Positions 1-39,655 of a DNA stretch of 39,655 nt are shown here, one piece after another. Within the stretch, counting starts at the first letter, position 1; every line of letters starts with the position of its first letter. The notes under the pieces are model-generated. The model made no database searches. It had not been told where the DNA came from and saw only the letters and a list, made by a program, of their open reading frames with translations. Made by a program: the position numbers and the translations under genes. The stretch lies in the UHGV virus genome UHGV-0337752; one strand, written 5' to 3'. The stretch comes from a virus.

Positions 1-66
1 AGAATACTTTCTATGTTTTGTCAAGAGTTTTGCTGAACATTTTCTAAAAGAAGAGAGGGTGATAAA

Positions 67-249
67 TTGATTTATGACAAAATTAAAGAAATATGCGAAG
101 AAAGAGGTTTGAGTGTTAGGTCAATTGAAATCGAAGCTGGATTAAAGAATGGAGCTATTAGCAAATGGAATGATTCAAGCCCAACTGTAAAAAGCCTTAA
201 AGCGGTTGCGGATGTTTTAAAAGTCAAAGTGGACAAGCTTATTTCTTAG
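67..249 (+). CDS. XRE-family helix-turn-helix regulator (Cro/CI-type), 60 aa
   Basis: HTH_3-like segment LSVRSIEIEAGLKNGAISKW. TTG start preceded by AGAGAGGGTGA RBS. In-frame stop at 34-36 bounds the N-terminus. Confidence 0.6.
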   Translation: MIYDKIKEICEERGLSVRSIEIEAGLKNGAISKWNDSSPTVKSLKAVADVLKVKVDKLIS

Positions 250-265
250 AGTAGGAGGTGAGGTC

Positions 266-691
266 ATGAAAGCTGCATGGAATATTAATGGAATTTTTAA
301 AGCAGATGCCGAAAAAGTTTCGGATGAATTATCAGCAATTAAGTGTACACCATCCAATGTAGTAGAACATGCCAGGAATCCAAAAACAGAATTACATAAA
401 TGTTTTGAATGGAATGATTCTATAGCAGGGGAAAAATACAGAGAACATCAGGCACAACAAGTAATACGTAATCTTGTAATCATTAAGGAAGAAACAGAAG
501 AAAAAACGCCCATTAGACTCTTTTACAATACCGGAGATAGAACAGGTGAGTATAAACCTGTACAACTGGTAATGAGGAAGGAAGATGAATATAAGAACTT
601 GTTAAATAAAGCCCAGGAAGAATTAAGGGTGTTTAAAAAGAAATATCACTGTTTGACAGAGTTAGAAGAAATTCTTTCATTAATTAGTTAA
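266..691 (+). CDS. hypothetical protein, 141 aa
   Basis: Strong RBS GGAGGTGAGG 6 nt before ATG. Tightly spaced after the HTH gene. No domain recognised by eye. Confidence 0.5.
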   Translation: MKAAWNINGIFKADAEKVSDELSAIKCTPSNVVEHARNPKTELHKCFEWNDSIAGEKYREHQAQQVIRNLVIIKEETEEKTPIRLFYNTGDRTGEYKPVQLVMRKEDEYKNLLNKAQEELRVFKKKYHCLTELEEILSLIS

Positions 692-692
692 C

Positions 693-816
693 GGTAATAA
701 TTGGTCTGTTGAATTGGCAATATATTGTTTTGTCATGAACAGAAAATCGCAGAACACTACAGAACACAACACTAGAAAACAAAATATTGCCAATTCAGCA
801 GACCAACAATTACTAT
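693..816. repeat. large imperfect inverted repeat (about 30-bp arms, about 48-bp spacer)
   Basis: Left arm TAATAATTGGTCTGTTGAATTGGCAATAT and right arm ATATTGCCAATTCAGCAGACCAACAATTA are reverse complements with about 3 mismatches. Spacer contains AGAACAC twice. Confidence 0.6.
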
Positions 817-837
817 AATTTTTCTGACCGTATACAT

Positions 838-943
838 ATTGGAATTAACCAATAAAAAGTAAAAAGTGCAAAACAGAGCAAAATAATACAGCAAAATAAA
901 TTACAGCACAGAATAATAAATATTGGATATAATTCCAATATTT
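838..943. promoter_or_regulatory. two palindromic operator-like sites TATTGG-N-CCAATA, plus A-rich direct repeats
   Basis: TATTGGAATTAACCAATA at about 838-855. ATATTGGATATAATTCCAATAT at about 921-943, overlapping the first possible start of the next ORF. Three ACAG(C)AAAATAAT-like tandem units lie between them. Confidence 0.4.
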
Positions 944-1645
944 ATGCGGTCAGATATAGGAGGAAATGTGAATAAAAAAGAAGAAAACATTATAACCTTA
1001 GAGCCAATTAAAAAATGCAAAATTAAGATTGCGTTAGTAGGAGATTCGGATTTGATTTTGAATAAGAAAGCAAGGTCATATGAAGAATTGGAAATATTTA
1101 AGCAATCACATCCGAAAGGAACAAAAATTCCTAAGGAGTTGCAGCAACCTTATAACCTTTTTGAAAAATTAATTACTTCTATTACATGGGAAAATAAAAT
1201 TCCGGTGTATGATGATTATTCCATGTACACAAAAGAAATGTGGGAAGAATTAATTTATTCAAACCGTCCGTGTATTTTATCAAAAGCATTTAAGGATTCT
1301 TTTATGGAAGCGTTTATTTCTTTAGGCTATAAAGAAGCCACAAGTAGGAATGGTACAGACTTTAAACGTTCTGTCAATATTTCCAATTGGAAGAATCCAG
1401 TGGATATTACATCGGCTACATTCAGTCAGCATTTGACTCCAAACACAGGAATCACAAAAACCAATGTTATTGCTCAATACAATGTTTTTTCTGGATGGAA
1501 ATGTGAAATTGAAATATCCCACATTGATTATATATTCGCAACAGATACAGTACTTGAAATTATAAACAATGCTGGTGAGTTTATTGGAATAGGAACACGC
1601 AGAGCAGAGGGATTTGGCAGATATCATGTTGAATCAATAAATTAA
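923..1645 (+). CDS. Cas6-like RAMP-superfamily protein (putative RNA endonuclease), about 225-240 aa
   Basis: C-terminal glycine-rich loop GIGTRRAEGFGRY fits the GhGxxxxxGhG hallmark of Cas6/RAMP proteins. Its position about 20 aa from the C-terminus and the protein size match Cas6. Start is ambiguous: TTG 923, ATG 944 or GTG 968 (the last follows AGGAGG). Confidence 0.45.
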   Translation: MDIIPIFMRSDIGGNVNKKEENIITLEPIKKCKIKIALVGDSDLILNKKARSYEELEIFKQSHPKGTKIPKELQQPYNLFEKLITSITWENKIPVYDDYSMYTKEMWEELIYSNRPCILSKAFKDSFMEAFISLGYKEATSRNGTDFKRSVNISNWKNPVDITSATFSQHLTPNTGITKTNVIAQYNVFSGWKCEIEISHIDYIFATDTVLEIINNAGEFIGIGTRRAEGFGRYHVESIN

Positions 1646-1765
1646 ATGCCCCGGCGGTGCTACGAACACCAACCGGAGCCGTAACCACATTACCCAAACT
1701 AATGCGGATACAGGAATATTTTACCATTTTCTCCTGTATTACGCAAGCACAGGAGGAAAATATTT

Positions 1766-2032
1766 ATGAACATTGAAAACCAGAAGGACAAGCCAACATG
1801 GGAAGAGCTGGAGCAGTATTTTGCGGTGGAGGTAATCGAGCAGAGCAAGAGGAATGCAAAGCATTGGTTTATAGCATTCCTGGTAACACTGGCGGCGCTG
1901 ATAGGCACCAATGCTGCATGGCTTTATACTGCGGGTACATATGACTATGTTTCCCAGGATGGCACCGGACTGAACAACATCAATACAGGAACACAAGGAG
2001 ATTTAGAGAATGGGACAGAGAGCCAGGATTAA
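1766..2032 (+). CDS. small membrane protein (one predicted TM), 88 aa
   Basis: RBS AGGAGG 9 nt upstream of ATG. Hydrophobic segment WFIAFLVTLAALIGTNAAWLY. Confidence 0.45.
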   Translation: MNIENQKDKPTWEELEQYFAVEVIEQSKRNAKHWFIAFLVTLAALIGTNAAWLYTAGTYDYVSQDGTGLNNINTGTQGDLENGTESQD

Positions 2033-2081
2033 GAAGAACGGCAAGAGCCGGGGAATCAAGAGGAAGAGAAGGAGATAAACG

Positions 2082-2180
2082 ATGTACATCAATCCATTTT
2101 TAGCAGGAGTAGTTTGCACTGTTTTTGCAGAGATACTAATAATTATAGCAATAGCGATTTACCAGTATTTTAAGAGTTAA
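2082..2180 (+). CDS. 32-aa hydrophobic peptide (single TM)
   Basis: RBS GAAGGAGA before ATG. MYINPFLAGVVCTVFAEILIIIAIAIYQYFKS. Ends 1 nt before the tRNA-like element. Too short for the ORF track. Confidence 0.3.
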   Translation: MYINPFLAGVVCTVFAEILIIIAIAIYQYFKS

Positions 2181-2181
2181 T

Positions 2182-2271
2182 GGCGGTGTGCGGTACACAG
2201 GCCCAGGTTCGATTCCTGGCATAACCATGGTGGAAAGTAAGAGGGTGCCGGTTCGACTCCGGCCGCCGCCA
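2182..2271 (+). tRNA. tRNA-like or tRNA-derived element with two T-arm/acceptor-3-prime modules (non-canonical)
   Basis: CCAGG-TTCGATT-CCTGG followed by CATAACC-A, and GCCGG-TTCGACT-CCGGC followed by CGCCGCC-A. The 5-prime GGCGGTG pairs with the terminal CGCCGCC as a 7-bp acceptor with one G-U pair. No standard D-arm or anticodon arm could be folded. Confidence 0.4.
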
Positions 2272-2292
2272 ACTTAACATTTGGAGGACAAG

Positions 2293-2439
2293 ATGGAAGA
2301 AGAATGGAAGGAATGCCAGAGCTGTTATTATTATGTTTTTGGAACAGATGAAGAACACTGTAATAGATGTGTGGAGTCAGTGAATGAAAAAGGAATGGAC
2401 GGTTTCGCTGGATATTGGAAACCTATTTACGAAGATTAA
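2293..2439 (+). CDS. small Cys-rich protein (CxxC...CxxC), 48 aa
   Basis: RBS GGAGGACAAG before ATG. MEEEWKECQSCYYYVFGTDEEHCNRCVES... Confidence 0.4.
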   Translation: MEEEWKECQSCYYYVFGTDEEHCNRCVESVNEKGMDGFAGYWKPIYED

Positions 2440-2546
2440 CGTTTAGGGAAAGGGTCGAGCAATAATGAGGGCGACCACGTGGCGGATACAGTAGTTGCAT
2501 AAGGGATGAGGCCGCCTAACTTAGCATTTTTTGATAAAGGAGGTAA

Positions 2547-3512
2547 AACAAAATAGTACAGATATTAGAACTTTTTGGCGGGATTGGAAGCCCAAGGGTT
2601 GCATTGAGGAATTTGGGAATCCCAGTAAAGGCAATTGATTATGTGGAGATTGATGAAAAGGCGGTCCGAAGTTATAATGCCATGTTCAAATCAGATTTAT
2701 CATATACCCCGCAGACCGTTGTAGGATGGAATCTGCGCCCAGATATATTAATCCATGGAAGCCCATGCCAGCAGGTATCCATCTGTGGATGGATAAGCCC
2801 TACAGGGGAGCCAAAGGGTGCTGACGAGGGTTCAGGGACAGAATCATCCCTTATGTGGGAAACCATACATATCATCCAGCGGATGGGTGAGTGGAAACCC
2901 AAGGTTGTAATCTGGGAAAATGTAAAAGGTATCCGATATAAGGGGATGAAGGATAACTTTCAAAGATATCTATGTGAAATGGAGACATTGGGATATGTAA
3001 ATAACCATACCTGCCTTGATGCGAGGAATTTTGGAATACCACAGGCAAGGGAAAGGGTATTTACCATATCATGTCTGAACGGTAAGGCATTTGATTTTGG
3101 GAAGTTAAAGCATACACCAATGAAGCCCTTAGATTGTTTTCTGCAAGATAATGTAAGCAGTAAATATTATGTGACACAGCCCAGTGTTTTAAATGCAATT
3201 GGAAAAACAAACACCGCTAAAAGGGCCACTGTGATAAAAGATTATGCTTATACCATTACAGAGAGACAAGACCGCTGCCCTGCGCAGGTAATTGACTGCG
3301 GAAATGGCCAGTATAGATATCTGACGGAACTTGAGTGCTGGAGATTATTTGGATATTCAGATGATGATTTTTATGCAGCCGAAAGAGCGAATCCAGAGAC
3401 TGGCCGGACAGGTCTAAATCGGACATTATATAAACAGGCTGGTAATAGTATTGTGGTTCCAATTTTTGAAGCGATTTTTAAAGTTTTATTTGATGAAGTA
3501 TTGAATATCTAA
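2547..3512 (+). CDS. DNA (cytosine-5)-methyltransferase, orphan, with non-canonical or missing start
   Basis: Motif IV GSPCQQVS, motif VI VIWENVKG and motif X QAGNSIVVP are present. Motif I ELFGGIGSP is encoded in-frame upstream of the first canonical start (TTG at 2604). The frame is open only from the stop at 2544. AGGAGGT RBS at about 2538-2544. Confidence 0.8.
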   Translation, partial: NKIVQILELFGGIGSPRVALRNLGIPVKAIDYVEIDEKAVRSYNAMFKSDLSYTPQTVVGWNLRPDILIHGSPCQQVSICGWISPTGEPKGADEGSGTESSLMWETIHIIQRMGEWKPKVVIWENVKGIRYKGMKDNFQRYLCEMETLGYVNNHTCLDARNFGIPQARERVFTISCLNGKAFDFGKLKHTPMKPLDCFLQDNVSSKYYVTQPSVLNAIGKTNTAKRATVIKDYAYTITERQDRCPAQVIDCGNGQYRYLTELECWRLFGYSDDDFYAAERANPETGRTGLNRTLYKQAGNSIVVPIFEAIFKVLFDEVLNI

Positions 3513-3538
3513 ATTAAGATTTAATGGAGGTGGGAGAT

Positions 3539-3739
3539 ATGAAATTTATAAAAAATGGCGGTGCGTATGAAACAGATGAAAACAATGAATGTAATATCTC
3601 AAAAATTACAGAAGATGAAAAGGTAATGACAATATCAGTTGTTGTGCCTAAGAATTTTTACGGAACATATTGTCAGAAATGTCCGATATGGAGTGATAGC
3701 ATATCGTGCTCAGTAGTCGGTATTTGCCCATTAAACTGA
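3539..3739 (+). CDS. hypothetical small protein with C-terminal Cys cluster
   Basis: RBS GGAGGTGGGAG before ATG 3539. Confidence 0.4.
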   Translation: MKFIKNGGAYETDENNECNISKITEDEKVMTISVVVPKNFYGTYCQKCPIWSDSISCSVVGICPLN

Positions 3740-3757
3740 CATTAAGGAGGAAGTGGA

Positions 3758-3985
3758 GTGAAATCTAAGAAGCCGTCAGAATGGCAAAAGGACAGTATCC
3801 GGCTACTGATAGAAGAAGCCAAAATAAGAAATAACTTTGATGATAATGAGCTGGCCTTGTATTTGGGGTTTTGCACAAGCTCGTTTAGAGAGCGTAAAGC
3901 CAACCCTCAAAAACTGACAATAGAAAAATTACAGATACTTCTGCAATTGACCGGGAAGGAGATGAAATTTGTTGAAACAGCTTGA
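3758..3985 (+). CDS. small HTH-like DNA-binding protein, 75 aa
   Basis: RBS GGAGGAAGTGGA before GTG start. HTH-like segment ELALYLGFCTSSFRERKANPQKLTIEKLQILLQLTG. Confidence 0.4.
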   Translation: MKSKKPSEWQKDSIRLLIEEAKIRNNFDDNELALYLGFCTSSFRERKANPQKLTIEKLQILLQLTGKEMKFVETA

Positions 3986-4277
3986 ATACATACCTGTTGG
4001 TAAAACACACTTAAGCCCACGGCAGAAAGACCGGATGATTATTCGCGGTTTAACCGCTGCGGTGATGGTCTTAAGCGGATTGCTGGTGATATGCATGGCG
4101 GTGATATTATGAGCCGCCGCCGGAATGGCACCAACCGGGCCGGAGCAATGGTGAATGCAAGCCGGTACACGGGATATGGTAAGCCAATAAAAAAGGTCGT
4201 CAGCCTGGCAGGGCTAAACGACCGGATACAAAAAACAACTCGGTCTGATTATATCAGAGATTATGGAGGTTTGCAAG

Positions 4278-4460
4278 ATGGAAGAAAGAACAGTTGAAAT
4301 TTCTGCCAATGAATATAGAAAGCTTATTGAGCTTGAAGGTCGGGTAAATGCAGCTTTGATTTTTTTGGATACCGATGAATATGCCAGTCGTAATGTGCTG
4401 GTCGGTATTTTGAGAGGTGTACCGGTTAAAGTTCCTAAGGATAAAACACATGATGAATAA
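4278..4460 (+). CDS. hypothetical protein, about 60 aa
   Basis: ATG preceded by TATGGAGGTTTGCAAG. Inferred as the internal start of ORF 4263-4460. Confidence 0.35.
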   Translation: MEERTVEISANEYRKLIELEGRVNAALIFLDTDEYASRNVLVGILRGVPVKVPKDKTHDE

Positions 4461-4602
4461 TTCTAAATGTGATTCTTGCGGATGTTTTCTTGACCCGGAA
4501 CGCTGGAAAGAATGTGATAAATGCAGGGAGAAGGACAGAGAACGTCATAAACGGCATTATAAGGAGATTATAAAATATGAATCTGGAACACAAGACGATT
4601 GA
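4450..4602 (+). CDS. small Cys-rich protein (CDSCGC...CDKC)
   Basis: In-frame ATG inside track ORF 4417-4602. Two CxxC pairs. Confidence 0.35.
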   Translation: MMNNSKCDSCGCFLDPERWKECDKCREKDRERHKRHYKEIIKYESGTQDD

Positions 4603-4727
4603 TGGTACTGCAATGGTATCTTATCTCCGGGATAGACAGTCACGCTTAAGTATTGGAAGTGCTGCAAGAAAGGAGCTTGAAATGGCTGTCATCTATATAG
4701 TTGGAACGCTCATGAAGGAGGAAAAAG

Positions 4728-5390
4728 ATGGGGAATCTTGACTTATACGAAAAGGTCCGTTCTGTCCCGGATAGCGCCAAGAAAACCATTAAGGGAGGCC
4801 GTACCAGTGGTATGACCGATATTAACCCCATGTGGCGCATAAAAGTCCTCACTGAGCAGTTCGGACCATGTGGGATAGGATGGTACTACATCCCAACGAA
4901 GCAGTGGTTGGAAACAGCAGGTAATGAGATAGCAGCTTTTGTAAATATTGAATTATACATAAAGGTTGATGGGGAGTGGTCTAAACCAATCGCTGGGAAC
5001 GGCGGGAGCATGTTTGCATCAAAGGAAAAGTCTGGAATATATGTATCTGACGAATGTTACAAGATGGCAACAACAGATGCTATATCCGTAGCATGTAAGG
5101 AGCTTGGGATTGGTGCTGATGTTTATTGGGATTCAGACCGGACAAAATACAACAAGCAGAATAATCCAGATTTGATTAATGAATCCGATATCAATGAAAT
5201 ATTCTTGGAACTGAAACGGACGGGAATAGGAATTAAAAATGTGCTATCAAAGTATGGACTGACTGATATCCATGATATGACCAATTCCCAGGCGAATGAA
5301 ACAATTATAAAGCTGAAAAAGAATCCAGATAAAGAGTCAGCAACCCAGCCTCCAAATGATATGCAGGATAGTGGACTTCCCTGGAATTAA
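4728..5390 (+). CDS. Rad52/Rad22-family single-strand annealing protein (Sak-like recombinase)
   Basis: RBS GGAGGAAAAAG before ATG. Conserved Rad52-like segments LTEQFGPCGIGWYY and KMATTDAISVACKELGIGADVYW. Confidence 0.55.
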   Translation: MGNLDLYEKVRSVPDSAKKTIKGGRTSGMTDINPMWRIKVLTEQFGPCGIGWYYIPTKQWLETAGNEIAAFVNIELYIKVDGEWSKPIAGNGGSMFASKEKSGIYVSDECYKMATTDAISVACKELGIGADVYWDSDRTKYNKQNNPDLINESDINEIFLELKRTGIGIKNVLSKYGLTDIHDMTNSQANETIIKLKKNPDKESATQPPNDMQDSGLPWN

Positions 5391-5402
5391 AGAGGTGATT
5401 AT

Positions 5403-6032
5403 ATGCATGAGTCAGCGGATATAACAGCATACAAGCTGGTTCCGGAGGGAACATATTTACAGATATTCATACCCGGAAGAAATCTCATGGAACCAATTAT
5501 TGAGAAGCACATGAATAGTTGCAGCATATGGCTTGACGATGGCAGACATATCAGTTCAGACCAGCGCCGAAAGATTTACGCCACGGTCAACGACATATCA
5601 GCCTATTCCGGTAACGTGCCGGAGGTAGAAAAAGAATGGCTTAAGTATTTGCATATCAACCGGACCGGATGCGGGTATTTTTCTCTGTCTGATTGCTCCA
5701 TGGATACTGCCAGGGAATTTATTAATACCATGCTGGATTATGCATTGGAACAAGGGATACCATTGTTGGACTTTGCACTTAACCGTACAGATGATATAGG
5801 TCATTACCTGTATGCATGTTTAAAGCTTCGGAAATGCGCCATATGCGGTCGAGAGGGCGAAATACACCATGTAGACACAATTGGAATGGGCAATGACCGC
5901 AGAAAGGTTGATGATTCGGATTATCGCAAAATATGCCTATGCCGGCAGCATCATACTGAGGCACATAGCATTGGTATGACAGCATTTGAAAGCAGATACA
6001 AGGTATATGGAATTACATTTTGTGATAAGTAG
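5403..6032 (+). CDS. HNH-nuclease-domain protein
   Basis: C-terminal CAICGREGEIHHVDTIGMGNDRR...ICLCRQHHTEAH is a CxxC...HH...N...CxC..HH zinc-finger HNH signature. RBS AGAGGTGA. Confidence 0.55.
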   Translation: MHESADITAYKLVPEGTYLQIFIPGRNLMEPIIEKHMNSCSIWLDDGRHISSDQRRKIYATVNDISAYSGNVPEVEKEWLKYLHINRTGCGYFSLSDCSMDTAREFINTMLDYALEQGIPLLDFALNRTDDIGHYLYACLKLRKCAICGREGEIHHVDTIGMGNDRRKVDDSDYRKICLCRQHHTEAHSIGMTAFESRYKVYGITFCDK

Positions 6033-6116
6033 CAGGTATTGACCCTATTTGGGATGATACATAGAACAACACTTGGTCAGAATGCAATATGTCACGATAT
6101 ACTTTTTGACCACTCT

Positions 6117-6160
6117 GGGCCGGGACCTATCAAACCTCCTTTACCCGGCCCGAAAGGAGG
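6117..6160 (+). promoter_or_regulatory. 5-prime-leader hairpins that can sequester the RBS of the downstream gene
   Basis: GGGCCGGG (6117-6124) pairs with CCCGGCCC (6144-6151). CCTCCTTT (6135-6142) inside that loop is complementary to the RBS AAAGGAGG (6153-6160). A candidate promoter TTGGTC-N17-GATATA lies at about 6078-6106. Confidence 0.4.
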
Positions 6161-6166
6161 GATTTT

Positions 6167-6553
6167 TTGAAGAATAAGAGAACTGTTAGCGAAGAAGTTC
6201 AGGCAAGGGTATATAATGCGCTCCTTGTAGGGAAAGAGAACGCATTGAACCGGGATGAAATGGTGTCAAAGACAGGAGAAGAAGATAGAGATATACGAAC
6301 TGCGATTGAAATGTTAAGACACGATAAGGTAATCCTTACACTTCCAAAAGGAAAAGGTTATTATATTCCCCTTGATGATGCACAGGGGAGGCAAGAAGCC
6401 TATAGATGGATTGAAAGCCAGGATAACCGGATAGAGAGTATTAAAGCGGCAGAACGTGGCGCAGAACTTTTTGTAGGACGAAATAAGAATAATAAAAAGA
6501 AGGATACCGGATTCCCTGGACAATTGAGTATGTTTGGTGCTGGGAGCGGTTAA
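6167..6553 (+). CDS. hypothetical protein, 128 aa
   Basis: TTG start 6 nt after AAAGGAGGG. No domain recognised. Confidence 0.45.
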   Translation: MKNKRTVSEEVQARVYNALLVGKENALNRDEMVSKTGEEDRDIRTAIEMLRHDKVILTLPKGKGYYIPLDDAQGRQEAYRWIESQDNRIESIKAAERGAELFVGRNKNNKKKDTGFPGQLSMFGAGSG

Positions 6554-6583
6554 TACGAAATATGAGGGGCAGGTGATGCCTAA

Positions 6584-7345
6584 ATGAACTATATAGCCTT
6601 GATTAATTCTTTCTGGGATTCAGCCATCCTAAGTCCGTTATCTACAGGGCAGGTGTCGCTTTATATGGCATTATTGCATATAAACAACAGGAGCAACTGG
6701 ATAGAGTGGTTTACAGCGCCGAATCAAGTGCTTTCCGTACTGACGGGACTTTCAAGGTCAGGAATACTGAAAGCGAGAAATGAATTAAAACAAAGAGGGC
6801 TGATTGATTTTAGGGAACGTGGTACAAAGGCAACTGTCTATAAAATTACCACTATGTCAAATAGTACGCAAGATAGTAATCAAAATGGTAATCAAGACAG
6901 TGAACAAGATAGTAATCAAAATTGTGAGCAAAACAGTAGCACATTATATAAACAGAAACAAAAACAGAAACAAAAGAATATAGCTAACGCTATACAAGAA
7001 AGATATGTTTCTGATGATTGCCTGAATGACACAATCATAACTTTTGCTGAATATCGAAAATCAATCAAGGCACCAATGACCCCACATGCAATAGATTTGA
7101 TGTTAAAATCTCTTGAAGAATTAGCGCCAGGGGATGAGAAAACCAAGATAAAAATATTAAATCAATCAATTGTGAATGGATGGAAAGGAGTATTTGCCTT
7201 GAAGGATAAAGAAAAACCCATACAATCTGGTCAACCTAAAAACCAGTTCCATAATTTCGACCAGAGGGACACAGACTATGATGCATTGATGTTAAAACAG
7301 GTAAAAGGCTGGGTAGGGGAGGAACCGCATGAAGGAAATACATAA
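6584..7345 (+). CDS. phage replisome organizer / replication initiation protein
   Basis: The N-terminal segment resembles the phage replisome-organizer N-terminal winged-helix domain. The central low-complexity linker is encoded by direct DNA repeats. Confidence 0.5.
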   Translation: MNYIALINSFWDSAILSPLSTGQVSLYMALLHINNRSNWIEWFTAPNQVLSVLTGLSRSGILKARNELKQRGLIDFRERGTKATVYKITTMSNSTQDSNQNGNQDSEQDSNQNCEQNSSTLYKQKQKQKQKNIANAIQERYVSDDCLNDTIITFAEYRKSIKAPMTPHAIDLMLKSLEELAPGDEKTKIKILNQSIVNGWKGVFALKDKEKPIQSGQPKNQFHNFDQRDTDYDALMLKQVKGWVGEEPHEGNT

Positions 7346-7583
7346 GAGGATACTTGATTATATCAAACTCTATATGTCCGAACATAACTATCCTCCTACT
7401 ACAAGAGAAATAGGGGATGGGGTTGGGTATACGTCCAGCTCCACCGTATGGGGATATTTACGTGATATGAGGGAGGTTGGATTGATTGACTATATGGATG
7501 AATGCCCAAGGACTATCACACTGCCTGTATGCCATTATGTTTTTAGGAAAGGAGATGTACTTGATTGCCAGATAATAAAATAA
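7329..7583 (+). CDS. LexA-type winged-HTH DNA-binding-domain protein lacking the peptidase S24 domain, 84 aa
   Basis: KRILDYIKLYMSEHNYPPTTREIGDGVGYTSSSTVWGYLRDMREVGLIDY matches the LexA N-terminal DNA-binding domain pattern. The ORF ends where the LexA linker would begin. RBS GGAGGAACCGC. Confidence 0.6.
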   Translation: MKEIHKRILDYIKLYMSEHNYPPTTREIGDGVGYTSSSTVWGYLRDMREVGLIDYMDECPRTITLPVCHYVFRKGDVLDCQIIK

Positions 7584-7967
7584 AAAATCAATACAGTGAT
7601 AATTCGGAACGCCAAAGAATGGCAGCGATTAAGGACATGGAGAAATATCCATCTCCAATGACTAAGGCATTTCTACGACCGGCATATGATAGGACTGAAA
7701 TATGTCCTGATTTTTCCAGGAGGCCAAGTAACCAAAATTAGCGTATTATTGATACTTATAAAAGATATTTATTATTTGCATATCAAGAATTTTATTCTAA
7801 AGGAGGTATGCATGATTGTTTATTAAAAACAAATGATTATAAAAAATTAAATGAAGAAGCTATTGATTATGCCGCTATGAATGATTATGACCATATCCAG
7901 TATTATGATTGTCAAACTGGTAATACTTTTGTATGGGATTATGAAAGACGTGAATGGAAGGATAGCG

Positions 7968-8213
7968 ATGAATAAAATTGATTTAAAAACAGTATATCCA
8001 TTAGAAAAACCACCTTTTGAAAAATGCCCTTATTGTGAGAACGAAGAATTTTATATTAAACAATATGCACATGGTAATGTTAATTATCATTATCGTTTCA
8101 ATGGTAAAGATGGAGAAAATGGAGAATTACATGAGCCATTATCTTATACAGATATTGGAAAATTTGCATATTGTTCTGAATGTCAGAAAAAATTATTTAA
8201 ATATCGAAATTAA
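7968..8213 (+). CDS. zinc-ribbon protein (CPYC...CSEC), about 81 aa
   Basis: Internal ATG of track ORF 7881-8213. The upstream part of that ORF is AT-rich and hydrophobic junk. Confidence 0.4.
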   Translation: MNKIDLKTVYPLEKPPFEKCPYCENEEFYIKQYAHGNVNYHYRFNGKDGENGELHEPLSYTDIGKFAYCSECQKKLFKYRN

Positions 8214-8225
8214 TGTGGAGGTATT

Positions 8226-8333
8226 ATGGTTTGCAAAGAATGTGAGAAGTGCTATAACTATATGGTATGCGAGAGTGGCTGTTATGGAAGTAATGAGCCA
8301 TGCGAATATTTTGTTTCAGATACAGACAATTAA
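8226..8333 (+). CDS. 35-aa Cys-rich mini-protein
   Basis: RBS GTGGAGGT then ATG. MVCKECEKCYNYMVCESGCYGSNEPCEYF... Confidence 0.3.
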   Translation: MVCKECEKCYNYMVCESGCYGSNEPCEYFVSDTDN

Positions 8334-8344
8334 CATTTGAGAAA

Positions 8345-8380
8345 TAAAAAAGAGCCTTGCGGCTCTGCCCGACGTTTTCG
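8345..8380. terminator. bidirectional rho-independent terminator-like hairpin
   Basis: AAAAAAGAGCC-TTGC-GGCTCT followed by GTTTTCG. On the minus strand the same stem is followed by TTTTTTATTTC. Confidence 0.4.
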
Positions 8381-8549
8381 CTGGCCTGTGCACCGGCCTG
8401 GAACCTAATCCGAGGGTGAGGAATTGCAACCTCACAAGGGTCTACTGACGGCTTTGCGTTCCCTGTTATTTAATTTTATTATAACAGCTTTTGATTGCAG
8501 CTTCAATAGTAACTTAACATTTCCGGGAGAACCGGAGGAAGGAAAGATT

Positions 8550-8873
8550 ATGACGGTCAGAGATGCAATTGAAGGATTTGAGATAGATAATGCGCTTTTG
8601 ACAGGAAAAGAAGATGGAACTGTAGAGCGTAATATCATGGCAATAGAAGCGCTTGAGGCAATGGATAACTATAGATGGATTCCGGTAGATGAGCGGACAC
8701 CAAAAACCAGTGGGGCTATGCGGGAGGATGAAAAACTCTTGATTTTATTGCCAGATGGAATGAGGACGGTATCGTTTTATATCAATACATCATCAGGAGG
8801 AAAGATGTTTTTTGATGGATGGGATTCATACAACCCAATTGCCTGGATGCCATTACCAGATAATCAAAACTGA
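8550..8873 (+). CDS. DUF551-like phage protein, about 107 aa
   Basis: RBS GGAGGAAGGAAAG before ATG 8550. C-terminal WMPLPDNQN resembles the conserved W-x-PLP tail of DUF551 prophage proteins. Confidence 0.45.
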   Translation: MTVRDAIEGFEIDNALLTGKEDGTVERNIMAIEALEAMDNYRWIPVDERTPKTSGAMREDEKLLILLPDGMRTVSFYINTSSGGKMFFDGWDSYNPIAWMPLPDNQN

Positions 8874-9141
8874 TATTTTCCAACCAAAGAAAAATAAATA
8901 GAGGAACAAATTATATGCACAGAATAAAAACTGAGCGGCGGACACCCGCCAAGATGACTCCACCGCTCCCGTAAATACGTCTGAGTATATTATACCTTAC
9001 TCAGACGTGAAAATCAATACGAATGAGGAGGATATAATTATGAGTACACAGACAATAAAAGCCGAAATAATCAACAATGTACTGGTAGCAATGTCCTTGT
9101 ATATTATGGAGTAGCAGACTCTTACCATACTAGAAAATGTA

Positions 9142-10086
9142 ATGCAAAATGAACTGGTTAGAGTAAACATGGAAGAAATAACTACTCTTCCGGCAGAAAG
9201 AAAAGATGATATAAGCCAGCGGAATCAGTACATAATACAATTGTTCCTAGTAAAGAAACGTGACTTAGCGAGAGGGACCAAAGAAAACTATCTTAACGCC
9301 ATACGAAGATTGCTGACAGAGATAAGCACAAAATCACTGGACCAGATGGACACCACAGATATTGATTGGTATTTATCGCGGTATGAAATTAGAAATGTGT
9401 CCAGTGGTGGTAAGAAAAACCAACCCAGCACTTATAATAACGAGCGCCGTTTTCTGTCAGCATTCTTTACATGGATGCGACTGGAAAAATTAATTATAGA
9501 TAATCCTGTAGAACCTATACCAGCTAAAAAGGTGCCAATTAAGCCTATAGACTATTACAGTCCAGAAGAATCAGCAAGACTAAGGGATGCGTGCAAAAAT
9601 ATCCGAGAAAGGGCATTACTAGAGGTTCTGCGTAGCACTGGGGCCAGGATAGGAGAAATTGCAGAAATAACTCTTGACCAGATAGATATGAGGACGGGTG
9701 ATATATTAATACAGGGAGAAAAAGGTGGTAGGTACCGCACTATATATCTGGATGATGATGCAAGATATTATTATGGACTATATTTAGATGGTAGGAAAGA
9801 TGATTGTAAATATATGTTCCCTCGTTCAAGGAAACCCTATGGAAAAATGACTACCTGTGGTTTTCGGTCCATAATAAAATCTATAGGAAAGAGGGCTGGG
9901 CTTACATGTAGGGTTTATCCGCACAAATCTAGAAAAACATTAGGAATGAATCTCAGAAATCATGGTGTAGACATAGGGACCATACAAGAGATTTTTGGAC
10001 ATGCAAGTTCAGAGGTAACAATGAAATTTTATGCCCAGACAGATAATAGAAGATTACGTAGCATTAGGGAACGAGTTAATGTATAG
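9142..10086 (+). CDS. tyrosine recombinase / integrase
   Basis: Catalytic-domain hallmarks: GARIGEI (Arg box), HKSRKT and GHASSEVTMKFYA (H-R-H-Y region). An alternative start exists at 9169. Confidence 0.75.
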   Translation: MQNELVRVNMEEITTLPAERKDDISQRNQYIIQLFLVKKRDLARGTKENYLNAIRRLLTEISTKSLDQMDTTDIDWYLSRYEIRNVSSGGKKNQPSTYNNERRFLSAFFTWMRLEKLIIDNPVEPIPAKKVPIKPIDYYSPEESARLRDACKNIRERALLEVLRSTGARIGEIAEITLDQIDMRTGDILIQGEKGGRYRTIYLDDDARYYYGLYLDGRKDDCKYMFPRSRKPYGKMTTCGFRSIIKSIGKRAGLTCRVYPHKSRKTLGMNLRNHGVDIGTIQEIFGHASSEVTMKFYAQTDNRRLRSIRERVNV

Positions 10087-10097
10087 GAAGGAGGGCC

Positions 10098-10400
10098 ATG
10101 AGAACCAGGGACAAGAACTATAGTGATTATGGCATTACCGATGGCGAAGCCAGACGCATAAAAGAATACTGCCAGACCGCCAGCGTAGAAGATAAGCTAA
10201 CATTGTTCCAGTGCGCCATATCCTCCGCTCCTGGCCTGGAGGTGGAGATATACGAAAGCCTTGTAAGTAATATCGGATATGACAAGATGAGTAAGCGAAA
10301 GAATATACCAATTAAACGGGATGATTTTTACGGGTATCAAAGAAAAACGTTGGATGAATATAGGCGGTTAATGACATTGTTTGGGAGGTGGAAAGGATGA
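10098..10400 (+). CDS. hypothetical protein, 100 aa
   Basis: RBS GGAAGGAGGG before ATG. Between the integrase and the XRE genes. Confidence 0.4.
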   Translation: MRTRDKNYSDYGITDGEARRIKEYCQTASVEDKLTLFQCAISSAPGLEVEIYESLVSNIGYDKMSKRKNIPIKRDDFYGYQRKTLDEYRRLMTLFGRWKG

Positions 10401-10651
10401 CAATTGGTCATATAAAGGCAAGCGAGTTATTACGAATTGGTGATAGCATTCGCATACTAAGAAAAAATAAGGGTTGGACGCAAAAAAAGCTTGCTATCGA
10501 AAGTGGCATTCACGAAGTACAGATTCGTAGATATGAAAATAACCATTCACTTCCCAGAGATGAACAATTGCAAAAGCTTACAAGTGCTTTGGGTGTAGAA
10601 ATAGATTTTTTCACACGAATGGAGAATATACAATATGGCAGGAATCAATAA
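10397..10651 (+). CDS. XRE-family HTH regulator
   Basis: GWTQKKLAIESGIHEVQIRRYENN is an HTH_3 signature. ATG 10397 sits about 10 nt after GGAGG. Confidence 0.6.
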   Translation: MTIGHIKASELLRIGDSIRILRKNKGWTQKKLAIESGIHEVQIRRYENNHSLPRDEQLQKLTSALGVEIDFFTRMENIQYGRNQ

Positions 10652-11078
10652 TTACATAAGAATAGGAAAAAGAATGAAACAAGCAAGGATAAAAACAGGT
10701 ATTTCACAAAAGGAAATGGCAATAAGACTTGGAATATCTCGTTCTTCTTACTCAAATTATGAAAATGAACATAGGGAACCAGACATTAACTTGATATATT
10801 TATTTTGTAAAGAAGTTAGTATGACGATAGATGAATTGATACGGATGGAGTTTATGGCAGTTGGTAAAAACTTCAAAATGAACATTGATACTGGAAAACA
10901 GATAAAAGAAGCAAGAGTAAAAGCAAAATTAACACAAGAAAAGTTGGCAGAAAAAGCAGAGATTTCCGTTTTTACCTTACAGAAATATGAATCAGACGAC
11001 CGGAATCCAAAAATTGAATCATTACAAAAAATAGCAAATGCGTTAGGTATTCCAATTACCAAACTTAAAAGTATGTAA
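10635..11078 (+). CDS. XRE-family regulator with two tandem HTH_3 domains
   Basis: ISQKEMAIRLGISRSSYSNYENEHREP and LTQEKLAEKAEISVFTLQKYESDDRNP. Confidence 0.6.
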   Translation: MAGINNYIRIGKRMKQARIKTGISQKEMAIRLGISRSSYSNYENEHREPDINLIYLFCKEVSMTIDELIRMEFMAVGKNFKMNIDTGKQIKEARVKAKLTQEKLAEKAEISVFTLQKYESDDRNPKIESLQKIANALGIPITKLKSM

Positions 11079-11161
11079 AAATGGAGGGACGGTTTGATTG
11101 CCATACTCATGGTAAAATTAGTATAGGACTATTATACCGTGTGAAGCACAAAGAATAAGGG

Positions 11162-11572
11162 GTGGTGATTGTGGCTTCCAGACTGACGGATAAGCAGAAA
11201 AAAGATATTATTGCTGATTATGTAGAGACTGGAAGCTACAATGCTACAGCAAAGAGATTTGGAGTGGCGCTGAACACAGTCAAAAAAATATGCACACAAA
11301 ATGCAGATATTGCACAAAAATGCAAACAAAAAAAGGAACAGAACACAGCGGACATGTTAGCTTATATGGATTCCCGAAAAGAACAGGCGCAGGGAATCAT
11401 TGATGAATATTTAAAGAAGTTAGCAGACCCAAAGAAATTAGAAAACGCTACTATTTCACAAATTGCAACAGCTATGGGAATTGTGGTTGATAAGTTTATG
11501 GATAACACTAAAAGGGGAGATAACACAGAAGGTATTACTATTTTGAATGATATACCAAAGGAAGAAAGGTAG
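11162..11572 (+). CDS. terminase small subunit (HTH-containing)
   Basis: N-terminal HTH LTDKQKKDIIADYVETGSYNATAKRFGVALNTVKKI. Lies immediately upstream of the large terminase. Confidence 0.5.
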   Translation: MVIVASRLTDKQKKDIIADYVETGSYNATAKRFGVALNTVKKICTQNADIAQKCKQKKEQNTADMLAYMDSRKEQAQGIIDEYLKKLADPKKLENATISQIATAMGIVVDKFMDNTKRGDNTEGITILNDIPKEER

Positions 11573-11582
11573 AACAAAGATT

Positions 11583-11986
11583 ATGGGTGAAATTGTTAAA
11601 CTGACTGACGTAATCGCCCCATCCTTCTATGACGTTCACTGGGATATTCTGGACGGTAATCATACATATTACGACCTGTACGGCGGGCGAGGTTCCGCAA
11701 AGTCCTCTTTTATATCAGCGGAGATTGTGCTAGGTATGATGGACGACCCAGAGGCCAATGCTGTTATATTCCGTAAATATGCCGTAACCATTGGAGAATC
11801 AGTATTTGAGCAGATACAGTGGGCCATAGATGCACTGGGAGTAACGGAATTATGGGAATCCCGTACAAGCCCATACCGATTTGTTTATAAGCCGACCGGG
11901 CAAAAGATAATATTCCGTGGACTTGACAAGGCAAAGAAAACAAAATCAATTAAAGCTAGTAAGGGATACTTCAAATATTTGTGGTT
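11583..11986 (+). CDS. terminase large subunit, exon 1 (ATPase, Walker A GGRGSAKS)
   Basis: PBSX/Terminase_3-like N-terminal domain. ATG 11583 follows AAAGGAAGAAAGG. The exon ends ...TATTTGTGGTT at the deduced 5-prime splice site. Confidence 0.65.
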
Positions 11987-12836
11987 AAACACTTCTGACC
12001 ACGTTAAACCCATTAAATTCAGGGAAACTCCTACAAAATAGGACAATCCTGAGCAAAGATTATTCGACATAATATTTAATAAATTCATCTTTTATGGTAT
12101 AATATAATAAACGAATTTAAGGAGAAAATACCATGAAAGAAATTTGGAGAATTATTAAAGGGTTTGAGGACTATGAGATTAGCAATACAGGAAGGGTAAA
12201 AAGTCATAAGCATGGCAGAGAAGTCATTTTAAAGCAAAGAGTATCGCATGATGGTTATGTATGGTACAACTTGTGCATGAATGGCAAACAGTACACAAAG
12301 CGAGCAAATAGGCTTGTGGCTGAGGCTTTTGTTAATAACCCAGAAAATAAACCTACAGTTAATCACATTGATGGAGATAAATCCAATAACAACGCAGACA
12401 ATTTAGAATGGGCTACCCGCGAGGAGCAAATGCAGCATGCTTATGCAAATGGCTTAAAAAAGCCAGTTCGAGGATATTTACAAGGGAATCATGTTTTGAG
12501 CGAAGATGAAGTGAGAGAAATTCGCAGAATTTATAAGGGACATGATAAAGAGTTTGGAATGAACGCTCTAGCAAAAAAATATAATGTAAGTCCTTCTGTA
12601 ATTGATAAATGCGTAAGAAGAAAAAGCTATAAGAATGTCGAATAATAATGTGCAACGACTATCGAAAGGTATGTTATAGAGAAATCTATAACTGAGAACG
12701 AGTAGAGTAAGCCTCAAGTGAGGTTGAAAAAGTGGGGTGAGTGGAATTGATAATAGATTCCATTTACATGATATAGTCTGAACACCATAGTAATATGGTG
12801 AGTGTATACGGAAACGGTATATGCGTAACAAAATTG
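11987..12836 (+). mobile_element. group I intron (about 850 nt) inside the terminase large subunit gene
   Basis: Exon 1 ends with U, which pairs with G of the intron guide GACCAC about 10 nt downstream (P1, U-G pair). The intron ends with G at 12836. Joining the exons restores W-F-EELDEF. The intron carries an HNH homing endonuclease ORF. Confidence 0.6.
12133..12645 (+). CDS. intron-encoded HNH homing endonuclease (NUMOD4 + HNH_3 + C-terminal HTH)
   Basis: FEDYEISNTGRVKS (NUMOD4), VNHIDGDKSNNNADNLEWAT (HNH_3). Own RBS AAGGAGAAAATACC and an upstream promoter-like TATAAT. Confidence 0.75.
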   Translation: MKEIWRIIKGFEDYEISNTGRVKSHKHGREVILKQRVSHDGYVWYNLCMNGKQYTKRANRLVAEAFVNNPENKPTVNHIDGDKSNNNADNLEWATREEQMQHAYANGLKKPVRGYLQGNHVLSEDEVREIRRIYKGHDKEFGMNALAKKYNVSPSVIDKCVRRKSYKNVE

Positions 12837-13674
12837 TGAAGAACTGGATGAATTTGCAGGACCGGAAGAAATACGAACTGTTGAGCAATCAGTATTGCGT
12901 GGTGGCAGCAAGTTTGTTGTATTTAAATCCTTCAACCCGCCTATCAGTCAAAGCAACTGGGCTAATCAGTATGTGAATACTCCAGACGATAGCGCGTATA
13001 GGCATAAAAGCGATTACCGTTCTGTGCCAATTGAATGGCTGGGGGAAATGTTTATTGAGCGCGCTGAACATCTTAAAGCCACCAATGAGCGGGCATACAA
13101 ACACGAGTATTTAGGTTTACCGGTTGGGCTTGGTACAAATATATTTGATATGCTGGATGTGAGGACCATTACGGATGATGAAATCAAGGGATATCAAAGC
13201 ATATACCAGGGGCAAGACTGGGGCTGGTTCCCGGACCCAAAAGCATTTATCAGGGCTGCATACATACCAAACAAGGAATTGGTTGTGTTGCTTGATGAAA
13301 TGGGCGGCTGTAAAATCCGTAATAGTAAGATGGCGGAGTATATACGGGCGGCTGGGTACGATGATTATACAATCTATTGTGGTGTCGATGAAGAAGAAAG
13401 CATTATAGACTTCCGTGACGCTGGTTTACCGGCACGTAAAGCCATTGTAACACCAGGAAGCAGGAAATATACCTTTGAATGGTTGCAGTGCCGTACAATT
13501 GTTATAGACCCGGCACGCACGCCACGGGCATACAAAGAAATCATAGAATATGAGCATGAGGTTGACCGCAACGGTGAGGTGATATCGGATTACCCGGATG
13601 GAAACGACCACTGGATTGATGCACTTCGCTATGCCACAAGCCCATTATCAATGAGAAGGGGGAACAGCGCATGA
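12837..13674 (+). CDS. terminase large subunit, exon 2 (nuclease domain)
   Basis: EELDEFAGPEE...LRGG...SFNPP then QGQDWGW...DGNDHWIDALRYA, the terminase nuclease signature. The frame is open upstream of track ORF 12895. Confidence 0.65.
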
Positions 13675-13892
13675 CAGAATATAGCAAAAAGCGAATAGGG
13701 CAATTTTTGAAAAAGTATGTTGATATTTCCCCTGGTCATTCATACACAGAGGAATGTGTTATACGGCAAGGAATAAACGAACTAACATCAAACTGCATCT
13801 ATACACCTAAAGGATTGCAGAGACAGATATTAAGGGAACAATCGGTATTGTTGCCTTTGAGCTATATAGAAAATTGTGCAAGATATAGGTGA
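13671..13892 (+). CDS. hypothetical protein, 73 aa
   Basis: ATGA overlap with the terminase stop. No domain recognised. Confidence 0.35.
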   Translation: MTEYSKKRIGQFLKKYVDISPGHSYTEECVIRQGINELTSNCIYTPKGLQRQILREQSVLLPLSYIENCARYR

Positions 13893-13896
13893 CTAA

Positions 13897-15324
13897 ATGG
13901 GACTAATAACATGGGCTAAAAAGGTGATAGGAATGATATTCAAGCGACAGGCAGAAGAAGATTTTAATGTTGAATCAGTGGTATCCCCGGAGATGGAAAG
14001 CAAGATTGCAGAGTGCGCCAATATCTACCGGGGTACTCCCTATTGGGTAAATACTGACGATAACGTTAAGACAATCAATTTTGCAAAGGCTATATGCTCG
14101 GAGACGGCCCGGCTTACTACCTTGGCAATCGGAATACAAATTGATGGGAGCGCGCGGGCGGCATGGCTCCAGGAGCAGATTGACAAGATATATTTCCAGA
14201 TTCGCCACTGGGTAGAATATGGTATGGCCTACGGTACAATCATCCTTAAGCCAAACGGTAAGGGACTGGACATATTCACACCGATGGATTTTATCATTAC
14301 GGATTGCGACAATGAAGGTATCTATGGAATCGTATTCAAAGATAGTTACAGCGAGAACGATAAATACTATACTCGGTTTGAGTATCATCGGTTTGTTGAG
14401 GTCAAGGACGGGGAAAACACTCATTACCCATATTACATATCCAATAGAGCTTATGTGTCCCGTTCTGCAAAAAGTGTGGGGGACCCGATAGCATTAAACA
14501 GGACTAAGTGGTCCGACTTACTTCCAGAGACTCCACCTATACTTAAAGCAAATAATGAGAAAATAGATGGTCCCATGTTTGGCATACTACGCACTCCACA
14601 GGCTAATAATTTGGATATTTCATCACCTTTAGGATTGCCAATATATGCCGAGGCCATAGAGGAATTAAAGGACCTTGATGTGGCGTATAGTAGGAATGTG
14701 GGTGAAATATTTGACAGTGAAAAGATTATTTTAGTTGATGACCGATTGATGCTTAAAAGTGGACAGAATTTAAAGAATTCAAGAATATCGGATATTAAAC
14801 TTCCACACTATGCAATAAATGTATTTGGAGATGGAGCAGAAAACTTTTATCGAGAAATAGTCCCTTCATTAAACACTGATACCAGGATTACAGGCATTAA
14901 TAATCTTCTTTCGTTTGTTGGATTTAAGTGTGGATATTCCAACGGGTACTTTGTGCTTGATGAAAAAACAGGTATGGTCACAGCAACGCAGGTAGAAGCT
15001 GATGACCGCCGCACTATCCAATTAATCAAGGATGTGCGCGACAAACTGGAAAGTTGTCTTGACGGGGCAATATATGCACTTAATGTATATGCGGACCTGT
15101 ACGGACTGGCACCCGCCGGCAACTACGAAATAACATATGATTTTGGTGACATTACATATAACCGCGAGGAGGACCGGGCAAGATGGTGGCAGTATGTTGT
15201 GCAGGGAAAGGTACCGGCATGGATGTATTTTCGGAAGTTTGAAGGATTATCCGAAGAAGATGCAAAGGCTATGGTACAGGAAGCACAGCCGAAGAATGGA
15301 CCGAGGATGTTTGAGGAGGAATAA
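13897..15324 (+). CDS. portal protein
   Basis: 475 aa, immediately after the terminase. Size, position and acidic C-terminus are typical of SPP1-like portals. Confidence 0.55.
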   Translation: MGLITWAKKVIGMIFKRQAEEDFNVESVVSPEMESKIAECANIYRGTPYWVNTDDNVKTINFAKAICSETARLTTLAIGIQIDGSARAAWLQEQIDKIYFQIRHWVEYGMAYGTIILKPNGKGLDIFTPMDFIITDCDNEGIYGIVFKDSYSENDKYYTRFEYHRFVEVKDGENTHYPYYISNRAYVSRSAKSVGDPIALNRTKWSDLLPETPPILKANNEKIDGPMFGILRTPQANNLDISSPLGLPIYAEAIEELKDLDVAYSRNVGEIFDSEKIILVDDRLMLKSGQNLKNSRISDIKLPHYAINVFGDGAENFYREIVPSLNTDTRITGINNLLSFVGFKCGYSNGYFVLDEKTGMVTATQVEADDRRTIQLIKDVRDKLESCLDGAIYALNVYADLYGLAPAGNYEITYDFGDITYNREEDRARWWQYVVQGKVPAWMYFRKFEGLSEEDAKAMVQEAQPKNGPRMFEEE

Positions 15325-15430
15325 ATTGAGAAGCTTATTAATTTGGATAGTATTTAATATACCACTTGGTCCATTTGCCCCGAAAGTGTTTGAATGGTCG
15401 ATTAGACATAAGGGAAAGAAGGAAGAGTAA

Positions 15431-16648
15431 ATGTTAAGCCCTGATTACCTTGCAAGAATCGCAGAAGGAAGCGAAGAAATAGCCTCACAGCTCCATACAT
15501 ACATTATCCGTCAGATAATAGACCGCATGATGATACGCATAGGCCGTGGTGAAGATTACCTGCTAACCTCCTCTGACCGATGGCGCATACAGATATTACA
15601 GGATGCAGGATATCTGCTGGAGGATATAACGGCAGAGTTATCCAAGGTTACTAAACGCCAGGAAAAAGAAATCAAGGCAGCAATGGAAGAAGCTGGAGTC
15701 AAGGCCCTTGAATACGACCATAAAATATATGAGGCTGCTGGTTTGTCTCCAACACCGCTTACACAATCTCCGCAGCTTATTAGGCTAATGGAGCGAAGCA
15801 TGAATGCCACAATGGGGGAGTGGGAAAACTATACCAGGACAACTGCAGAAGCCGCACAAAGGCTTTTTATAAATGAGTGCGATAATGCCTACCATATTGT
15901 ATCTTCTGGGGCTGTATCGTACAGACAGGCCGTCAAAGAGGCAGTTGATAATGTGGTATCTGATGGAGTGATAGTACATTATCCTTCGGGCCACAAAGAT
16001 ACCATAGAGACCGCTACAGCGCGTGCAGTACGTACCGGAGTGGCCCAGGCTACAGGTGATATCTCTATTAAACGCATGGAGGAAATGGACTGGGATATCA
16101 TACTGGTGTCGGCGCACATCGGGGCCAGAACTGGGGACGGAGGGCAGAATCCAGGTAATCATTTGTGGTGGCAAGGGCAGTTTTACAGCAGGACCGGAAA
16201 GGATAAGCGCTTTCCTCCGTTTACTCAGACTGGCTATGGAACAGGTGAAGGGTTATGTGGATGGAACTGCCGTCATAGTTTCGGCAGTGGAGATGGGGTA
16301 AACAATCCATACAAACGCATCCAAACCGCAGACAATTACAAGGTTGAGCAGCTGGAGAAGCGGCAGCGAACGCTTGAACGGCGCATCAGAAAGACCAAAC
16401 GCGAAGTTATGGGGATGCAAGAGGCCGTGGATAAATGCAAGGACGAATCAGTTAAATTTGAAATGCAGCTTGACCTTGACCGCAAGTCGTATCTGTTACA
16501 GCGGCAGAATAAGGCATATAACGAATTTTGTAAAACGAATGACTTGCGCACCCAGCAGGAACGGCTACAGATTGCCAGATGGAACCGGGAGCAAGCGGCA
16601 AAGGCCAGGGGAGCATCAAAACGATATGAAAATGCGAAAGGAAAATAA
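15431..16648 (+). CDS. minor head / head morphogenesis protein (Mu F / SPP1 gp7-like)
   Basis: Follows the portal. C-terminal WNCRHSF resembles the conserved NCRC motif of the Mu F family. Basic coiled-coil tail. Confidence 0.55.
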   Translation: MLSPDYLARIAEGSEEIASQLHTYIIRQIIDRMMIRIGRGEDYLLTSSDRWRIQILQDAGYLLEDITAELSKVTKRQEKEIKAAMEEAGVKALEYDHKIYEAAGLSPTPLTQSPQLIRLMERSMNATMGEWENYTRTTAEAAQRLFINECDNAYHIVSSGAVSYRQAVKEAVDNVVSDGVIVHYPSGHKDTIETATARAVRTGVAQATGDISIKRMEEMDWDIILVSAHIGARTGDGGQNPGNHLWWQGQFYSRTGKDKRFPPFTQTGYGTGEGLCGWNCRHSFGSGDGVNNPYKRIQTADNYKVEQLEKRQRTLERRIRKTKREVMGMQEAVDKCKDESVKFEMQLDLDRKSYLLQRQNKAYNEFCKTNDLRTQQERLQIARWNREQAAKARGASKRYENAKGK

Positions 16649-16649
16649 A

Positions 16650-16862
16650 ATGCAAGTTAAATTTTCTGATTTTGAAACAACACACTGCAATTATTGTGCA
16701 AACAATGGTACAGAAATGTGTACATGTTGTAGTTCTCCTAATGGTTATATTGGTATACCGAGTTCTTATTATCCATCTGTTGAGTGGGGAAATTCATACT
16801 TTCGGTTATTGGAAGAATACAGTAAACTCTTATATAATATGGGTTTTGAGGTAACAAGATAA
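16650..16862 (+). CDS. small Cys-rich protein, 70 aa
   Basis: ATG 2 nt after the upstream stop. HCNYCANNGTEMCTCCSSPNGY. Confidence 0.35.
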   Translation: MQVKFSDFETTHCNYCANNGTEMCTCCSSPNGYIGIPSSYYPSVEWGNSYFRLLEEYSKLLYNMGFEVTR

Positions 16863-17242
16863 TGAGTAGATGGAAACAATACAATCCAAATCCTAAAAAT
16901 GCCCGCGTAGGGGACTGCCCCATCCGGGCTATAACCAAAGCCCTAGATAGCGACTGGGAAACGGTATTTGCCGGAGTGACTGTATGTGCGTGTGCTCTAT
17001 CTGATATGCCATCAGCCAATCATGTGTGGGGTGCATACCTACGTCAAAATGGGTTTAAACGGTACATAGTGGATGACCACGGACAAGATGTATACACGGT
17101 CGAGAACTTTTGTCAGGATAATCCTATGGGAACATACATATTAGCAATTACAGGGCATGTGGTGTGTGTGCAAGATGGTTATTACTGGGATACATGGGAC
17201 AGCGGGCAGGAGATACCAATATATTACTGGGAAAGGCGATAA
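16862..17242 (+). CDS. hypothetical protein with conserved Cys/His (possible papain-like peptidase fold)
   Basis: VGDCPIRAITKAL ... ITGHVVCV; Cys19 and His108 spaced as in permuted papain-like enzymes. Weak assignment. Confidence 0.35.
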   Translation: MSRWKQYNPNPKNARVGDCPIRAITKALDSDWETVFAGVTVCACALSDMPSANHVWGAYLRQNGFKRYIVDDHGQDVYTVENFCQDNPMGTYILAITGHVVCVQDGYYWDTWDSGQEIPIYYWERR

Positions 17243-17243
17243 C

Positions 17244-17591
17244 ATGGACATAATGGAGTTTGGCAAGACATTTCTTGCTATTTGTGGAGCAATTACAATT
17301 ATTGGTGGCGCGGCGGGGGTTATTTACGGTTGGTTGAAACCTGCAATCAAACTTAAAAGCAGAGTAAAAACGCTTGAAGAGGCAGTTGACCCGGAGCTGG
17401 GGAAAAAGGTTGCCAAACTTGAAGAAAACGTTCAGAAAGACTATAAGTCCATACAGGAAATCAAGGATATGCAATCACTTTTATGCCAGGGGATGATTGC
17501 TATGATTGATAATCGTATAACCGGTAACAACATAGAGGGTTTAAAAAAAACCAAAGAAGCTATGATAAAGCATTTGTCAGAGGGTATTTAA
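17244..17591 (+). CDS. N-terminal TM plus coiled-coil protein (BhlA/UviB holin-like architecture)
   Basis: TM FLAICGAITIIGGAAGVIYGWL followed by a heptad-like charged region KTLEEAVDPELGKKVAKLEENVQKD. Confidence 0.35.
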   Translation: MDIMEFGKTFLAICGAITIIGGAAGVIYGWLKPAIKLKSRVKTLEEAVDPELGKKVAKLEENVQKDYKSIQEIKDMQSLLCQGMIAMIDNRITGNNIEGLKKTKEAMIKHLSEGI

Positions 17592-17602
17592 GGAGCGTTG
17601 CT

Positions 17603-17803
17603 TTGAAAGTATATGACTTTACAGTGCCAGAACTGAATTATTTTCGTACATATTGTAACTTTACAGATGAAGAGCGGGCGCTGTTTGAGTACCGGGCTAA
17701 AAATTATCCTTTGGAGTATTGCGCTGAATTAATGGATGTAAGTGTATCCACAGCAAAGAGACTGAGCAGAAAGGTAAACAATAAAATAATTCGGGTATGT
17801 TGA
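17603..17803 (+). CDS. small HTH protein (sigma region-4-like)
   Basis: C-terminal LEYCAELMDVSVSTAKRLSRKV. 66 aa. Confidence 0.35.
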   Translation: MKVYDFTVPELNYFRTYCNFTDEERALFEYRAKNYPLEYCAELMDVSVSTAKRLSRKVNNKIIRVC

Positions 17804-17825
17804 TACTTGAGTGATACTTTTATAA

Positions 17826-17857
17826 GTCTTTGACGAACTGTCAGAGGCTTATTTTTT
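17826..17857 (+). terminator. rho-independent terminator-like hairpin with T-run
   Basis: TCTTTGAC-GAACT-GTCAGAGG followed by CTTATTTTTT. Confidence 0.35.
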
Positions 17858-17895
17858 ATGGGATAATTAAAATATAAAAGAACGGAGGGGATATA

Positions 17896-18366
17896 ATGCC
17901 GCAACCATTTATTAATCCGAACTATCTCAACACATATCCAAATGCATATTCTTACCAGCCGCAGATGCAGCCGCCTATGGACCGCTTGCAGCAGTTACAG
18001 GCACCATATCAGATGCCGCAGCAGACACAAGTTCCACAAATTCCGCAGACGAATCAGGGTATCTTATGGGTACAAGGTGAAGCCGGGGCAAAGTCATATT
18101 TAGTGGCTCCCAGTACATCTATATTGCTGATGGATAGTGAAAATGAATATTTCTATATAAAAACAACCGATTCATCCGGTATGCCAACACTTCGTACTTT
18201 TGAATACAAGGAAATTATTAACGGTCAGAAAAAAGAATCTGTGCCGGCTGAAAATCTGGATGAAAAATATGTTACCCGAAATGAGTATCAGGATTTAAAA
18301 ACGAAGTATGAAGAATTATACGGTCTTTTAGAATCCAGCACAGCACCAAGCGGAAAGGGAAAATAA
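17896..18366 (+). CDS. Gln/Pro-rich N-terminus plus globular C-domain protein, 156 aa
   Basis: RBS GGAGGGGATATA before ATG. Starts a new transcription unit after the terminator. Confidence 0.4.
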   Translation: MPQPFINPNYLNTYPNAYSYQPQMQPPMDRLQQLQAPYQMPQQTQVPQIPQTNQGILWVQGEAGAKSYLVAPSTSILLMDSENEYFYIKTTDSSGMPTLRTFEYKEIINGQKKESVPAENLDEKYVTRNEYQDLKTKYEELYGLLESSTAPSGKGK

Positions 18367-18369
18367 TAT

Positions 18370-18618
18370 ATGAATCCATTATTTAGCATGTTGGGCGGCA
18401 GCTCACCAATGGGCGGCATGATGCCTGGAATGGGCGGGGGAAACAACCCAATGCAGATGATTCAGAAGTTTATGGAATTTAAGAACAACTTTAAAGGGAA
18501 TCCCCAGGAAGAAGTGCAGAAGATGCTACAGTCTGGTCAAATAACTCAGCAGCAGTTAGACCAGGCACAACAGATGGCCCAGCAGTTTCAGCAGATGCTT
18601 GGAGGCATGAAAAAATAG
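18370..18618 (+). CDS. Gly/Met/Gln-rich low-complexity protein, 82 aa
   Basis: Tightly coupled to the upstream gene. GGSSPMGGMMPGMGGGNNP... then Q-rich. Confidence 0.35.
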   Translation: MNPLFSMLGGSSPMGGMMPGMGGGNNPMQMIQKFMEFKNNFKGNPQEEVQKMLQSGQITQQQLDQAQQMAQQFQQMLGGMKK

Positions 18619-18672
18619 TACATAAATCAATGCGCATGATTTTGTAAATATATTTTAAAAGGAGTAAATTTT

Positions 18673-19386
18673 ATGGAAAGTGGTTACTCTTTAGCGGACA
18701 TTGCAGCCGCTACAGGAAACGGAAATAACAGAAATGGTGATGGTATGTGGGGCGACTGGATTTGGATTATCGTTCTCTTCCTGTTTGCTGGCGGCGGCTG
18801 GGGTAATGGTGGCTTCGGCGGAAACGGTGCGAATGGGGCAGGACTTCAGGGTCTTGCAACCAGAGCAGATATCAATGAGGGATTTGCTTTGAACGGTATA
18901 GAAAATGGAATCAGAGGTATCCAGCAGGGTATCTGTGACAGCACTTATGCACTGAACAACACCATCACCAGCGGTTTCAATGGTGTTGACCGCAGTTTAT
19001 GCCAGATGGGCTATCAGCTCCAGGATTGCTGCTGCCAGACACAGCGTGCAATTGATGGCGTAAACTACAATCTGGCTACACAGTCATGTGATACCAGAAA
19101 TACAATCCAGAATGCCACAAGGGATTTACTGGATAACAACAACAGTAATACCAGAGCTATCCTTGACTTCTTAACCCAGGACAAGATTTCCAGCCTCCAG
19201 GCAGAGAATCAGACTCTTAGGTTCCAGGCAAGCCAGACTGCCCAGAACGGATTTATTGATGCAGTTGGTAACACAATTGTTGCACAGCTTCGTCAGCCGC
19301 AGCCTGTACCGTCTTATACGGTTCCAGCACCATATCCATACGCATCTAACTGCGGTTGTGGATGCAATACTGGATGCGGATGCTAA
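18673..19386 (+). CDS. Gly-rich membrane protein with Cys-rich C-terminus
   Basis: RBS AAAGGAG before ATG. Gly-rich stretch, then TM WIWIIVLFLFAGGGW, then C-terminal NCGCGCNTGCGC. Confidence 0.4.
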   Translation: MESGYSLADIAAATGNGNNRNGDGMWGDWIWIIVLFLFAGGGWGNGGFGGNGANGAGLQGLATRADINEGFALNGIENGIRGIQQGICDSTYALNNTITSGFNGVDRSLCQMGYQLQDCCCQTQRAIDGVNYNLATQSCDTRNTIQNATRDLLDNNNSNTRAILDFLTQDKISSLQAENQTLRFQASQTAQNGFIDAVGNTIVAQLRQPQPVPSYTVPAPYPYASNCGCGCNTGCGC

Positions 19387-19657
19387 ATCGAAACGAGCAG
19401 TTTTATGATAATCTTGCTTTGTATGCAACTGCATTGCAGATGATTGACATAATTTTGCTTATTGGAGATGTATCTAATAATGATATTATGGAAGCATTGC
19501 AACAGCAGAATAAGGAGTACATGGAAAAGATTATCGACCAAAACAACCGCATATTGCGTATCTTGTCCGAAAAGGACATGTCTACTGAATAGTAGTATTA
19601 CACACATGGAGGGGTAGGCATAAGCTTGCCCTTCTGTGCATATAAGGAGGATTTATT

Positions 19658-20056
19658 ATGGCAGATTTTGTAACTGCTGGCACACAGACTGTTGAAGTCA
19701 ATGCAAGCGTTTTGTTTGCAGCAAACCGGGTATATTCTTGCAATTGCCCAAACATAAGGCATGAGCCACTTTCTGGGAGAGTAGTTTTACTACCTGGCCT
19801 GTACCGTGTAGGATTTAACGGAAACTTCTCCGCAGCCGCAGCAGGAGATGTTATTTTTGAAATACAGCAGGACGGAGAAGGCATTCCCGGTGCAAGAATC
19901 CAGAACACAGTTGCCGCCGGCGCAACAATTAACGGCGCAGCAACTGTAGAAGTAAGAGTGTGCAAGCCATGTTGTGCCACACTGTCTGTAAAAAACGTAG
20001 GTACAACAGTAGCAACAGTAACAGACGCTAACCTTGTGGTTAGCAGAATAGGTTAG
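19658..20056 (+). CDS. BclA C-terminal-domain-like (C1q/TNF-like) protein, 132 aa
   Basis: RBS AAGGAGGA before ATG. Beta-rich sequence ending ...TVATVTDANLVVSRIG resembles exosporium BclA/BclB C-terminal domains. No collagen repeats. Confidence 0.35.
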   Translation: MADFVTAGTQTVEVNASVLFAANRVYSCNCPNIRHEPLSGRVVLLPGLYRVGFNGNFSAAAAGDVIFEIQQDGEGIPGARIQNTVAAGATINGAATVEVRVCKPCCATLSVKNVGTTVATVTDANLVVSRIG

Positions 20057-20067
20057 GAGGTAAGGCT

Positions 20068-20607
20068 ATGAGTTATAAGATGATGCAGAATATCCACGAA
20101 GAGCTGGATAAGATTGCGGAAAAGGGCCTAAATACCAACAACCTTGAAACCGCATACAAATTGATTGACATGTGGAAAGACATGGAGAATGTGGAGTACT
20201 GGAAGTGCAAGGAAGAGTACTACAATCAGGTAATGGACGAAATGGATGGCGGAGAATACAGCGAAGCACGCCGCAAGCGTGATAGCATGGGGCGCTATAG
20301 CAAAGCTGATGGAATGTCACCAGACTATGATAATGACAGCTCATACCGTGGAACGCATGGAAAGCACTATGTCAGAGGACATTACAGCCGTGCTACTGGA
20401 CCTGCCTATGATGACTACATGAACCAGAAGCAGAGCTACAGAACTGGCGGAAAGGATGAGGATTGCAAGCGTCGTATGCTTGCAGCACTGGAAGAACATA
20501 TGGACGAATTGACTGAGGAATTAGGCGAAATGTCCAAGGATGCTGACTGCCGGGAGGAAAGAGAAACTATGAAGCGTTATATTGAAAAGCTTCGCAATGT
20601 AATGTAA
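20068..20607 (+). CDS. highly charged hypothetical protein, 179 aa
   Basis: RBS TAGGAGGTAAGG before ATG. Asp/Glu/Arg/Tyr-rich. Confidence 0.4.
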   Translation: MSYKMMQNIHEELDKIAEKGLNTNNLETAYKLIDMWKDMENVEYWKCKEEYYNQVMDEMDGGEYSEARRKRDSMGRYSKADGMSPDYDNDSSYRGTHGKHYVRGHYSRATGPAYDDYMNQKQSYRTGGKDEDCKRRMLAALEEHMDELTEELGEMSKDADCREERETMKRYIEKLRNVM

Positions 20608-20612
20608 CACAT

Positions 20613-20642
20613 TGGCGGTGGGGTAAAACCTACCGCTTTTGT
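20613..20642 (+). terminator. rho-independent terminator
   Basis: GCGGTGGG-GTAAAA-CCTACCGC (8-bp stem with one G-U pair) followed by TTTTG. Confidence 0.45.
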
Positions 20643-20713
20643 AAAATGTGGGGACGATTATTTTTTGTGAATACGTTAAAATGGGAGTAGGAATAAGATG
20701 AAAGGGGAAAAAC

Positions 20714-20926
20714 ATGGTAAAGGATGGTTGGGTATATTGCCCCATATGTATCAATAAAACCAGGATAAAAATTCGGCCTGATACAGAGGCTAGAAATTTA
20801 CCAGTATTTTGTCCAAAATGTAAGAATATATCAATTATGGATGTGAATAATTTTAAAGTTCAATTATCAAAATCAATCATTCCTACACCAACGATGTTTG
20901 ATAATACAAAACGGACAGTAAATTAG
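20714..20926 (+). CDS. Cys-rich KTR zinc-ribbon protein, 70 aa
   Basis: CPICINKTRIKIRPDTEARNLPVFCPKCKN: two CxxC pairs plus the KTR motif of the Cys_rich_KTR family. Confidence 0.5.
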   Translation: MVKDGWVYCPICINKTRIKIRPDTEARNLPVFCPKCKNISIMDVNNFKVQLSKSIIPTPTMFDNTKRTVN

Positions 20927-21171
20927 AGCCAGTCGCCAGTCGCAGAGCCATACAGATTACAGCAATGTAGTTTGTGTGGCTTTTTCTTATATTTGACCTC
21001 CCTCCTATAGCACATGTCCTTAAAAGAAACAGGTTCTAGCGCATAGCGTGAACAGCCTGGAGGTTGAAAAGCGGATGCAATTTCCGACATGTGCGTTACC
21101 CCGCCCGTGGTCCATCGGGCTTAATCCATACCTGCGGCGGCAGGTCAATAAACACGACCAGGAGGATAATT

Positions 21172-21810
21172 ATGCAGAAACTTATTGAAACATTGAAATC
21201 ATTTGGAATTGAGATTCCAGAGGACAAACAGTCAGATGTGAAAAAGGTATTGTCGGAACATTATAAGAATGCTGCGGAATACAATAAGGCCATATCAAAA
21301 CTGGAAACTGACCGGGATACCTGGAAAGAGAAAGCAGAAGCAGCCGAAACTACGCTGAAAGGCTTTGAAGGGGTTGACCTGGAGACGATGCAGAAAGAAC
21401 TGTCTGACTGGAAACAGAAAGCTACAGAAGCTGAAAAGAACGCCCAGGCACAGATTTATGAACGCGATTTTGCGGATGCGCTTAAAGCAGAATTTGAAGG
21501 GATTAAATTTTCTAGTGAGGCGGCTAAACGTGCAATCATGACAGAAGTAAAAGAGGCCGGTCTGAAATTAAAAGACGGTAAAATCCTGGGGCTGAATGAC
21601 CTTATAGGCCAGATGAAAGAAAAGGATGCTTCGGCATTTGTTGATGATGCGCAGCAGCAAATACAGCAGAACATGGCAAGGTTTACTGCTCCTAAAAAAA
21701 CGGGTAGTTCTGGCACCATGAATAAAGATGAGATTATGGCTATCAAGGACCGAAGTGAACGGCGCGCGGCAATAGCTCAAAACATGCATTTATTTGAAGG
21801 AGAAAAATAA
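21172..21810 (+). CDS. scaffolding protein
   Basis: RBS GGAGGATAAT before ATG 21172. Alpha-helical, charged, coiled-coil-like. Immediately upstream of the major capsid gene. Confidence 0.5.
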   Translation: MQKLIETLKSFGIEIPEDKQSDVKKVLSEHYKNAAEYNKAISKLETDRDTWKEKAEAAETTLKGFEGVDLETMQKELSDWKQKATEAEKNAQAQIYERDFADALKAEFEGIKFSSEAAKRAIMTEVKEAGLKLKDGKILGLNDLIGQMKEKDASAFVDDAQQQIQQNMARFTAPKKTGSSGTMNKDEIMAIKDRSERRAAIAQNMHLFEGEK

Positions 21811-22679
21811 TGGCAGCAGAAGTAAATTTGATAAAAAAATCCGACTTGGCAAGAGTGCGCGAAGTTGAATTTACTAATATGTTTGGTTACTCCATTAAAA
21901 AATTAATGGAAGCTCTGGGGGTAACAAGAAAGATTGCGAAACAGGCTGGTACTGTCCTTAAGTCTTATAAGGCAACCGGAACATTGGAAAGCGGAGAAGT
22001 ACCAGAAGGAGACACCATCCCGCTATCGAAGTACAAGACAGAACCTGTCACATACAAAGAAATCACACTGCACAAATGGAGGAAAGCAACATCTGCAGAG
22101 GCCATTATCGACCGAGGATATGACCAGGCAGTGGATATGACCACAGATGAAATGCTAAGAGATGTTCAGAAAGGAATCAGAAAAGATTTCTTTGATTTTT
22201 TGGCAACAGGCACAGGGACAGCAACCGGTGCTAGTTTTCAGGCAACACTTGCCCAGGCATGGGGGCAATTACAGGTACTTTTTGAAGATGATGAAATCCA
22301 AGCTGTTTATTTTCTTAATCCATTGGATGTAGCCGATTATCTTGCATCTGCAAACATTACTTTGCAGACCGCATTTGGTATGACATACGTAGAAAACTTC
22401 CTGGGTCTTGGGACTGTGATTTTTAACAGTTCTGTTCCGAAAGGGAAGATATACGCAACGGCGGCTGACAACATTGTATTGTATTATATCCCAGTAAATG
22501 GTGCTGATTTAAACGAAGCATTTTCGTTCACTTCTGACGAAACTGGATATATTGGAATTCATGAAGAGGCGGATTATACCAATATGACTGCATCAGATAC
22601 AGTTGTGTCTGGAATTGAACTTTTTGCAGAGCGAATTGACGGAATCGTGGTTGGAAGTATCAGCGCGGGGGGAGCGTAG
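21810..22679 (+). CDS. major capsid protein
   Basis: 289 aa. ATGG overlap with the scaffold gene. Position and size are typical of SPP1-like HK97-fold capsid proteins. Confidence 0.55.
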   Translation: MAAEVNLIKKSDLARVREVEFTNMFGYSIKKLMEALGVTRKIAKQAGTVLKSYKATGTLESGEVPEGDTIPLSKYKTEPVTYKEITLHKWRKATSAEAIIDRGYDQAVDMTTDEMLRDVQKGIRKDFFDFLATGTGTATGASFQATLAQAWGQLQVLFEDDEIQAVYFLNPLDVADYLASANITLQTAFGMTYVENFLGLGTVIFNSSVPKGKIYATAADNIVLYYIPVNGADLNEAFSFTSDETGYIGIHEEADYTNMTASDTVVSGIELFAERIDGIVVGSISAGGA

Positions 22680-22762
22680 CCGCCAGCACTTTATCCCTGG
22701 ATACTGACGGCGAAGAACTGACAGGGAGCAAGAAAACACAAAGTAAGTAAGGAGAAACCGAA

Positions 22763-23260
22763 ATGGCATATGCAGATTATGAGTTTTACAAAACAAAATA
22801 CTACGGCAATGTCATACCGGATTCCCGGTCATTTGATAAACAAGCAGAACGGGCAAGCGACTTTCTTGACATTATAACATTTGACCGATTGGTTGACGGC
22901 CTCCCAGAAAATGAACGAGCGCAAACCAAAATCAAGAAAGCCGTATGTGCCTTAGCTGATAAGCTGTATGGTTTGGAACTGGCAGAGAAACAGGCGCTAT
23001 CTGCCGCCGCTGGAAGTATAACCAGCGGGGCCGGCGACGCAACCACAGGCGTTATCACGTCAAAGTCATCCGGTTCCGAATCAATCATCTATGCATCCCC
23101 TTCTGAAATAGCCAACGGAGCTAAAGCCTGGAGTAATATATACTCGGTGGCGGGGGATGAACAGGAAACAAATAAGCTCCTGTATGATATTGCAAAGGTG
23201 TATCTGATGGGAGTAAGAGATAATAGTGGCGTTCCATTACTGTACGCCGGAATGGGGTGA
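22763..23260 (+). CDS. head-tail connector protein (gp6-like)
   Basis: N-terminus MAYADYEFYKTKYYGNVIPD...ERASDFLD is characteristic of gp6-like connector proteins. Confidence 0.5.
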   Translation: MAYADYEFYKTKYYGNVIPDSRSFDKQAERASDFLDIITFDRLVDGLPENERAQTKIKKAVCALADKLYGLELAEKQALSAAAGSITSGAGDATTGVITSKSSGSESIIYASPSEIANGAKAWSNIYSVAGDEQETNKLLYDIAKVYLMGVRDNSGVPLLYAGMG

Positions 23261-23526
23261 ATATGGACATTACAACATTAGGAACATGTGTGGCTATTGT
23301 GGCCCTGAGCTATGTGGTCGGCCTTGGATGCAAGGCGGCAAAGAAGATACCGGACGAATGGATTCCGGTCATTATGGCTGTTGTGGGTGGCATTCTGGGC
23401 GCGCTTGGTATGGGAACTATCCCAGACTTCCCGGCTACGGACTATATCACGGCTGTAGCGGTTGGTACTGTGTCTGGATTGGCAGCAACAGGGGTTAACC
23501 AGATGTATAAACAGATGAATAAATAA
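23257..23526 (+). CDS. small three-TM membrane protein (holin-like)
   Basis: 89 aa. Three hydrophobic helices and a charged C-terminus KQMNK. Confidence 0.3.
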   Translation: MNMDITTLGTCVAIVALSYVVGLGCKAAKKIPDEWIPVIMAVVGGILGALGMGTIPDFPATDYITAVAVGTVSGLAATGVNQMYKQMNK

Positions 23527-23541
23527 CGGAGGGGATACCTT

Positions 23542-24009
23542 ATGTACAATGCCACGGTGACAGTTTTTAATTACTACGAATCATCCACAACTGGCGTTGG
23601 TATTTGGTATCCCCATGTATTATCAGGCGTTGACCTTAATACCGACAAAGGCGCAATTCTAAAAAAGTATGGGCCAGAGAGCACGGATAATGCAGAGTTA
23701 CATATAGTCTACGAGTTACAAGATGGTAAACAGATAATCCGTGATGCTGATGGCAAAGTATTACCCTGGCTTCCTCCGAAGGAGTGGAGGAAACAGGTAA
23801 ATGATTTATTGGACGATACCATCACCTTTGATTTTTTGGACGATTGTTTTTTCTGGGAAGGAGTATGGAACAACGGTCCAGTAAACGATGAAGATTATCG
23901 TGACGGGTTTTATGCTTATATGAATAATCAGTATGACTTTGTATATTTGGTATCTTCTGTTGGTGGTCCATACTCTGTAATTCCTCACTTTGAAATATTA
24001 GGTAAGTAG
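23542..24009 (+). CDS. head-tail joining / minor capsid protein
   Basis: Gene order between connector and tail genes. Confidence 0.3.
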   Translation: MYNATVTVFNYYESSTTGVGIWYPHVLSGVDLNTDKGAILKKYGPESTDNAELHIVYELQDGKQIIRDADGKVLPWLPPKEWRKQVNDLLDDTITFDFLDDCFFWEGVWNNGPVNDEDYRDGFYAYMNNQYDFVYLVSSVGGPYSVIPHFEILGK

Positions 24010-24010
24010 T

Positions 24011-24502
24011 ATGGCAAGTAAAATAACACATTTTAAAGGATTCTCCGTTGTTGATGGTGAAATCAAAATCAAACTTGATTTGACCCGGTTTGATAAACAA
24101 TTCCAGCGCGCGCAGTATCAGCTTGACGGAAATGTCATGAATAGTATGGTCACTTTTATGCCTATGATTACAGGTAATTTTGTTGACGTTACTAGAGCGG
24201 CAAGCGCGGCAGTTCAAGGAACCGGAGAAGTTTATGCTGCATATGGACCATCCGGGCGTTTTTTGTATCAGGGTAAAACTATGGTCAGCACTGTTACTGG
24301 TAGTACCTGGGCTACAAAGGGGACTAAAAAGGTATTAGTAAGCCAATATGGAGGAAAAACAAAAGCAAAAGAGGATTTGAAATATACAAAAACAGCGCAT
24401 CCAAAAGCACAGGCTATATGGTTTGATGCAGCCAAAAAAGCAGATGGTAAATCATGGATAAAGCAAGCTAAGAAAACGGCTGGAGGTGGAATGCGTGGAT
24501 GA
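24011..24502 (+). CDS. minor capsid / tail completion protein
   Basis: Gene order. Lys-rich C-terminus. Confidence 0.3.
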   Translation: MASKITHFKGFSVVDGEIKIKLDLTRFDKQFQRAQYQLDGNVMNSMVTFMPMITGNFVDVTRAASAAVQGTGEVYAAYGPSGRFLYQGKTMVSTVTGSTWATKGTKKVLVSQYGGKTKAKEDLKYTKTAHPKAQAIWFDAAKKADGKSWIKQAKKTAGGGMRG

Positions 24503-25001
24503 TGAACGTAAACCAATAGGCAAAGACGCAAGCGGATATGATGTATTAACGACTGCTGTAAAGGCTTTGCTTAATCAATTCCCAGGCTTGTACGAAAATG
24601 AAACCGTCAAGTTTGAAGAATTGGGTGAGGATAGTGGAATTGCATTTTCAGCAGATAACGGAGCTTTGATATTTTCAGAAACCGAGGATGTGCTTGGTGG
24701 AGTACACCAAACCTGTCAATATCCCTTCTATATTATATACCGCACATCCTCTACAAGAGAACGCCAAAAAATGAGCATACAGGAATTTCTTGATACATTC
24801 GGAAAATGGTTATGCCGGGAACTAATTGTGATTGATGGGGAAGAGCAACGATTATCAAAATACCCCGCATTATCCCAGGGAAGGAAGATAACCAAAGTTA
24901 CCCGTGATAACTCATATGGGCTGGAACCGCAGGAAAATGGTGTGCAGGACTGGATACTTCCGGTATCAATAGAATATAAATACGATTTTGAAAGATGGTA
25001 G
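24486..25001 (+). CDS. minor capsid / neck protein
   Basis: Gene order. Overlaps the upstream gene. Confidence 0.3.
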   Translation: MECVDDERKPIGKDASGYDVLTTAVKALLNQFPGLYENETVKFEELGEDSGIAFSADNGALIFSETEDVLGGVHQTCQYPFYIIYRTSSTRERQKMSIQEFLDTFGKWLCRELIVIDGEEQRLSKYPALSQGRKITKVTRDNSYGLEPQENGVQDWILPVSIEYKYDFERW

Positions 25002-25065
25002 AGCCAGACGCTAAGACGCAGAGCCTTATGTGAGGCTCTATTTTTGTTTGAAAGGAGAAAAAACA

Positions 25066-25602
25066 GTGGCAACGTGGACTTATGCCGATGGAGAGGCAAA
25101 AAGAAAAGACTTTATGGTCTTTTGGATAACCGATAAAAGCACCACAAATATTGCAAAAGATAAACTTGAAATCATTGGAAAAGGCGTAGAGGATATGCCC
25201 ATATCCATGAATCCTGAGACAGAAGAAAGCCAAGATGTACTTGGGAATAACAATTATGACATTACAGGATATGCAGAGAGTATGACAGTTGACCCAACCA
25301 ATGTATCGGGCGAAAGTAAATACGCTCAGAAAATAGATACACTTATGGAGGAAAGGGCAACCCTGTCAGATTTGCGCTTGAAATATCTCTGTGTAAAGCG
25401 ATACAAAACCGACACTACAGGAAAGATGCGCGCATGGGTGCAGGAGGGTGTTGTTGAATTGGGAGACTTTGCAGGCGGCCTGAAAGGCGTTTCCGCAGCG
25501 CATACAGTGCATTATGTAGGAGATAGGACTCTTGGAGCTGTAGACCCATCGACAATGGCTTTTACCGCAGATGGAGCAAGCCCTGCGTCGTTATCCGAAT
25601 AA
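25066..25602 (+). CDS. major tail protein
   Basis: GTG start after GAAAGGAGAAAAAACA. About 178 aa. Sits before the tail chaperones and the tape measure. Confidence 0.45.
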   Translation: MATWTYADGEAKRKDFMVFWITDKSTTNIAKDKLEIIGKGVEDMPISMNPETEESQDVLGNNNYDITGYAESMTVDPTNVSGESKYAQKIDTLMEERATLSDLRLKYLCVKRYKTDTTGKMRAWVQEGVVELGDFAGGLKGVSAAHTVHYVGDRTLGAVDPSTMAFTADGASPASLSE

Positions 25603-25614
25603 GGAGATTAAAAC

Positions 25615-26085
25615 ATGCCTAATATTCCAATAAATATTGAAAGTCCTGTTAAATATTATGATTTCACGGACCAGCATGGTGATGTGCTGGCAACACTGAA
25701 ATTTGTGCCTACAGACCTGGATATTTTTAATCGGCAGCAAGCCACATATAAGGCTTTTGAAGATATGTGGCTTGAATTAAAAGGTATACAGGATAGAAAA
25801 GATGAAGAAAAAATGTCCTTGGATATCATAGATAAATACGCAAAACTACTCGAGGAAAAGTTTGATTATCTGTTTAACGCAGATACTTCTGGTTTTTTCA
25901 AAATTGCCAGTCCATTTACCCCTATGGAAGATGGAACCCCCTGGGCGCTGGTAATCTTGGAGAATGTTAAGAAAATCATTGAGCAGGAAACCGGAAAGAA
26001 CCTTAAGGAAATGGAGAGCAAGGCCGGGAAATACACACAGCAGTATAATTCTGGTCCTGGAAAATATCCGTTTCCGGTGAAATGA
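25615..26085 (+). CDS. tail assembly chaperone
   Basis: Position between the major tail and tape measure genes. RBS AAGGAGAT. Confidence 0.4.
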   Translation: MPNIPINIESPVKYYDFTDQHGDVLATLKFVPTDLDIFNRQQATYKAFEDMWLELKGIQDRKDEEKMSLDIIDKYAKLLEEKFDYLFNADTSGFFKIASPFTPMEDGTPWALVILENVKKIIEQETGKNLKEMESKAGKYTQQYNSGPGKYPFPVK

Positions 26086-26639
26086 GTGCGGCATGGAACC
26101 TGCCCTTATTCCTTTGTGTAGACGGGATAAACTATGAAATCCGTGAGGATTTCCGAGCTATATTGGATATCTTGTCAGCATTTTCTGATGATGAATTATC
26201 CGATGAGGAAAAAACTCAGTCAATGATTGAAATCCTTTACTGGCCTGTTATCCCACCTCCACAGAACTTGATAGAAGCTGCTGAAAAAGCATTGTGGTTT
26301 ATTGATTGTGGAGTTGCTCATGAGGATACACCATCACCACGTGTAATTGATTGGGAACAGGACGCAGGAATTATATTTCCGGCTATTAATAGGATTGCAG
26401 GGTTTGAGACACGCGGATTCCAAATAATACATTGGTGGACTTTTTATGGATGGTTCATGGAAATTGGGGATGGACTATTTTCTCAGGTCCTTTCTATCCG
26501 GCAGAAACTGTCAAAAGGGAAGCGCTTAGAAAAGTGGGAGCAGGAGTTTTTACAGAACAATAAAAAGCTATGCGAGCTTGATAAATCTACTGACAAATTT
26601 AAAGAAGAATTTGATTATTTTGCAGAGTTGCTAAAGTGA
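26082..26639 (+). CDS. Gp15-like tail assembly chaperone
   Basis: ATGA overlap with the upstream gene. Resembles bacteriophage Gp15 family proteins. Confidence 0.4.
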   Translation: MSAAWNLPLFLCVDGINYEIREDFRAILDILSAFSDDELSDEEKTQSMIEILYWPVIPPPQNLIEAAEKALWFIDCGVAHEDTPSPRVIDWEQDAGIIFPAINRIAGFETRGFQIIHWWTFYGWFMEIGDGLFSQVLSIRQKLSKGKRLEKWEQEFLQNNKKLCELDKSTDKFKEEFDYFAELLK

Positions 26640-26640
26640 G

Positions 26641-29106
26641 GTGATATTTTTGCAACCTGATGGAACGGTATTAATAGATACTAAAATCAATACTGATGGT
26701 GCAAAAATAGGAAGCGAAGATATCAAAAGGACGCTATCCGGCACAATGGACTATATAAAGTTGCTACCTCAGGCTTTTAAGGATATTCCTGGCATTATGA
26801 AACATACATTTTCATCTGCTTCTAAATCCATACAAAGTCTTACTCCAAGTGTACGAAATTTGCAAGACGAGGTGGACCGGTATAAAGATGCGTTGTATTA
26901 CGCCGAAAAAGCTGGTTATGGACTTGGTGATGCTCCATACGATAAAGCATTTGCGGGATTGCAGCGTGCTAAAAAGGCAATGGAGGATTATAAGAAACAT
27001 TTGCTGGGTGTTGACAATCAGCAAAAGAAAGCAAGCAAAAGTGGTGCTCGGTTTAATAAAACGCTAAAAGGTACAGAAAAATCATCCAGAGGCGCACGGA
27101 TGGGAATAGGTCGTATGCTTGCAACCTCCATCCTATTCAGTACCGTATTCCGCGCAATATCAGCGGTAACAGGCGGCCTTAAAGAAGGTATGGATAATCT
27201 GGCTCAGTATTCAGACAATACTAATAAAGCGTTATCTCTGCTTATGTCCAGTATGACCCAGCTCAAAAATTCTTTTGGCACAGCTTTTTCGCCACTGGTT
27301 GAATATGCAGCCCCGGCCCTGGCTCAGTTTATCAATTTGCTATCCCAGGCCGTCACATGGACGGCGCAGCTTCTGGCGGCATTAACCGGAAAGGATACAT
27401 TTGTCAAAGCAGTTAAGGTCCAGCAGGATTATGCAGATAGCCTGGATAAGACCAAAGACGAAACCAAAGATGCAGCCAAAGAAACAGAAAAGGCTATAGC
27501 TCCTTTTGATAAGCTGATACAGATAACTACCGGAAAGAAAAAGAAGGAAGATAAAAACGAACTTAAACCAGAGGATATGTTCACCACAGAGGAAGTATCC
27601 AATGATATTAAGCTACAGGCAGAGGCTATAAAAAATACTCTTGGAAAACTGTTCGACCCACTCAAAGAGTCATGGTTGCAGAATGGTCCTCAGGTAATGA
27701 GTTCTCTCCAAAACACATTCTCCGCCATTAAACAGCTTGCTGGTGATGTAGGCGCATCATTCATGCAAGTATGGAATGTAGAGGGATATGGAAAACGAAT
27801 TACAGATGATTTGCTGATTACGTTTGCTAACCTCACGGATACAGTGGGAAACCTGGTCAGAAATTTTGACACTGCCTGGAAATCAGGAGATACCGGAACA
27901 AACATAATGAGGCACCTGGGAGATATCATACTGGAAATCACCGGGTTTTTCCGGGAAGCTTCGGAAAGCTTGAAGGAGTGGTCAGCAGATTTAGACTTTA
28001 CGCCATTGCTGGAAAGCTTTGACCGCGTACTTGTTGCGATTCGTCCCATTGTATCAGATGTAGGTTCAGCAATTCTATGGTTACTTAATAATGTATTAGA
28101 ACCAATCGCAAAATGGGGGGTAGAGCAAGCACTACCAGCGGTATTTAATTTAATTGCAGCAGCGTTAAAAACAGTACATAGTGTGATTGAGGCGCTTAAA
28201 CCAATGGGAATATGGTTGTGGGAAAATTTTTTACAGCCTCTTGGGGAATGGACCGGAGATATCATTATTGCAGCTTTGGAAAAAATAGCTGAATGGCTTG
28301 AAAAATTTTCTGATTGGATAAAGCGTAACCAAAAATTAGTTGAAAATATTACTATAGCAGTTGTAGCATTTTTCGCAGGATGGAAGTTTTCAGAATTTGT
28401 TGCTGGTGTAAAATCAATGATAAATGTTTTGCAAGGAAGCGGAGGATTGATTAAGATTTTAACAACTTTAGCATCCAAACTTGATTTTACAAGTTTAAAA
28501 TATGCAGGAATGGCAGCAGCAATAGCAAGCGTAGTTAAAGCCATATATGATATCTATAAAAACTGGGACAAGATGACACCATCGGAAAAGGTTATATCTG
28601 GTATATTGGCAGCAGCAGGAGCAATAGCTATTTTAGCGGTTGCGCTTGGTGCAATAAGCGGACCAGCTATGCCAGTTGCAATAGGTTTTGCAATAGCCGC
28701 AGGGATAGCAGCCTCTCAAATTGCAGCAAATGCAGGAAAACGTGCCGCATCTACTGGATATTCTGGAGAATATGGAGGGAGAAGCGCTTATCCCATGTCT
28801 GCATATGCAGCGGTTCCGTATAAAATGCCGATGCTTGCAACCGGAACGGTAGTTCCGCCACGGGCCGGGATGTTTGCGGCTATCCTGGGAGATAACAACC
28901 GTGAAACGGAAGTGGTGTCCCCATTATCCACTATGAAACAGGCACTCAAGGAAGCACTGGCGGAAAGTAATATATCCGGCAGAAATCAAATCGCAACAGC
29001 CGAATTAGTGCTTGATGGGACTCGCTTTGGACAGCTTGTAGTCAAATTTGGTAACAACGAAAAGAACCGTGTAGGTGTAAGAATGGTGACGGAAGGAAGC
29101 GTATAA
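26641..29106 (+). CDS. tail tape measure protein
   Basis: 821 aa, alpha-helical, with Ala/Gly-rich hydrophobic stretches. Canonical position. Confidence 0.75.
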   Translation: MIFLQPDGTVLIDTKINTDGAKIGSEDIKRTLSGTMDYIKLLPQAFKDIPGIMKHTFSSASKSIQSLTPSVRNLQDEVDRYKDALYYAEKAGYGLGDAPYDKAFAGLQRAKKAMEDYKKHLLGVDNQQKKASKSGARFNKTLKGTEKSSRGARMGIGRMLATSILFSTVFRAISAVTGGLKEGMDNLAQYSDNTNKALSLLMSSMTQLKNSFGTAFSPLVEYAAPALAQFINLLSQAVTWTAQLLAALTGKDTFVKAVKVQQDYADSLDKTKDETKDAAKETEKAIAPFDKLIQITTGKKKKEDKNELKPEDMFTTEEVSNDIKLQAEAIKNTLGKLFDPLKESWLQNGPQVMSSLQNTFSAIKQLAGDVGASFMQVWNVEGYGKRITDDLLITFANLTDTVGNLVRNFDTAWKSGDTGTNIMRHLGDIILEITGFFREASESLKEWSADLDFTPLLESFDRVLVAIRPIVSDVGSAILWLLNNVLEPIAKWGVEQALPAVFNLIAAALKTVHSVIEALKPMGIWLWENFLQPLGEWTGDIIIAALEKIAEWLEKFSDWIKRNQKLVENITIAVVAFFAGWKFSEFVAGVKSMINVLQGSGGLIKILTTLASKLDFTSLKYAGMAAAIASVVKAIYDIYKNWDKMTPSEKVISGILAAAGAIAILAVALGAISGPAMPVAIGFAIAAGIAASQIAANAGKRAASTGYSGEYGGRSAYPMSAYAAVPYKMPMLATGTVVPPRAGMFAAILGDNNRETEVVSPLSTMKQALKEALAESNISGRNQIATAELVLDGTRFGQLVVKFGNNEKNRVGVRMVTEGSV

Positions 29107-29516
29107 TGGTACAGAATGGAAACGGAGTATTTACCATAGATGGAGTTAATCTCCGCCTATGGGTAAAATCCTTAAAGCGGAATTTTTCAGTTGCAGATAG
29201 TGAAAATTCTGGACGTTTGCAGTCTTACCGGATGCACCGCGATATTATTGGCACATTCTACAATTACACACTGGATATTGATGCAGAAAGAAGTAATCCG
29301 GCAGACTACGATACATTTTACGAAATAATATCAGCTCCGGTGGAATCGCATGATATGGTATTCCCTTATGGGCAGGATACCAAAGAATTTGAAGCATACA
29401 TAACAAGCGGTGATGATGAAATAAGAATCAACAAGAATGGAAAAGAGGGGGAACGTAACCACTGGACCGGGTTATCCATTACATTTACCGCTATGGAGCC
29501 GCAGAGGAGGCCATGA
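29106..29516 (+). CDS. distal tail-like protein
   Basis: ATGG overlap with the tape measure gene. 136 aa. Confidence 0.35.
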   Translation: MVQNGNGVFTIDGVNLRLWVKSLKRNFSVADSENSGRLQSYRMHRDIIGTFYNYTLDIDAERSNPADYDTFYEIISAPVESHDMVFPYGQDTKEFEAYITSGDDEIRINKNGKEGERNHWTGLSITFTAMEPQRRP

Positions 29517-29517
29517 T

Positions 29518-31311
29518 ATGTTTTTGAAGCAATCTATACTGTCTGATGCAGTGCAGAATACGGAAGGTTTGAAAATTGTATATGATGACCTTGCGCCCTA
29601 TGCAAAAGAGAACAGTACAGTATTTTTTGCATCCGCTGGATTAAAACCAAGAAGAGGTTTACATCCAAGAAAAGGATTGGTCCCAAAGGCAATAACCATA
29701 GAAGAAGAATATCCAGAATTAAAACGTGATGACGTGGTGTATCCCGGATACGCGTTATGCTTTCCGAGATTTTCACTGTTAAATGGAAAATACATTAACT
29801 TTCCAGACAATCCATTACCATATGGGTATATAAGCCCAGAAGTATCAGACTCATATGGGAATTTTGGATATACTGAATCGACAAATGGGCTTAAGCCGCA
29901 GGTGGGACTTCATCCAGGGCTTTTCTTAAATCCGCGTACTAGTAGCGCTCAATTTATTAAAGAACCAATACTTACAGTAACATTTAATCAAAAGTTTACT
30001 AGTGTCGGAATACTTATAACTTTTAATATGATGTCTGGTGATTACTGCACGAAAATAAAGGTTAAGTGGTTTTCTGATAATGAGATTTTGTCAAATATGG
30101 AATTTTCTCCAGATTCCACGCGATATTTTTGTAATAATTATGTACGAGGATATAATAAGTTGGAAATCATGTTTTTGCAGACCTCAAAACCTATTAGGCC
30201 AGTATTTGTAACCAGAATAGATTATGGCATATACCGAGATTTTCTGGACAATGAATTACTGGAAAGAAGTTGCCTACAGGAAATCAATGCAATATCGGAA
30301 AGCATAAGCATTAATACTTTGAATTTTACAGTCCGCACAACATCCAACATACCTTTTGACCTTCAAAAAAAACAGAAACTGGCATTATATTTTAATGGGG
30401 AGCTGCTTGGGAATTTTTATTTGAAGAATGGAGCGAGAAAAAATAAAACTGATTATCATATGGATTCGCATGACGCAGTAGGAGTATTAGATGGTAATGA
30501 ATTTGCAGGAGGTATCTATACAGGCCAGACAGTATCTGAGGTGCTTGCACAGTTGTTTGCTGGAGAGGATTTTAATTACCTGTTGGATGATTCATTCTCT
30601 GATATTCCATTATATGGGTACATCCCATATACCACTAAAAGAAATGCATTGGTATATATTTGCTTTGCTATTGGGGCCATTGCAGATACCAGCAACTATG
30701 ATGGTATTGTTATCTATCCGCAAGAAAATGCTTTAAGCGGTGAATTTTTACCTAATGAAGTGTTTTCTGGTGTTACATTGGAACATTCTGACATTGTGAC
30801 CGGAATCCGGCTAACAGTTCATATGTATCAAAAATCGGATGATACGCAAGAACTATATAATGATACTTTAAACGGAACAGCAGAGGTTATTTTTAACGAG
30901 CCTTATCACAGTCTGGAGATAACTGGTGGTACCATTGGTCAATATGGTGATAACTATGCTTACATAACCGGAATCGGTGCAAATGTAACACTAACTGGTA
31001 AGAAATACAATCATCTTACTACCTCAATCCTAAAAGAGAATCCAGATATTGTGTTTAACAAAAACATCCGTGAAGTAACAGATGCAACGTTAGTACACAA
31101 TGGTAATGCCCAGCAAGTGCTTGAACGTGTATATGCATATTATCAGCGCGCAGAAAATGTGATGGGTGACGTACTTATAGGCAACAAAAAATTAGGACAA
31201 AAAGTTAAAATTGATACAGATTATGACGGATACCGCACAGGCATTATTGAGAGTTACAATTATAGCTTTTCTCCCAATGAAATCAAAGCGGAGGTAAAAA
31301 TACATGAGTGA
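29518..31311 (+). CDS. tail-associated protein (Tal-like baseplate/tip protein)
   Basis: RBS AGAGGAGG 7 nt before ATG 29518. About 597 aa. Confidence 0.45.
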   Translation: MFLKQSILSDAVQNTEGLKIVYDDLAPYAKENSTVFFASAGLKPRRGLHPRKGLVPKAITIEEEYPELKRDDVVYPGYALCFPRFSLLNGKYINFPDNPLPYGYISPEVSDSYGNFGYTESTNGLKPQVGLHPGLFLNPRTSSAQFIKEPILTVTFNQKFTSVGILITFNMMSGDYCTKIKVKWFSDNEILSNMEFSPDSTRYFCNNYVRGYNKLEIMFLQTSKPIRPVFVTRIDYGIYRDFLDNELLERSCLQEINAISESISINTLNFTVRTTSNIPFDLQKKQKLALYFNGELLGNFYLKNGARKNKTDYHMDSHDAVGVLDGNEFAGGIYTGQTVSEVLAQLFAGEDFNYLLDDSFSDIPLYGYIPYTTKRNALVYICFAIGAIADTSNYDGIVIYPQENALSGEFLPNEVFSGVTLEHSDIVTGIRLTVHMYQKSDDTQELYNDTLNGTAEVIFNEPYHSLEITGGTIGQYGDNYAYITGIGANVTLTGKKYNHLTTSILKENPDIVFNKNIREVTDATLVHNGNAQQVLERVYAYYQRAENVMGDVLIGNKKLGQKVKIDTDYDGYRTGIIESYNYSFSPNEIKAEVKIHE

Positions 31312-31741
31312 GTATTTAGAAGCGCTTATTTTTGACCGTGTGCAGTCGGACGTGGATAACCTTAGGAATAAGGCATACATAGACTATGGAGACTTAAACC
31401 GGGTAGAGAATGCTATTAAGTGGGTATCCTATGTGCTTAATAAATATGGATATAAGCACACAATAGTATCAAAAACATGGAAACCACAAGACCATAGGAC
31501 GGATGCTGAGATGGAACGTCTACGTAAAAATATCGTTGCTATTCGGTCAGCTTATTACACATTTGAAAGTACTCCGCTTACTCCAGATAAAATTACATAT
31601 ACGTCAATTTATCAGGCCAATGCCATAGAAAAGATTATATATGATGTGGGAGATTTGATTGAAAAATCATTTCCAGGCCCAACCCATCTTGCATTTAAAC
31701 TTGGAACAAAGGCAATAGGAAATAGGAGCATAAGTCTATGA
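31304..31741 (+). CDS. tail protein
   Basis: Gene order. Overlapping starts. Confidence 0.3.
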   Translation: MSEYLEALIFDRVQSDVDNLRNKAYIDYGDLNRVENAIKWVSYVLNKYGYKHTIVSKTWKPQDHRTDAEMERLRKNIVAIRSAYYTFESTPLTPDKITYTSIYQANAIEKIIYDVGDLIEKSFPGPTHLAFKLGTKAIGNRSISL

Positions 31742-32205
31742 GCTTAAAGACGGATTATAAAAATGATAAATTTTCCGGGATGCGTAAATACCAGATTGTC
31801 ATCGACAGTACAACCGGATTGTCTACGTTGGAGGATAAAACCGTTTATGTAGAGGTAGGTGACGTATTCTCTGCTGACGATATCAATAATACCAATAAGA
31901 CTGTCAATAAAATAGAAGGAACAGTTGCGGATATGATTGGAACCATTAGGCTCAATTATCCTGCATCTGGGTGGAGCGCGCAAGCGCCATATAAACAAAC
32001 TGTTAGCAACGCAAACATAAAGAATACGGATGAGCCTGTACCAATGTTTGAATATCCCGCTATTAGTTCGGAGCAGCAACAGAAAGCTGTAGACAGAAGT
32101 GTGGGATATATTACCAGCATAATAACAAATAATGGGTCAGTGACTATTACCTGTGATTTTAGGAAACCAACAGCTGATTTTGTACTTGTATTGAAAGGAA
32201 TATAA
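31738..32205 (+). CDS. tail protein
   Basis: Gene order. Confidence 0.3.
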   Translation: MSLKTDYKNDKFSGMRKYQIVIDSTTGLSTLEDKTVYVEVGDVFSADDINNTNKTVNKIEGTVADMIGTIRLNYPASGWSAQAPYKQTVSNANIKNTDEPVPMFEYPAISSEQQQKAVDRSVGYITSIITNNGSVTITCDFRKPTADFVLVLKGI

Positions 32206-32207
32206 CG

Positions 32208-32627
32208 ATGAAACTTGGATTACCGTTTAAAGGAAGCGGGGTTGATGTTACCGGACTAACCGCTACCTCACCAAGAGTCAGAAAAGGAAAAACCTTTTAT
32301 GGAGCTGGGACCGATAACGAACAGTCTGGGACAATGCAAGATGTTGAATCGGTTAATCAAAAGATGGATATAAACGAAACATATAATATCATACCTGGAT
32401 ACCATGATGGAAATGATACCTTTTATCAAAATCTCGAAACATTTTATGGTACATTTGTTGACCCTGGTCCAGGTACACAAGTAGTTGAAACCAAGGGAAA
32501 ATATGCGATGTATGATGTTATTGTATTGGAAGTAAGCGGCTTGCGACCGGATGTAATAAAATATGGCGTGACAGTCGGCGAAGGTGAAGGGGAGATAACT
32601 GGTACATGGCAGGGTTTTGTAAGTTAG
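32208..32627 (+). CDS. tail fiber-associated protein
   Basis: Gene order. RBS AACGATG weak. Confidence 0.3.
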   Translation: MKLGLPFKGSGVDVTGLTATSPRVRKGKTFYGAGTDNEQSGTMQDVESVNQKMDINETYNIIPGYHDGNDTFYQNLETFYGTFVDPGPGTQVVETKGKYAMYDVIVLEVSGLRPDVIKYGVTVGEGEGEITGTWQGFVS

Positions 32628-32644
32628 TGAAATGGATGGTGTAT

Positions 32645-33547
32645 ATGGCAAAGTTGGCGTTACATAAATTTGGCAGTCAAGCGAATTTGGATGACTTAAC
32701 AGCAATTCCAGAGGATGTACTGGAAGGTAATATATTCCTTGGAAAAGGAAGCGAAGAGAAGCAGACTGGAACACTTCCAGACAAAAAATCCCCAACAATT
32801 ATATTGCCAGCAAATGGAGAAATAAACCTGGAGCCTGGATACTATTCTGGTGGGAAAGTTACTCAGAACATTGAAACCTTTAATGCGCAGACAATCGGTC
32901 CTGGAGCAAAACAAATCACTGTTAAGATAGCTGGAAAATATGGAAACGGCAATATCACCGTTAAACCAGTTAAAAATCTGACCCCTTCTGTCATTAAAAA
33001 AGGAGAATACGTTGCAGGAGTGGGACCTGGGCTGTGGGAAGGATATGTAAACGAGGACCCATATACCCCTTATCTGTTCGGAACATTTTATGGTTCCCAG
33101 GGTATTACATATTTCCGTTATACGACATATAGGCAAGGCACGGGTACAGTAAAGCTTGCAAGGGACCACATAGAAGCAAGCGCAGGGTCAGGGCAAACAG
33201 TAGCATTTGTGTTTGACCTACCTATCAATCTTACAAATGTAAAATCAGTTACAGTACAAATGTCAGGAACCGGAAAAGTTTGTAAGGTCATGGTGTGCCG
33301 GAATAGAGTGGAAAACTATATTGAGGAAGCATACCAATCAGGCTCGAGTATACAGTATAAGTACAATCCAAATCTGGGCGATATATTGCTTGATGGGTCA
33401 ATAGGGAGAAGCAGCTCTTCTGGGGCAGAATGGGAGCAAGAAAAGACATTTGACCTAAGTGGATTAACCGGAAATGCATATTTATATATAGGTTCGTCTA
33501 GTGCAGCATTTGATTACAACCTGTATTTAGCTAGATTTAACCTTTAA
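32645..33547 (+). CDS. tail fiber / receptor-binding protein
   Basis: Gly/Thr-rich beta-rich sequence. Start uncertain (32636 or 32645). Confidence 0.35.
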   Translation: MAKLALHKFGSQANLDDLTAIPEDVLEGNIFLGKGSEEKQTGTLPDKKSPTIILPANGEINLEPGYYSGGKVTQNIETFNAQTIGPGAKQITVKIAGKYGNGNITVKPVKNLTPSVIKKGEYVAGVGPGLWEGYVNEDPYTPYLFGTFYGSQGITYFRYTTYRQGTGTVKLARDHIEASAGSGQTVAFVFDLPINLTNVKSVTVQMSGTGKVCKVMVCRNRVENYIEEAYQSGSSIQYKYNPNLGDILLDGSIGRSSSSGAEWEQEKTFDLSGLTGNAYLYIGSSSAAFDYNLYLARFNL

Positions 33548-33558
33548 AGGAGTAGTAT

Positions 33559-34158
33559 ATGAATGATATAGAAAAAATCCAGGAGTATGTGCCAACCGTA
33601 TACGTTAATGACTCGGAACCAGATTTAAACGAAACAAATTTAAACAAAACGGAAGAAGCATTAAAACGGGTAACAGATGCAGCCAACAAAGCAATCGATG
33701 CGTTAAAACAATTGGAGCAGGAAAAGTTATCTCTATCTGCAATATCCAGCGTGCTGTCAGATGCTAATGATAAAGTCCCATCTTTGGCTCTGGTAAATGC
33801 AATGCAAAAAGAAATTGATGAAACAAATAGCAATTTGGACTCTAAAGCTAATGCTGATACAGTGTCTGGATTATCAGCAGACCTAAACAATGTCAAGGAA
33901 TCTATTAATCCACTCAAAACAAGCCTTGTGGGAGACATTAACAATAATACTGTGGGCGTTGTCAACATAGTTGCATGGGATTCCAATACCACCAGTACGC
34001 CAAAGTCTACGGGAAACACTATATATGGCAATGGATTTTGCCTTACATATAGCACAGGTAATCAATGGCTATGCCAACTGGCAATGGCTGTGGGTGACTC
34101 ACATTTATTTACCAGATACCGAAGGGATAGCGTTTGGAGCGGTTGGGAAACGAAGTGA
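33559..34158 (+). CDS. tail fiber protein (coiled-coil N-terminus, globular C-terminus)
   Basis: RBS AAGGAGTAGTAT before ATG. Heptad-like N-terminal half. Confidence 0.35.
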   Translation: MNDIEKIQEYVPTVYVNDSEPDLNETNLNKTEEALKRVTDAANKAIDALKQLEQEKLSLSAISSVLSDANDKVPSLALVNAMQKEIDETNSNLDSKANADTVSGLSADLNNVKESINPLKTSLVGDINNNTVGVVNIVAWDSNTTSTPKSTGNTIYGNGFCLTYSTGNQWLCQLAMAVGDSHLFTRYRRDSVWSGWETK

Positions 34159-34416
34159 TTATTTGTTCCACGATGGCATCCATATACCATTATTAAGGTA
34201 ATAGAATTGCATTCCCCCATTTGCTGTACTTATGTTGATGGCATATCCATATTCTTTATTTGCGCCAAATAACCACTGGAACCCAACCGTATTGTTATTT
34301 TGATCATATAAAAAATTCATGCCGGCTAAATTAATCAAGGCATAATCTGCCGCATTCGCTTTATGGCTTAAATTGCTATTTTCTAAATAAAAAAAGTTTC
34401 ATGAAAGGAGTTTATA

Positions 34417-34830
34417 TTGGAACAAATAAAATTAATAAACAATACAAAATATGACTTAGTAACAAATGGGGTGTCAGAATCAGGAGATTCCCTTACCCTT
34501 TCATTCCTTCCCGGCCTGGACGATTTCGAAACTGTAGAAGCGGAATTAAATCCATTGAATACAGAGAAAATTTACATACTTGATTCAAATGGTCATCCAA
34601 TGGAAGTGAAAACCGGGTTCACTCATCTGGTTGAAATGAGTAAAAAGCACGATTATGTTATATCATCCGAAACCGTAAATATCGGAACAGAAGAGGAACC
34701 AAACTATCAAACCAATGAAATAAGGGATACCGTTATGGTCGCTAAACTTCGCAGACCTGATATCCGGGATACAGTACAGACGTTGCAGGATACAGTAGAT
34801 GCGATGATTTTAAGTCAACTGGAGGTGTAA
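34417..34830 (+). CDS. XkdW-like protein
   Basis: Position immediately upstream of the XkdX-like ORF. RBS AAAGGAG. Confidence 0.3.
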   Translation: MEQIKLINNTKYDLVTNGVSESGDSLTLSFLPGLDDFETVEAELNPLNTEKIYILDSNGHPMEVKTGFTHLVEMSKKHDYVISSETVNIGTEEEPNYQTNEIRDTVMVAKLRRPDIRDTVQTLQDTVDAMILSQLEV

Positions 34831-34831
34831 C

Positions 34832-34957
34832 ATGTATACAACGTTGAAAAGACTATATAACAATGGTAATGGACCATTAACCGTTACCGAACTTAACCGG
34901 GCTGTGTCAATTGGATGGATTACAGAGCAACAGAAAAACAGCATAATTGGAGGATGA
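34832..34957 (+). CDS. XkdX-family small protein, 41 aa
   Basis: MYTTLKRLYNNGNGPLTVTELNRAVSIGWITEQQKNSIIGG matches the XkdX pattern (...GWIT.EQ...ITG). RBS GGAGGTGTAAC. Below the ORF-track size cutoff. Confidence 0.5.
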   Translation: MYTTLKRLYNNGNGPLTVTELNRAVSIGWITEQQKNSIIGG

Positions 34958-34959
34958 TT

Positions 34960-35700
34960 ATGAGAGATATCACATTGTGCCATCCGCGATTACAGCTTCT
35001 GGCTGGGCAGTTGGTAGACGAGTGCAATAAACAGGGTTTAAAAATAAAGATAGGTGAAACACTGCGGACTGTAGCAGATCAGGATGCTTTATATGCACAG
35101 GGCAGGACTAAACCGGGTAACATTGTAACTAATGCACCTGGTAGCAGCTATAGCTCCTATCATCAGTGGGGGACTGCTTTTGATATCTTTCGCAATGATG
35201 GGGCCGGAGCTTACAACGAATCTGATGGTTTTTTTAACCGTGTAGGTGCTATTGGTGTATCTCTTGGCCTGGAGTGGGGAGGAAATTGGAAATCCATTGT
35301 GGACAAGCCACATTTTCAGCTTCCAGACTGGGGTAGCAGCACATCTGGAATTAAAAAGCTTTACCGTACACCGGATGAATTTATGAAAACCTGGGTGACA
35401 GAGGAACGCACTGGCTGGATTAAGGACAATAACGGCTGGTGGTACCGCAGACCAGATGGAACTTACCCGGCTAATAAGTGGTGTATCATAAATCACCATT
35501 GGTACCTATTTAACAAAGACGGGTATGCTTGCACTAGCTGGCACCGCTGGAATGGCAGTGTGTGCGACCCGGAGGACGGCTCCGGTGACTGGTACTATTT
35601 CGACCCAACATCAGACGGGCCGCTAGAGGGGGCCTGCTGGCATAGTCAAGAAAATGGTTCGCAGGGAATCTGGTACATAGAGGATTCTGATTCAATATAA
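34960..35700 (+). CDS. endolysin: peptidase M15 (VanY-like) domain plus cell-wall-binding repeats
   Basis: RBS GGAGGATGATT before ATG 34960. M15 motifs SYHQWGTAFDI and GGNWKSIVDKPHFQL. C-terminal repeats GWIKDNNGWWYRRPDG, DWYYFDPTSDG (CW_binding_1-like). Confidence 0.75.
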   Translation: MRDITLCHPRLQLLAGQLVDECNKQGLKIKIGETLRTVADQDALYAQGRTKPGNIVTNAPGSSYSSYHQWGTAFDIFRNDGAGAYNESDGFFNRVGAIGVSLGLEWGGNWKSIVDKPHFQLPDWGSSTSGIKKLYRTPDEFMKTWVTEERTGWIKDNNGWWYRRPDGTYPANKWCIINHHWYLFNKDGYACTSWHRWNGSVCDPEDGSGDWYYFDPTSDGPLEGACWHSQENGSQGIWYIEDSDSI

Positions 35701-35750
35701 AAGCGCCAGAACCTAACTCTGACGCTTCTATATAATATACCATCTTCGGA

Positions 35751-35972
35751 AATATGCAACACGAAATGCAACACGGGGCCAGGAAACCGCATAAAACCGT
35801 TGTATTTTACGGGTCCGATTCCCGTCAGCAGCTCTTCCTTAAAACCTTGTAGATACGGTAAAAACAACGTATTTACAAGGCTTTTTCATGTTTTAATACA
35901 GCACTTCCTCCGTGTTGAGCATAGGATAATATGCTATTTTTTTAGATATATGCAACACGATGCAACACGGAA
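35751..35972. other. attP-like region: four direct copies of TGCAACACG in two pairs flanking a tRNA T-arm-like core
   Basis: ATATGCAACACGAAATGCAACACGG (about 35753-35777) and ATATGCAACACGATGCAACACGG (about 35948-35970). Between them lies ACGGG-TCCGATT-CCCGT, a T-arm-like hairpin. The region is immediately 3-prime of the minus-strand integrase. Confidence 0.45.
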
Positions 35973-35986
35973 AATATGCTGTTTTA

Positions 35987-37060
35987 TTACATGCTGTTCA
36001 GTTTTTCAAAGTGCTTATTGATTTTTTTATTCTGCCGGACAGATTCCAGGTCAATTACATTTCTGTATACAGTTTTCATGATATTGTCACTGGCCCATCC
36101 TCCCCGCTGTAAAATATACTGGTCTGGTATCCCTATAGCGTGCATAATGGATGCGGCATAATGCCTGAGGTCGTGGAATCTAAAGTGTGGTATATCAATC
36201 TTTTTAAGTACTCGCCCAAATCTGTGTGTGATGTAATCTGGATTCATATCAACCAGCTTTCCCTTCTTGCCAGATATTCGGTCAATTACAAATGCTGGCA
36301 TTTCTACGTCCCGTGTACTATCATCCGTTTTAGGCTGCTTAATATACCACTGATTGTCTGGCCCCTTGACCATATTGTCTCTTACATGGATAATATGCCC
36401 TTCTACGTTCTTGTATGTCAGGGCGCTTATTTCTCCTCGCCTGAGTGGTCCAAAGGCTGCTAATAATACAGCTATCTCTAAATCAGTACCCTTGATTGCA
36501 TCCAGCAGCTTTTTAATATCGTTGTCGTTTGGGCAGTATAGGTCGGGACGTTTTTTCTGGGGAAGCTTAACTTTTAGAGTTAAATCCGGCGCAAACATTT
36601 CCAATGATGCGGATAATAGTCCATAAGCATTTCTGACTGTCTTTGGAGACAATTTTTTTGCAGCCAAATTACTTACCCATATCTGTACAGATGGATTTGT
36701 TAGCCCTGAGAGCCGTTTCCGCCCAAATGCGCCGCTGAAATACTGTCTTTGCAGACCACGGTACCCTCTGAGCGTAGAAGGGCTTAAAACGCCGCTCTTG
36801 ACGTTTAAATAACGTTCAATAGCATCGTTGACCGTGATATCTTCGTCCTCGTCCTCGTCCGGTTCATTGTATTGCTCGATAGGCTTATCCTTCATATCTA
36901 ATTTCCATCTGGTAGCCATGTCCTTAGCTTTCTTATGTGACGTCGCTACAAAGCTTTTGTAATGCCGTTTTCCTTTTTCATCCGTGTATAGATATAGCTG
37001 ATACCGAACGTTACCAGACGGCAGTTCTCCTGTTTTCTTTTTCGGGGCTTTTTTGGTCAT
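35987..37060 (-). CDS. tyrosine integrase
   Basis: ATG (MTKKAPKKK...) preceded by GAAGGAGGAAGAAAA. Catalytic motifs LRRGEI, HDLRHYAAS and GGWAS...MKTVYRNV. Track ORF is extended upstream to 37129. Confidence 0.8.
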   Translation of the reverse strand: MTKKAPKKKTGELPSGNVRYQLYLYTDEKGKRHYKSFVATSHKKAKDMATRWKLDMKDKPIEQYNEPDEDEDEDITVNDAIERYLNVKSGVLSPSTLRGYRGLQRQYFSGAFGRKRLSGLTNPSVQIWVSNLAAKKLSPKTVRNAYGLLSASLEMFAPDLTLKVKLPQKKRPDLYCPNDNDIKKLLDAIKGTDLEIAVLLAAFGPLRRGEISALTYKNVEGHIIHVRDNMVKGPDNQWYIKQPKTDDSTRDVEMPAFVIDRISGKKGKLVDMNPDYITHRFGRVLKKIDIPHFRFHDLRHYAASIMHAIGIPDQYILQRGGWASDNIMKTVYRNVIDLESVRQNKKINKHFEKLNSM

Positions 37061-37112
37061 TTTTCTTCCTCCTTCATTAATTTTCCTAAAAATAGGTATA
37101 AAAAATACAGCT

Positions 37113-37245
37113 CCGCAAACATCTTGCAAAGCCGCCCCGAAGATGGTACAATATAGGTGCGATTATAGTGCATATCTTCGGGTATGTAGGCCGGTTCCTG
37201 TTGGCGCAGGGGCCGGCTTTTACTTATTTCAAACCAAATTGCGCT
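37113..37245 (+). ncRNA. candidate small RNA: promoter plus about 70-nt transcribed region plus terminator
   Basis: TTGCAA-N17-TGGTACAAT (extended -10) at about 37120-37158. A GC-rich hairpin GGCCGGTTCCTG...CAGGGGCCGG followed by CTTTTACTTATTT at about 37188-37232. No plausible ORF. Confidence 0.3.
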
Positions 37246-37925
37246 TTTGAAGTCAATTTTCCATTTGTAAAATACATCGTTGCATTAGCTCCTGATGAAT
37301 CATCTCCGTACCATATGTATGCGGTAGAATTAATGTCTAAAATGTTAGTTTCTGCCATAGGTTCTCCTTCTCCACCAATTATATTTACACATTCTTGGTA
37401 TGTCATTCCAGTAGTACATTGATTATATTCATTCAGTGTTATGTGATAACTGTAAGTGCGCGGCCATGATGAAAATATCCCAATACCCCATAAAGTTATA
37501 AATAAAATCGTAAGTATAATTCGCGTTGATTTTGTTCCTTTTTTGTAATACCACATTAAAAACAATCCTAAAGGCATACAACAAATAAAAAGCATTAGAA
37601 TATAAAACCAATCTTTTTGATAGAATTTATAATCTTCAGTAGAATGTTCAATAATTTCTAATTCTGGATTATTTTCTTGTATTAGTTCAATAGTTCTTCT
37701 TATTTTATCATTTGCTTTATGATTAAAGTTAAAACGTTTTACATTATTTGAATCATAAACAAAATCCAGATATCCACCACCTACTCCAATTTGAAAATAG
37801 CAATACTCAATTTTTTTTAAATCTGAGTAAAAAATTTTTGTAGAATTACCAAACAAGTCTATAATTTTGGAATCCTTTTTTCCTACAAATAACTCTTGCG
37901 AAGCGCCCTTAATGCTCATGAACAT
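37224..37925 (-). CDS. two-TM membrane protein with BamE/SmpA_OmlA-like extracytoplasmic C-terminal domain
   Basis: TMs WFYILMLFICCMPLGLFLMWYY and RIILTILFITLWGIGIFSSW. C-terminal TGMTYQECVNIIGGEGEP...YIWYGD...ATMYFTNGKLTSKAQFGL. Low GC. Confidence 0.5.
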   Translation of the reverse strand: MFMSIKGASQELFVGKKDSKIIDLFGNSTKIFYSDLKKIEYCYFQIGVGGGYLDFVYDSNNVKRFNFNHKANDKIRRTIELIQENNPELEIIEHSTEDYKFYQKDWFYILMLFICCMPLGLFLMWYYKKGTKSTRIILTILFITLWGIGIFSSWPRTYSYHITLNEYNQCTTGMTYQECVNIIGGEGEPMAETNILDINSTAYIWYGDDSSGANATMYFTNGKLTSKAQFGLK

Positions 37926-37966
37926 CCTCCATAATGTGCATCAGACTCAATGACCAGCCCTGTACT

Positions 37967-38647
37967 TCAATTAGAATCTTTATACTGCTCCATCTCTTCT
38001 TGATGTTCAATATAGGAATTACACATTTTTGCATATTGTTCTACATCAAACTTTTTTCTCTCTTCAAATCTTTTTCTGGTTAATTGTTCGTTAGCAGTAA
38101 TTTTTTCTAGGTCCTTTGATGGACAAAATTCTGGACCTAGACATCCACTTTTTTCATAAGATACCAATTTATTCAATTCTATTTTAATCTCATTCAATGA
38201 AGTTTCAAATATATCTTCATCTTTGGTGGTGTTTACGATTTCAGCCAATGTTTTTATATGTTCTAAAATTTCTTCTGGTAATTCATAGATTTCTTTTTTA
38301 GCCCACTTACAATATATAAATATAGATAAGAAAATCACAAACAATATTAAAGGTCCATAACCAAATAAATAAAAGAAGTTCTGAATACAATATAATATTA
38401 AAAATATTATAAATAAAATTGATATCCCACCCAAAATACCTTTTATTGTTTCTGTAGACATATTATTTTTATATGTTTTTATTTTTCTGCTACTTTTAAA
38501 TGGATAGGCCATTAATATAAAAGGAAAACTATATAAATTATAAAACAGTCTAAATGGTAGCAATAATATATGTTTCCTTTTTTCTTTTCGCTTATATGAA
38601 CTTCTTACCCACATGCGCTTTATATAATGGTATTGACTGGGACGCAT
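37967..38647 (-). CDS. membrane protein (2-3 TM), AT-rich, 226 aa
   Basis: Basic N-terminus, then TMs ILGGISILFIIFLILYCI and GPLILFVIFLSIFIYC, then a charged C-terminal domain. Confidence 0.5.
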   Translation of the reverse strand: MRPSQYHYIKRMWVRSSYKRKEKRKHILLLPFRLFYNLYSFPFILMAYPFKSSRKIKTYKNNMSTETIKGILGGISILFIIFLILYCIQNFFYLFGYGPLILFVIFLSIFIYCKWAKKEIYELPEEILEHIKTLAEIVNTTKDEDIFETSLNEIKIELNKLVSYEKSGCLGPEFCPSKDLEKITANEQLTRKRFEERKKFDVEQYAKMCNSYIEHQEEMEQYKDSN

Positions 38648-38650
38648 AAG

Positions 38651-39076
38651 CTATCTCCATTCTTTAAATTCAAAAAGTTTTTCTCTGTATCCTGTTAAAC
38701 AGGAAAGTTGCTTTTTATTTAATCCTGGGTTTTCTAATATAGTAGTATCCGGTATCAGTAGCTCCGCAGCAAAAATATTTGCTTCTTGCTCTGGCCTTGC
38801 TTTACTAAAAAAAGTTCCTCCAAAAAACATACATTCAGTACCTTTGTGTAGCACATTGTGCCCAACTTCGTGAGCTAAGACTATATTACTGTATTTTATA
38901 TCTGTTATGCGGGAATTGATGCATATACATGATATTCCTTCGTATTCTATGTAATAGCCTGAGTTTTTTCCCAGGTCATGCTTTTGTACGATAATCCCTA
39001 AATAATCTGCGAGTTCCCAGGGATTCCTGGTTCCGTATTTTTCAACCAGATTCAAAACAGTATCTTTAATCTCCAA
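38651..39076 (-). CDS. ImmA/IrrE-family metallopeptidase
   Basis: HEXXH motif LAHEVGHNVLH. Lies immediately downstream of and coupled to the XRE repressor gene. Confidence 0.7.
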   Translation of the reverse strand: MEIKDTVLNLVEKYGTRNPWELADYLGIIVQKHDLGKNSGYYIEYEGISCICINSRITDIKYSNIVLAHEVGHNVLHKGTECMFFGGTFFSKARPEQEANIFAAELLIPDTTILENPGLNKKQLSCLTGYREKLFEFKEWR

Positions 39077-39079
39077 TCG

Positions 39080-39502
39080 CTACTCTCCAAAGCCTTCCTG
39101 CTTTTTCTTAATCTTAGCTGCCCTACAAAGTGATAACAGTGAGTCTCTTAATAATTTATCCTCATCTTCATCCCCTGAGTAATCCTCGCCGTTAAATCGT
39201 AGTACAACCGTTTCGTTGTTCCTTATGCGCTTCATAATCTCGTCAACATCATTAATTACATTAAGCTCTTCCGTGTTAGAAAGAGTGGGCTTCTTTTCTT
39301 CTGGGGATTCCTCCTTCCCATTCATTAAGTAATCAACAGTTACTCCAAAGAAATCAGCAAGTTTTTGCAATCTCTCCGGTGTAGGAGTGCTGTTTTTCCA
39401 TTTAGAAACAGAACCATTAGAAAAACCCAGCTCCTTTTCTAGTTTTCCTTGCGAAAGCCCAGTGGATTTTCTTAAGCTTTCAATCCGCTCATATACGGTC
39501 AT
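39080..39502 (-). CDS. XRE-family repressor (ImmR/CI-like)
   Basis: ATG (MTVYERIESLRKSTGLSQGKLEKELGFSNGSVSKWKN) preceded by AAAGGAG. HTH_3 N-terminus with acidic C-terminal domain. Track ORF is extended to 39538. Confidence 0.7.
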   Translation of the reverse strand: MTVYERIESLRKSTGLSQGKLEKELGFSNGSVSKWKNSTPTPERLQKLADFFGVTVDYLMNGKEESPEEKKPTLSNTEELNVINDVDEIMKRIRNNETVVLRFNGEDYSGDEDEDKLLRDSLLSLCRAAKIKKKQEGFGE

Positions 39503-39520
39503 ATAACTCCTTTCTAATCC

Positions 39521-39591
39521 ACAGAAAAAATTCTGCAAAAAAAGCTTGACAATTAGAAAGAGTTCTGTATAATAGAGATATAGATACAGAA
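39521..39591. promoter_or_regulatory. operator-like palindromes TTCTGTAT-N13-ATACAGAA and CAGAA-AAAA-TTCTG
   Basis: 8-bp perfect inverted repeat straddling the -10 at about 39563-39591. A related half-site palindrome lies at about 39522-39535. Confidence 0.4.
39546..39573 (+). promoter_or_regulatory. strong sigma-A-type promoter TTGACA-N16-TATAAT directed rightward out of the window
   Basis: Consensus -35 and -10 hexamers. Divergent from the repressor gene. Confidence 0.5.
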
Positions 39592-39655
39592 AACTTTCGG
39601 TAAAACTTAATGGGTACAGATATTTTTCTAATAAATTGTGTGGTAACTTTATATT

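What the first reader, a model, noticed from the sequence alone, without database searches (positions are those of the whole stretch)
67..1645. Phage early-region module: Cro-like HTH, a 141-aa unknown, and a solo Cas6-like RAMP protein next to a large hairpin-forming repeat
The 240-aa ORF at 923-1645 ends with GIGTRRAEGFGRY. This is an exact fit to the GhGxxxxxGhG glycine-rich loop that defines Cas6/RAMP endoribonucleases, at the usual position about 20 residues from the C-terminus. I found no cas genes or CRISPR array anywhere in the window. The gene sits in the immediate-early leftmost operon of a phage, after an HTH gene and an unknown 141-aa gene, which is the same layout as acr-aca anti-defence loci. 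Directly upstream lie a 125-bp imperfect palindrome and two TATTGG-N-CCAATA operators. A Cas6-like enzyme needs a stem-loop RNA substrate, and the palindrome would provide one if transcribed. Candidate roles are a decoy or processor of host crRNA, a processor of phage polycistronic mRNA, or a generator of a small RNA.
Basis: partly seen in the sequence, partly recalled or inferred. Interest (0 to 1): 0.7.

Follow-up and report, generated by a model that had tools for sequence, protein, structure and literature searches.

The report
Phage VIPR RNA-guided DNA-silencing locus
The "solo Cas6-like" gene is a Vipr protein, a virus-encoded relative of CRISPR backbone proteins first described in 2026, and the two large hairpins just upstream of it carry its probable guide RNAs, so this temperate gut phage most likely has a small RNA-guided system for silencing rival DNA.

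Summary
The sequence features are real. The gene starts at 968 rather than 923, giving 225 aa. Its product is a RAMP, but it resembles Cas7/Csm3, not Cas6. A family profile matches the solved SUSP1 Vipr protein (E 5.6e-7; hhalign 94%). The pLDDT-94 model matches type III and VII CRISPR backbone subunits.

Both upstream palindromes (694-813 and 823-954) enclose tracts of 5-nt units, NN-ACA on the gene strand. These are the only two such tracts in the 39.6-kb window. In 64 related loci all 88 tract calls lie on the vipr strand. The ACA is conserved and the NN is hypervariable, even between phages whose Vipr is 98-99% identical. A 141-aa gene lies upstream in 51 of those loci.

This matches the published VIPR architecture of Vipr, tandem-repeat vrRNAs and an accessory gene (bioRxiv 10.64898/2026.04.26.720920).

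Three things differ from the characterised system. The constant triplet is ACA (UGY if the other strand is read) rather than GGY. Each tract sits in the loop of a 25-38-bp stem. The residues that contact guanine in SUSP1 Vipr are replaced.

No DNA target was found, so the function is inferred by homology. It is a new member, possibly a new variant, of a just-described kind.

The parts
67..249 (+). Cro-like HTH gene (60 aa). It is first in the early operon and is not a conserved part of the module.
   Evidence: Pfam HTH_3 E 3.6e-5 and PHROG 8. Found next to vipr only in 7 close relatives. A cI-like repressor (39080-39538, minus strand) and a perfect TTGACA-16-TATAAT (39546-39573) lie just upstream once the window is circularised.
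266..691 (+). 141-aa conserved partner gene, the candidate vipr-accessory protein (vap).
694..813 (+). vrRNA1 hairpin: arms 694-731 and 776-813 enclosing the guide tract.
   Evidence: 38-nt arms, 89% complementary. RNA MFE -46.2 kcal/mol, z = -10.4, with the loop left unpaired. 6 pairs with compensatory changes among 7 distinct close relatives.
737..786 (+). vrRNA1 pentanucleotide tract: GAACA GAAAA TCGCA GAACA CTACA GAACA CAACA CTAGA AAACA AAATA (8 loop units plus 2 in the stem).
   Evidence: The tract differs between phages with 98-99% identical Vipr (mean identity 66%, against 84-89% for the arms), and most length differences are multiples of 5 nt.
787..822 (+). Promoter-like TTGCCA-18-TACTAT (787-816) inside the right arm of hairpin 1, followed by a T-run (TAATTTTTCT) directly after the stem.
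   Evidence: Consensus scan and direct reading of the sequence. These are consensus matches only; function is inferred.
823..954 (+). vrRNA2 hairpin: arms 823-847 and 930-954, extended by 849-854 pairing with 921-926.
   Evidence: 25-nt arms, 92% complementary. MFE -40.5 kcal/mol, z = -9.7. 100% paired in relatives, with 2 compensatory pairs.
866..920 (+). vrRNA2 pentanucleotide tract: GTGCA AAACA GAGCA AAATA ATACA GCAAA ATAAA TTACA GCACA GAATA ATAAA. It is more degenerate than tract 1.
   Evidence: 6 of 10 units have in-register CA; P = 0.0012 against shuffles. TRF reports period 15. Mean identity among close relatives is 53%, against 85-97% for the arms.
958..963 (+). Ribosome-binding site AGGAGG of vipr.
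   Evidence: Read from the sequence; invariant in relatives.
968..1645 (+). vipr gene (225 aa): a single-RRM RAMP with thumb hairpin (about residues 149-175) and G-loop (residues 207-219, nucleotides 1586-1624).
   Evidence: Profile against PDB: SUSP1 Vipr 36pp_D, E 5.6e-7. hhalign probability 94%, E 1.5e-7, 139 columns. AF2 pLDDT 94. Foldseek hits to Csm/Cmr and type VII subunits, E down to 6e-7. The profile search of 1.84 billion proteins retrieves close SUSP1 Vipr relatives.

Best explanation
Window 266-1645 is a VIPR (Viral Interference Programmable Repeat) module of a temperate phage of a Dorea-like Lachnospiraceae host. Its order is accessory gene (141 aa), two guide-RNA genes, then vipr.

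Proposed mechanism:
1. The early operon is transcribed rightward. Transcription starts from the strong promoter next to the cI-like repressor, and perhaps also from a promoter inside hairpin 1.
2. Each of the two long hairpins (694-813 and 823-954) presents an unpaired, A/C-rich loop of about 8-11 pentanucleotide units, NN-ACA.
3. By homology with SUSP1 Vipr, one 25-kDa Vipr protomer binds each unit. The G-loop, helix 1 and thumb hold the constant triplet flipped out. The filament displays the variable NN dinucleotides.
4. Together the NN dinucleotides read double-stranded DNA discontinuously. In SUSP1 the rule is NNx, with one target base skipped per unit.
5. Binding blocks transcription of the target, most likely a competing phage, prophage or satellite.
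6. The 141-aa protein would assist at the DNA.

Shown here: the homology and fold of the protein; the repeat tracts and their exclusive, co-oriented association with vipr; hypervariable NN against a conserved ACA; structurally conserved stems; and the conserved 141-aa neighbour.

Inferred: expression of the RNAs, the strand transcribed (plus strand favoured), filament assembly, the skip rule, DNA silencing, and the target.
For: Protein:
- The A1 profile matches solved SUSP1 Vipr at E 5.6e-7; hhalign gives 94%.
- The same profile retrieves close SUSP1 Vipr relatives among 1.84e9 proteins.
- The pLDDT-94 model matches Csm/Cmr and type VII chains.

RNA:
- Only two sites in the window have a CA-in-register 5-nt tract, and both lie in the hairpin loops next to vipr.
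- In 64 related loci, 88 tract calls fall on the vipr strand and none on the other.
- A logo of 692 units has positions 1-2 variable, with all 16 dinucleotides present. Position 3 is A 72%; positions 4-5 are C 85% and A 90%, partly by selection.
- Tracts diverge (53-66% identity) while the arms (84-97%) and Vipr (98-99%) stay conserved.
- The stems show compensatory changes.

Positive control: the same scan on phage SUSP1 recovers one upstream and three downstream YNNGG tracts, all on the vipr strand, as published (paper read).

Strand:
- 35 unique flanking stems carry 90 G.T against 37 A.C mismatches on the vipr strand. 26 stems have G.T > A.C and 2 the reverse (sign test p = 3e-6).
- The plus-strand loops stay unpaired.
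- A promoter-like site and a T-run are found on the plus strand only.

Context:
- This is a temperate phage with cI/cro, integrase, portal and tape-measure genes.
- No CRISPR array was found.
- The host is an uncultured Dorea sp..
Against: - No DNA target was found. Perfect 10-unit NNx patterns from both window guides and two guides of relatives, and a 9-unit pattern from a third relative, gave 0 hits in IMG/VR.
- The 8-unit pattern gave 34 hits, about what my own rough estimate gives for chance. They lie in acidic-peptide codons of unrelated, mostly high-GC contigs.
- A local all-against-all test showed no preference for the 1-nt skip over skips of 0, 2 or 3, though that database was tiny.
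- The constant triplet is not GGY. The three SUSP1 residues that contact the two guanines (D177, W178, R138) are T210, R211 and N172 here, so the recognition chemistry cannot simply be transferred.
- Read on the minus strand the motif is UGY-NN, which resembles GGY-NN more closely and fits the paper's 'YNNNG' class. That conflicts with the strand evidence.
- No expression data exist.
- The 141-aa protein shows no detectable similarity to SUSP1 vap1, and its fold assignment is weak.
Confidence: 0.8

Rival explanations
1. It is the same VIPR system, but the guide RNAs are transcribed from the minus strand, antisense to vipr. The repeat unit would then be UGY-NN, a mild variant of GGY-NN and the paper's 'YNNNG' class.
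For: The minus-strand logo is U 90%, G 85%, Y 87%. That keeps G2 and Y3 of the GGY motif, which Vipr reads with a purine-excluding pocket. R179, which stacks on Y3, is conserved as R212. All alternative consensus forms listed in the paper end in G. The minus strand also folds well (z = -9.3 and -7.6).
Against: On the minus strand the flanking stems would carry 90 A.C mismatches against 37 G.U. All 88 tract calls are co-oriented with vipr, whether upstream or downstream of it, as in SUSP1 where the RNAs are sense. No promoter-like site was found on the minus strand near 820-1000. Minus-strand U/G-rich loops self-pair.
Confidence: 0.2
2. One reading: a solo Cas6-like endoribonuclease cleaves the transcribed palindrome, or host crRNA precursors, to make a small RNA, process phage mRNA or act as a decoy for host CRISPR.
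For: There is a RAMP fold with a G-loop, and a weak PADLOC Cas6 profile hit (E 0.019). Long hairpins lie directly upstream.
Against: The model has one RRM core plus a thumb, like Cas7/Csm3. None of the top 50 Foldseek hits is described as Cas6. There is significant homology to Vipr, which binds RNA as a filament and is not reported to cleave it. The feature conserved across loci is the 5-nt tract, not any particular stem sequence.
Confidence: 0.05
3. The palindromes are DNA-level elements, such as operators for the Cro/cI-like proteins, a replication origin or recombination sites, and are only coincidentally next to the RAMP gene.
For: TATTGG..CCAATA dyads look like operators. The region is AT-rich and lies in the early region. 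The cI/cro module is adjacent.
Against: The dyads are absent from the cI-cro intergenic region where operators would be expected. L001 and L004 have a different immunity module but keep the hairpins and vipr. Stem sequences differ completely between clades while the loop periodicity and the link to vipr persist. The G.T over A.C bias points to selection on an RNA.
Confidence: 0.04

Closest known systems
VIPR system of Escherichia phage SUSP1 (type II VIPR; bioRxiv 10.64898/2026.04.26.720920 and 10.64898/2026.04.26.720927; PDB 36pp)
   Same: A small single-RRM RAMP with G-loop and thumb, homologous by profile. Tandem 5-nt repeats with three constant and two hypervariable positions lie next to the gene and on its strand. 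About 8-13 units per tract. One adjacent small accessory gene. Phage-encoded, with no cas genes or CRISPR array.
   Different: The constant triplet is ACA (UGY on the other strand) rather than GGY. The guanine-contacting residues D177, W178 and R138 are T, R and N here. Both flanks of each tract pair into a 25-38-bp stem, in place of a 5' hairpin plus a 3' pseudoknotted tail. The accessory gene lies upstream and is unrelated in sequence to vap1. The host is a Gram-positive gut anaerobe and the phage is temperate. Targets and the skip rule are unverified.
Cas7-family backbone subunits of class 1 CRISPR effectors (Csm3/Cmr4, type VII Cas7)
   Same: RRM core, thumb beta-hairpin and G-loop. These are the best structural matches (Foldseek E 6e-7 to 1e-4, TM about 0.5). 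They bind RNA as a filament with periodic base flipping.
   Different: There are no Cas10, Cas5, Cas11 or Cas6 partners and no CRISPR repeats. The periodicity would be 5 nt (3 flipped, 2 read) rather than 6 nt (1 flipped, 5 read). Sequence identity is 10-15%.
Cas6 endoribonucleases
   Same: A C-terminal RAMP G-loop of the form GhGxxxxxGhG, and proximity to an RNA hairpin.
   Different: A single RRM domain rather than the two typical of Cas6 (my own knowledge). No Cas6 among the top structural hits. No CRISPR repeat substrate.

Membership tests
VIPR system | Vipr protein: a minimal single-RRM RAMP with G-loop and thumb, homologous to characterised Vipr | tested here: met
   hmmsearch of A1 against PDB: SUSP1 Vipr E 5.6e-7. 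hhalign 94%, E 1.5e-7. The A1 profile retrieves SUSP1-like Viprs from 1.84e9 proteins. AF2 model pLDDT 94 with a RAMP fold.
VIPR system | Tandem pentanucleotide repeats (9-16 units) next to vipr, with three conserved and two hypervariable positions | tested here: met
   Two tracts of about 10 and 11 units at 737-786 and 866-920. 68 unique tracts in related loci, with variable positions 1-2 and conserved A-C-A. Hypervariable between near-identical phages.
VIPR system | Constant motif GGY (unit YNNGG) | tested here: not met
   No YNNGG or NNNGG run anywhere in the window. The unit is NN-ACA on the vipr strand and UGY-NN on the other. The paper allows 'related consensus' units NNNGG, YNNNG and NNNNG for some types. 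The minus-strand reading would fit YNNNG; the plus-strand reading fits none of them.
VIPR system | Guide tracts co-oriented with vipr, as in SUSP1 | tested here: met
   88 tract calls on the vipr strand and 0 on the other. In SUSP1 all 4 tracts are on the vipr strand.
VIPR system | Minimal locus with one adjacent accessory (vap) gene, predicted DNA-interacting | tested here: inconclusive
VIPR system | Encoded by a virus or provirus, outside CRISPR-Cas loci | tested here: met
   Phage genes across the window: portal, tape measure, integrase, cI-like repressor. IMG/VR relatives exist. No CRISPR-like repeats.
VIPR system | vrRNAs are expressed and co-purify with Vipr | not testable with these tools
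   Needs small-RNA sequencing and a pull-down. Indirect support only: G.U bias and compensatory changes in the stems.
VIPR system | The NN code matches natural DNA targets under the 1-nt-skip rule | tested here: inconclusive
   0 perfect matches in IMG/VR for the full patterns of 5 guides. The 8-unit pattern gave hits at roughly the level I estimate for chance. The local test of skips 0-3 showed no preference. Host genomes could not be scanned with patterns.
Cas6 endoribonuclease | Cas6 fold with two RRM/ferredoxin-like domains | tested here: not met
   The 225-aa model has one beta-sheet core plus a thumb hairpin. The top 50 Foldseek hits are Csm/Cmr and type VII chains, Csm3 and Cmr1, with no Cas6. 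PADLOC Cas6 E is only 0.019.
Cas6 endoribonuclease | Association with a CRISPR array whose repeat is the substrate | tested here: not met
   No CRISPR-like direct repeats in the window.
acr-aca anti-defence locus | An HTH (aca) gene conserved next to the effector gene | tested here: not met
   The HTH60 homolog is next to vipr only in 7 close relatives. L001 and L004 keep p141, the hairpins and vipr with a different immunity module.

The most novel reading that the evidence does not exclude
This Lachnospiraceae-phage clade uses a different RNA code from the published systems. The guide is transcribed on the vipr strand. Its constant triplet is ACA rather than GGY, read by a Vipr whose guanine-contacting residues are replaced (D/W/R to T/R/N). 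The guide tract is displayed as the loop of a 25-38-bp hairpin, which would imply a distinct maturation route, for example cleavage by a double-strand-specific RNase. If so, Vipr filaments can be retuned to other scaffold triplets. That would yield orthogonal programmable DNA binders and show that the GGY scaffold is not essential to the mechanism.
Probability: 0.45. Interest if true: 0.7.

Novelty: new member of a known kind. Interest (0 to 1): 0.6.

Why it matters
VIPR systems were described only in 2026, as RNA-guided DNA binders of viruses that may predate CRISPR. This locus places one in a temperate phage of a common human-gut Firmicute, directly behind the lysis-lysogeny switch. That position fits a role in conflict between phages. 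Its repeat scaffold (ACA or UGY) and its hairpin-enclosed guides differ from the characterised GGY systems. The clade is therefore a natural test of how Vipr recognises the constant triplet, and a possible source of an orthogonal small (25-kDa protein, roughly 100-nt RNA) programmable DNA-binding tool. It also shows that reading raw sequence picked out a real solo RAMP together with its RNA partner.

Tried and rejected
(1) Pfam and NCBIfam scans of the three proteins returned only the HTH and a weak Csx10 G-loop hit. They were not informative on their own.

(2) A general Fourier-type period-5 scan of 1-2600 gave no clear peak. The signal appeared only with a motif-in-register test.

(3) Scans for YNNGG and NNNGG found nothing in the window.

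(4) Target searches all failed:
- Full-length NNx patterns from window vrRNA1 and vrRNA2, and from guides of L007, L025 and L013, gave 0 hits in IMG/VR.
- The 8-unit vrRNA1 pattern gave 34 hits, about the chance level by my own rough estimate.
- The local all-against-all test of skips 0-3 showed no enrichment.

(5) Rfam found no hammerhead or other known family at the hairpins, in the window or in 13 related loci. The only matches were spurious ones to miRNA-precursor models. Ribozymes therefore could not settle the strand.

(6) tblastn of Vipr against 50,697 deposited phage genomes found no match.

(7) The 141-aa protein had no PDB sequence match, no Foldseek match and no similarity to SUSP1 vap1.

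(8) No conserved sequence motif was found flanking the tracts across clades.

(9) The supplementary files of the VIPR paper are not held, so I could not check whether this clade is one of its seven types.
Full report
**1. What is in the sequence**

The three plus-strand ORFs exist.
- ORF 67-249 is a 60-aa Cro/C1-type HTH protein (Pfam HTH_3 E 3.6e-5; PHROG 8).
- ORF 266-691 encodes 141 aa. It has no Pfam match and falls in PHROG 15946, function unknown.
- The third ORF was listed from TTG 923. However, AGGAGG lies at 958-963, GTG at 968, and close relatives have ATG at exactly that codon. The gene is therefore 968-1645, 225 aa.
- GIGTRRAEGFGRY is encoded at 1586-1624. Its glycines are invariant in 52 homologs.

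Directly upstream there are two long inverted repeats, not one.
- The first has arms 694-731 and 776-813: 38 nt, 89% complementary, 44-nt loop.
- The second has arms 823-847 and 930-954: 25 nt, 92% complementary.
- Both regions fold far better than shuffles: z = -10.4 and -9.7 on the plus strand.
- No CRISPR-like repeats exist in the window.

**2. What the protein is**

A plain phmmer search of the PDB sequences gave one marginal hit, "SUSP1 Vipr protein" (36pp_D, E 0.1). I then collected homologs (205 at E <= 1e-3, almost all unnamed metagenomic proteins of 220-240 aa) and aligned 52 of them (A1).
- The profile matches SUSP1 Vipr at E 5.6e-7 over profile positions 110-226.
- hhalign gives 94% probability and E 1.5e-7 over 139 columns.
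- A search of 1.84 billion representative proteins with A1 gave 580 hits at E <= 1e-3. They include P0356 and P0378, which match SUSP1 Vipr at about 1e-36.
- The AlphaFold model is confident (pLDDT 94, pTM 0.85).
- Its best PDB matches are chains of type III Csm/Cmr and type VII effector complexes, among them S. epidermidis Csm3 and Cmr1 (E 6e-7 to 4e-4). None is described as Cas6.
- That Foldseek library ends on 2026-04-08 and returned no Vipr structure.

It belongs to the Cas7-like Vipr lineage, not to Cas6.

**3. What Vipr is (from the literature)**

Two 2026 preprints describe VIPR systems (10.64898/2026.04.26.720920; 10.64898/2026.04.26.720927).
- A phage-encoded minimal RAMP (Vipr) binds vrRNAs made of 9-16 YNNGG units, usually with one accessory gene (vap).
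- One protomer binds each unit. The GGY triplet is flipped out and held by the G-loop, thumb and helix 1.
- The NN dinucleotides read double-stranded DNA with one base skipped per unit, and this represses transcription.
- Natural targets are rival phages, prophages and satellites.
- Seven types exist. Some use the unit consensus NNNGG, YNNNG or NNNNG.

**4. The guide RNAs here**

The window has no YNNGG run. The loop of the first hairpin, however, reads GAACA GAAAA TCGCA GAACA CTACA GAACA CAACA CTAGA AAACA on the plus strand. The loop of the second reads GTGCA AAACA GAGCA AAATA ATACA GCAAA ATAAA TTACA GCACA GAATA.
- These are the only two places in the 39.6 kb, on either strand, where at least 6 of 10 consecutive 5-nt units carry CA in register.
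- Against dinucleotide shuffles, P < 2e-4 for the first and 0.0012 for the second.
- Tandem Repeats Finder independently reports period 15 at both sites.

I fetched 64 related loci.
- The same test gives 88 tract calls on the vipr strand and none on the opposite strand. They comprise 68 unique tracts.
- Most lie between the 141-aa gene and vipr, with 1-6 tracts per locus. A few lie just downstream of vipr.
- Over 692 units, positions 1-2 use all 16 dinucleotides. Position 3 is A 72%, G 15%, T 11%. Positions 4-5 are C and A.
- Among nine phages whose Vipr is 98-99% identical, the tracts are 53-66% identical on average (minimum 28%), while the arms are 84-97% identical. Most length differences are multiples of 5 nt.
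- The stems keep pairing through 8 compensatory changes (94% of cells paired, against 30-42% when partners are slid).
- As a positive control, the analogous scan for YNNGG on phage SUSP1 recovers one upstream and three downstream tracts, all on the vipr strand, as published.

**5. Which strand is the RNA**

The unit is NN-ACA on the vipr strand and UGY-NN on the other.

The minus-strand reading looks more like GGY-NN and fits the paper's "YNNNG" class. R179, the residue that stacks on Y3, is conserved as R212.

Four observations favour the plus strand.
- In 35 unique flanking stems, transition mismatches are G.T 90 against A.C 37 on the plus strand. 26 stems lean to G.T and 2 the other way (sign test p = 3e-6). 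This is the signature of G.U pairs in a plus-strand RNA.
- The tracts are always co-oriented with vipr, as in SUSP1.
- A/C-rich plus-strand loops stay unpaired, while U/G-rich minus-strand loops self-pair.
- The only promoter-like site (TTGCCA-18-TACTAT, 787-816) and a post-stem T-run (about 814-822) are on the plus strand.

The SUSP1 residues that hold the two guanines (D177, W178, R138) are T210, R211 and N172 here. A changed triplet is therefore expected on either reading. I put about 0.75-0.8 on the plus strand.

**6. The partner gene and context**

- A homolog of the 141-aa protein lies upstream of vipr, on the same strand, in 51 of 64 loci. The 13 without a hit have less than about 1 kb of upstream sequence.
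- The HTH gene accompanies vipr only in close relatives.
- L001 and L004 keep the 141-aa gene, the hairpins and vipr behind a different immunity region.
- The 141-aa protein has no similarity to SUSP1 vap1, no PDB sequence match and no Foldseek match.
- The window's end and start are contiguous in relatives (98% over 1,055 bp). A cI-like repressor (39080-39538, minus strand) and a perfect TTGACA-16-TATAAT (39546-39573) therefore sit just upstream of the cro-like gene.
- This makes the module part of the early rightward operon of a temperate phage, which also carries integrase, portal and tape-measure genes.
- The one hit in the species-representative genome collection is a contig of an uncultured Dorea sp..

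**7. Targets**

I could not find any.
- Perfect skip-1 patterns from both window guides and from two guides of relatives (10 units each), and from a third relative's guide (9 units), gave no hit in IMG/VR.
- An 8-unit pattern gave 34 hits, about the chance level by my own rough estimate. They lie in unrelated contigs, as codons for acidic peptides.
- A local comparison of skips 0-3 showed no preference, but that database was only about 0.3 Mb.
- Host genomes, where the published targets mostly lie, could not be scanned with patterns.
- The skip rule and the biological target are therefore taken from homology and were not shown here.

**8. Verdict**

The family (Cas6) and the mechanism (hairpin cleavage) are wrong.

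The locus is a VIPR system. It is a new member of a kind described in 2026. It may be a new variant if the ACA scaffold on the sense strand and the hairpin-enclosed guides prove not to be among the seven published types. I could not check this because the paper's supplement is not held.

Noticed in passing
window 21009-21095 (+): Full-length match to Rfam RAGATH-21 RNA (83.8 bits, gathering score 70.3), overlapping the start of ORF 21064-21810 in the structural-gene region. Its function is unknown.
   Followed up: no
window 2182-2271 (+): A tRNA-like element with two GGTTCGAxTCC T-arm-like motifs and a CCA-like end. Rfam tRNA scores 26 bits, just under the gathering score of 29. ARAGORN does not call it. 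It could be a degenerate or intron-bearing tRNA, or an attP copy of a host tRNA end.
   Followed up: partly
window 39000-39655 joined to 1-400: The window's end and start are contiguous in relatives L005, L019 and L021 (98% over 1,055 bp), so the window is a circular permutation. A cI-like repressor (39080-39538, minus strand) and a perfect TTGACA-16-TATAAT (39546-39573, plus strand) face the cro-like gene.
   Followed up: partly
L001 and L004 compared with the window: These relatives share the 141-aa gene, both hairpins and vipr, but not the cI/cro region. The VIPR module moves as a mosaic unit, independent of the immunity module.
   Followed up: partly
window 9142-10086 (+) and 35987-37129 (-): Two separate genes match PHROG integrase families in one 39.6-kb phage genome.
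   Followed up: no
window 6857-6938 (+): A 12-nt (also 24/36-nt) tandem repeat, CAAGATAGTAAT-like, lies inside ORF 6584-7345 and so encodes a short peptide repeat.
   Followed up: no
P0241-P0390 (Vipr superfamily representatives): The three residues after the GxG of the G-loop fall into classes. DWR/EWR occurs in SUSP1-like proteins, T/S-R/Q-R in this clade, and SGR in another group. The classes may track the constant triplet each clade reads.
   Followed up: no
L009, L011, L013 (about 400 nt upstream of vipr): In these relatives each guide tract is bracketed by the same two small hairpins (CATCCACC..GGTGGATG and TCTGC..GCAGA) plus a GTAGGGGAACA/TGTTTCCCTAC stem, forming arrays of 4 units. Rfam finds no hammerhead or other known family there; L009 was scanned only at gathering threshold.
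   Followed up: partly

Follow-up and report, generated by a model that had tools for sequence, protein, structure and literature searches.

The intron in the thymidylate synthase gene (td) of the virulent coliphage T4 belongs to subgroup IA2, possesses a P2 helix and carries in its P6 loop the open reading frame (ORF) of I-TevI, an endonuclease of the GIY-YIG type, together with a promoter for this ORF. An enzyme of another type, I-HmuI, is encoded by the intron in the DNA polymerase gene of Bacillus phage SPO1; it combines a NUMOD4-like N-terminus with an HNH domain and nicks one strand. Group I introns have also been described within the gene for the large subunit of the terminase (terL), namely for Lactobacillus phage LL-H (Mikkonen & Alatossava 1995, as cited in PMC4299906), for Bacillus phage Moonbeam (PMC4299906) and for the Bastillevirinae, where the TerL intron of SIOphi splices both in vitro and in vivo and where the terL introns carry other types of endonuclease, e.g. 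VSR-like ones (PMC11878797). These reports agree with the preliminary description of the locus analyzed here, in which introns in terL were said to be known from a few Firmicute phages.

The locus resides on a viral DNA of 39,655 nucleotides (UHGV virus genome UHGV-0337752; this whole stretch is referred to as the window), which belongs to a temperate Lachnospiraceae siphophage. All features given below lie on the plus strand. We consider it highly probable that positions 11987-12836 represent a mobile, td-like group I intron (subgroup IA, P2-less), situated in the Walker-B codon of a terL gene of the SPP1 type. As in LL-H, Moonbeam and the Bastillevirinae, a group I intron is found in terL of a phage that infects Gram-positive bacteria and, as is often the case there, a homing endonuclease is embedded in it, whereas the host differs in being a temperate phage of gut Lachnospiraceae. 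Blastn searches with either half of the RNA did not retrieve the introns of LL-H and the Bastillevirinae, so these are not close relatives at the sequence level. The encoded enzyme is homologous to I-HmuI, but host gene and phage are other than in SPO1. The window provides a clean example of a type of selfish element that is already well known in phages; a new mechanism is not revealed, group I introns in terL having been documented before in the phages named above.

Introns at the same terL codon, W-F|E-E, were found, unannotated, in the Clostridium perfringens phages vB_CpeP_PMQ04 and CPQ4 (PMQ04 and CPQ4 hereafter), and a further one in the IMG/VR contig L249. All share with the window intron the P2-less core and the 3' tail GUAACAAAAU(U)G. 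The P6 loop of PMQ04 holds a NUMOD4-HNH gene whose product is 55% identical to that of the window and which lies behind a TGnTATAAT element; the intron of L249, unlike that of the window, is devoid of an ORF. In PMQ04 and L249 the frame of exon 1 stops 2 codons into the intron, versus 18 in the window. The RNA of the PMQ04/L249 group is about 70% identical to that of the window and shows many compensatory changes, and between the TerL proteins of the hosts identity drops to only about 41%.

The interrupted terL gene and its empty-site alleles

The upstream ORF (11547/11583-12041) ends with a TAG at 12039-12041 and the downstream frame is open from 12829 on, following a TAA at 12826-12828. Both observations match what had been claimed before, i.e. 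a stop at 12041 for the ATPase half of TerL and an open frame from about 12830 for the nuclease half, and the same holds for the length of the insert, which at 11987-12836 measures exactly 850 nt. When position 11986 is joined to 12837, a frame of 1242 nt is obtained that encodes 413 amino acids plus a stop and contains the junction-spanning peptide ...KYLWFEELDEF.... The 413-residue TerL that had been deduced from this join could be corroborated, as it aligns without gaps and from residue 1 onward with the TerL of the intron-less Dulem virus 35 and is likewise gap-free against about 158 uninterrupted loci. Exon 1 (11583-11986) specifies the N-terminal part of the ATPase, that is residues 1-134 and positions 1 and 2 of codon 135 (Terminase_3, E = 2.9e-22), and exon 2 (12837-13674) specifies the remaining ATPase part, which starts with the Walker-B glutamates, and the RNase-H-like nuclease domain (matches to Terminase_3 and Terminase_3C). 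The insertion point is located inside the Walker-B codon (W-F|E-E) of this SPP1-type TerL (Terminase_3).

The boundaries follow from alleles with an empty site. The alignment with the intron-less homologue L085 proceeds to 11986 and restarts at 12838, and the empty site TATTTGTGGTT|TGAAGAACTGGA is identical in L091, L096 and L097. Across the insertion point L091 reads TATTTGTGGTTTGAAGAACTGGA, and the predicted junction of the spliced exons reads ...UAUUUGUGGUU|UGAAGAACUGG... (...UGGUU|UGAAG... in the RNA). Around 100 other junctions of the U...G kind keep the frame open, but only 11986/12837 reproduces the homologues, base for base.

Splice-site helices and ribozyme core

Helix P1 (11980-12003) connects exon positions 11980-11986 to an internal guide at 11997-12003 by 7 bp and has 11987-11996 as its loop. 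The pairing of UGUGGU(U) with (G)ACCACG, in which U11986·G11997 is the splice-site pair, contains the GUGGU/ACCAC helix with a U-G pair that had been put forward on the basis of the window alone. P10 is made up of CUUC in the P1 loop (11992-11995) and GAAG in exon 2 (12838-12841). The final base of the intron is G12836, in line with the earlier claim of a terminal G, and a G is found at this position in all 11 aligned cores. Among the five distinct sequences compared, P1 is 6-8 bp long with U·G as its last pair, and P10 consists of 3-4 bp in four of them, there being no contiguous P10 in L215; the comparison does not include L233, for which inspection by eye gave no exact 3' splice site. The guide sequence changes along with the exon in L249, LBR48 (a Lactobacillus phage) and L215. 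More explicitly, a G-C pair at position -6 of P1 is replaced by U-A in L249, and P10 reads UGAG/CUCA there. In the relatives, the predicted helices P1 and P10 vary in concert with the exons.

The intron is composed of about 270 nt of ribozyme and a 579-nt P6 loop (12065-12643) with the endonuclease gene. The 5' core (12002-12064) contains the 5' strand of P3 (12009-12014; 3' strand 12731-12736), P4 (12019-12024/12047-12052), P5 (12029-12033/12039-12043) and the 5' strands of P6 (12053-12055) and P6a (about 12060-12064). The 3' core (12644-12836) extends from the 3' strands of P6a and P6 (12644-12651) to the terminal G and includes P7 (12657-12662/12773-12778), P7.1 (12673-12680/12685-12692), P7.2 (12710-12715/12720-12725), P8 (12737-12748/12756-12767), P9 (12783-12789/12794-12800) and P9.1 (12802-12809/12817-12824), the latter with the loop GGAAACG. 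P2 is absent, just UUAAA (12004-12008) separating P1 from P3, and the same P2-less spacing is seen in L249, PMQ04, LBR48 and L215. The P7.1 and P7.2 hairpins (12673-12692 and 12710-12725) follow P7 (12657-12662) and precede the 3' strand of P3, an arrangement that Michel and Westhof reportedly used in 1990 to define subgroup IA. The td intron has these two hairpins at the same place and its endonuclease ORF looped out from P6 in the same way, and the motifs GUGCAACGACUAU... and GAUAUAGUCU are common to both introns. The window intron is assigned by its architecture, which is td-like and of subgroup IA. Considering the absence of P2, we file the intron as IA-like and P2-less and not as a canonical member of IA2. 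A first reading, derived from an Rfam half hit, had placed the 5' strand of P7 at AGAUUAU (about 12058) and the ORF in P8, and was dropped; comparison with RIO-1 and other relatives identifies GACUAU (12657-12662) as the 5' strand of P7 and shows that P6 is the helix holding the ORF.

A search with the group I intron model RF00028 had been suggested as a check, and on the intact window its outcome is nominally negative: no match was obtained at the gathering score (50 bits), and a 1-kb search yielded two half matches below the threshold, one of 22.1 bits (E = 0.0037) and one of 26.6 bits (E = 0.00017). The model misses the intact intron because the 579-nt ORF-bearing loop interrupts P6, and this insertion explains why the outcome is not evidence against an intron. 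Relatives that share the core pass the model at 51-94 bits, and the ORF-less intron of L249 does so at 81.8 bits. Two family-specific covariance half-models, R1 and R2, which were built with exclusion of the window sequence, each gave a single match in the window, at 12002-12058 (R1; 59.1 bits, E = 5.6e-11) and at 12647-12802 (R2; 116.5 bits, E = 1.1e-27). Neither these models nor other searches revealed a second copy of the intron in the window.

Covariation was evaluated for 51 pairs in 11 related aligned cores, with slid partners and 500 shuffles as controls. The predicted pairs were formed in 98.6% of the cells of these 11 cores versus 35-47% when the partners were slid, and compensatory double changes were present in 37 of the 51 pairs. 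The covariation score amounted to 0.758 versus at most 0.134 for the controls and was reached by none of the 500 shuffles. P7.2 covaries in all six of its pairs, and P7.1 and P8 are formed by each of the members compared; P7 has no covariation support because it is invariant in the comparison set. An independent prediction by RNAalifold returned P3, P4, P5, P6, P6a, P7.2, P9 and P9.1, and the unconstrained minimum free energy fold of the RNA from which the ORF had been deleted contained P1 and all other helices, only the P7 pseudoknot being missed (z = -5.5). As judged from these comparisons, the two stretches of RNA that flank the ORF make up a group I core, and the half-models, the covariation and the passing of RF00028 by ORF-less relatives all support the group I interpretation of the preliminary description.

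Given this structure, we propose that the RNA would fold into the P1-P9.1 core after transcription, and that an external guanosine would attack after U11986, which would be held in P1 through U·G pairing to G11997. Once released, exon 1 would attack after the terminal G12836, with P10 aligning exon 2, and ligation of the exons would join TT|T to give the mRNA for the 413-residue TerL.

The endonuclease gene and the spread of the intron

The gene in the P6 loop (12133-12645) encodes a predicted homing endonuclease of 170 amino acids with a NUMOD4 domain (47.5 bits; cut-off 23.4), an HNH_3 domain (38.4 bits; cut-off 24.8) and a C-terminal helix-turn-helix-like region, and its stop codon falls in the 3' strand of P6a. 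The product matches phrog_59 (E = 6.8e-52), a cluster to which I-HmuI-like enzymes encoded in introns have been assigned (PMC11878797). It also matches I-HmuI itself (PDB 1U3E; E = 1.3e-14, residues 5-107), and together these similarities confirm the NUMOD4-HNH_3 endonuclease noted earlier and place the predicted enzyme in the family of I-HmuI-type HNH endonucleases. In the alignment with I-HmuI, His78 and Asn90 correspond to His75 and Asn87, while Asn77 is found at the position of Asp74 and Gln99 at that of Asn96. Asn96 is reportedly a metal ligand in I-HmuI. With Gln at this position, the predicted endonuclease may or may not be catalytically competent, which counts against the explanation that we prefer.

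The P6 loop also contains putative expression signals (12076-12124), recognized by their match to the consensus. A -35-like TTAATA (12076-12081), a spacing of 16 nt and an extended -10 element TGgTATAAT (12095-12103) make up a candidate promoter (12076-12103) with 10 out of 12 matches plus the TG, and a Shine-Dalgarno sequence, AAGGAG (12119-12124), is located 8 nt upstream of the ATG. A TGnTATAAT element is found at the equivalent place in the introns of PMQ04, L233 and L215, and in 5 of the 7 other copies of the window intron the -10 box reads TACAAT. Promoter-like sites are not enriched over the region as a whole (4 found versus 6.1 expected from shuffled sequence). Of the promoter and ribosome-binding site attributed to the gene in the preliminary description, the AAGGAG and the consensus match of the promoter could be retrieved, but the region is no richer in such sites than shuffled sequence. 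The endonuclease gene is probably transcribed from this extended -10 promoter of its own.

The distribution of the insert is sporadic, as it was present in 1 out of 79 genome loci and in none of the best 80 viral loci, in a ranking by match length that disfavours split genes; one additional copy (L262) was recovered with a motif scan. In all, at least 10 independent contigs carry the intron, and their terL exons are divergent and intact. Compared with the copy in L024, the intron is 99.2% identical, versus 85-92% for the exons, and a zone free of mismatches (11946-12848) reaches into the flanking exons. At 95% identity the intron is also found in terL alleles that are merely 71-78% identical, so that overall it is 95-99% identical across terL alleles that are 71-92% identical to that of the window. 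The near-identity of the intron in divergent terL genes and the mismatch-free exon flanks indicate recent homing, and the intron is apparently still spreading. The separate gene in the P6 loop would provide the I-HmuI-type NUMOD4-HNH endonuclease, which would nick or cut an intron-less terL near the insertion site upon co-infection or when prophage and phage meet. Repair would then copy the intron, together with short flanks of the exons, into the cut allele.

Alternative explanations and the wider lineage

The evidence given above can be read in other ways. In a variant of the explanation that we prefer, the group I intron is not autonomous and folds only with the help of a protein, of the phage or of the host, or of ongoing translation. 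Several predicted group I introns of the Bastillevirinae, among which one in a terminase gene, were found to be spliced in vivo and not in vitro (PMC11878797). Folding of the window intron could similarly be dependent on context, either through the absence of P2 or through the frame of exon 1, which covers P1-P5 and 18 intron codons until it reaches the stop at 12039-12041; ribosomes following this frame could interfere with folding, a point that is to be counted against the preferred explanation as well. Nevertheless, every core helix is intact and, in the sequence taken singly, thermodynamically favoured, and the window by definition conserves all 68 columns without variation among the 11 aligned cores. 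Such a dependence on other factors seems rather unlikely to us. In another reading, the intron has decayed and lost its ability to splice, and terL is a pseudogene in a defective prophage. This reading might appeal to the sub-threshold RF00028 score of the intact sequence and to splicing being a prediction. Against it, the codon differences in exon 2 between intron-bearing phages comprise 63 synonymous versus 13 non-synonymous ones, and exon 2 is by this measure under purifying selection. Moreover, the endonuclease ORF is intact, with 170 codons, in all eight copies examined; three out of four helix substitutions among the intron copies keep the pairing (a substitution at 12759 in divergent copies breaks one pair of P8); the terL exons in the other contigs are intact; and strong matches to their families, over the full length, were obtained for the head genes tested nearby (portal, minor head, scaffold and major head). 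We regard decay as very improbable.

The annotation of PMQ04, CPQ4 and LBR48 in GenBank, which shows two terL CDSs around the endonuclease gene and no intron, suggests yet another organization, namely a free-standing endonuclease gene that splits terL into two cooperating polypeptides. However, the break falls within the Walker-B codon, exon 2 lacks a start codon before the TTG at 12895 as well as a detectable Shine-Dalgarno sequence, and the 337 nt around the ORF constitute a covarying group I core. An intein is excluded, since a stop at 12039 interrupts the frame and no Hint domain is present. As to a group II intron, none was found, apart from a chance match of 18 bits on the opposite strand, and neither was a reverse transcriptase. 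To these three possibilities taken together we attach hardly any weight.

The mobile group I intron that we favour has relatives elsewhere in terL. The introns of LBR48, L281 and L215 belong to the same ribozyme subfamily and likewise reside in this gene. The LBR48 group is about 71% identical in the 3' domain and has the same P9.1 loop and tail. The site in LBR48 lies about 22 codons upstream, at G-L|D, and that of L215 is G-M-D|K, and the guides match the respective sites; the P6 endonuclease of LBR48 is of the GIY-YIG type versus HNH in the window. With L233, which is inserted nearby, the lineage is present at three or four terL positions at least (W-F|E-E in the window, PMQ04 and L249; G-L|D; G-M-D|K). 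Tentatively, and with more doubt than confidence, one may view this P2-less td-like lineage, with its GGAAACG P9.1 loop and GUAACAnAAUUG tail, as a scaffold that can be re-targeted within terL, the internal guide of which may match the local exon at each position and the P6-loop endonuclease cassette of which may be exchanged between the HNH and GIY-YIG types. If true, this would imply site switching by reverse splicing or by exchange of the endonuclease, and not simple homing. More speculatively, splicing, and hence the supply of TerL, might be tuned by translation via the 18-codon extension of exon 1 into the intron.

A terL gene with such an intron would be annotated as two fragments or as a pseudogene, and TerL-based detection and phylogeny of phages would then miss or misplace the genomes concerned. 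Given that empty, occupied, ORF-less same-codon and re-targeted sites are all at hand for comparison, the intron represents a well-resolved case in Lachnospiraceae phages of the human and animal gut, and a convenient system for the study of homing between temperate phages and of the co-evolution of guide and endonuclease. The ribozyme subfamily also has members in L181, L230, L261 and L282.

The interrupted terL gene

The preliminary description had placed a split in the gene for the terminase large subunit (terL), and this observation was confirmed, including the splice junction and the length of the insert. The ORF running from ATG 11583 to TAG 12039-12041 matched the N-terminal part of Terminase_3 in Pfam (E = 2.9e-22), and the frame open over 12829-13674 matched the C-terminal part of the same family as well as Terminase_3C. 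Joining 11986 to 12837 results in 1242 nt encoding a protein of 413 aa (...GYFKYLW-F-EELDEFAG...). In Dulem virus 35 TerL is uninterrupted, and the joined product aligns with it without gaps at 82% identity, all 16 residues around the junction being the same. An uninterrupted terL was found in all but one of 159 loci with relatives in scans of genome and viral collections (79 genome loci and the best 80 viral loci, the latter ranked by match length, which disfavours split genes). The empty site in three compared loci (L091, L096 and L097) is exactly TATTTGTGGTT followed directly by TGAAGAACTGGA, and the alignment with the intron-less locus L085 (91% nucleotide identity) reaches 11986 and restarts at 12838. 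Around 100 alternative U...G junctions also keep the frame open; none of them reproduces the homologues. Given that homologues and empty sites fix the junction at 11986/12837, the insert comprises 11987-12836 (850 nt). It splits codon 135 (TT/T), beside the Walker-B glutamates, and the spliced TerL is SPP1-type (39% identity to SPP1 G2P).

Evidence for a group I ribozyme

The interpretation of the insert as a group I intron was supported, although the check that had been proposed for it, a search with the Rfam model RF00028, gave no match on the intact window at the gathering score (50 bits). On a 1-kb slice two sub-threshold half matches appeared, one to the P1 to P6 region (11977-12149, 22.1 bits) and one to the 3' core (12653-12800, 26.6 bits), a pattern that is expected as a long ORF interrupts one of the loops. 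Four independent lines of sequence analysis, namely homology, half-models, covariation and thermodynamics, settle the identity of the insert as a predicted group I intron. A blastn search with the RNA-only parts retrieved an intron of Pseudoalteromonas phage RIO-1, annotated as 'group I mobile intron', and similar elements; the RIO-1 intron has no ORF, and RF00028 gives it 56.8 bits. At least 120 viral contigs contain the core motif GACTATCGAAAG...GAGTAGAGTA, and ORF-less family members score 51-94 bits. One of these, in contig L249, lies at the same terL codon and scores 81.8 bits, while its TerL is only 41% identical to that of the window. Covariance models were also made for each half, 5' and 3', from nine relatives, with neither the window nor its near-identical copy among them. 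In the 39.6-kb window the 5' model matched only 12002-12058 (59.1 bits, E = 5.6e-11) and the 3' model only 12647-12802 (116.5 bits, E = 1.1e-27), with no further match below E = 1.

For covariation, 11 ORF-deleted cores were aligned. Unaided, RNAalifold predicted P3, P4, P5, P6, P6a, P7.2, P9 and P9.1. In the full model, which includes the P7 pseudoknot, 98.6% of the cells hold standard pairs, versus 35-47% in slid controls, with partners shifted by 1-3 columns; changes on both sides were seen in 37 of the 51 pairs (11-15 in the slid controls), and the covariation score was 0.758 versus at most 0.134. None of 500 shuffles reached the observed values. P7 (GACUAU/AUAGUC) is uninformative in this respect because it is invariant, and P7.1 and P8 could not be scored by column since their length varies, but each folds as a hairpin in every member of the set. 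The unconstrained minimum free energy fold of the ORF-deleted window RNA recovered P1, P3, P4, P5, P6/P6a, P7.1, P7.2, P8, P9 and P9.1 (z-score -5.5 versus 200 shuffles).

The helices at the splice sites agree with the P1 that had been proposed, including its U·G, and with the terminal intron G. P1 comprises 7 bp between 11980-11986 and 11997-12003, the last of them U11986·G11997, P10 pairs GAAG 12838-12841 with CUUC 11992-11995, and the last intron base is G12836, as it is a G in all 11 cores. The guide follows the exon in L249 (P1 CUUGGUU/GACCAAG, P10 UGAG/CUCA), in Lactobacillus phage LBR48 (CGUGGGU/GCCCACG) and in contig L215 (AUGGAU/GUCCAU), and the sole P1 change in divergent copies of the window intron (A11998 to G) replaces U-A by U·G. 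The helices follow in the order P1, P3, P4, P5, P6/P6a (with the ORF as loop), P7, P7.1, P7.2, P3', P8, P7', P9 and P9.1, an arrangement that we take to be that of phage introns in subgroup IA, among them T4 td, the comparison being one of layout. P2 is missing, P1 and P3 being separated by UUAAA alone, and the intron is therefore called IA-like and P2-less, not canonical IA2.

The endonuclease gene and expression of the split gene

The ORF between the terL parts (12133-12645) encodes 170 aa with NUMOD4 and HNH_3 domains, both over the Pfam cut-offs, in agreement with the endonuclease assigned before; its stop codon sits within the 3' strand of P6a. Residues 5-107 match I-HmuI (PDB 1U3E; E = 1.3e-14), an HNH enzyme that nicks DNA and is encoded in the DNA-polymerase intron of SPO1. 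His78 and Asn90 align to His75 and Asn87 of I-HmuI, but given that Gln99 takes the position of Asn96, the product is a predicted endonuclease of unproven catalytic competence. A second match of the product is to phrog_59 (E = 6.8e-52), to which NUMOD4/I-HmuI-like enzymes encoded in introns of Bastillevirinae have been reported to belong (PMC11878797). As to the promoter and ribosome-binding site ascribed to this gene, AAGGAG is present at 12119-12124 and TTAATA, a 16-nt spacer and TGgTATAAT at 12076-12103, but the latter is a consensus match only, as promoter-like sites were not in excess in a scan of the region. The introns of Clostridium perfringens phage PMQ04, L233 and L215, otherwise little similar, have TGnTATAAT at the corresponding position. 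At 12100 the putative -10 box is polymorphic: the window, L286 and L292 have TATAAT, and TACAAT is present in L024, L285, L288, L289 and L290, which are five of the seven other copies.

Considering other readings of the insert, an intein was ruled out because the frame contains a stop and no Hint domain is present, and a group II intron because neither a model match nor a reverse transcriptase was found. That the intron is dead is argued against by exon 2, in which the intron-bearing phages compared differ by 63 synonymous versus 13 non-synonymous codons. A split gene yielding two polypeptides is in turn difficult to reconcile with an exon 2 that has no in-frame start before TTG 12895 and no Shine-Dalgarno sequence. 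On basis of these three features, exon 2 is probably translated from a spliced mRNA. The exon-1 frame runs on for 18 codons in the intron (11987-12041), across P1, P3, P4 and P5 up to the TAG, so ribosomes might compete with folding and coupled translation may affect the ribozyme; the PMQ04 and L249 introns, at the same site, have a UAA 2 codons past the splice site. For some phage introns, splicing has been reported in vivo only (PMC11878797).

Distribution of the intron and its relatives

The same intron was found in nine further contigs: L024 (a Dorea MAG), L262 and seven more metagenome contigs, an eighth (L287) being left out as an apparent duplicate of L024. Between the window and L024, 7 of the 850 intron positions differ, whereas the exons are 85-92% identical; the mismatch-free stretch, 11946-12848, resembles a co-conversion tract. 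L286 and L292 share the junction and have a 95% identical intron, versus only 71-78% for the terL exons, and L291 (terL ~72% identical) holds only the last 43 nt. Over the eight full-length copies, 35 of the 45 variable sites fall within the 513-nt ORF, which is intact (170 aa) in all eight, and three of the four substitutions located in helices keep the pair. The low intron versus high exon divergence, the intact ORF and the kept pairs form a signature of a horizontally spreading element, of which both RNA and protein would be under selection.

HNH and GIY-YIG endonucleases encoded in loops of group I introns are well established in phages. The ribozyme subfamily, marked by a GGAAACG loop in P9.1 and the tail GUAACAnAAUUG, recurs ~22 codons upstream in terL of LBR48 and L281, between G-M-D and K in L215, and close to the window's site in L233. 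Where the splice site is readable (LBR48 and L215) the guide matches the local exon; L233, with an ambiguous 3' splice site, was left out of this comparison. The LBR48 intron (GU967410.1, about 1807-2622), at a different codon, carries a GIY-YIG gene in P6, unlike the HNH gene of the window. The related PMQ04 intron spans 1119-1929 of MZ995505.1. For PMQ04, CPQ4 and LBR48, GenBank annotates two terL CDSs flanking an endonuclease, and no intron. As had been noted, terL introns are known: in Lactobacillus phage LL-H (Mikkonen & Alatossava 1995, as cited in PMC4299906), in Bacillus phage Moonbeam (PMC4299906) and in 5 of 52 terL genes of Bastillevirinae, with splicing shown for SIOphi (PMC11878797). 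The window intron is a cleanly resolved addition to these, with predicted splicing and endonuclease activity.

In several viral contigs, a stretch of 1-3 kb holds three RF00028-positive introns: L177 (6169-6444, 6458-6741, 8491-8763), L181 (minus strand; 7040-7326, 9466-9744, 9831-10153), L187 (2023-2292, 2400-2649, 3198-3517) and L282 (minus strand; 387-696, 753-1034, 2265-2501). Some lie only ~15-60 nt apart, which would imply either that the internal exons are very short or that one gene contains introns in tandem.

The window represents a temperate siphophage with an integrase (35987-37129, minus strand), XRE-type regulators and portal, minor head, scaffold and major head genes; among the matches listed, the closest terL alleles are from Lachnospiraceae genomes (Enterocloster, Dorea). 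A pair of neighbouring XRE-type helix-turn-helix regulator genes (10388-11078, plus strand), of which one has its HTH duplicated, lies directly 5' of the gene in the small-terminase position (11162-11572), for which no PHROG match was found. Between phrog_28802 and the scaffold gene, a small ORF (20716-20928, plus strand, ~70 aa) encodes two CxxC pairs (CPIC...CPKC), like a zinc ribbon. It directly precedes an intergenic RAGATH-21 motif (RF03097; 21009-21095, plus strand; 83.8 bits, gathering score 70.3, E = 4.6e-15), located just 5' of the head scaffolding gene (ATG 21173) and the major head gene.

Follow-up and report, generated by a model that had tools for sequence, protein, structure and literature searches.

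The lysogeny module of this phage is read from the minus strand of the window, by which we mean the whole 39,655-nt stretch of DNA that was analysed, and its genes follow one another in the order immR, immA, gene 2, gene 1, int. All features described below lie on this strand. The first gene of the operon encodes an ImmR-like helix-turn-helix repressor (39080..39502; Pfam HTH_3, E=1.5e-11; HTH_19, E=5.5e-10), whose ATG at 39502 has the sequence AAAGGAG just upstream. It is followed by the gene for an ImmA-like metalloprotease of the Peptidase_M78 family (38651..39076; PF06114, E=2e-15; phrog_87, E=5.5e-20), the translation of which contains an HExxH motif in the form HEVGH. Both proteins score above the Pfam cut-offs (44.6 bits for PF01381 and 57.1 bits for PF06114), as an ImmR/ImmA immunity module should. 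The stop codon of immA lies 3 nt ahead of the start of gene 2 (37967..38647; 226 aa), which has GGAG 7 nt before its ATG, and a gap of 41 nt separates gene 2 from gene 1. The longest open reading frame of gene 1 spans 37224..37925 and encodes 233 aa; its true start is likely the second ATG, at 37919, which stands 6 nt after GGAGG and gives a protein of 231 aa (37224..37919). The module ends with a tyrosine integrase (35987..37060; Phage_integrase, E=7.8e-10), which moves together with gene 1. Judging from cluster mates and one further locus (L010), the hosts include Enterocloster bolteae, E. clostridioformis, E. aldenensis and a metagenome-assembled genome labelled 'uncultured Dorea'.

A terminator scan finds no candidate between immR and the end of gene 1. 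The first candidates are at 37219-37107, and they consist of a GC-rich hairpin (37188-37219) and a terminator-like hairpin with a T-run (37135-37107). These hairpins (37107..37219) are the probable end of an immR-immA-gene 2-gene 1 transcript, and they form the 3' boundary of a swappable gene 1 cassette. The preliminary description had placed the two genes on the lysogeny strand between the integrase and the repressor and had called both of them AT-richer than the rest of the phage. The gaps of 3 and 41 nt, together with a terminator only after gene 1, bear out the first of these statements. The second holds as well, since the 1.4-kb segment carrying both genes has a GC content of 28.3%, against a mean of 40.4% for the window (sd 3.4% among segments of the same size), which places it in the lowest 0.5% of such segments, effectively at the minimum. 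GC3 is likewise low, at ~20% in gene 1 and gene 2 as against 39-44% in immR and int.

Given such a base composition, it is important to ask whether gene 1 and gene 2 are genes at all. Long open reading frames arise by chance in AT-rich DNA, and neither frame has an annotation that carries a function; both might then be spurious, or decaying remnants within AT-rich filler. The pattern of substitution says otherwise. Measured against relatives that are 90-98% identical, gene 1 has a dN/dS of 0.07-0.10 and gene 2 one of 0.19-0.27. Homologues extend down to 25-40% identity with motifs kept and synonymous sites variable, both proteins yield confident AF2 models, and good ribosome-binding sites stand ahead of both genes. 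The filler interpretation is thus effectively refuted, and we conclude that gene 1 and gene 2 are real genes, both under purifying selection.

The AF2 model of the gene 1 protein has a mean pLDDT of 85 and comprises three parts. The first is a head of 95 residues (aa 1-95; 37635..37919), which we name after its opening residues, MSIKG. In the model it consists of seven beta strands (residues 2-65) and a C-terminal helix (67-83), with pLDDT values of 82-94, and the N-terminal segment MSIKGASQELFVGKK forms part of a folded strand. Foldseek matches the head to PH domains, namely those of Sin1 (3voq), TFIIH p62 (7bul) and FACT Spt16/Pob3; the structures matched include 2gcl and 5ums. We therefore describe the head as having a PH-like fold in its predicted structure, with a predicted cytoplasmic location. 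Ten residues are invariant in 16 diverse heads: M1, S2, I3, K4, G5, L10, Y31, G49, F65 and N70. Pfam gives no match to the head, with no PH-clan model at E<=1.

The second part is a membrane region (37464..37610), delimited by hydropathy and charge counts. It contains a hydrophobic segment (aa 104-124) kinked at CCMPLG, a basic loop YKKGTKSTR, and a transmembrane helix (aa 130-152); the corresponding AF2 helices are 104-109, 112-124 and 130-151. Two full spans would put both ends of the protein on the same side of the membrane. However, some homologues (P0020, P0024-26) have one transmembrane helix only and the loop carries a charge of +4, which suggests that the first hydrophobic segment is probably re-entrant and that only the second crosses the membrane.

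The third part, the last 73 residues (aa 159-231; 37227..37445), is predicted to lie outside the membrane as a single repeat of the BLIP/DUF3862 type. It scores 28.7 bits (E=1.4e-6) with PF12978 (DUF3862), whose cut-off is 25; the match takes in residues 159-232 of the 233-aa frame and positions 84-159 of the 159 in the profile. The match to the BLIP family PF07467 falls below its cut-off (19.8 bits against 26.7; E=1.3e-3; positions 3-67 of 123), and phrog_6148, labelled 'BLIP', is matched at E=1.7e-14. Cluster mates of gene 1 in Enterocloster are labelled 'DUF3862 domain-containing protein'. The model shows the fold of a BLIP repeat, with helices at 162-167 and 174-181 and four strands within 186-228 (pLDDT 81-93). 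In Foldseek it finds 3d4e at E=4.6e-4, with BamE (5d0o_E) further down the list, and it superposes on 3d4e, BLIP and BLIP-I with an rmsd of 1.6-3.8 A, the value of 1.6 A being that for BLIP-I (3gmw). Neither the sequence nor the AF2 model of gene 1 shows a signal peptide or lipobox, and the N-terminus is not hydrophobic. Of the layout first proposed for this protein, then, the cytoplasmic N-domain stands as a prediction and the BLIP/BamE-like ectodomain stands on the PF12978 and Foldseek matches, but the two transmembrane spans probably give way to a single one, on the evidence of the homologues and the charged loop.

The gene 2 protein, with a mean pLDDT of 84, is built quite differently. It begins with a 13-residue peptide, MRPSQYHYIKRMW (38609..38647), which we call the N-box and which is identical in homologues of only 25-40% overall identity. 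Across 45 representative clusters the motif reads M-[RK]-P-S-x-Y-[HN]-Y-[IL]-K-R-M-W-x-R, starting almost always at residue 1. The synonymous sites of the N-box differ among homologues, and on this ground we reject both a DNA- or RNA-level element and recent recombination as the source of the identity. When a degenerate DNA pattern for the N-box was run on metagenome contigs, only six true N-box genes were found among the 120 loci listed, so that this pattern is too loose to be useful. In the AF2 model the N-terminus is a basic helix; a weaker, proline-rich hydrophobic helix (aa 27-56) and a basic loop precede a transmembrane hairpin (aa 65-121; 38285..38455), which hydropathy and charge counts delimit and whose two helices (AF2 65-95 and 98-121) are linked by GYGP. 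Next comes an all-helical domain (aa 125-225; 37973..38275; pLDDT 90-98) with a central AEIVNTT motif. Both termini, and with them this domain, are predicted to be cytoplasmic. Near its end lies a second conserved peptide, the C-box FDVEQYAKMCNSYIEHQEEMEQY (37982..38050), with the core MCNAYLEHQEEMEQY. In 73 family members the C-box consensus is D-[ILV]-E-R-[YF]-A-x-M-C-N-A-Y-L-E-H-Q-[ED]-E-M-E-Q-Y; it usually lies 6-25 residues from the C-terminus and is seen with or without an N-box. A basic N-terminus, transmembrane segments and a charged helical C-domain had been read from the translation of gene 2, and hydropathy, charge counts and AF2 all agree with that reading.

Gene 2 is the founding member of an unannotated family. 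Among 1.84e9 representative proteins its homologues fall into 93 clusters at E<=1e-3. Pfam, NCBIfam and PADLOC give no match to gene 2, its best PHROG match has E=0.019, and NCBIfam returns only noise for either protein. A megablast search with the lysogeny region and a tblastn search with gene 2 yield no match among 50,697 GenBank phages. Foldseek finds nothing for the gene 2 model at E<=1e-3 in the PDB or BFVD, and a sequence-profile search of the PDB with the family returns only noise from the transmembrane segments of ion channels. The best low-rmsd matches in BFVD are proteins of gut phages that have not been characterised, plus one entry labelled 'restriction endonuclease'. Some modules of the family carry an FtsK_gamma domain (P0053, P0120, P0126) and others an Mrr_cat nuclease domain (P0064, P0093, P0102, P0121). 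We also considered a holin or other lysis role for gene 2, and rejected it because of the gene's position in the repressor operon; the lysis module lies elsewhere, at ~34.4-35.7 kb.

The genomic position of the gene 2 family is constant. In all seven independent contexts with a visible upstream gene, the relative of gene 2 lies directly 3' of a gene for ImmA, a mini-ImmA or an S24 repressor, at a distance of -4 to +18 nt. Such gaps suggest translational coupling, and the invariance of the terminal peptides hints at a conserved docking partner. Hence gene 2 might itself be part of the lysogeny switch, as a membrane-anchored partner or sensor of the repressor and anti-repressor protease that sequesters ImmA or couples membrane stress to induction. 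We regard this as unlikely. The upstream regulators are of three types (ImmA, a mini-ImmA-like protein of 73-85 aa, and an S24 LexA-like repressor), which makes a specific partnership with ImmA improbable. Furthermore, closely related phages with other immunity modules lack gene 2, and in L013 and L022 gene 2 is kept at 95% identity beside exchanged immunity alleles (66% identity for ImmR and 78% for ImmA). The Mrr nuclease fusions, finally, point to an effector and not to a switch.

Do gene 1 and gene 2 constitute one system or two? The preliminary description treated them as a co-conserved pair that would act jointly in superinfection exclusion or abortive infection. In favour of this, they are neighbours on one strand and resemble each other in AT-richness. 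A PH-like protein also follows a diverged relative of gene 2 in L157, where an MSIKG head is joined to SHOCT, and in L008, where the next protein has a zinc ribbon and a weak DUF4429-like domain. The distribution of the genes, however, contradicts an obligate partnership. At seven loci (L020, L021, L023-L026, L028) gene 1 occurs at 97-98% identity beside the same integrase, with another immunity module and no gene 2, and in L001 a gene 1 homologue of 68% identity directly follows immA, again with no gene 2. Among 51 IMG/VR loci that carry the gene 1 head, a relative of gene 2 is present in five, all of them in the clade of this phage, and absent from the other 46. Conversely, in L008, L009 and L035 a relative of gene 2 (25-36% identity) has an unrelated gene behind it, the next gene encoding a lipoprotein in L009 and a zinc ribbon-TM-DUF4352 protein in L035.

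The spacer between the two genes records how they came together. Alignment with relatives identifies a recombination scar at 37916..37951, with blastn breakpoints at 37951/37952. The scar consists of the last 11 codons and stop (IESDAHYGGCS*) of a gene of 75-76 aa which, in relatives that lack gene 2, precedes gene 1; here it occupies the spacer and provides the ribosome-binding site of gene 1. Thus the claim of co-conservation fails, and a system requiring both genes is very improbable. The comparisons indicate instead that gene 1 and gene 2 are two separately mobile accessory genes, juxtaposed by recombination. The arrangements in L157 and L008 are still consistent with some loose functional association.

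Gene 1 is a member of a modular family whose constant part is the cytoplasmic PH-like head starting with MSIKG. The head is found joined to a two-TM region with a BLIP repeat, to a two-TM region with DUF4352/DUF5067, to a two-TM region alone, to a zinc ribbon, to SHOCT, and to FtsK_gamma with Mrr_cat (L204, L210). The Mrr parts of such relatives match PADLOC nuclease models, namely the Mrr-like nuclease ZorD and PDC-S02. A search of the protein index with the head alignment returned mostly fragments and yielded no census of architectures.

These genes sit in a hypervariable slot between repressor and integrase. Beside integrases that are at least 90% identical, its place is taken by at least six alternatives, which are either genes with an MSIKG head or genes for other small membrane proteins, the latter including generic ones (DUF2085, TM2). 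In L197, homology to the present phage stops at the MSIKG start and returns at 37233, 10 nt before the stop of gene 1; the body of gene 1 has therefore been swapped as a cassette. PADLOC gives no match to the alternative occupants that were scanned. That the slot is a defence hot spot is therefore not demonstrated, and the census neither confirms nor refutes it.

It was stated at the outset that no known defence system matches the two genes, and the defence-model scan agrees: for gene 1 and gene 2, PADLOC-DB v2 returns 0 families at E<=1. At this locus its only matches are immA and immR, as CapP/CapH-like and RmrA-like regulators. PHROG families annotated as exclusion do not match either gene, and we find no likeness in sequence or fold between either protein and a proven Sie, Abi or defence protein. 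A literature search on DUF3862 with prophage, and on DUF4429, found nothing relevant. DUF4352, which is absent from gene 1 of the present phage, is associated with Mpr phage resistance in mycobacteria (PMC12596739).

Several known proteins are nonetheless instructive for comparison. Ltp of the Streptococcus thermophilus phage TP-J34 is a surface-tethered protein of the lysogeny module, expressed from the prophage, that blocks DNA injection (PMC3952083). Gene 1 resembles it in lying in a lysogeny module beside integrase and repressor, as the order immR-immA-gene 2-gene 1-int shows, and in a predicted architecture that would tether a small protein-binding domain on the outer face of the cytoplasmic membrane; transcription in the prophage state, demonstrated for Ltp, is expected for gene 1. 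The two differ in that Ltp has a signal peptide and lipobox whereas gene 1 is anchored by internal hydrophobic helices, in the 95-aa cytoplasmic PH-like head, which Ltp lacks, and in the ectodomain, which is a BLIP/DUF3862 repeat in gene 1 and consists of HTH-like repeats in Ltp, with no sequence similarity between them.

The ectodomain itself belongs with the DUF3862/BLIP/BamE-SmpA_OmlA folds, as it passes the gathering threshold of DUF3862 and superposes on 3D4E of S. mutans, BLIP, BLIP-I and BLP. BLIP, however, is a tandem of two repeats, while gene 1 has one repeat of ~73 aa in a protein that also comprises a membrane anchor and a PH-like head, and we would not expect the ectodomain to bind beta-lactamase. 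In its predicted fold, a sandwich of seven strands closed off by a C-terminal helix, the head is comparable to bacterial PH-like domains. Many bPH/DUF4429 proteins in Pfam end in SHOCT, as do some head-bearing relatives of gene 1, and the neighbour in L008 gives a weak DUF4429 match; hhalign aligns the head with that protein at E=0.016 and a probability of only 3%. Specific to the gene 1 head family are its invariant MSIKG start and its confinement to the repressor-to-integrase slot of prophages.

For gene 2, the nearest comparisons are AbiP of Lactococcus and PdpSau of S. aureus prophages, membrane-anchored proteins that cause abortive infection (PMC10127798). As with gene 2, each is a single protein, encoded on a prophage or plasmid, in which a membrane anchor at the N-terminus is combined with a domain in the cytoplasm; this domain is nucleic-acid-directed there, as in some gene 2 relatives. 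They have one N-terminal transmembrane helix and an OB-fold, whereas in gene 2 a hairpin is followed by an all-helical domain that matches neither an OB-fold nor, significantly, any other fold; pdpSau moreover lies in the lysis module and gene 2 after the repressor genes, and no homology links these proteins to gene 2. Single-gene nucleases of the PDC-S02/Mrr_cat kind are matched by the Mrr_cat domains of gene 2 relatives (P0064, P0093, P0121) and gene 1 relatives (L204, L210). Gene 1 and gene 2 of the present phage carry no nuclease domain, and the resemblance is confined to the fused effector.

In light of these comparisons, we interpret gene 1 and gene 2 as two separate lysogeny-module morons of a temperate phage of Enterocloster (Lachnospiraceae), each of which would most likely protect the lysogen from incoming phages at the cell envelope, and we give this interpretation a probability of about 0.5. 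An anti-phage role, by superinfection exclusion or abortive infection, is plausible from the position and architecture of the genes. Both would probably be co-transcribed with the repressor in lysogens. The head of gene 1 would be tethered through the membrane to its one external BLIP/DUF3862 protein-binding repeat, and this repeat would bind a component of the tail tip or a host surface or entry factor, by analogy with Ltp. The hairpin of gene 2 would hold the N-terminal peptide and the helical domain, with its C-box, at the inner face of the membrane. Gene 2 would have its effect at the cytoplasmic face, at the site of phage DNA entry; among its relatives are proteins with an FtsK-gamma DNA-binding domain or an Mrr-type nuclease. 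Such a DNA-related role may not transfer to the present gene 2, which has neither kind of domain.

Low GC and turnover are typical also of lysogenic-conversion genes that have nothing to do with defence. An alternative is that the two genes alter the physiology of the host envelope and not phage sensitivity: the external BLIP-like repeat, for example, could be an inhibitor or binding partner of a penicillin-binding protein, a beta-lactamase, an autolysin or a competitor's toxin, and gene 2 might change the properties of the membrane. The BLIP-family domains among the Foldseek-matched structures are protein-binding inhibitors of periplasmic or secreted enzymes, and the location in the lysogeny operon, the lack of PADLOC homology and the generic small membrane proteins of the slot would all fit. 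Yet what stays constant throughout the gene 1 family is the cytoplasmic head and not the ectodomain, and this head is also fused to a purely cytoplasmic FtsK_gamma and Mrr nuclease, which is hard to reconcile with an inhibitor of envelope enzymes. The rapid allelic turnover beside one integrase also fits conflict genes better. We therefore consider envelope conversion a minority possibility, which we doubt.

Returning to protection of the lysogen, a broader and more tentative form of this interpretation is possible, one we hold with clearly less confidence. The MSIKG head and the N-box/helical/C-box protein may represent two new families of single-protein, modular anti-phage systems in prophages of gut Lachnospiraceae. 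In both families the conserved element would be a module for sensing or docking, and the effectors attached to it would be exchangeable: membrane anchors bearing different ectodomains, SHOCT oligomerisers, or FtsK-gamma with Mrr nuclease. The repressor operon would drive the expression of all of them. The invariant N-terminal peptide of gene 2, 13 residues long, would then serve as a short linear motif for docking at the membrane on some conserved machine of the host or of a phage.

The temperate phages of gut Clostridia are abundant, and the accessory genes of their lysogeny modules are almost wholly unannotated. Our analysis defines a hypervariable repressor-to-integrase slot and two recurring modules within it, the PH-like MSIKG head and the N-box/C-box membrane protein, both of which recur in changing combinations with nuclease, DNA-binding, membrane and surface domains. 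The terminal peptides of gene 2, being strictly conserved, offer concrete and testable starting points in the search for its partner. Should the two proteins prove to act in exclusion or defence, Gram-positive gut bacteria would gain representatives in a field where Proteobacteria and lactic acid bacteria prevail, and there would be a simple rule for finding more: look directly after the repressor or ImmA gene.

The two genes lie within the minus-strand lysogeny operon of the window, which comprises immR (39080-39502, HTH_3), immA (38651-39076, Peptidase_M78), gene 2, encoding a membrane-hairpin protein (37967-38647, 226 aa), and gene 1, encoding a PH-like head, a membrane anchor and a BLIP/DUF3862 repeat (37224-37919, 231 aa counted from the second ATG, 6 nt past GGAGG). 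A hairpin/terminator region (37219-37107) separates gene 1 from the minus-strand tyrosine integrase gene (35987-37060). The gap between immA and gene 2 is 3 nt and that between gene 2 and gene 1 is 41 nt. Since the operon contains no terminator-like site upstream of the end of gene 1, both genes are likely co-transcribed with the repressor. Directly past the gene 1 stop codon, exactly where GC content rises from 28% to more than 50%, stands a strong GC-rich hairpin of 14 pairs (37188-37219); with the T-run on the plus strand, it would terminate antisense transcription from the integrase side, and 37135-37107 is the better terminator for the lysogeny strand. The plus strand at 39546-39573 matches the sigma-70 consensus perfectly (TTGACA-16 nt-TATAAT) and points away from immR; the early lytic (cro-side) promoter of the switch presumably lies here.

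A low-GC cassette of membrane-protein genes between int and the ImmA/ImmR pair had been proposed in the preliminary description, and its composition bears this out. The 1424-bp cassette has 28.3% GC, compared with a window mean of 40.4%; given the standard deviation of 3.4% among windows of the same size, it falls within the lowest 0.5% and is effectively the minimum. GC3 is approximately 20% in both genes, versus 39-44% in immR and int. Purifying selection acts on both, dN/dS being 0.07-0.10 in gene 1 and 0.19-0.27 in gene 2 (0.07-0.11 in immA, for comparison). The notion that both are spurious ORFs is refuted by these ratios and by the conservation of the genes. Two other low-GC islands, each measured across 700 bp, occur at ~621-1320 (29.0%) and ~7651-8350 (29.6%); four ORFs scanned in or beside them (266-691, 923-1645, 7881-8213 and 8424-8873) have no Pfam match, and the islands may represent further acquired accessory genes. 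Elsewhere, the window is the genome of a temperate siphovirus-type phage, which encodes a VanY/M15 endolysin. Its early region also has the gene for a C-5 cytosine DNA methylase (2604-3512, plus; PF00145, E=4.7e-37), likely an anti-restriction or orphan enzyme. Genomes of Enterocloster bolteae, E. clostridioformis and E. aldenensis contain annotated cluster mates of both proteins, named 'hypothetical protein' for gene 2 and 'DUF3862 domain-containing protein' for gene 1; an 'uncultured Dorea' MAG holds a near-identical copy.

The two genes had also been suggested as a candidate Sie or Abi pair. Their co-conservation did not hold when we compared the five lysogeny proteins of the window with the collected loci by tblastn. 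In the related loci L020, L021, L023-L026 and L028, gene 1 is found at 97-98% identity beside an integrase of ~90% identity; the repressor differs and gene 2 is absent. Another locus, L001, has the order immR-immA-gene 1 (68% identity)-int, again without gene 2. According to the family profile, only 5 of the 51 IMG/VR loci encoding the gene 1 head contain a member of the gene 2 family, and all five belong to the clade of the window's phage. Conversely, gene 2 homologues of 25-36% identity are followed by differing genes: one for a protein with a zinc ribbon and a weak DUF4429-like match, then a serine recombinase, in L008; a lipoprotein in L009; and a zinc ribbon-TM-DUF4352 protein in L035.

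The spacer between the two genes preserves a trace of how they came together. Its segment 37916-37951 (minus), which also provides the RBS of gene 1, encodes the last 11 codons and stop (IESDAHYGGCS*) of a 75-76 aa gene that is intact upstream of gene 1 in relatives without gene 2, and blastn homology to these relatives begins exactly there. The segment is a visible recombination scar. We therefore conclude that gene 2 came with the ImmR/ImmA block, replacing another immunity module before a pre-existing gene 1-int block. Gene 2 is also separable from that block, as it is kept at 95% identity in L013/L022 where ImmR has only 66% and ImmA 78%. Given the separability of the two genes, an obligate pair is largely excluded, and we put the probability that gene 1 and gene 2 are independent genes at about 0.85. 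As a caveat, a diverged gene 2 relative precedes a MSIKG-head protein with a SHOCT tail in L157, and a PH-like protein neighbours the homologue in L008; the two families may be loosely associated.

Both genes occupy a hypervariable slot of the lysogeny operon, and what stays constant in the modular family of gene 1 found there is its head, named for its initial MSIKG. This head is fused to 2TM+BLIP, to 2TM+DUF4352/DUF5067, to a tRNA_anti-like OB domain or other ectodomains, to 2TM only, to zinc ribbons, to a second beta domain with a glycine zipper and SHOCT, or to FtsK_gamma and a Mrr_cat nuclease (L204, L210). Among 33 loci beside integrases at least 90% identical to that of the window, 28 have a gene with the MSIKG head, of which at least six alternative versions occur; in the remaining five the occupants are different small proteins or unknown ones, DUF2085 and TM2 membrane proteins among them. 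The L197 locus is homologous to the window up to the MSIKG start and again from 10 nt ahead of the stop codon, so the gene body is swapped as a cassette. In some phages with the same integrase the slot is filled by tandem pairs of head genes (L230 2855-4015; equivalent positions in L231, L232 and L233; L193 4001-4918), a 200-aa zinc-ribbon type followed by a 175-aa 2TM type or a 96-aa head-only ORF.

The AlphaFold2 model of gene 1 (23-sequence alignment, mean pLDDT 85) consists of seven beta strands and a helix (residues 1-95), two hydrophobic helical segments (104-124, kinked at CCMPLG, and 130-151), and a C-terminal helix-helix-four-strand domain. In Foldseek searches of the PDB, the N-terminal domain matches PH domains (Sin1, TFIIH p62, FACT Spt16/Pob3), and the C-terminal domain matches S. 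mutans 3D4E (DUF3862), BLIP, BLIP-I and BLP, with BamE lower in the list. DUF3862 membership is upheld by both sequence and fold: the Pfam match is above the gathering cut-off and takes in just the second half of the model, which means a single repeat in gene 1. It is therefore not a BLIP proper, nor, without a lipobox, an Ltp-type lipoprotein. The head has no Pfam match, including to any PH-clan model, despite its PH fold; M1, S2, I3, K4, G5, L10, Y31, G49, F65 and N70 are invariant across 16 diverse heads. The topology appears to be head inside, repeat outside: in homologues P0020 and P0024-26, basic residues lead into a single TM. Because the inter-helix loop YKKGTKSTR carries a +4 charge, the first hydrophobic segment is probably re-entrant. 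The cytoplasmic N-domain and BamE-like ectodomain of the preliminary description fit this predicted topology, and the first of its two TMs probably does not cross the membrane.

Gene 2 has no match in Pfam, NCBIfam or PADLOC (best PHROG match E=0.019), and a profile search of 1.84 billion representative proteins yielded only 93 clusters. It matches no known family; AbiP and PdpSau resemble it only in general design (PMC10127798). What defines the family is a set of short motifs at the termini, under very strong conservation. The N-terminal peptide MRPSQYHYIKRMW (N-box) is identical among homologues of 25-40% overall identity while its codons vary at synonymous sites, which indicates selection on the peptide. 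The C-box consensus is D-[ILV]-E-R-[YF]-A-x-M-C-N-A-Y-L-E-H-Q-[ED]-E-M-E-Q-Y. In 98 proteins, both boxes occur in 22, the N-box alone in 23 (some fragments) and the C-box alone in 45. An N-box ORF, MRPSHYHYLKRIWTRKPSKKRN, ends after 22 codons in two metagenome contigs (L101 467-535, L108 6803-6871), being either a pseudogene or an N-box peptide in its own right. Soluble C-box proteins (P0072, P0081, P0087, P0090, P0115, P0123, P0125) begin instead with M.F..K.LD..KLDSTRE.E, which looks like a second N-terminal 'address' for the helical/C-box module; some (P0087, P0132) continue into a large unannotated C-terminal domain. Many family members (P0042, P0053, P0063, P0066, P0069, P0070, P0078, P0085, P0121 and others) have a basic stretch and G-C-(L/C/I) right before the first hydrophobic helix; that of the window does not.

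The basic N-terminus, membrane helices and helical C-domain ascribed to gene 2 are all present in its AF2 model (34 sequences, mean pLDDT 84). The predicted chain starts as a basic helix and runs on through a hydrophobic, Pro-rich helix and a basic loop into a TM hairpin (65-95 and 98-121, linked by GYGP) and lastly a five-helix cytoplasmic domain (125-225, pLDDT 90-98) with no significant match in the PDB or BFVD. Charge distribution suggests that both termini are cytoplasmic. A FtsK_gamma winged helix is inserted in relatives P0053, P0120 and P0126, and P0064, P0093, P0102 and P0121 contain a Mrr_cat nuclease matching the PADLOC models for the ZorD Mrr-like nuclease and PDC-S02. In both families, conserved modules are recombined with DNA-binding, nuclease, membrane and surface modules.

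Box-bearing members follow a repressor or protease gene in all seven independent contexts with a visible upstream gene (ImmA, a 73-85 aa mini-ImmA-like protein or an S24 repressor; gaps of -4 to +18 nt); the box-less Mrr variant P0064 sits elsewhere, close to a Mu-F-like head gene. This fixed position suggests that gene 2 takes part in the lysogeny switch, a reading weakened by the three different regulator types that precede the family and by the dispensability of gene 2 in close relatives. In alternative immunity modules, a 71-85 aa protein (e.g. MSIDYNVQLISFPSGKVHEAVTPNEDGTVTIFLDKNAT...WHVMRHLEGNDF...) is encoded behind the HTH repressor, in the position of ImmA (L023 4774-5004; L026 4777-5004; L157 1368-1625; L035 3777-3998; L009 2314-2529). 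It has no Pfam match except a weak Peptidase_M78 record on the L035 version, and may be a minimal ImmA-like partner.

Gene 1 and gene 2 are real and conserved, their products are associated with the membrane, and each gene is mobile independently of the other. As anticipated, no known defence system matches: the PADLOC scan is empty for both. They belong to a well-known kind, the membrane 'moron' of prophage lysogeny modules, and may be Sie genes (PMC3952083). No description appears to exist of either protein family, of their terminal motifs or of the shuffling of their modules. A role in envelope physiology or lysogenic conversion is possible, especially for the BLIP-like ectodomain, but it fits poorly with heads fused to cytoplasmic nucleases. 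We tentatively propose, at somewhat under even odds, that at least one of the two genes functions against phages. Both proteins would be made in lysogens, and each alone would shield the lysogen against incoming phages. Gene 1 would be Ltp-like in principle, its external, tethered protein-binding repeat disturbing a tail-tip component or entry factor, and its PH-like head would serve a shared purpose in the cytoplasm, for instance docking, oligomerisation or sensing. Gene 2 would work at the inner membrane face, the site of phage DNA entry, with its invariant terminal peptides docking to a conserved partner; the FtsK_gamma and Mrr fusions of its relatives point to DNA as the possible target.
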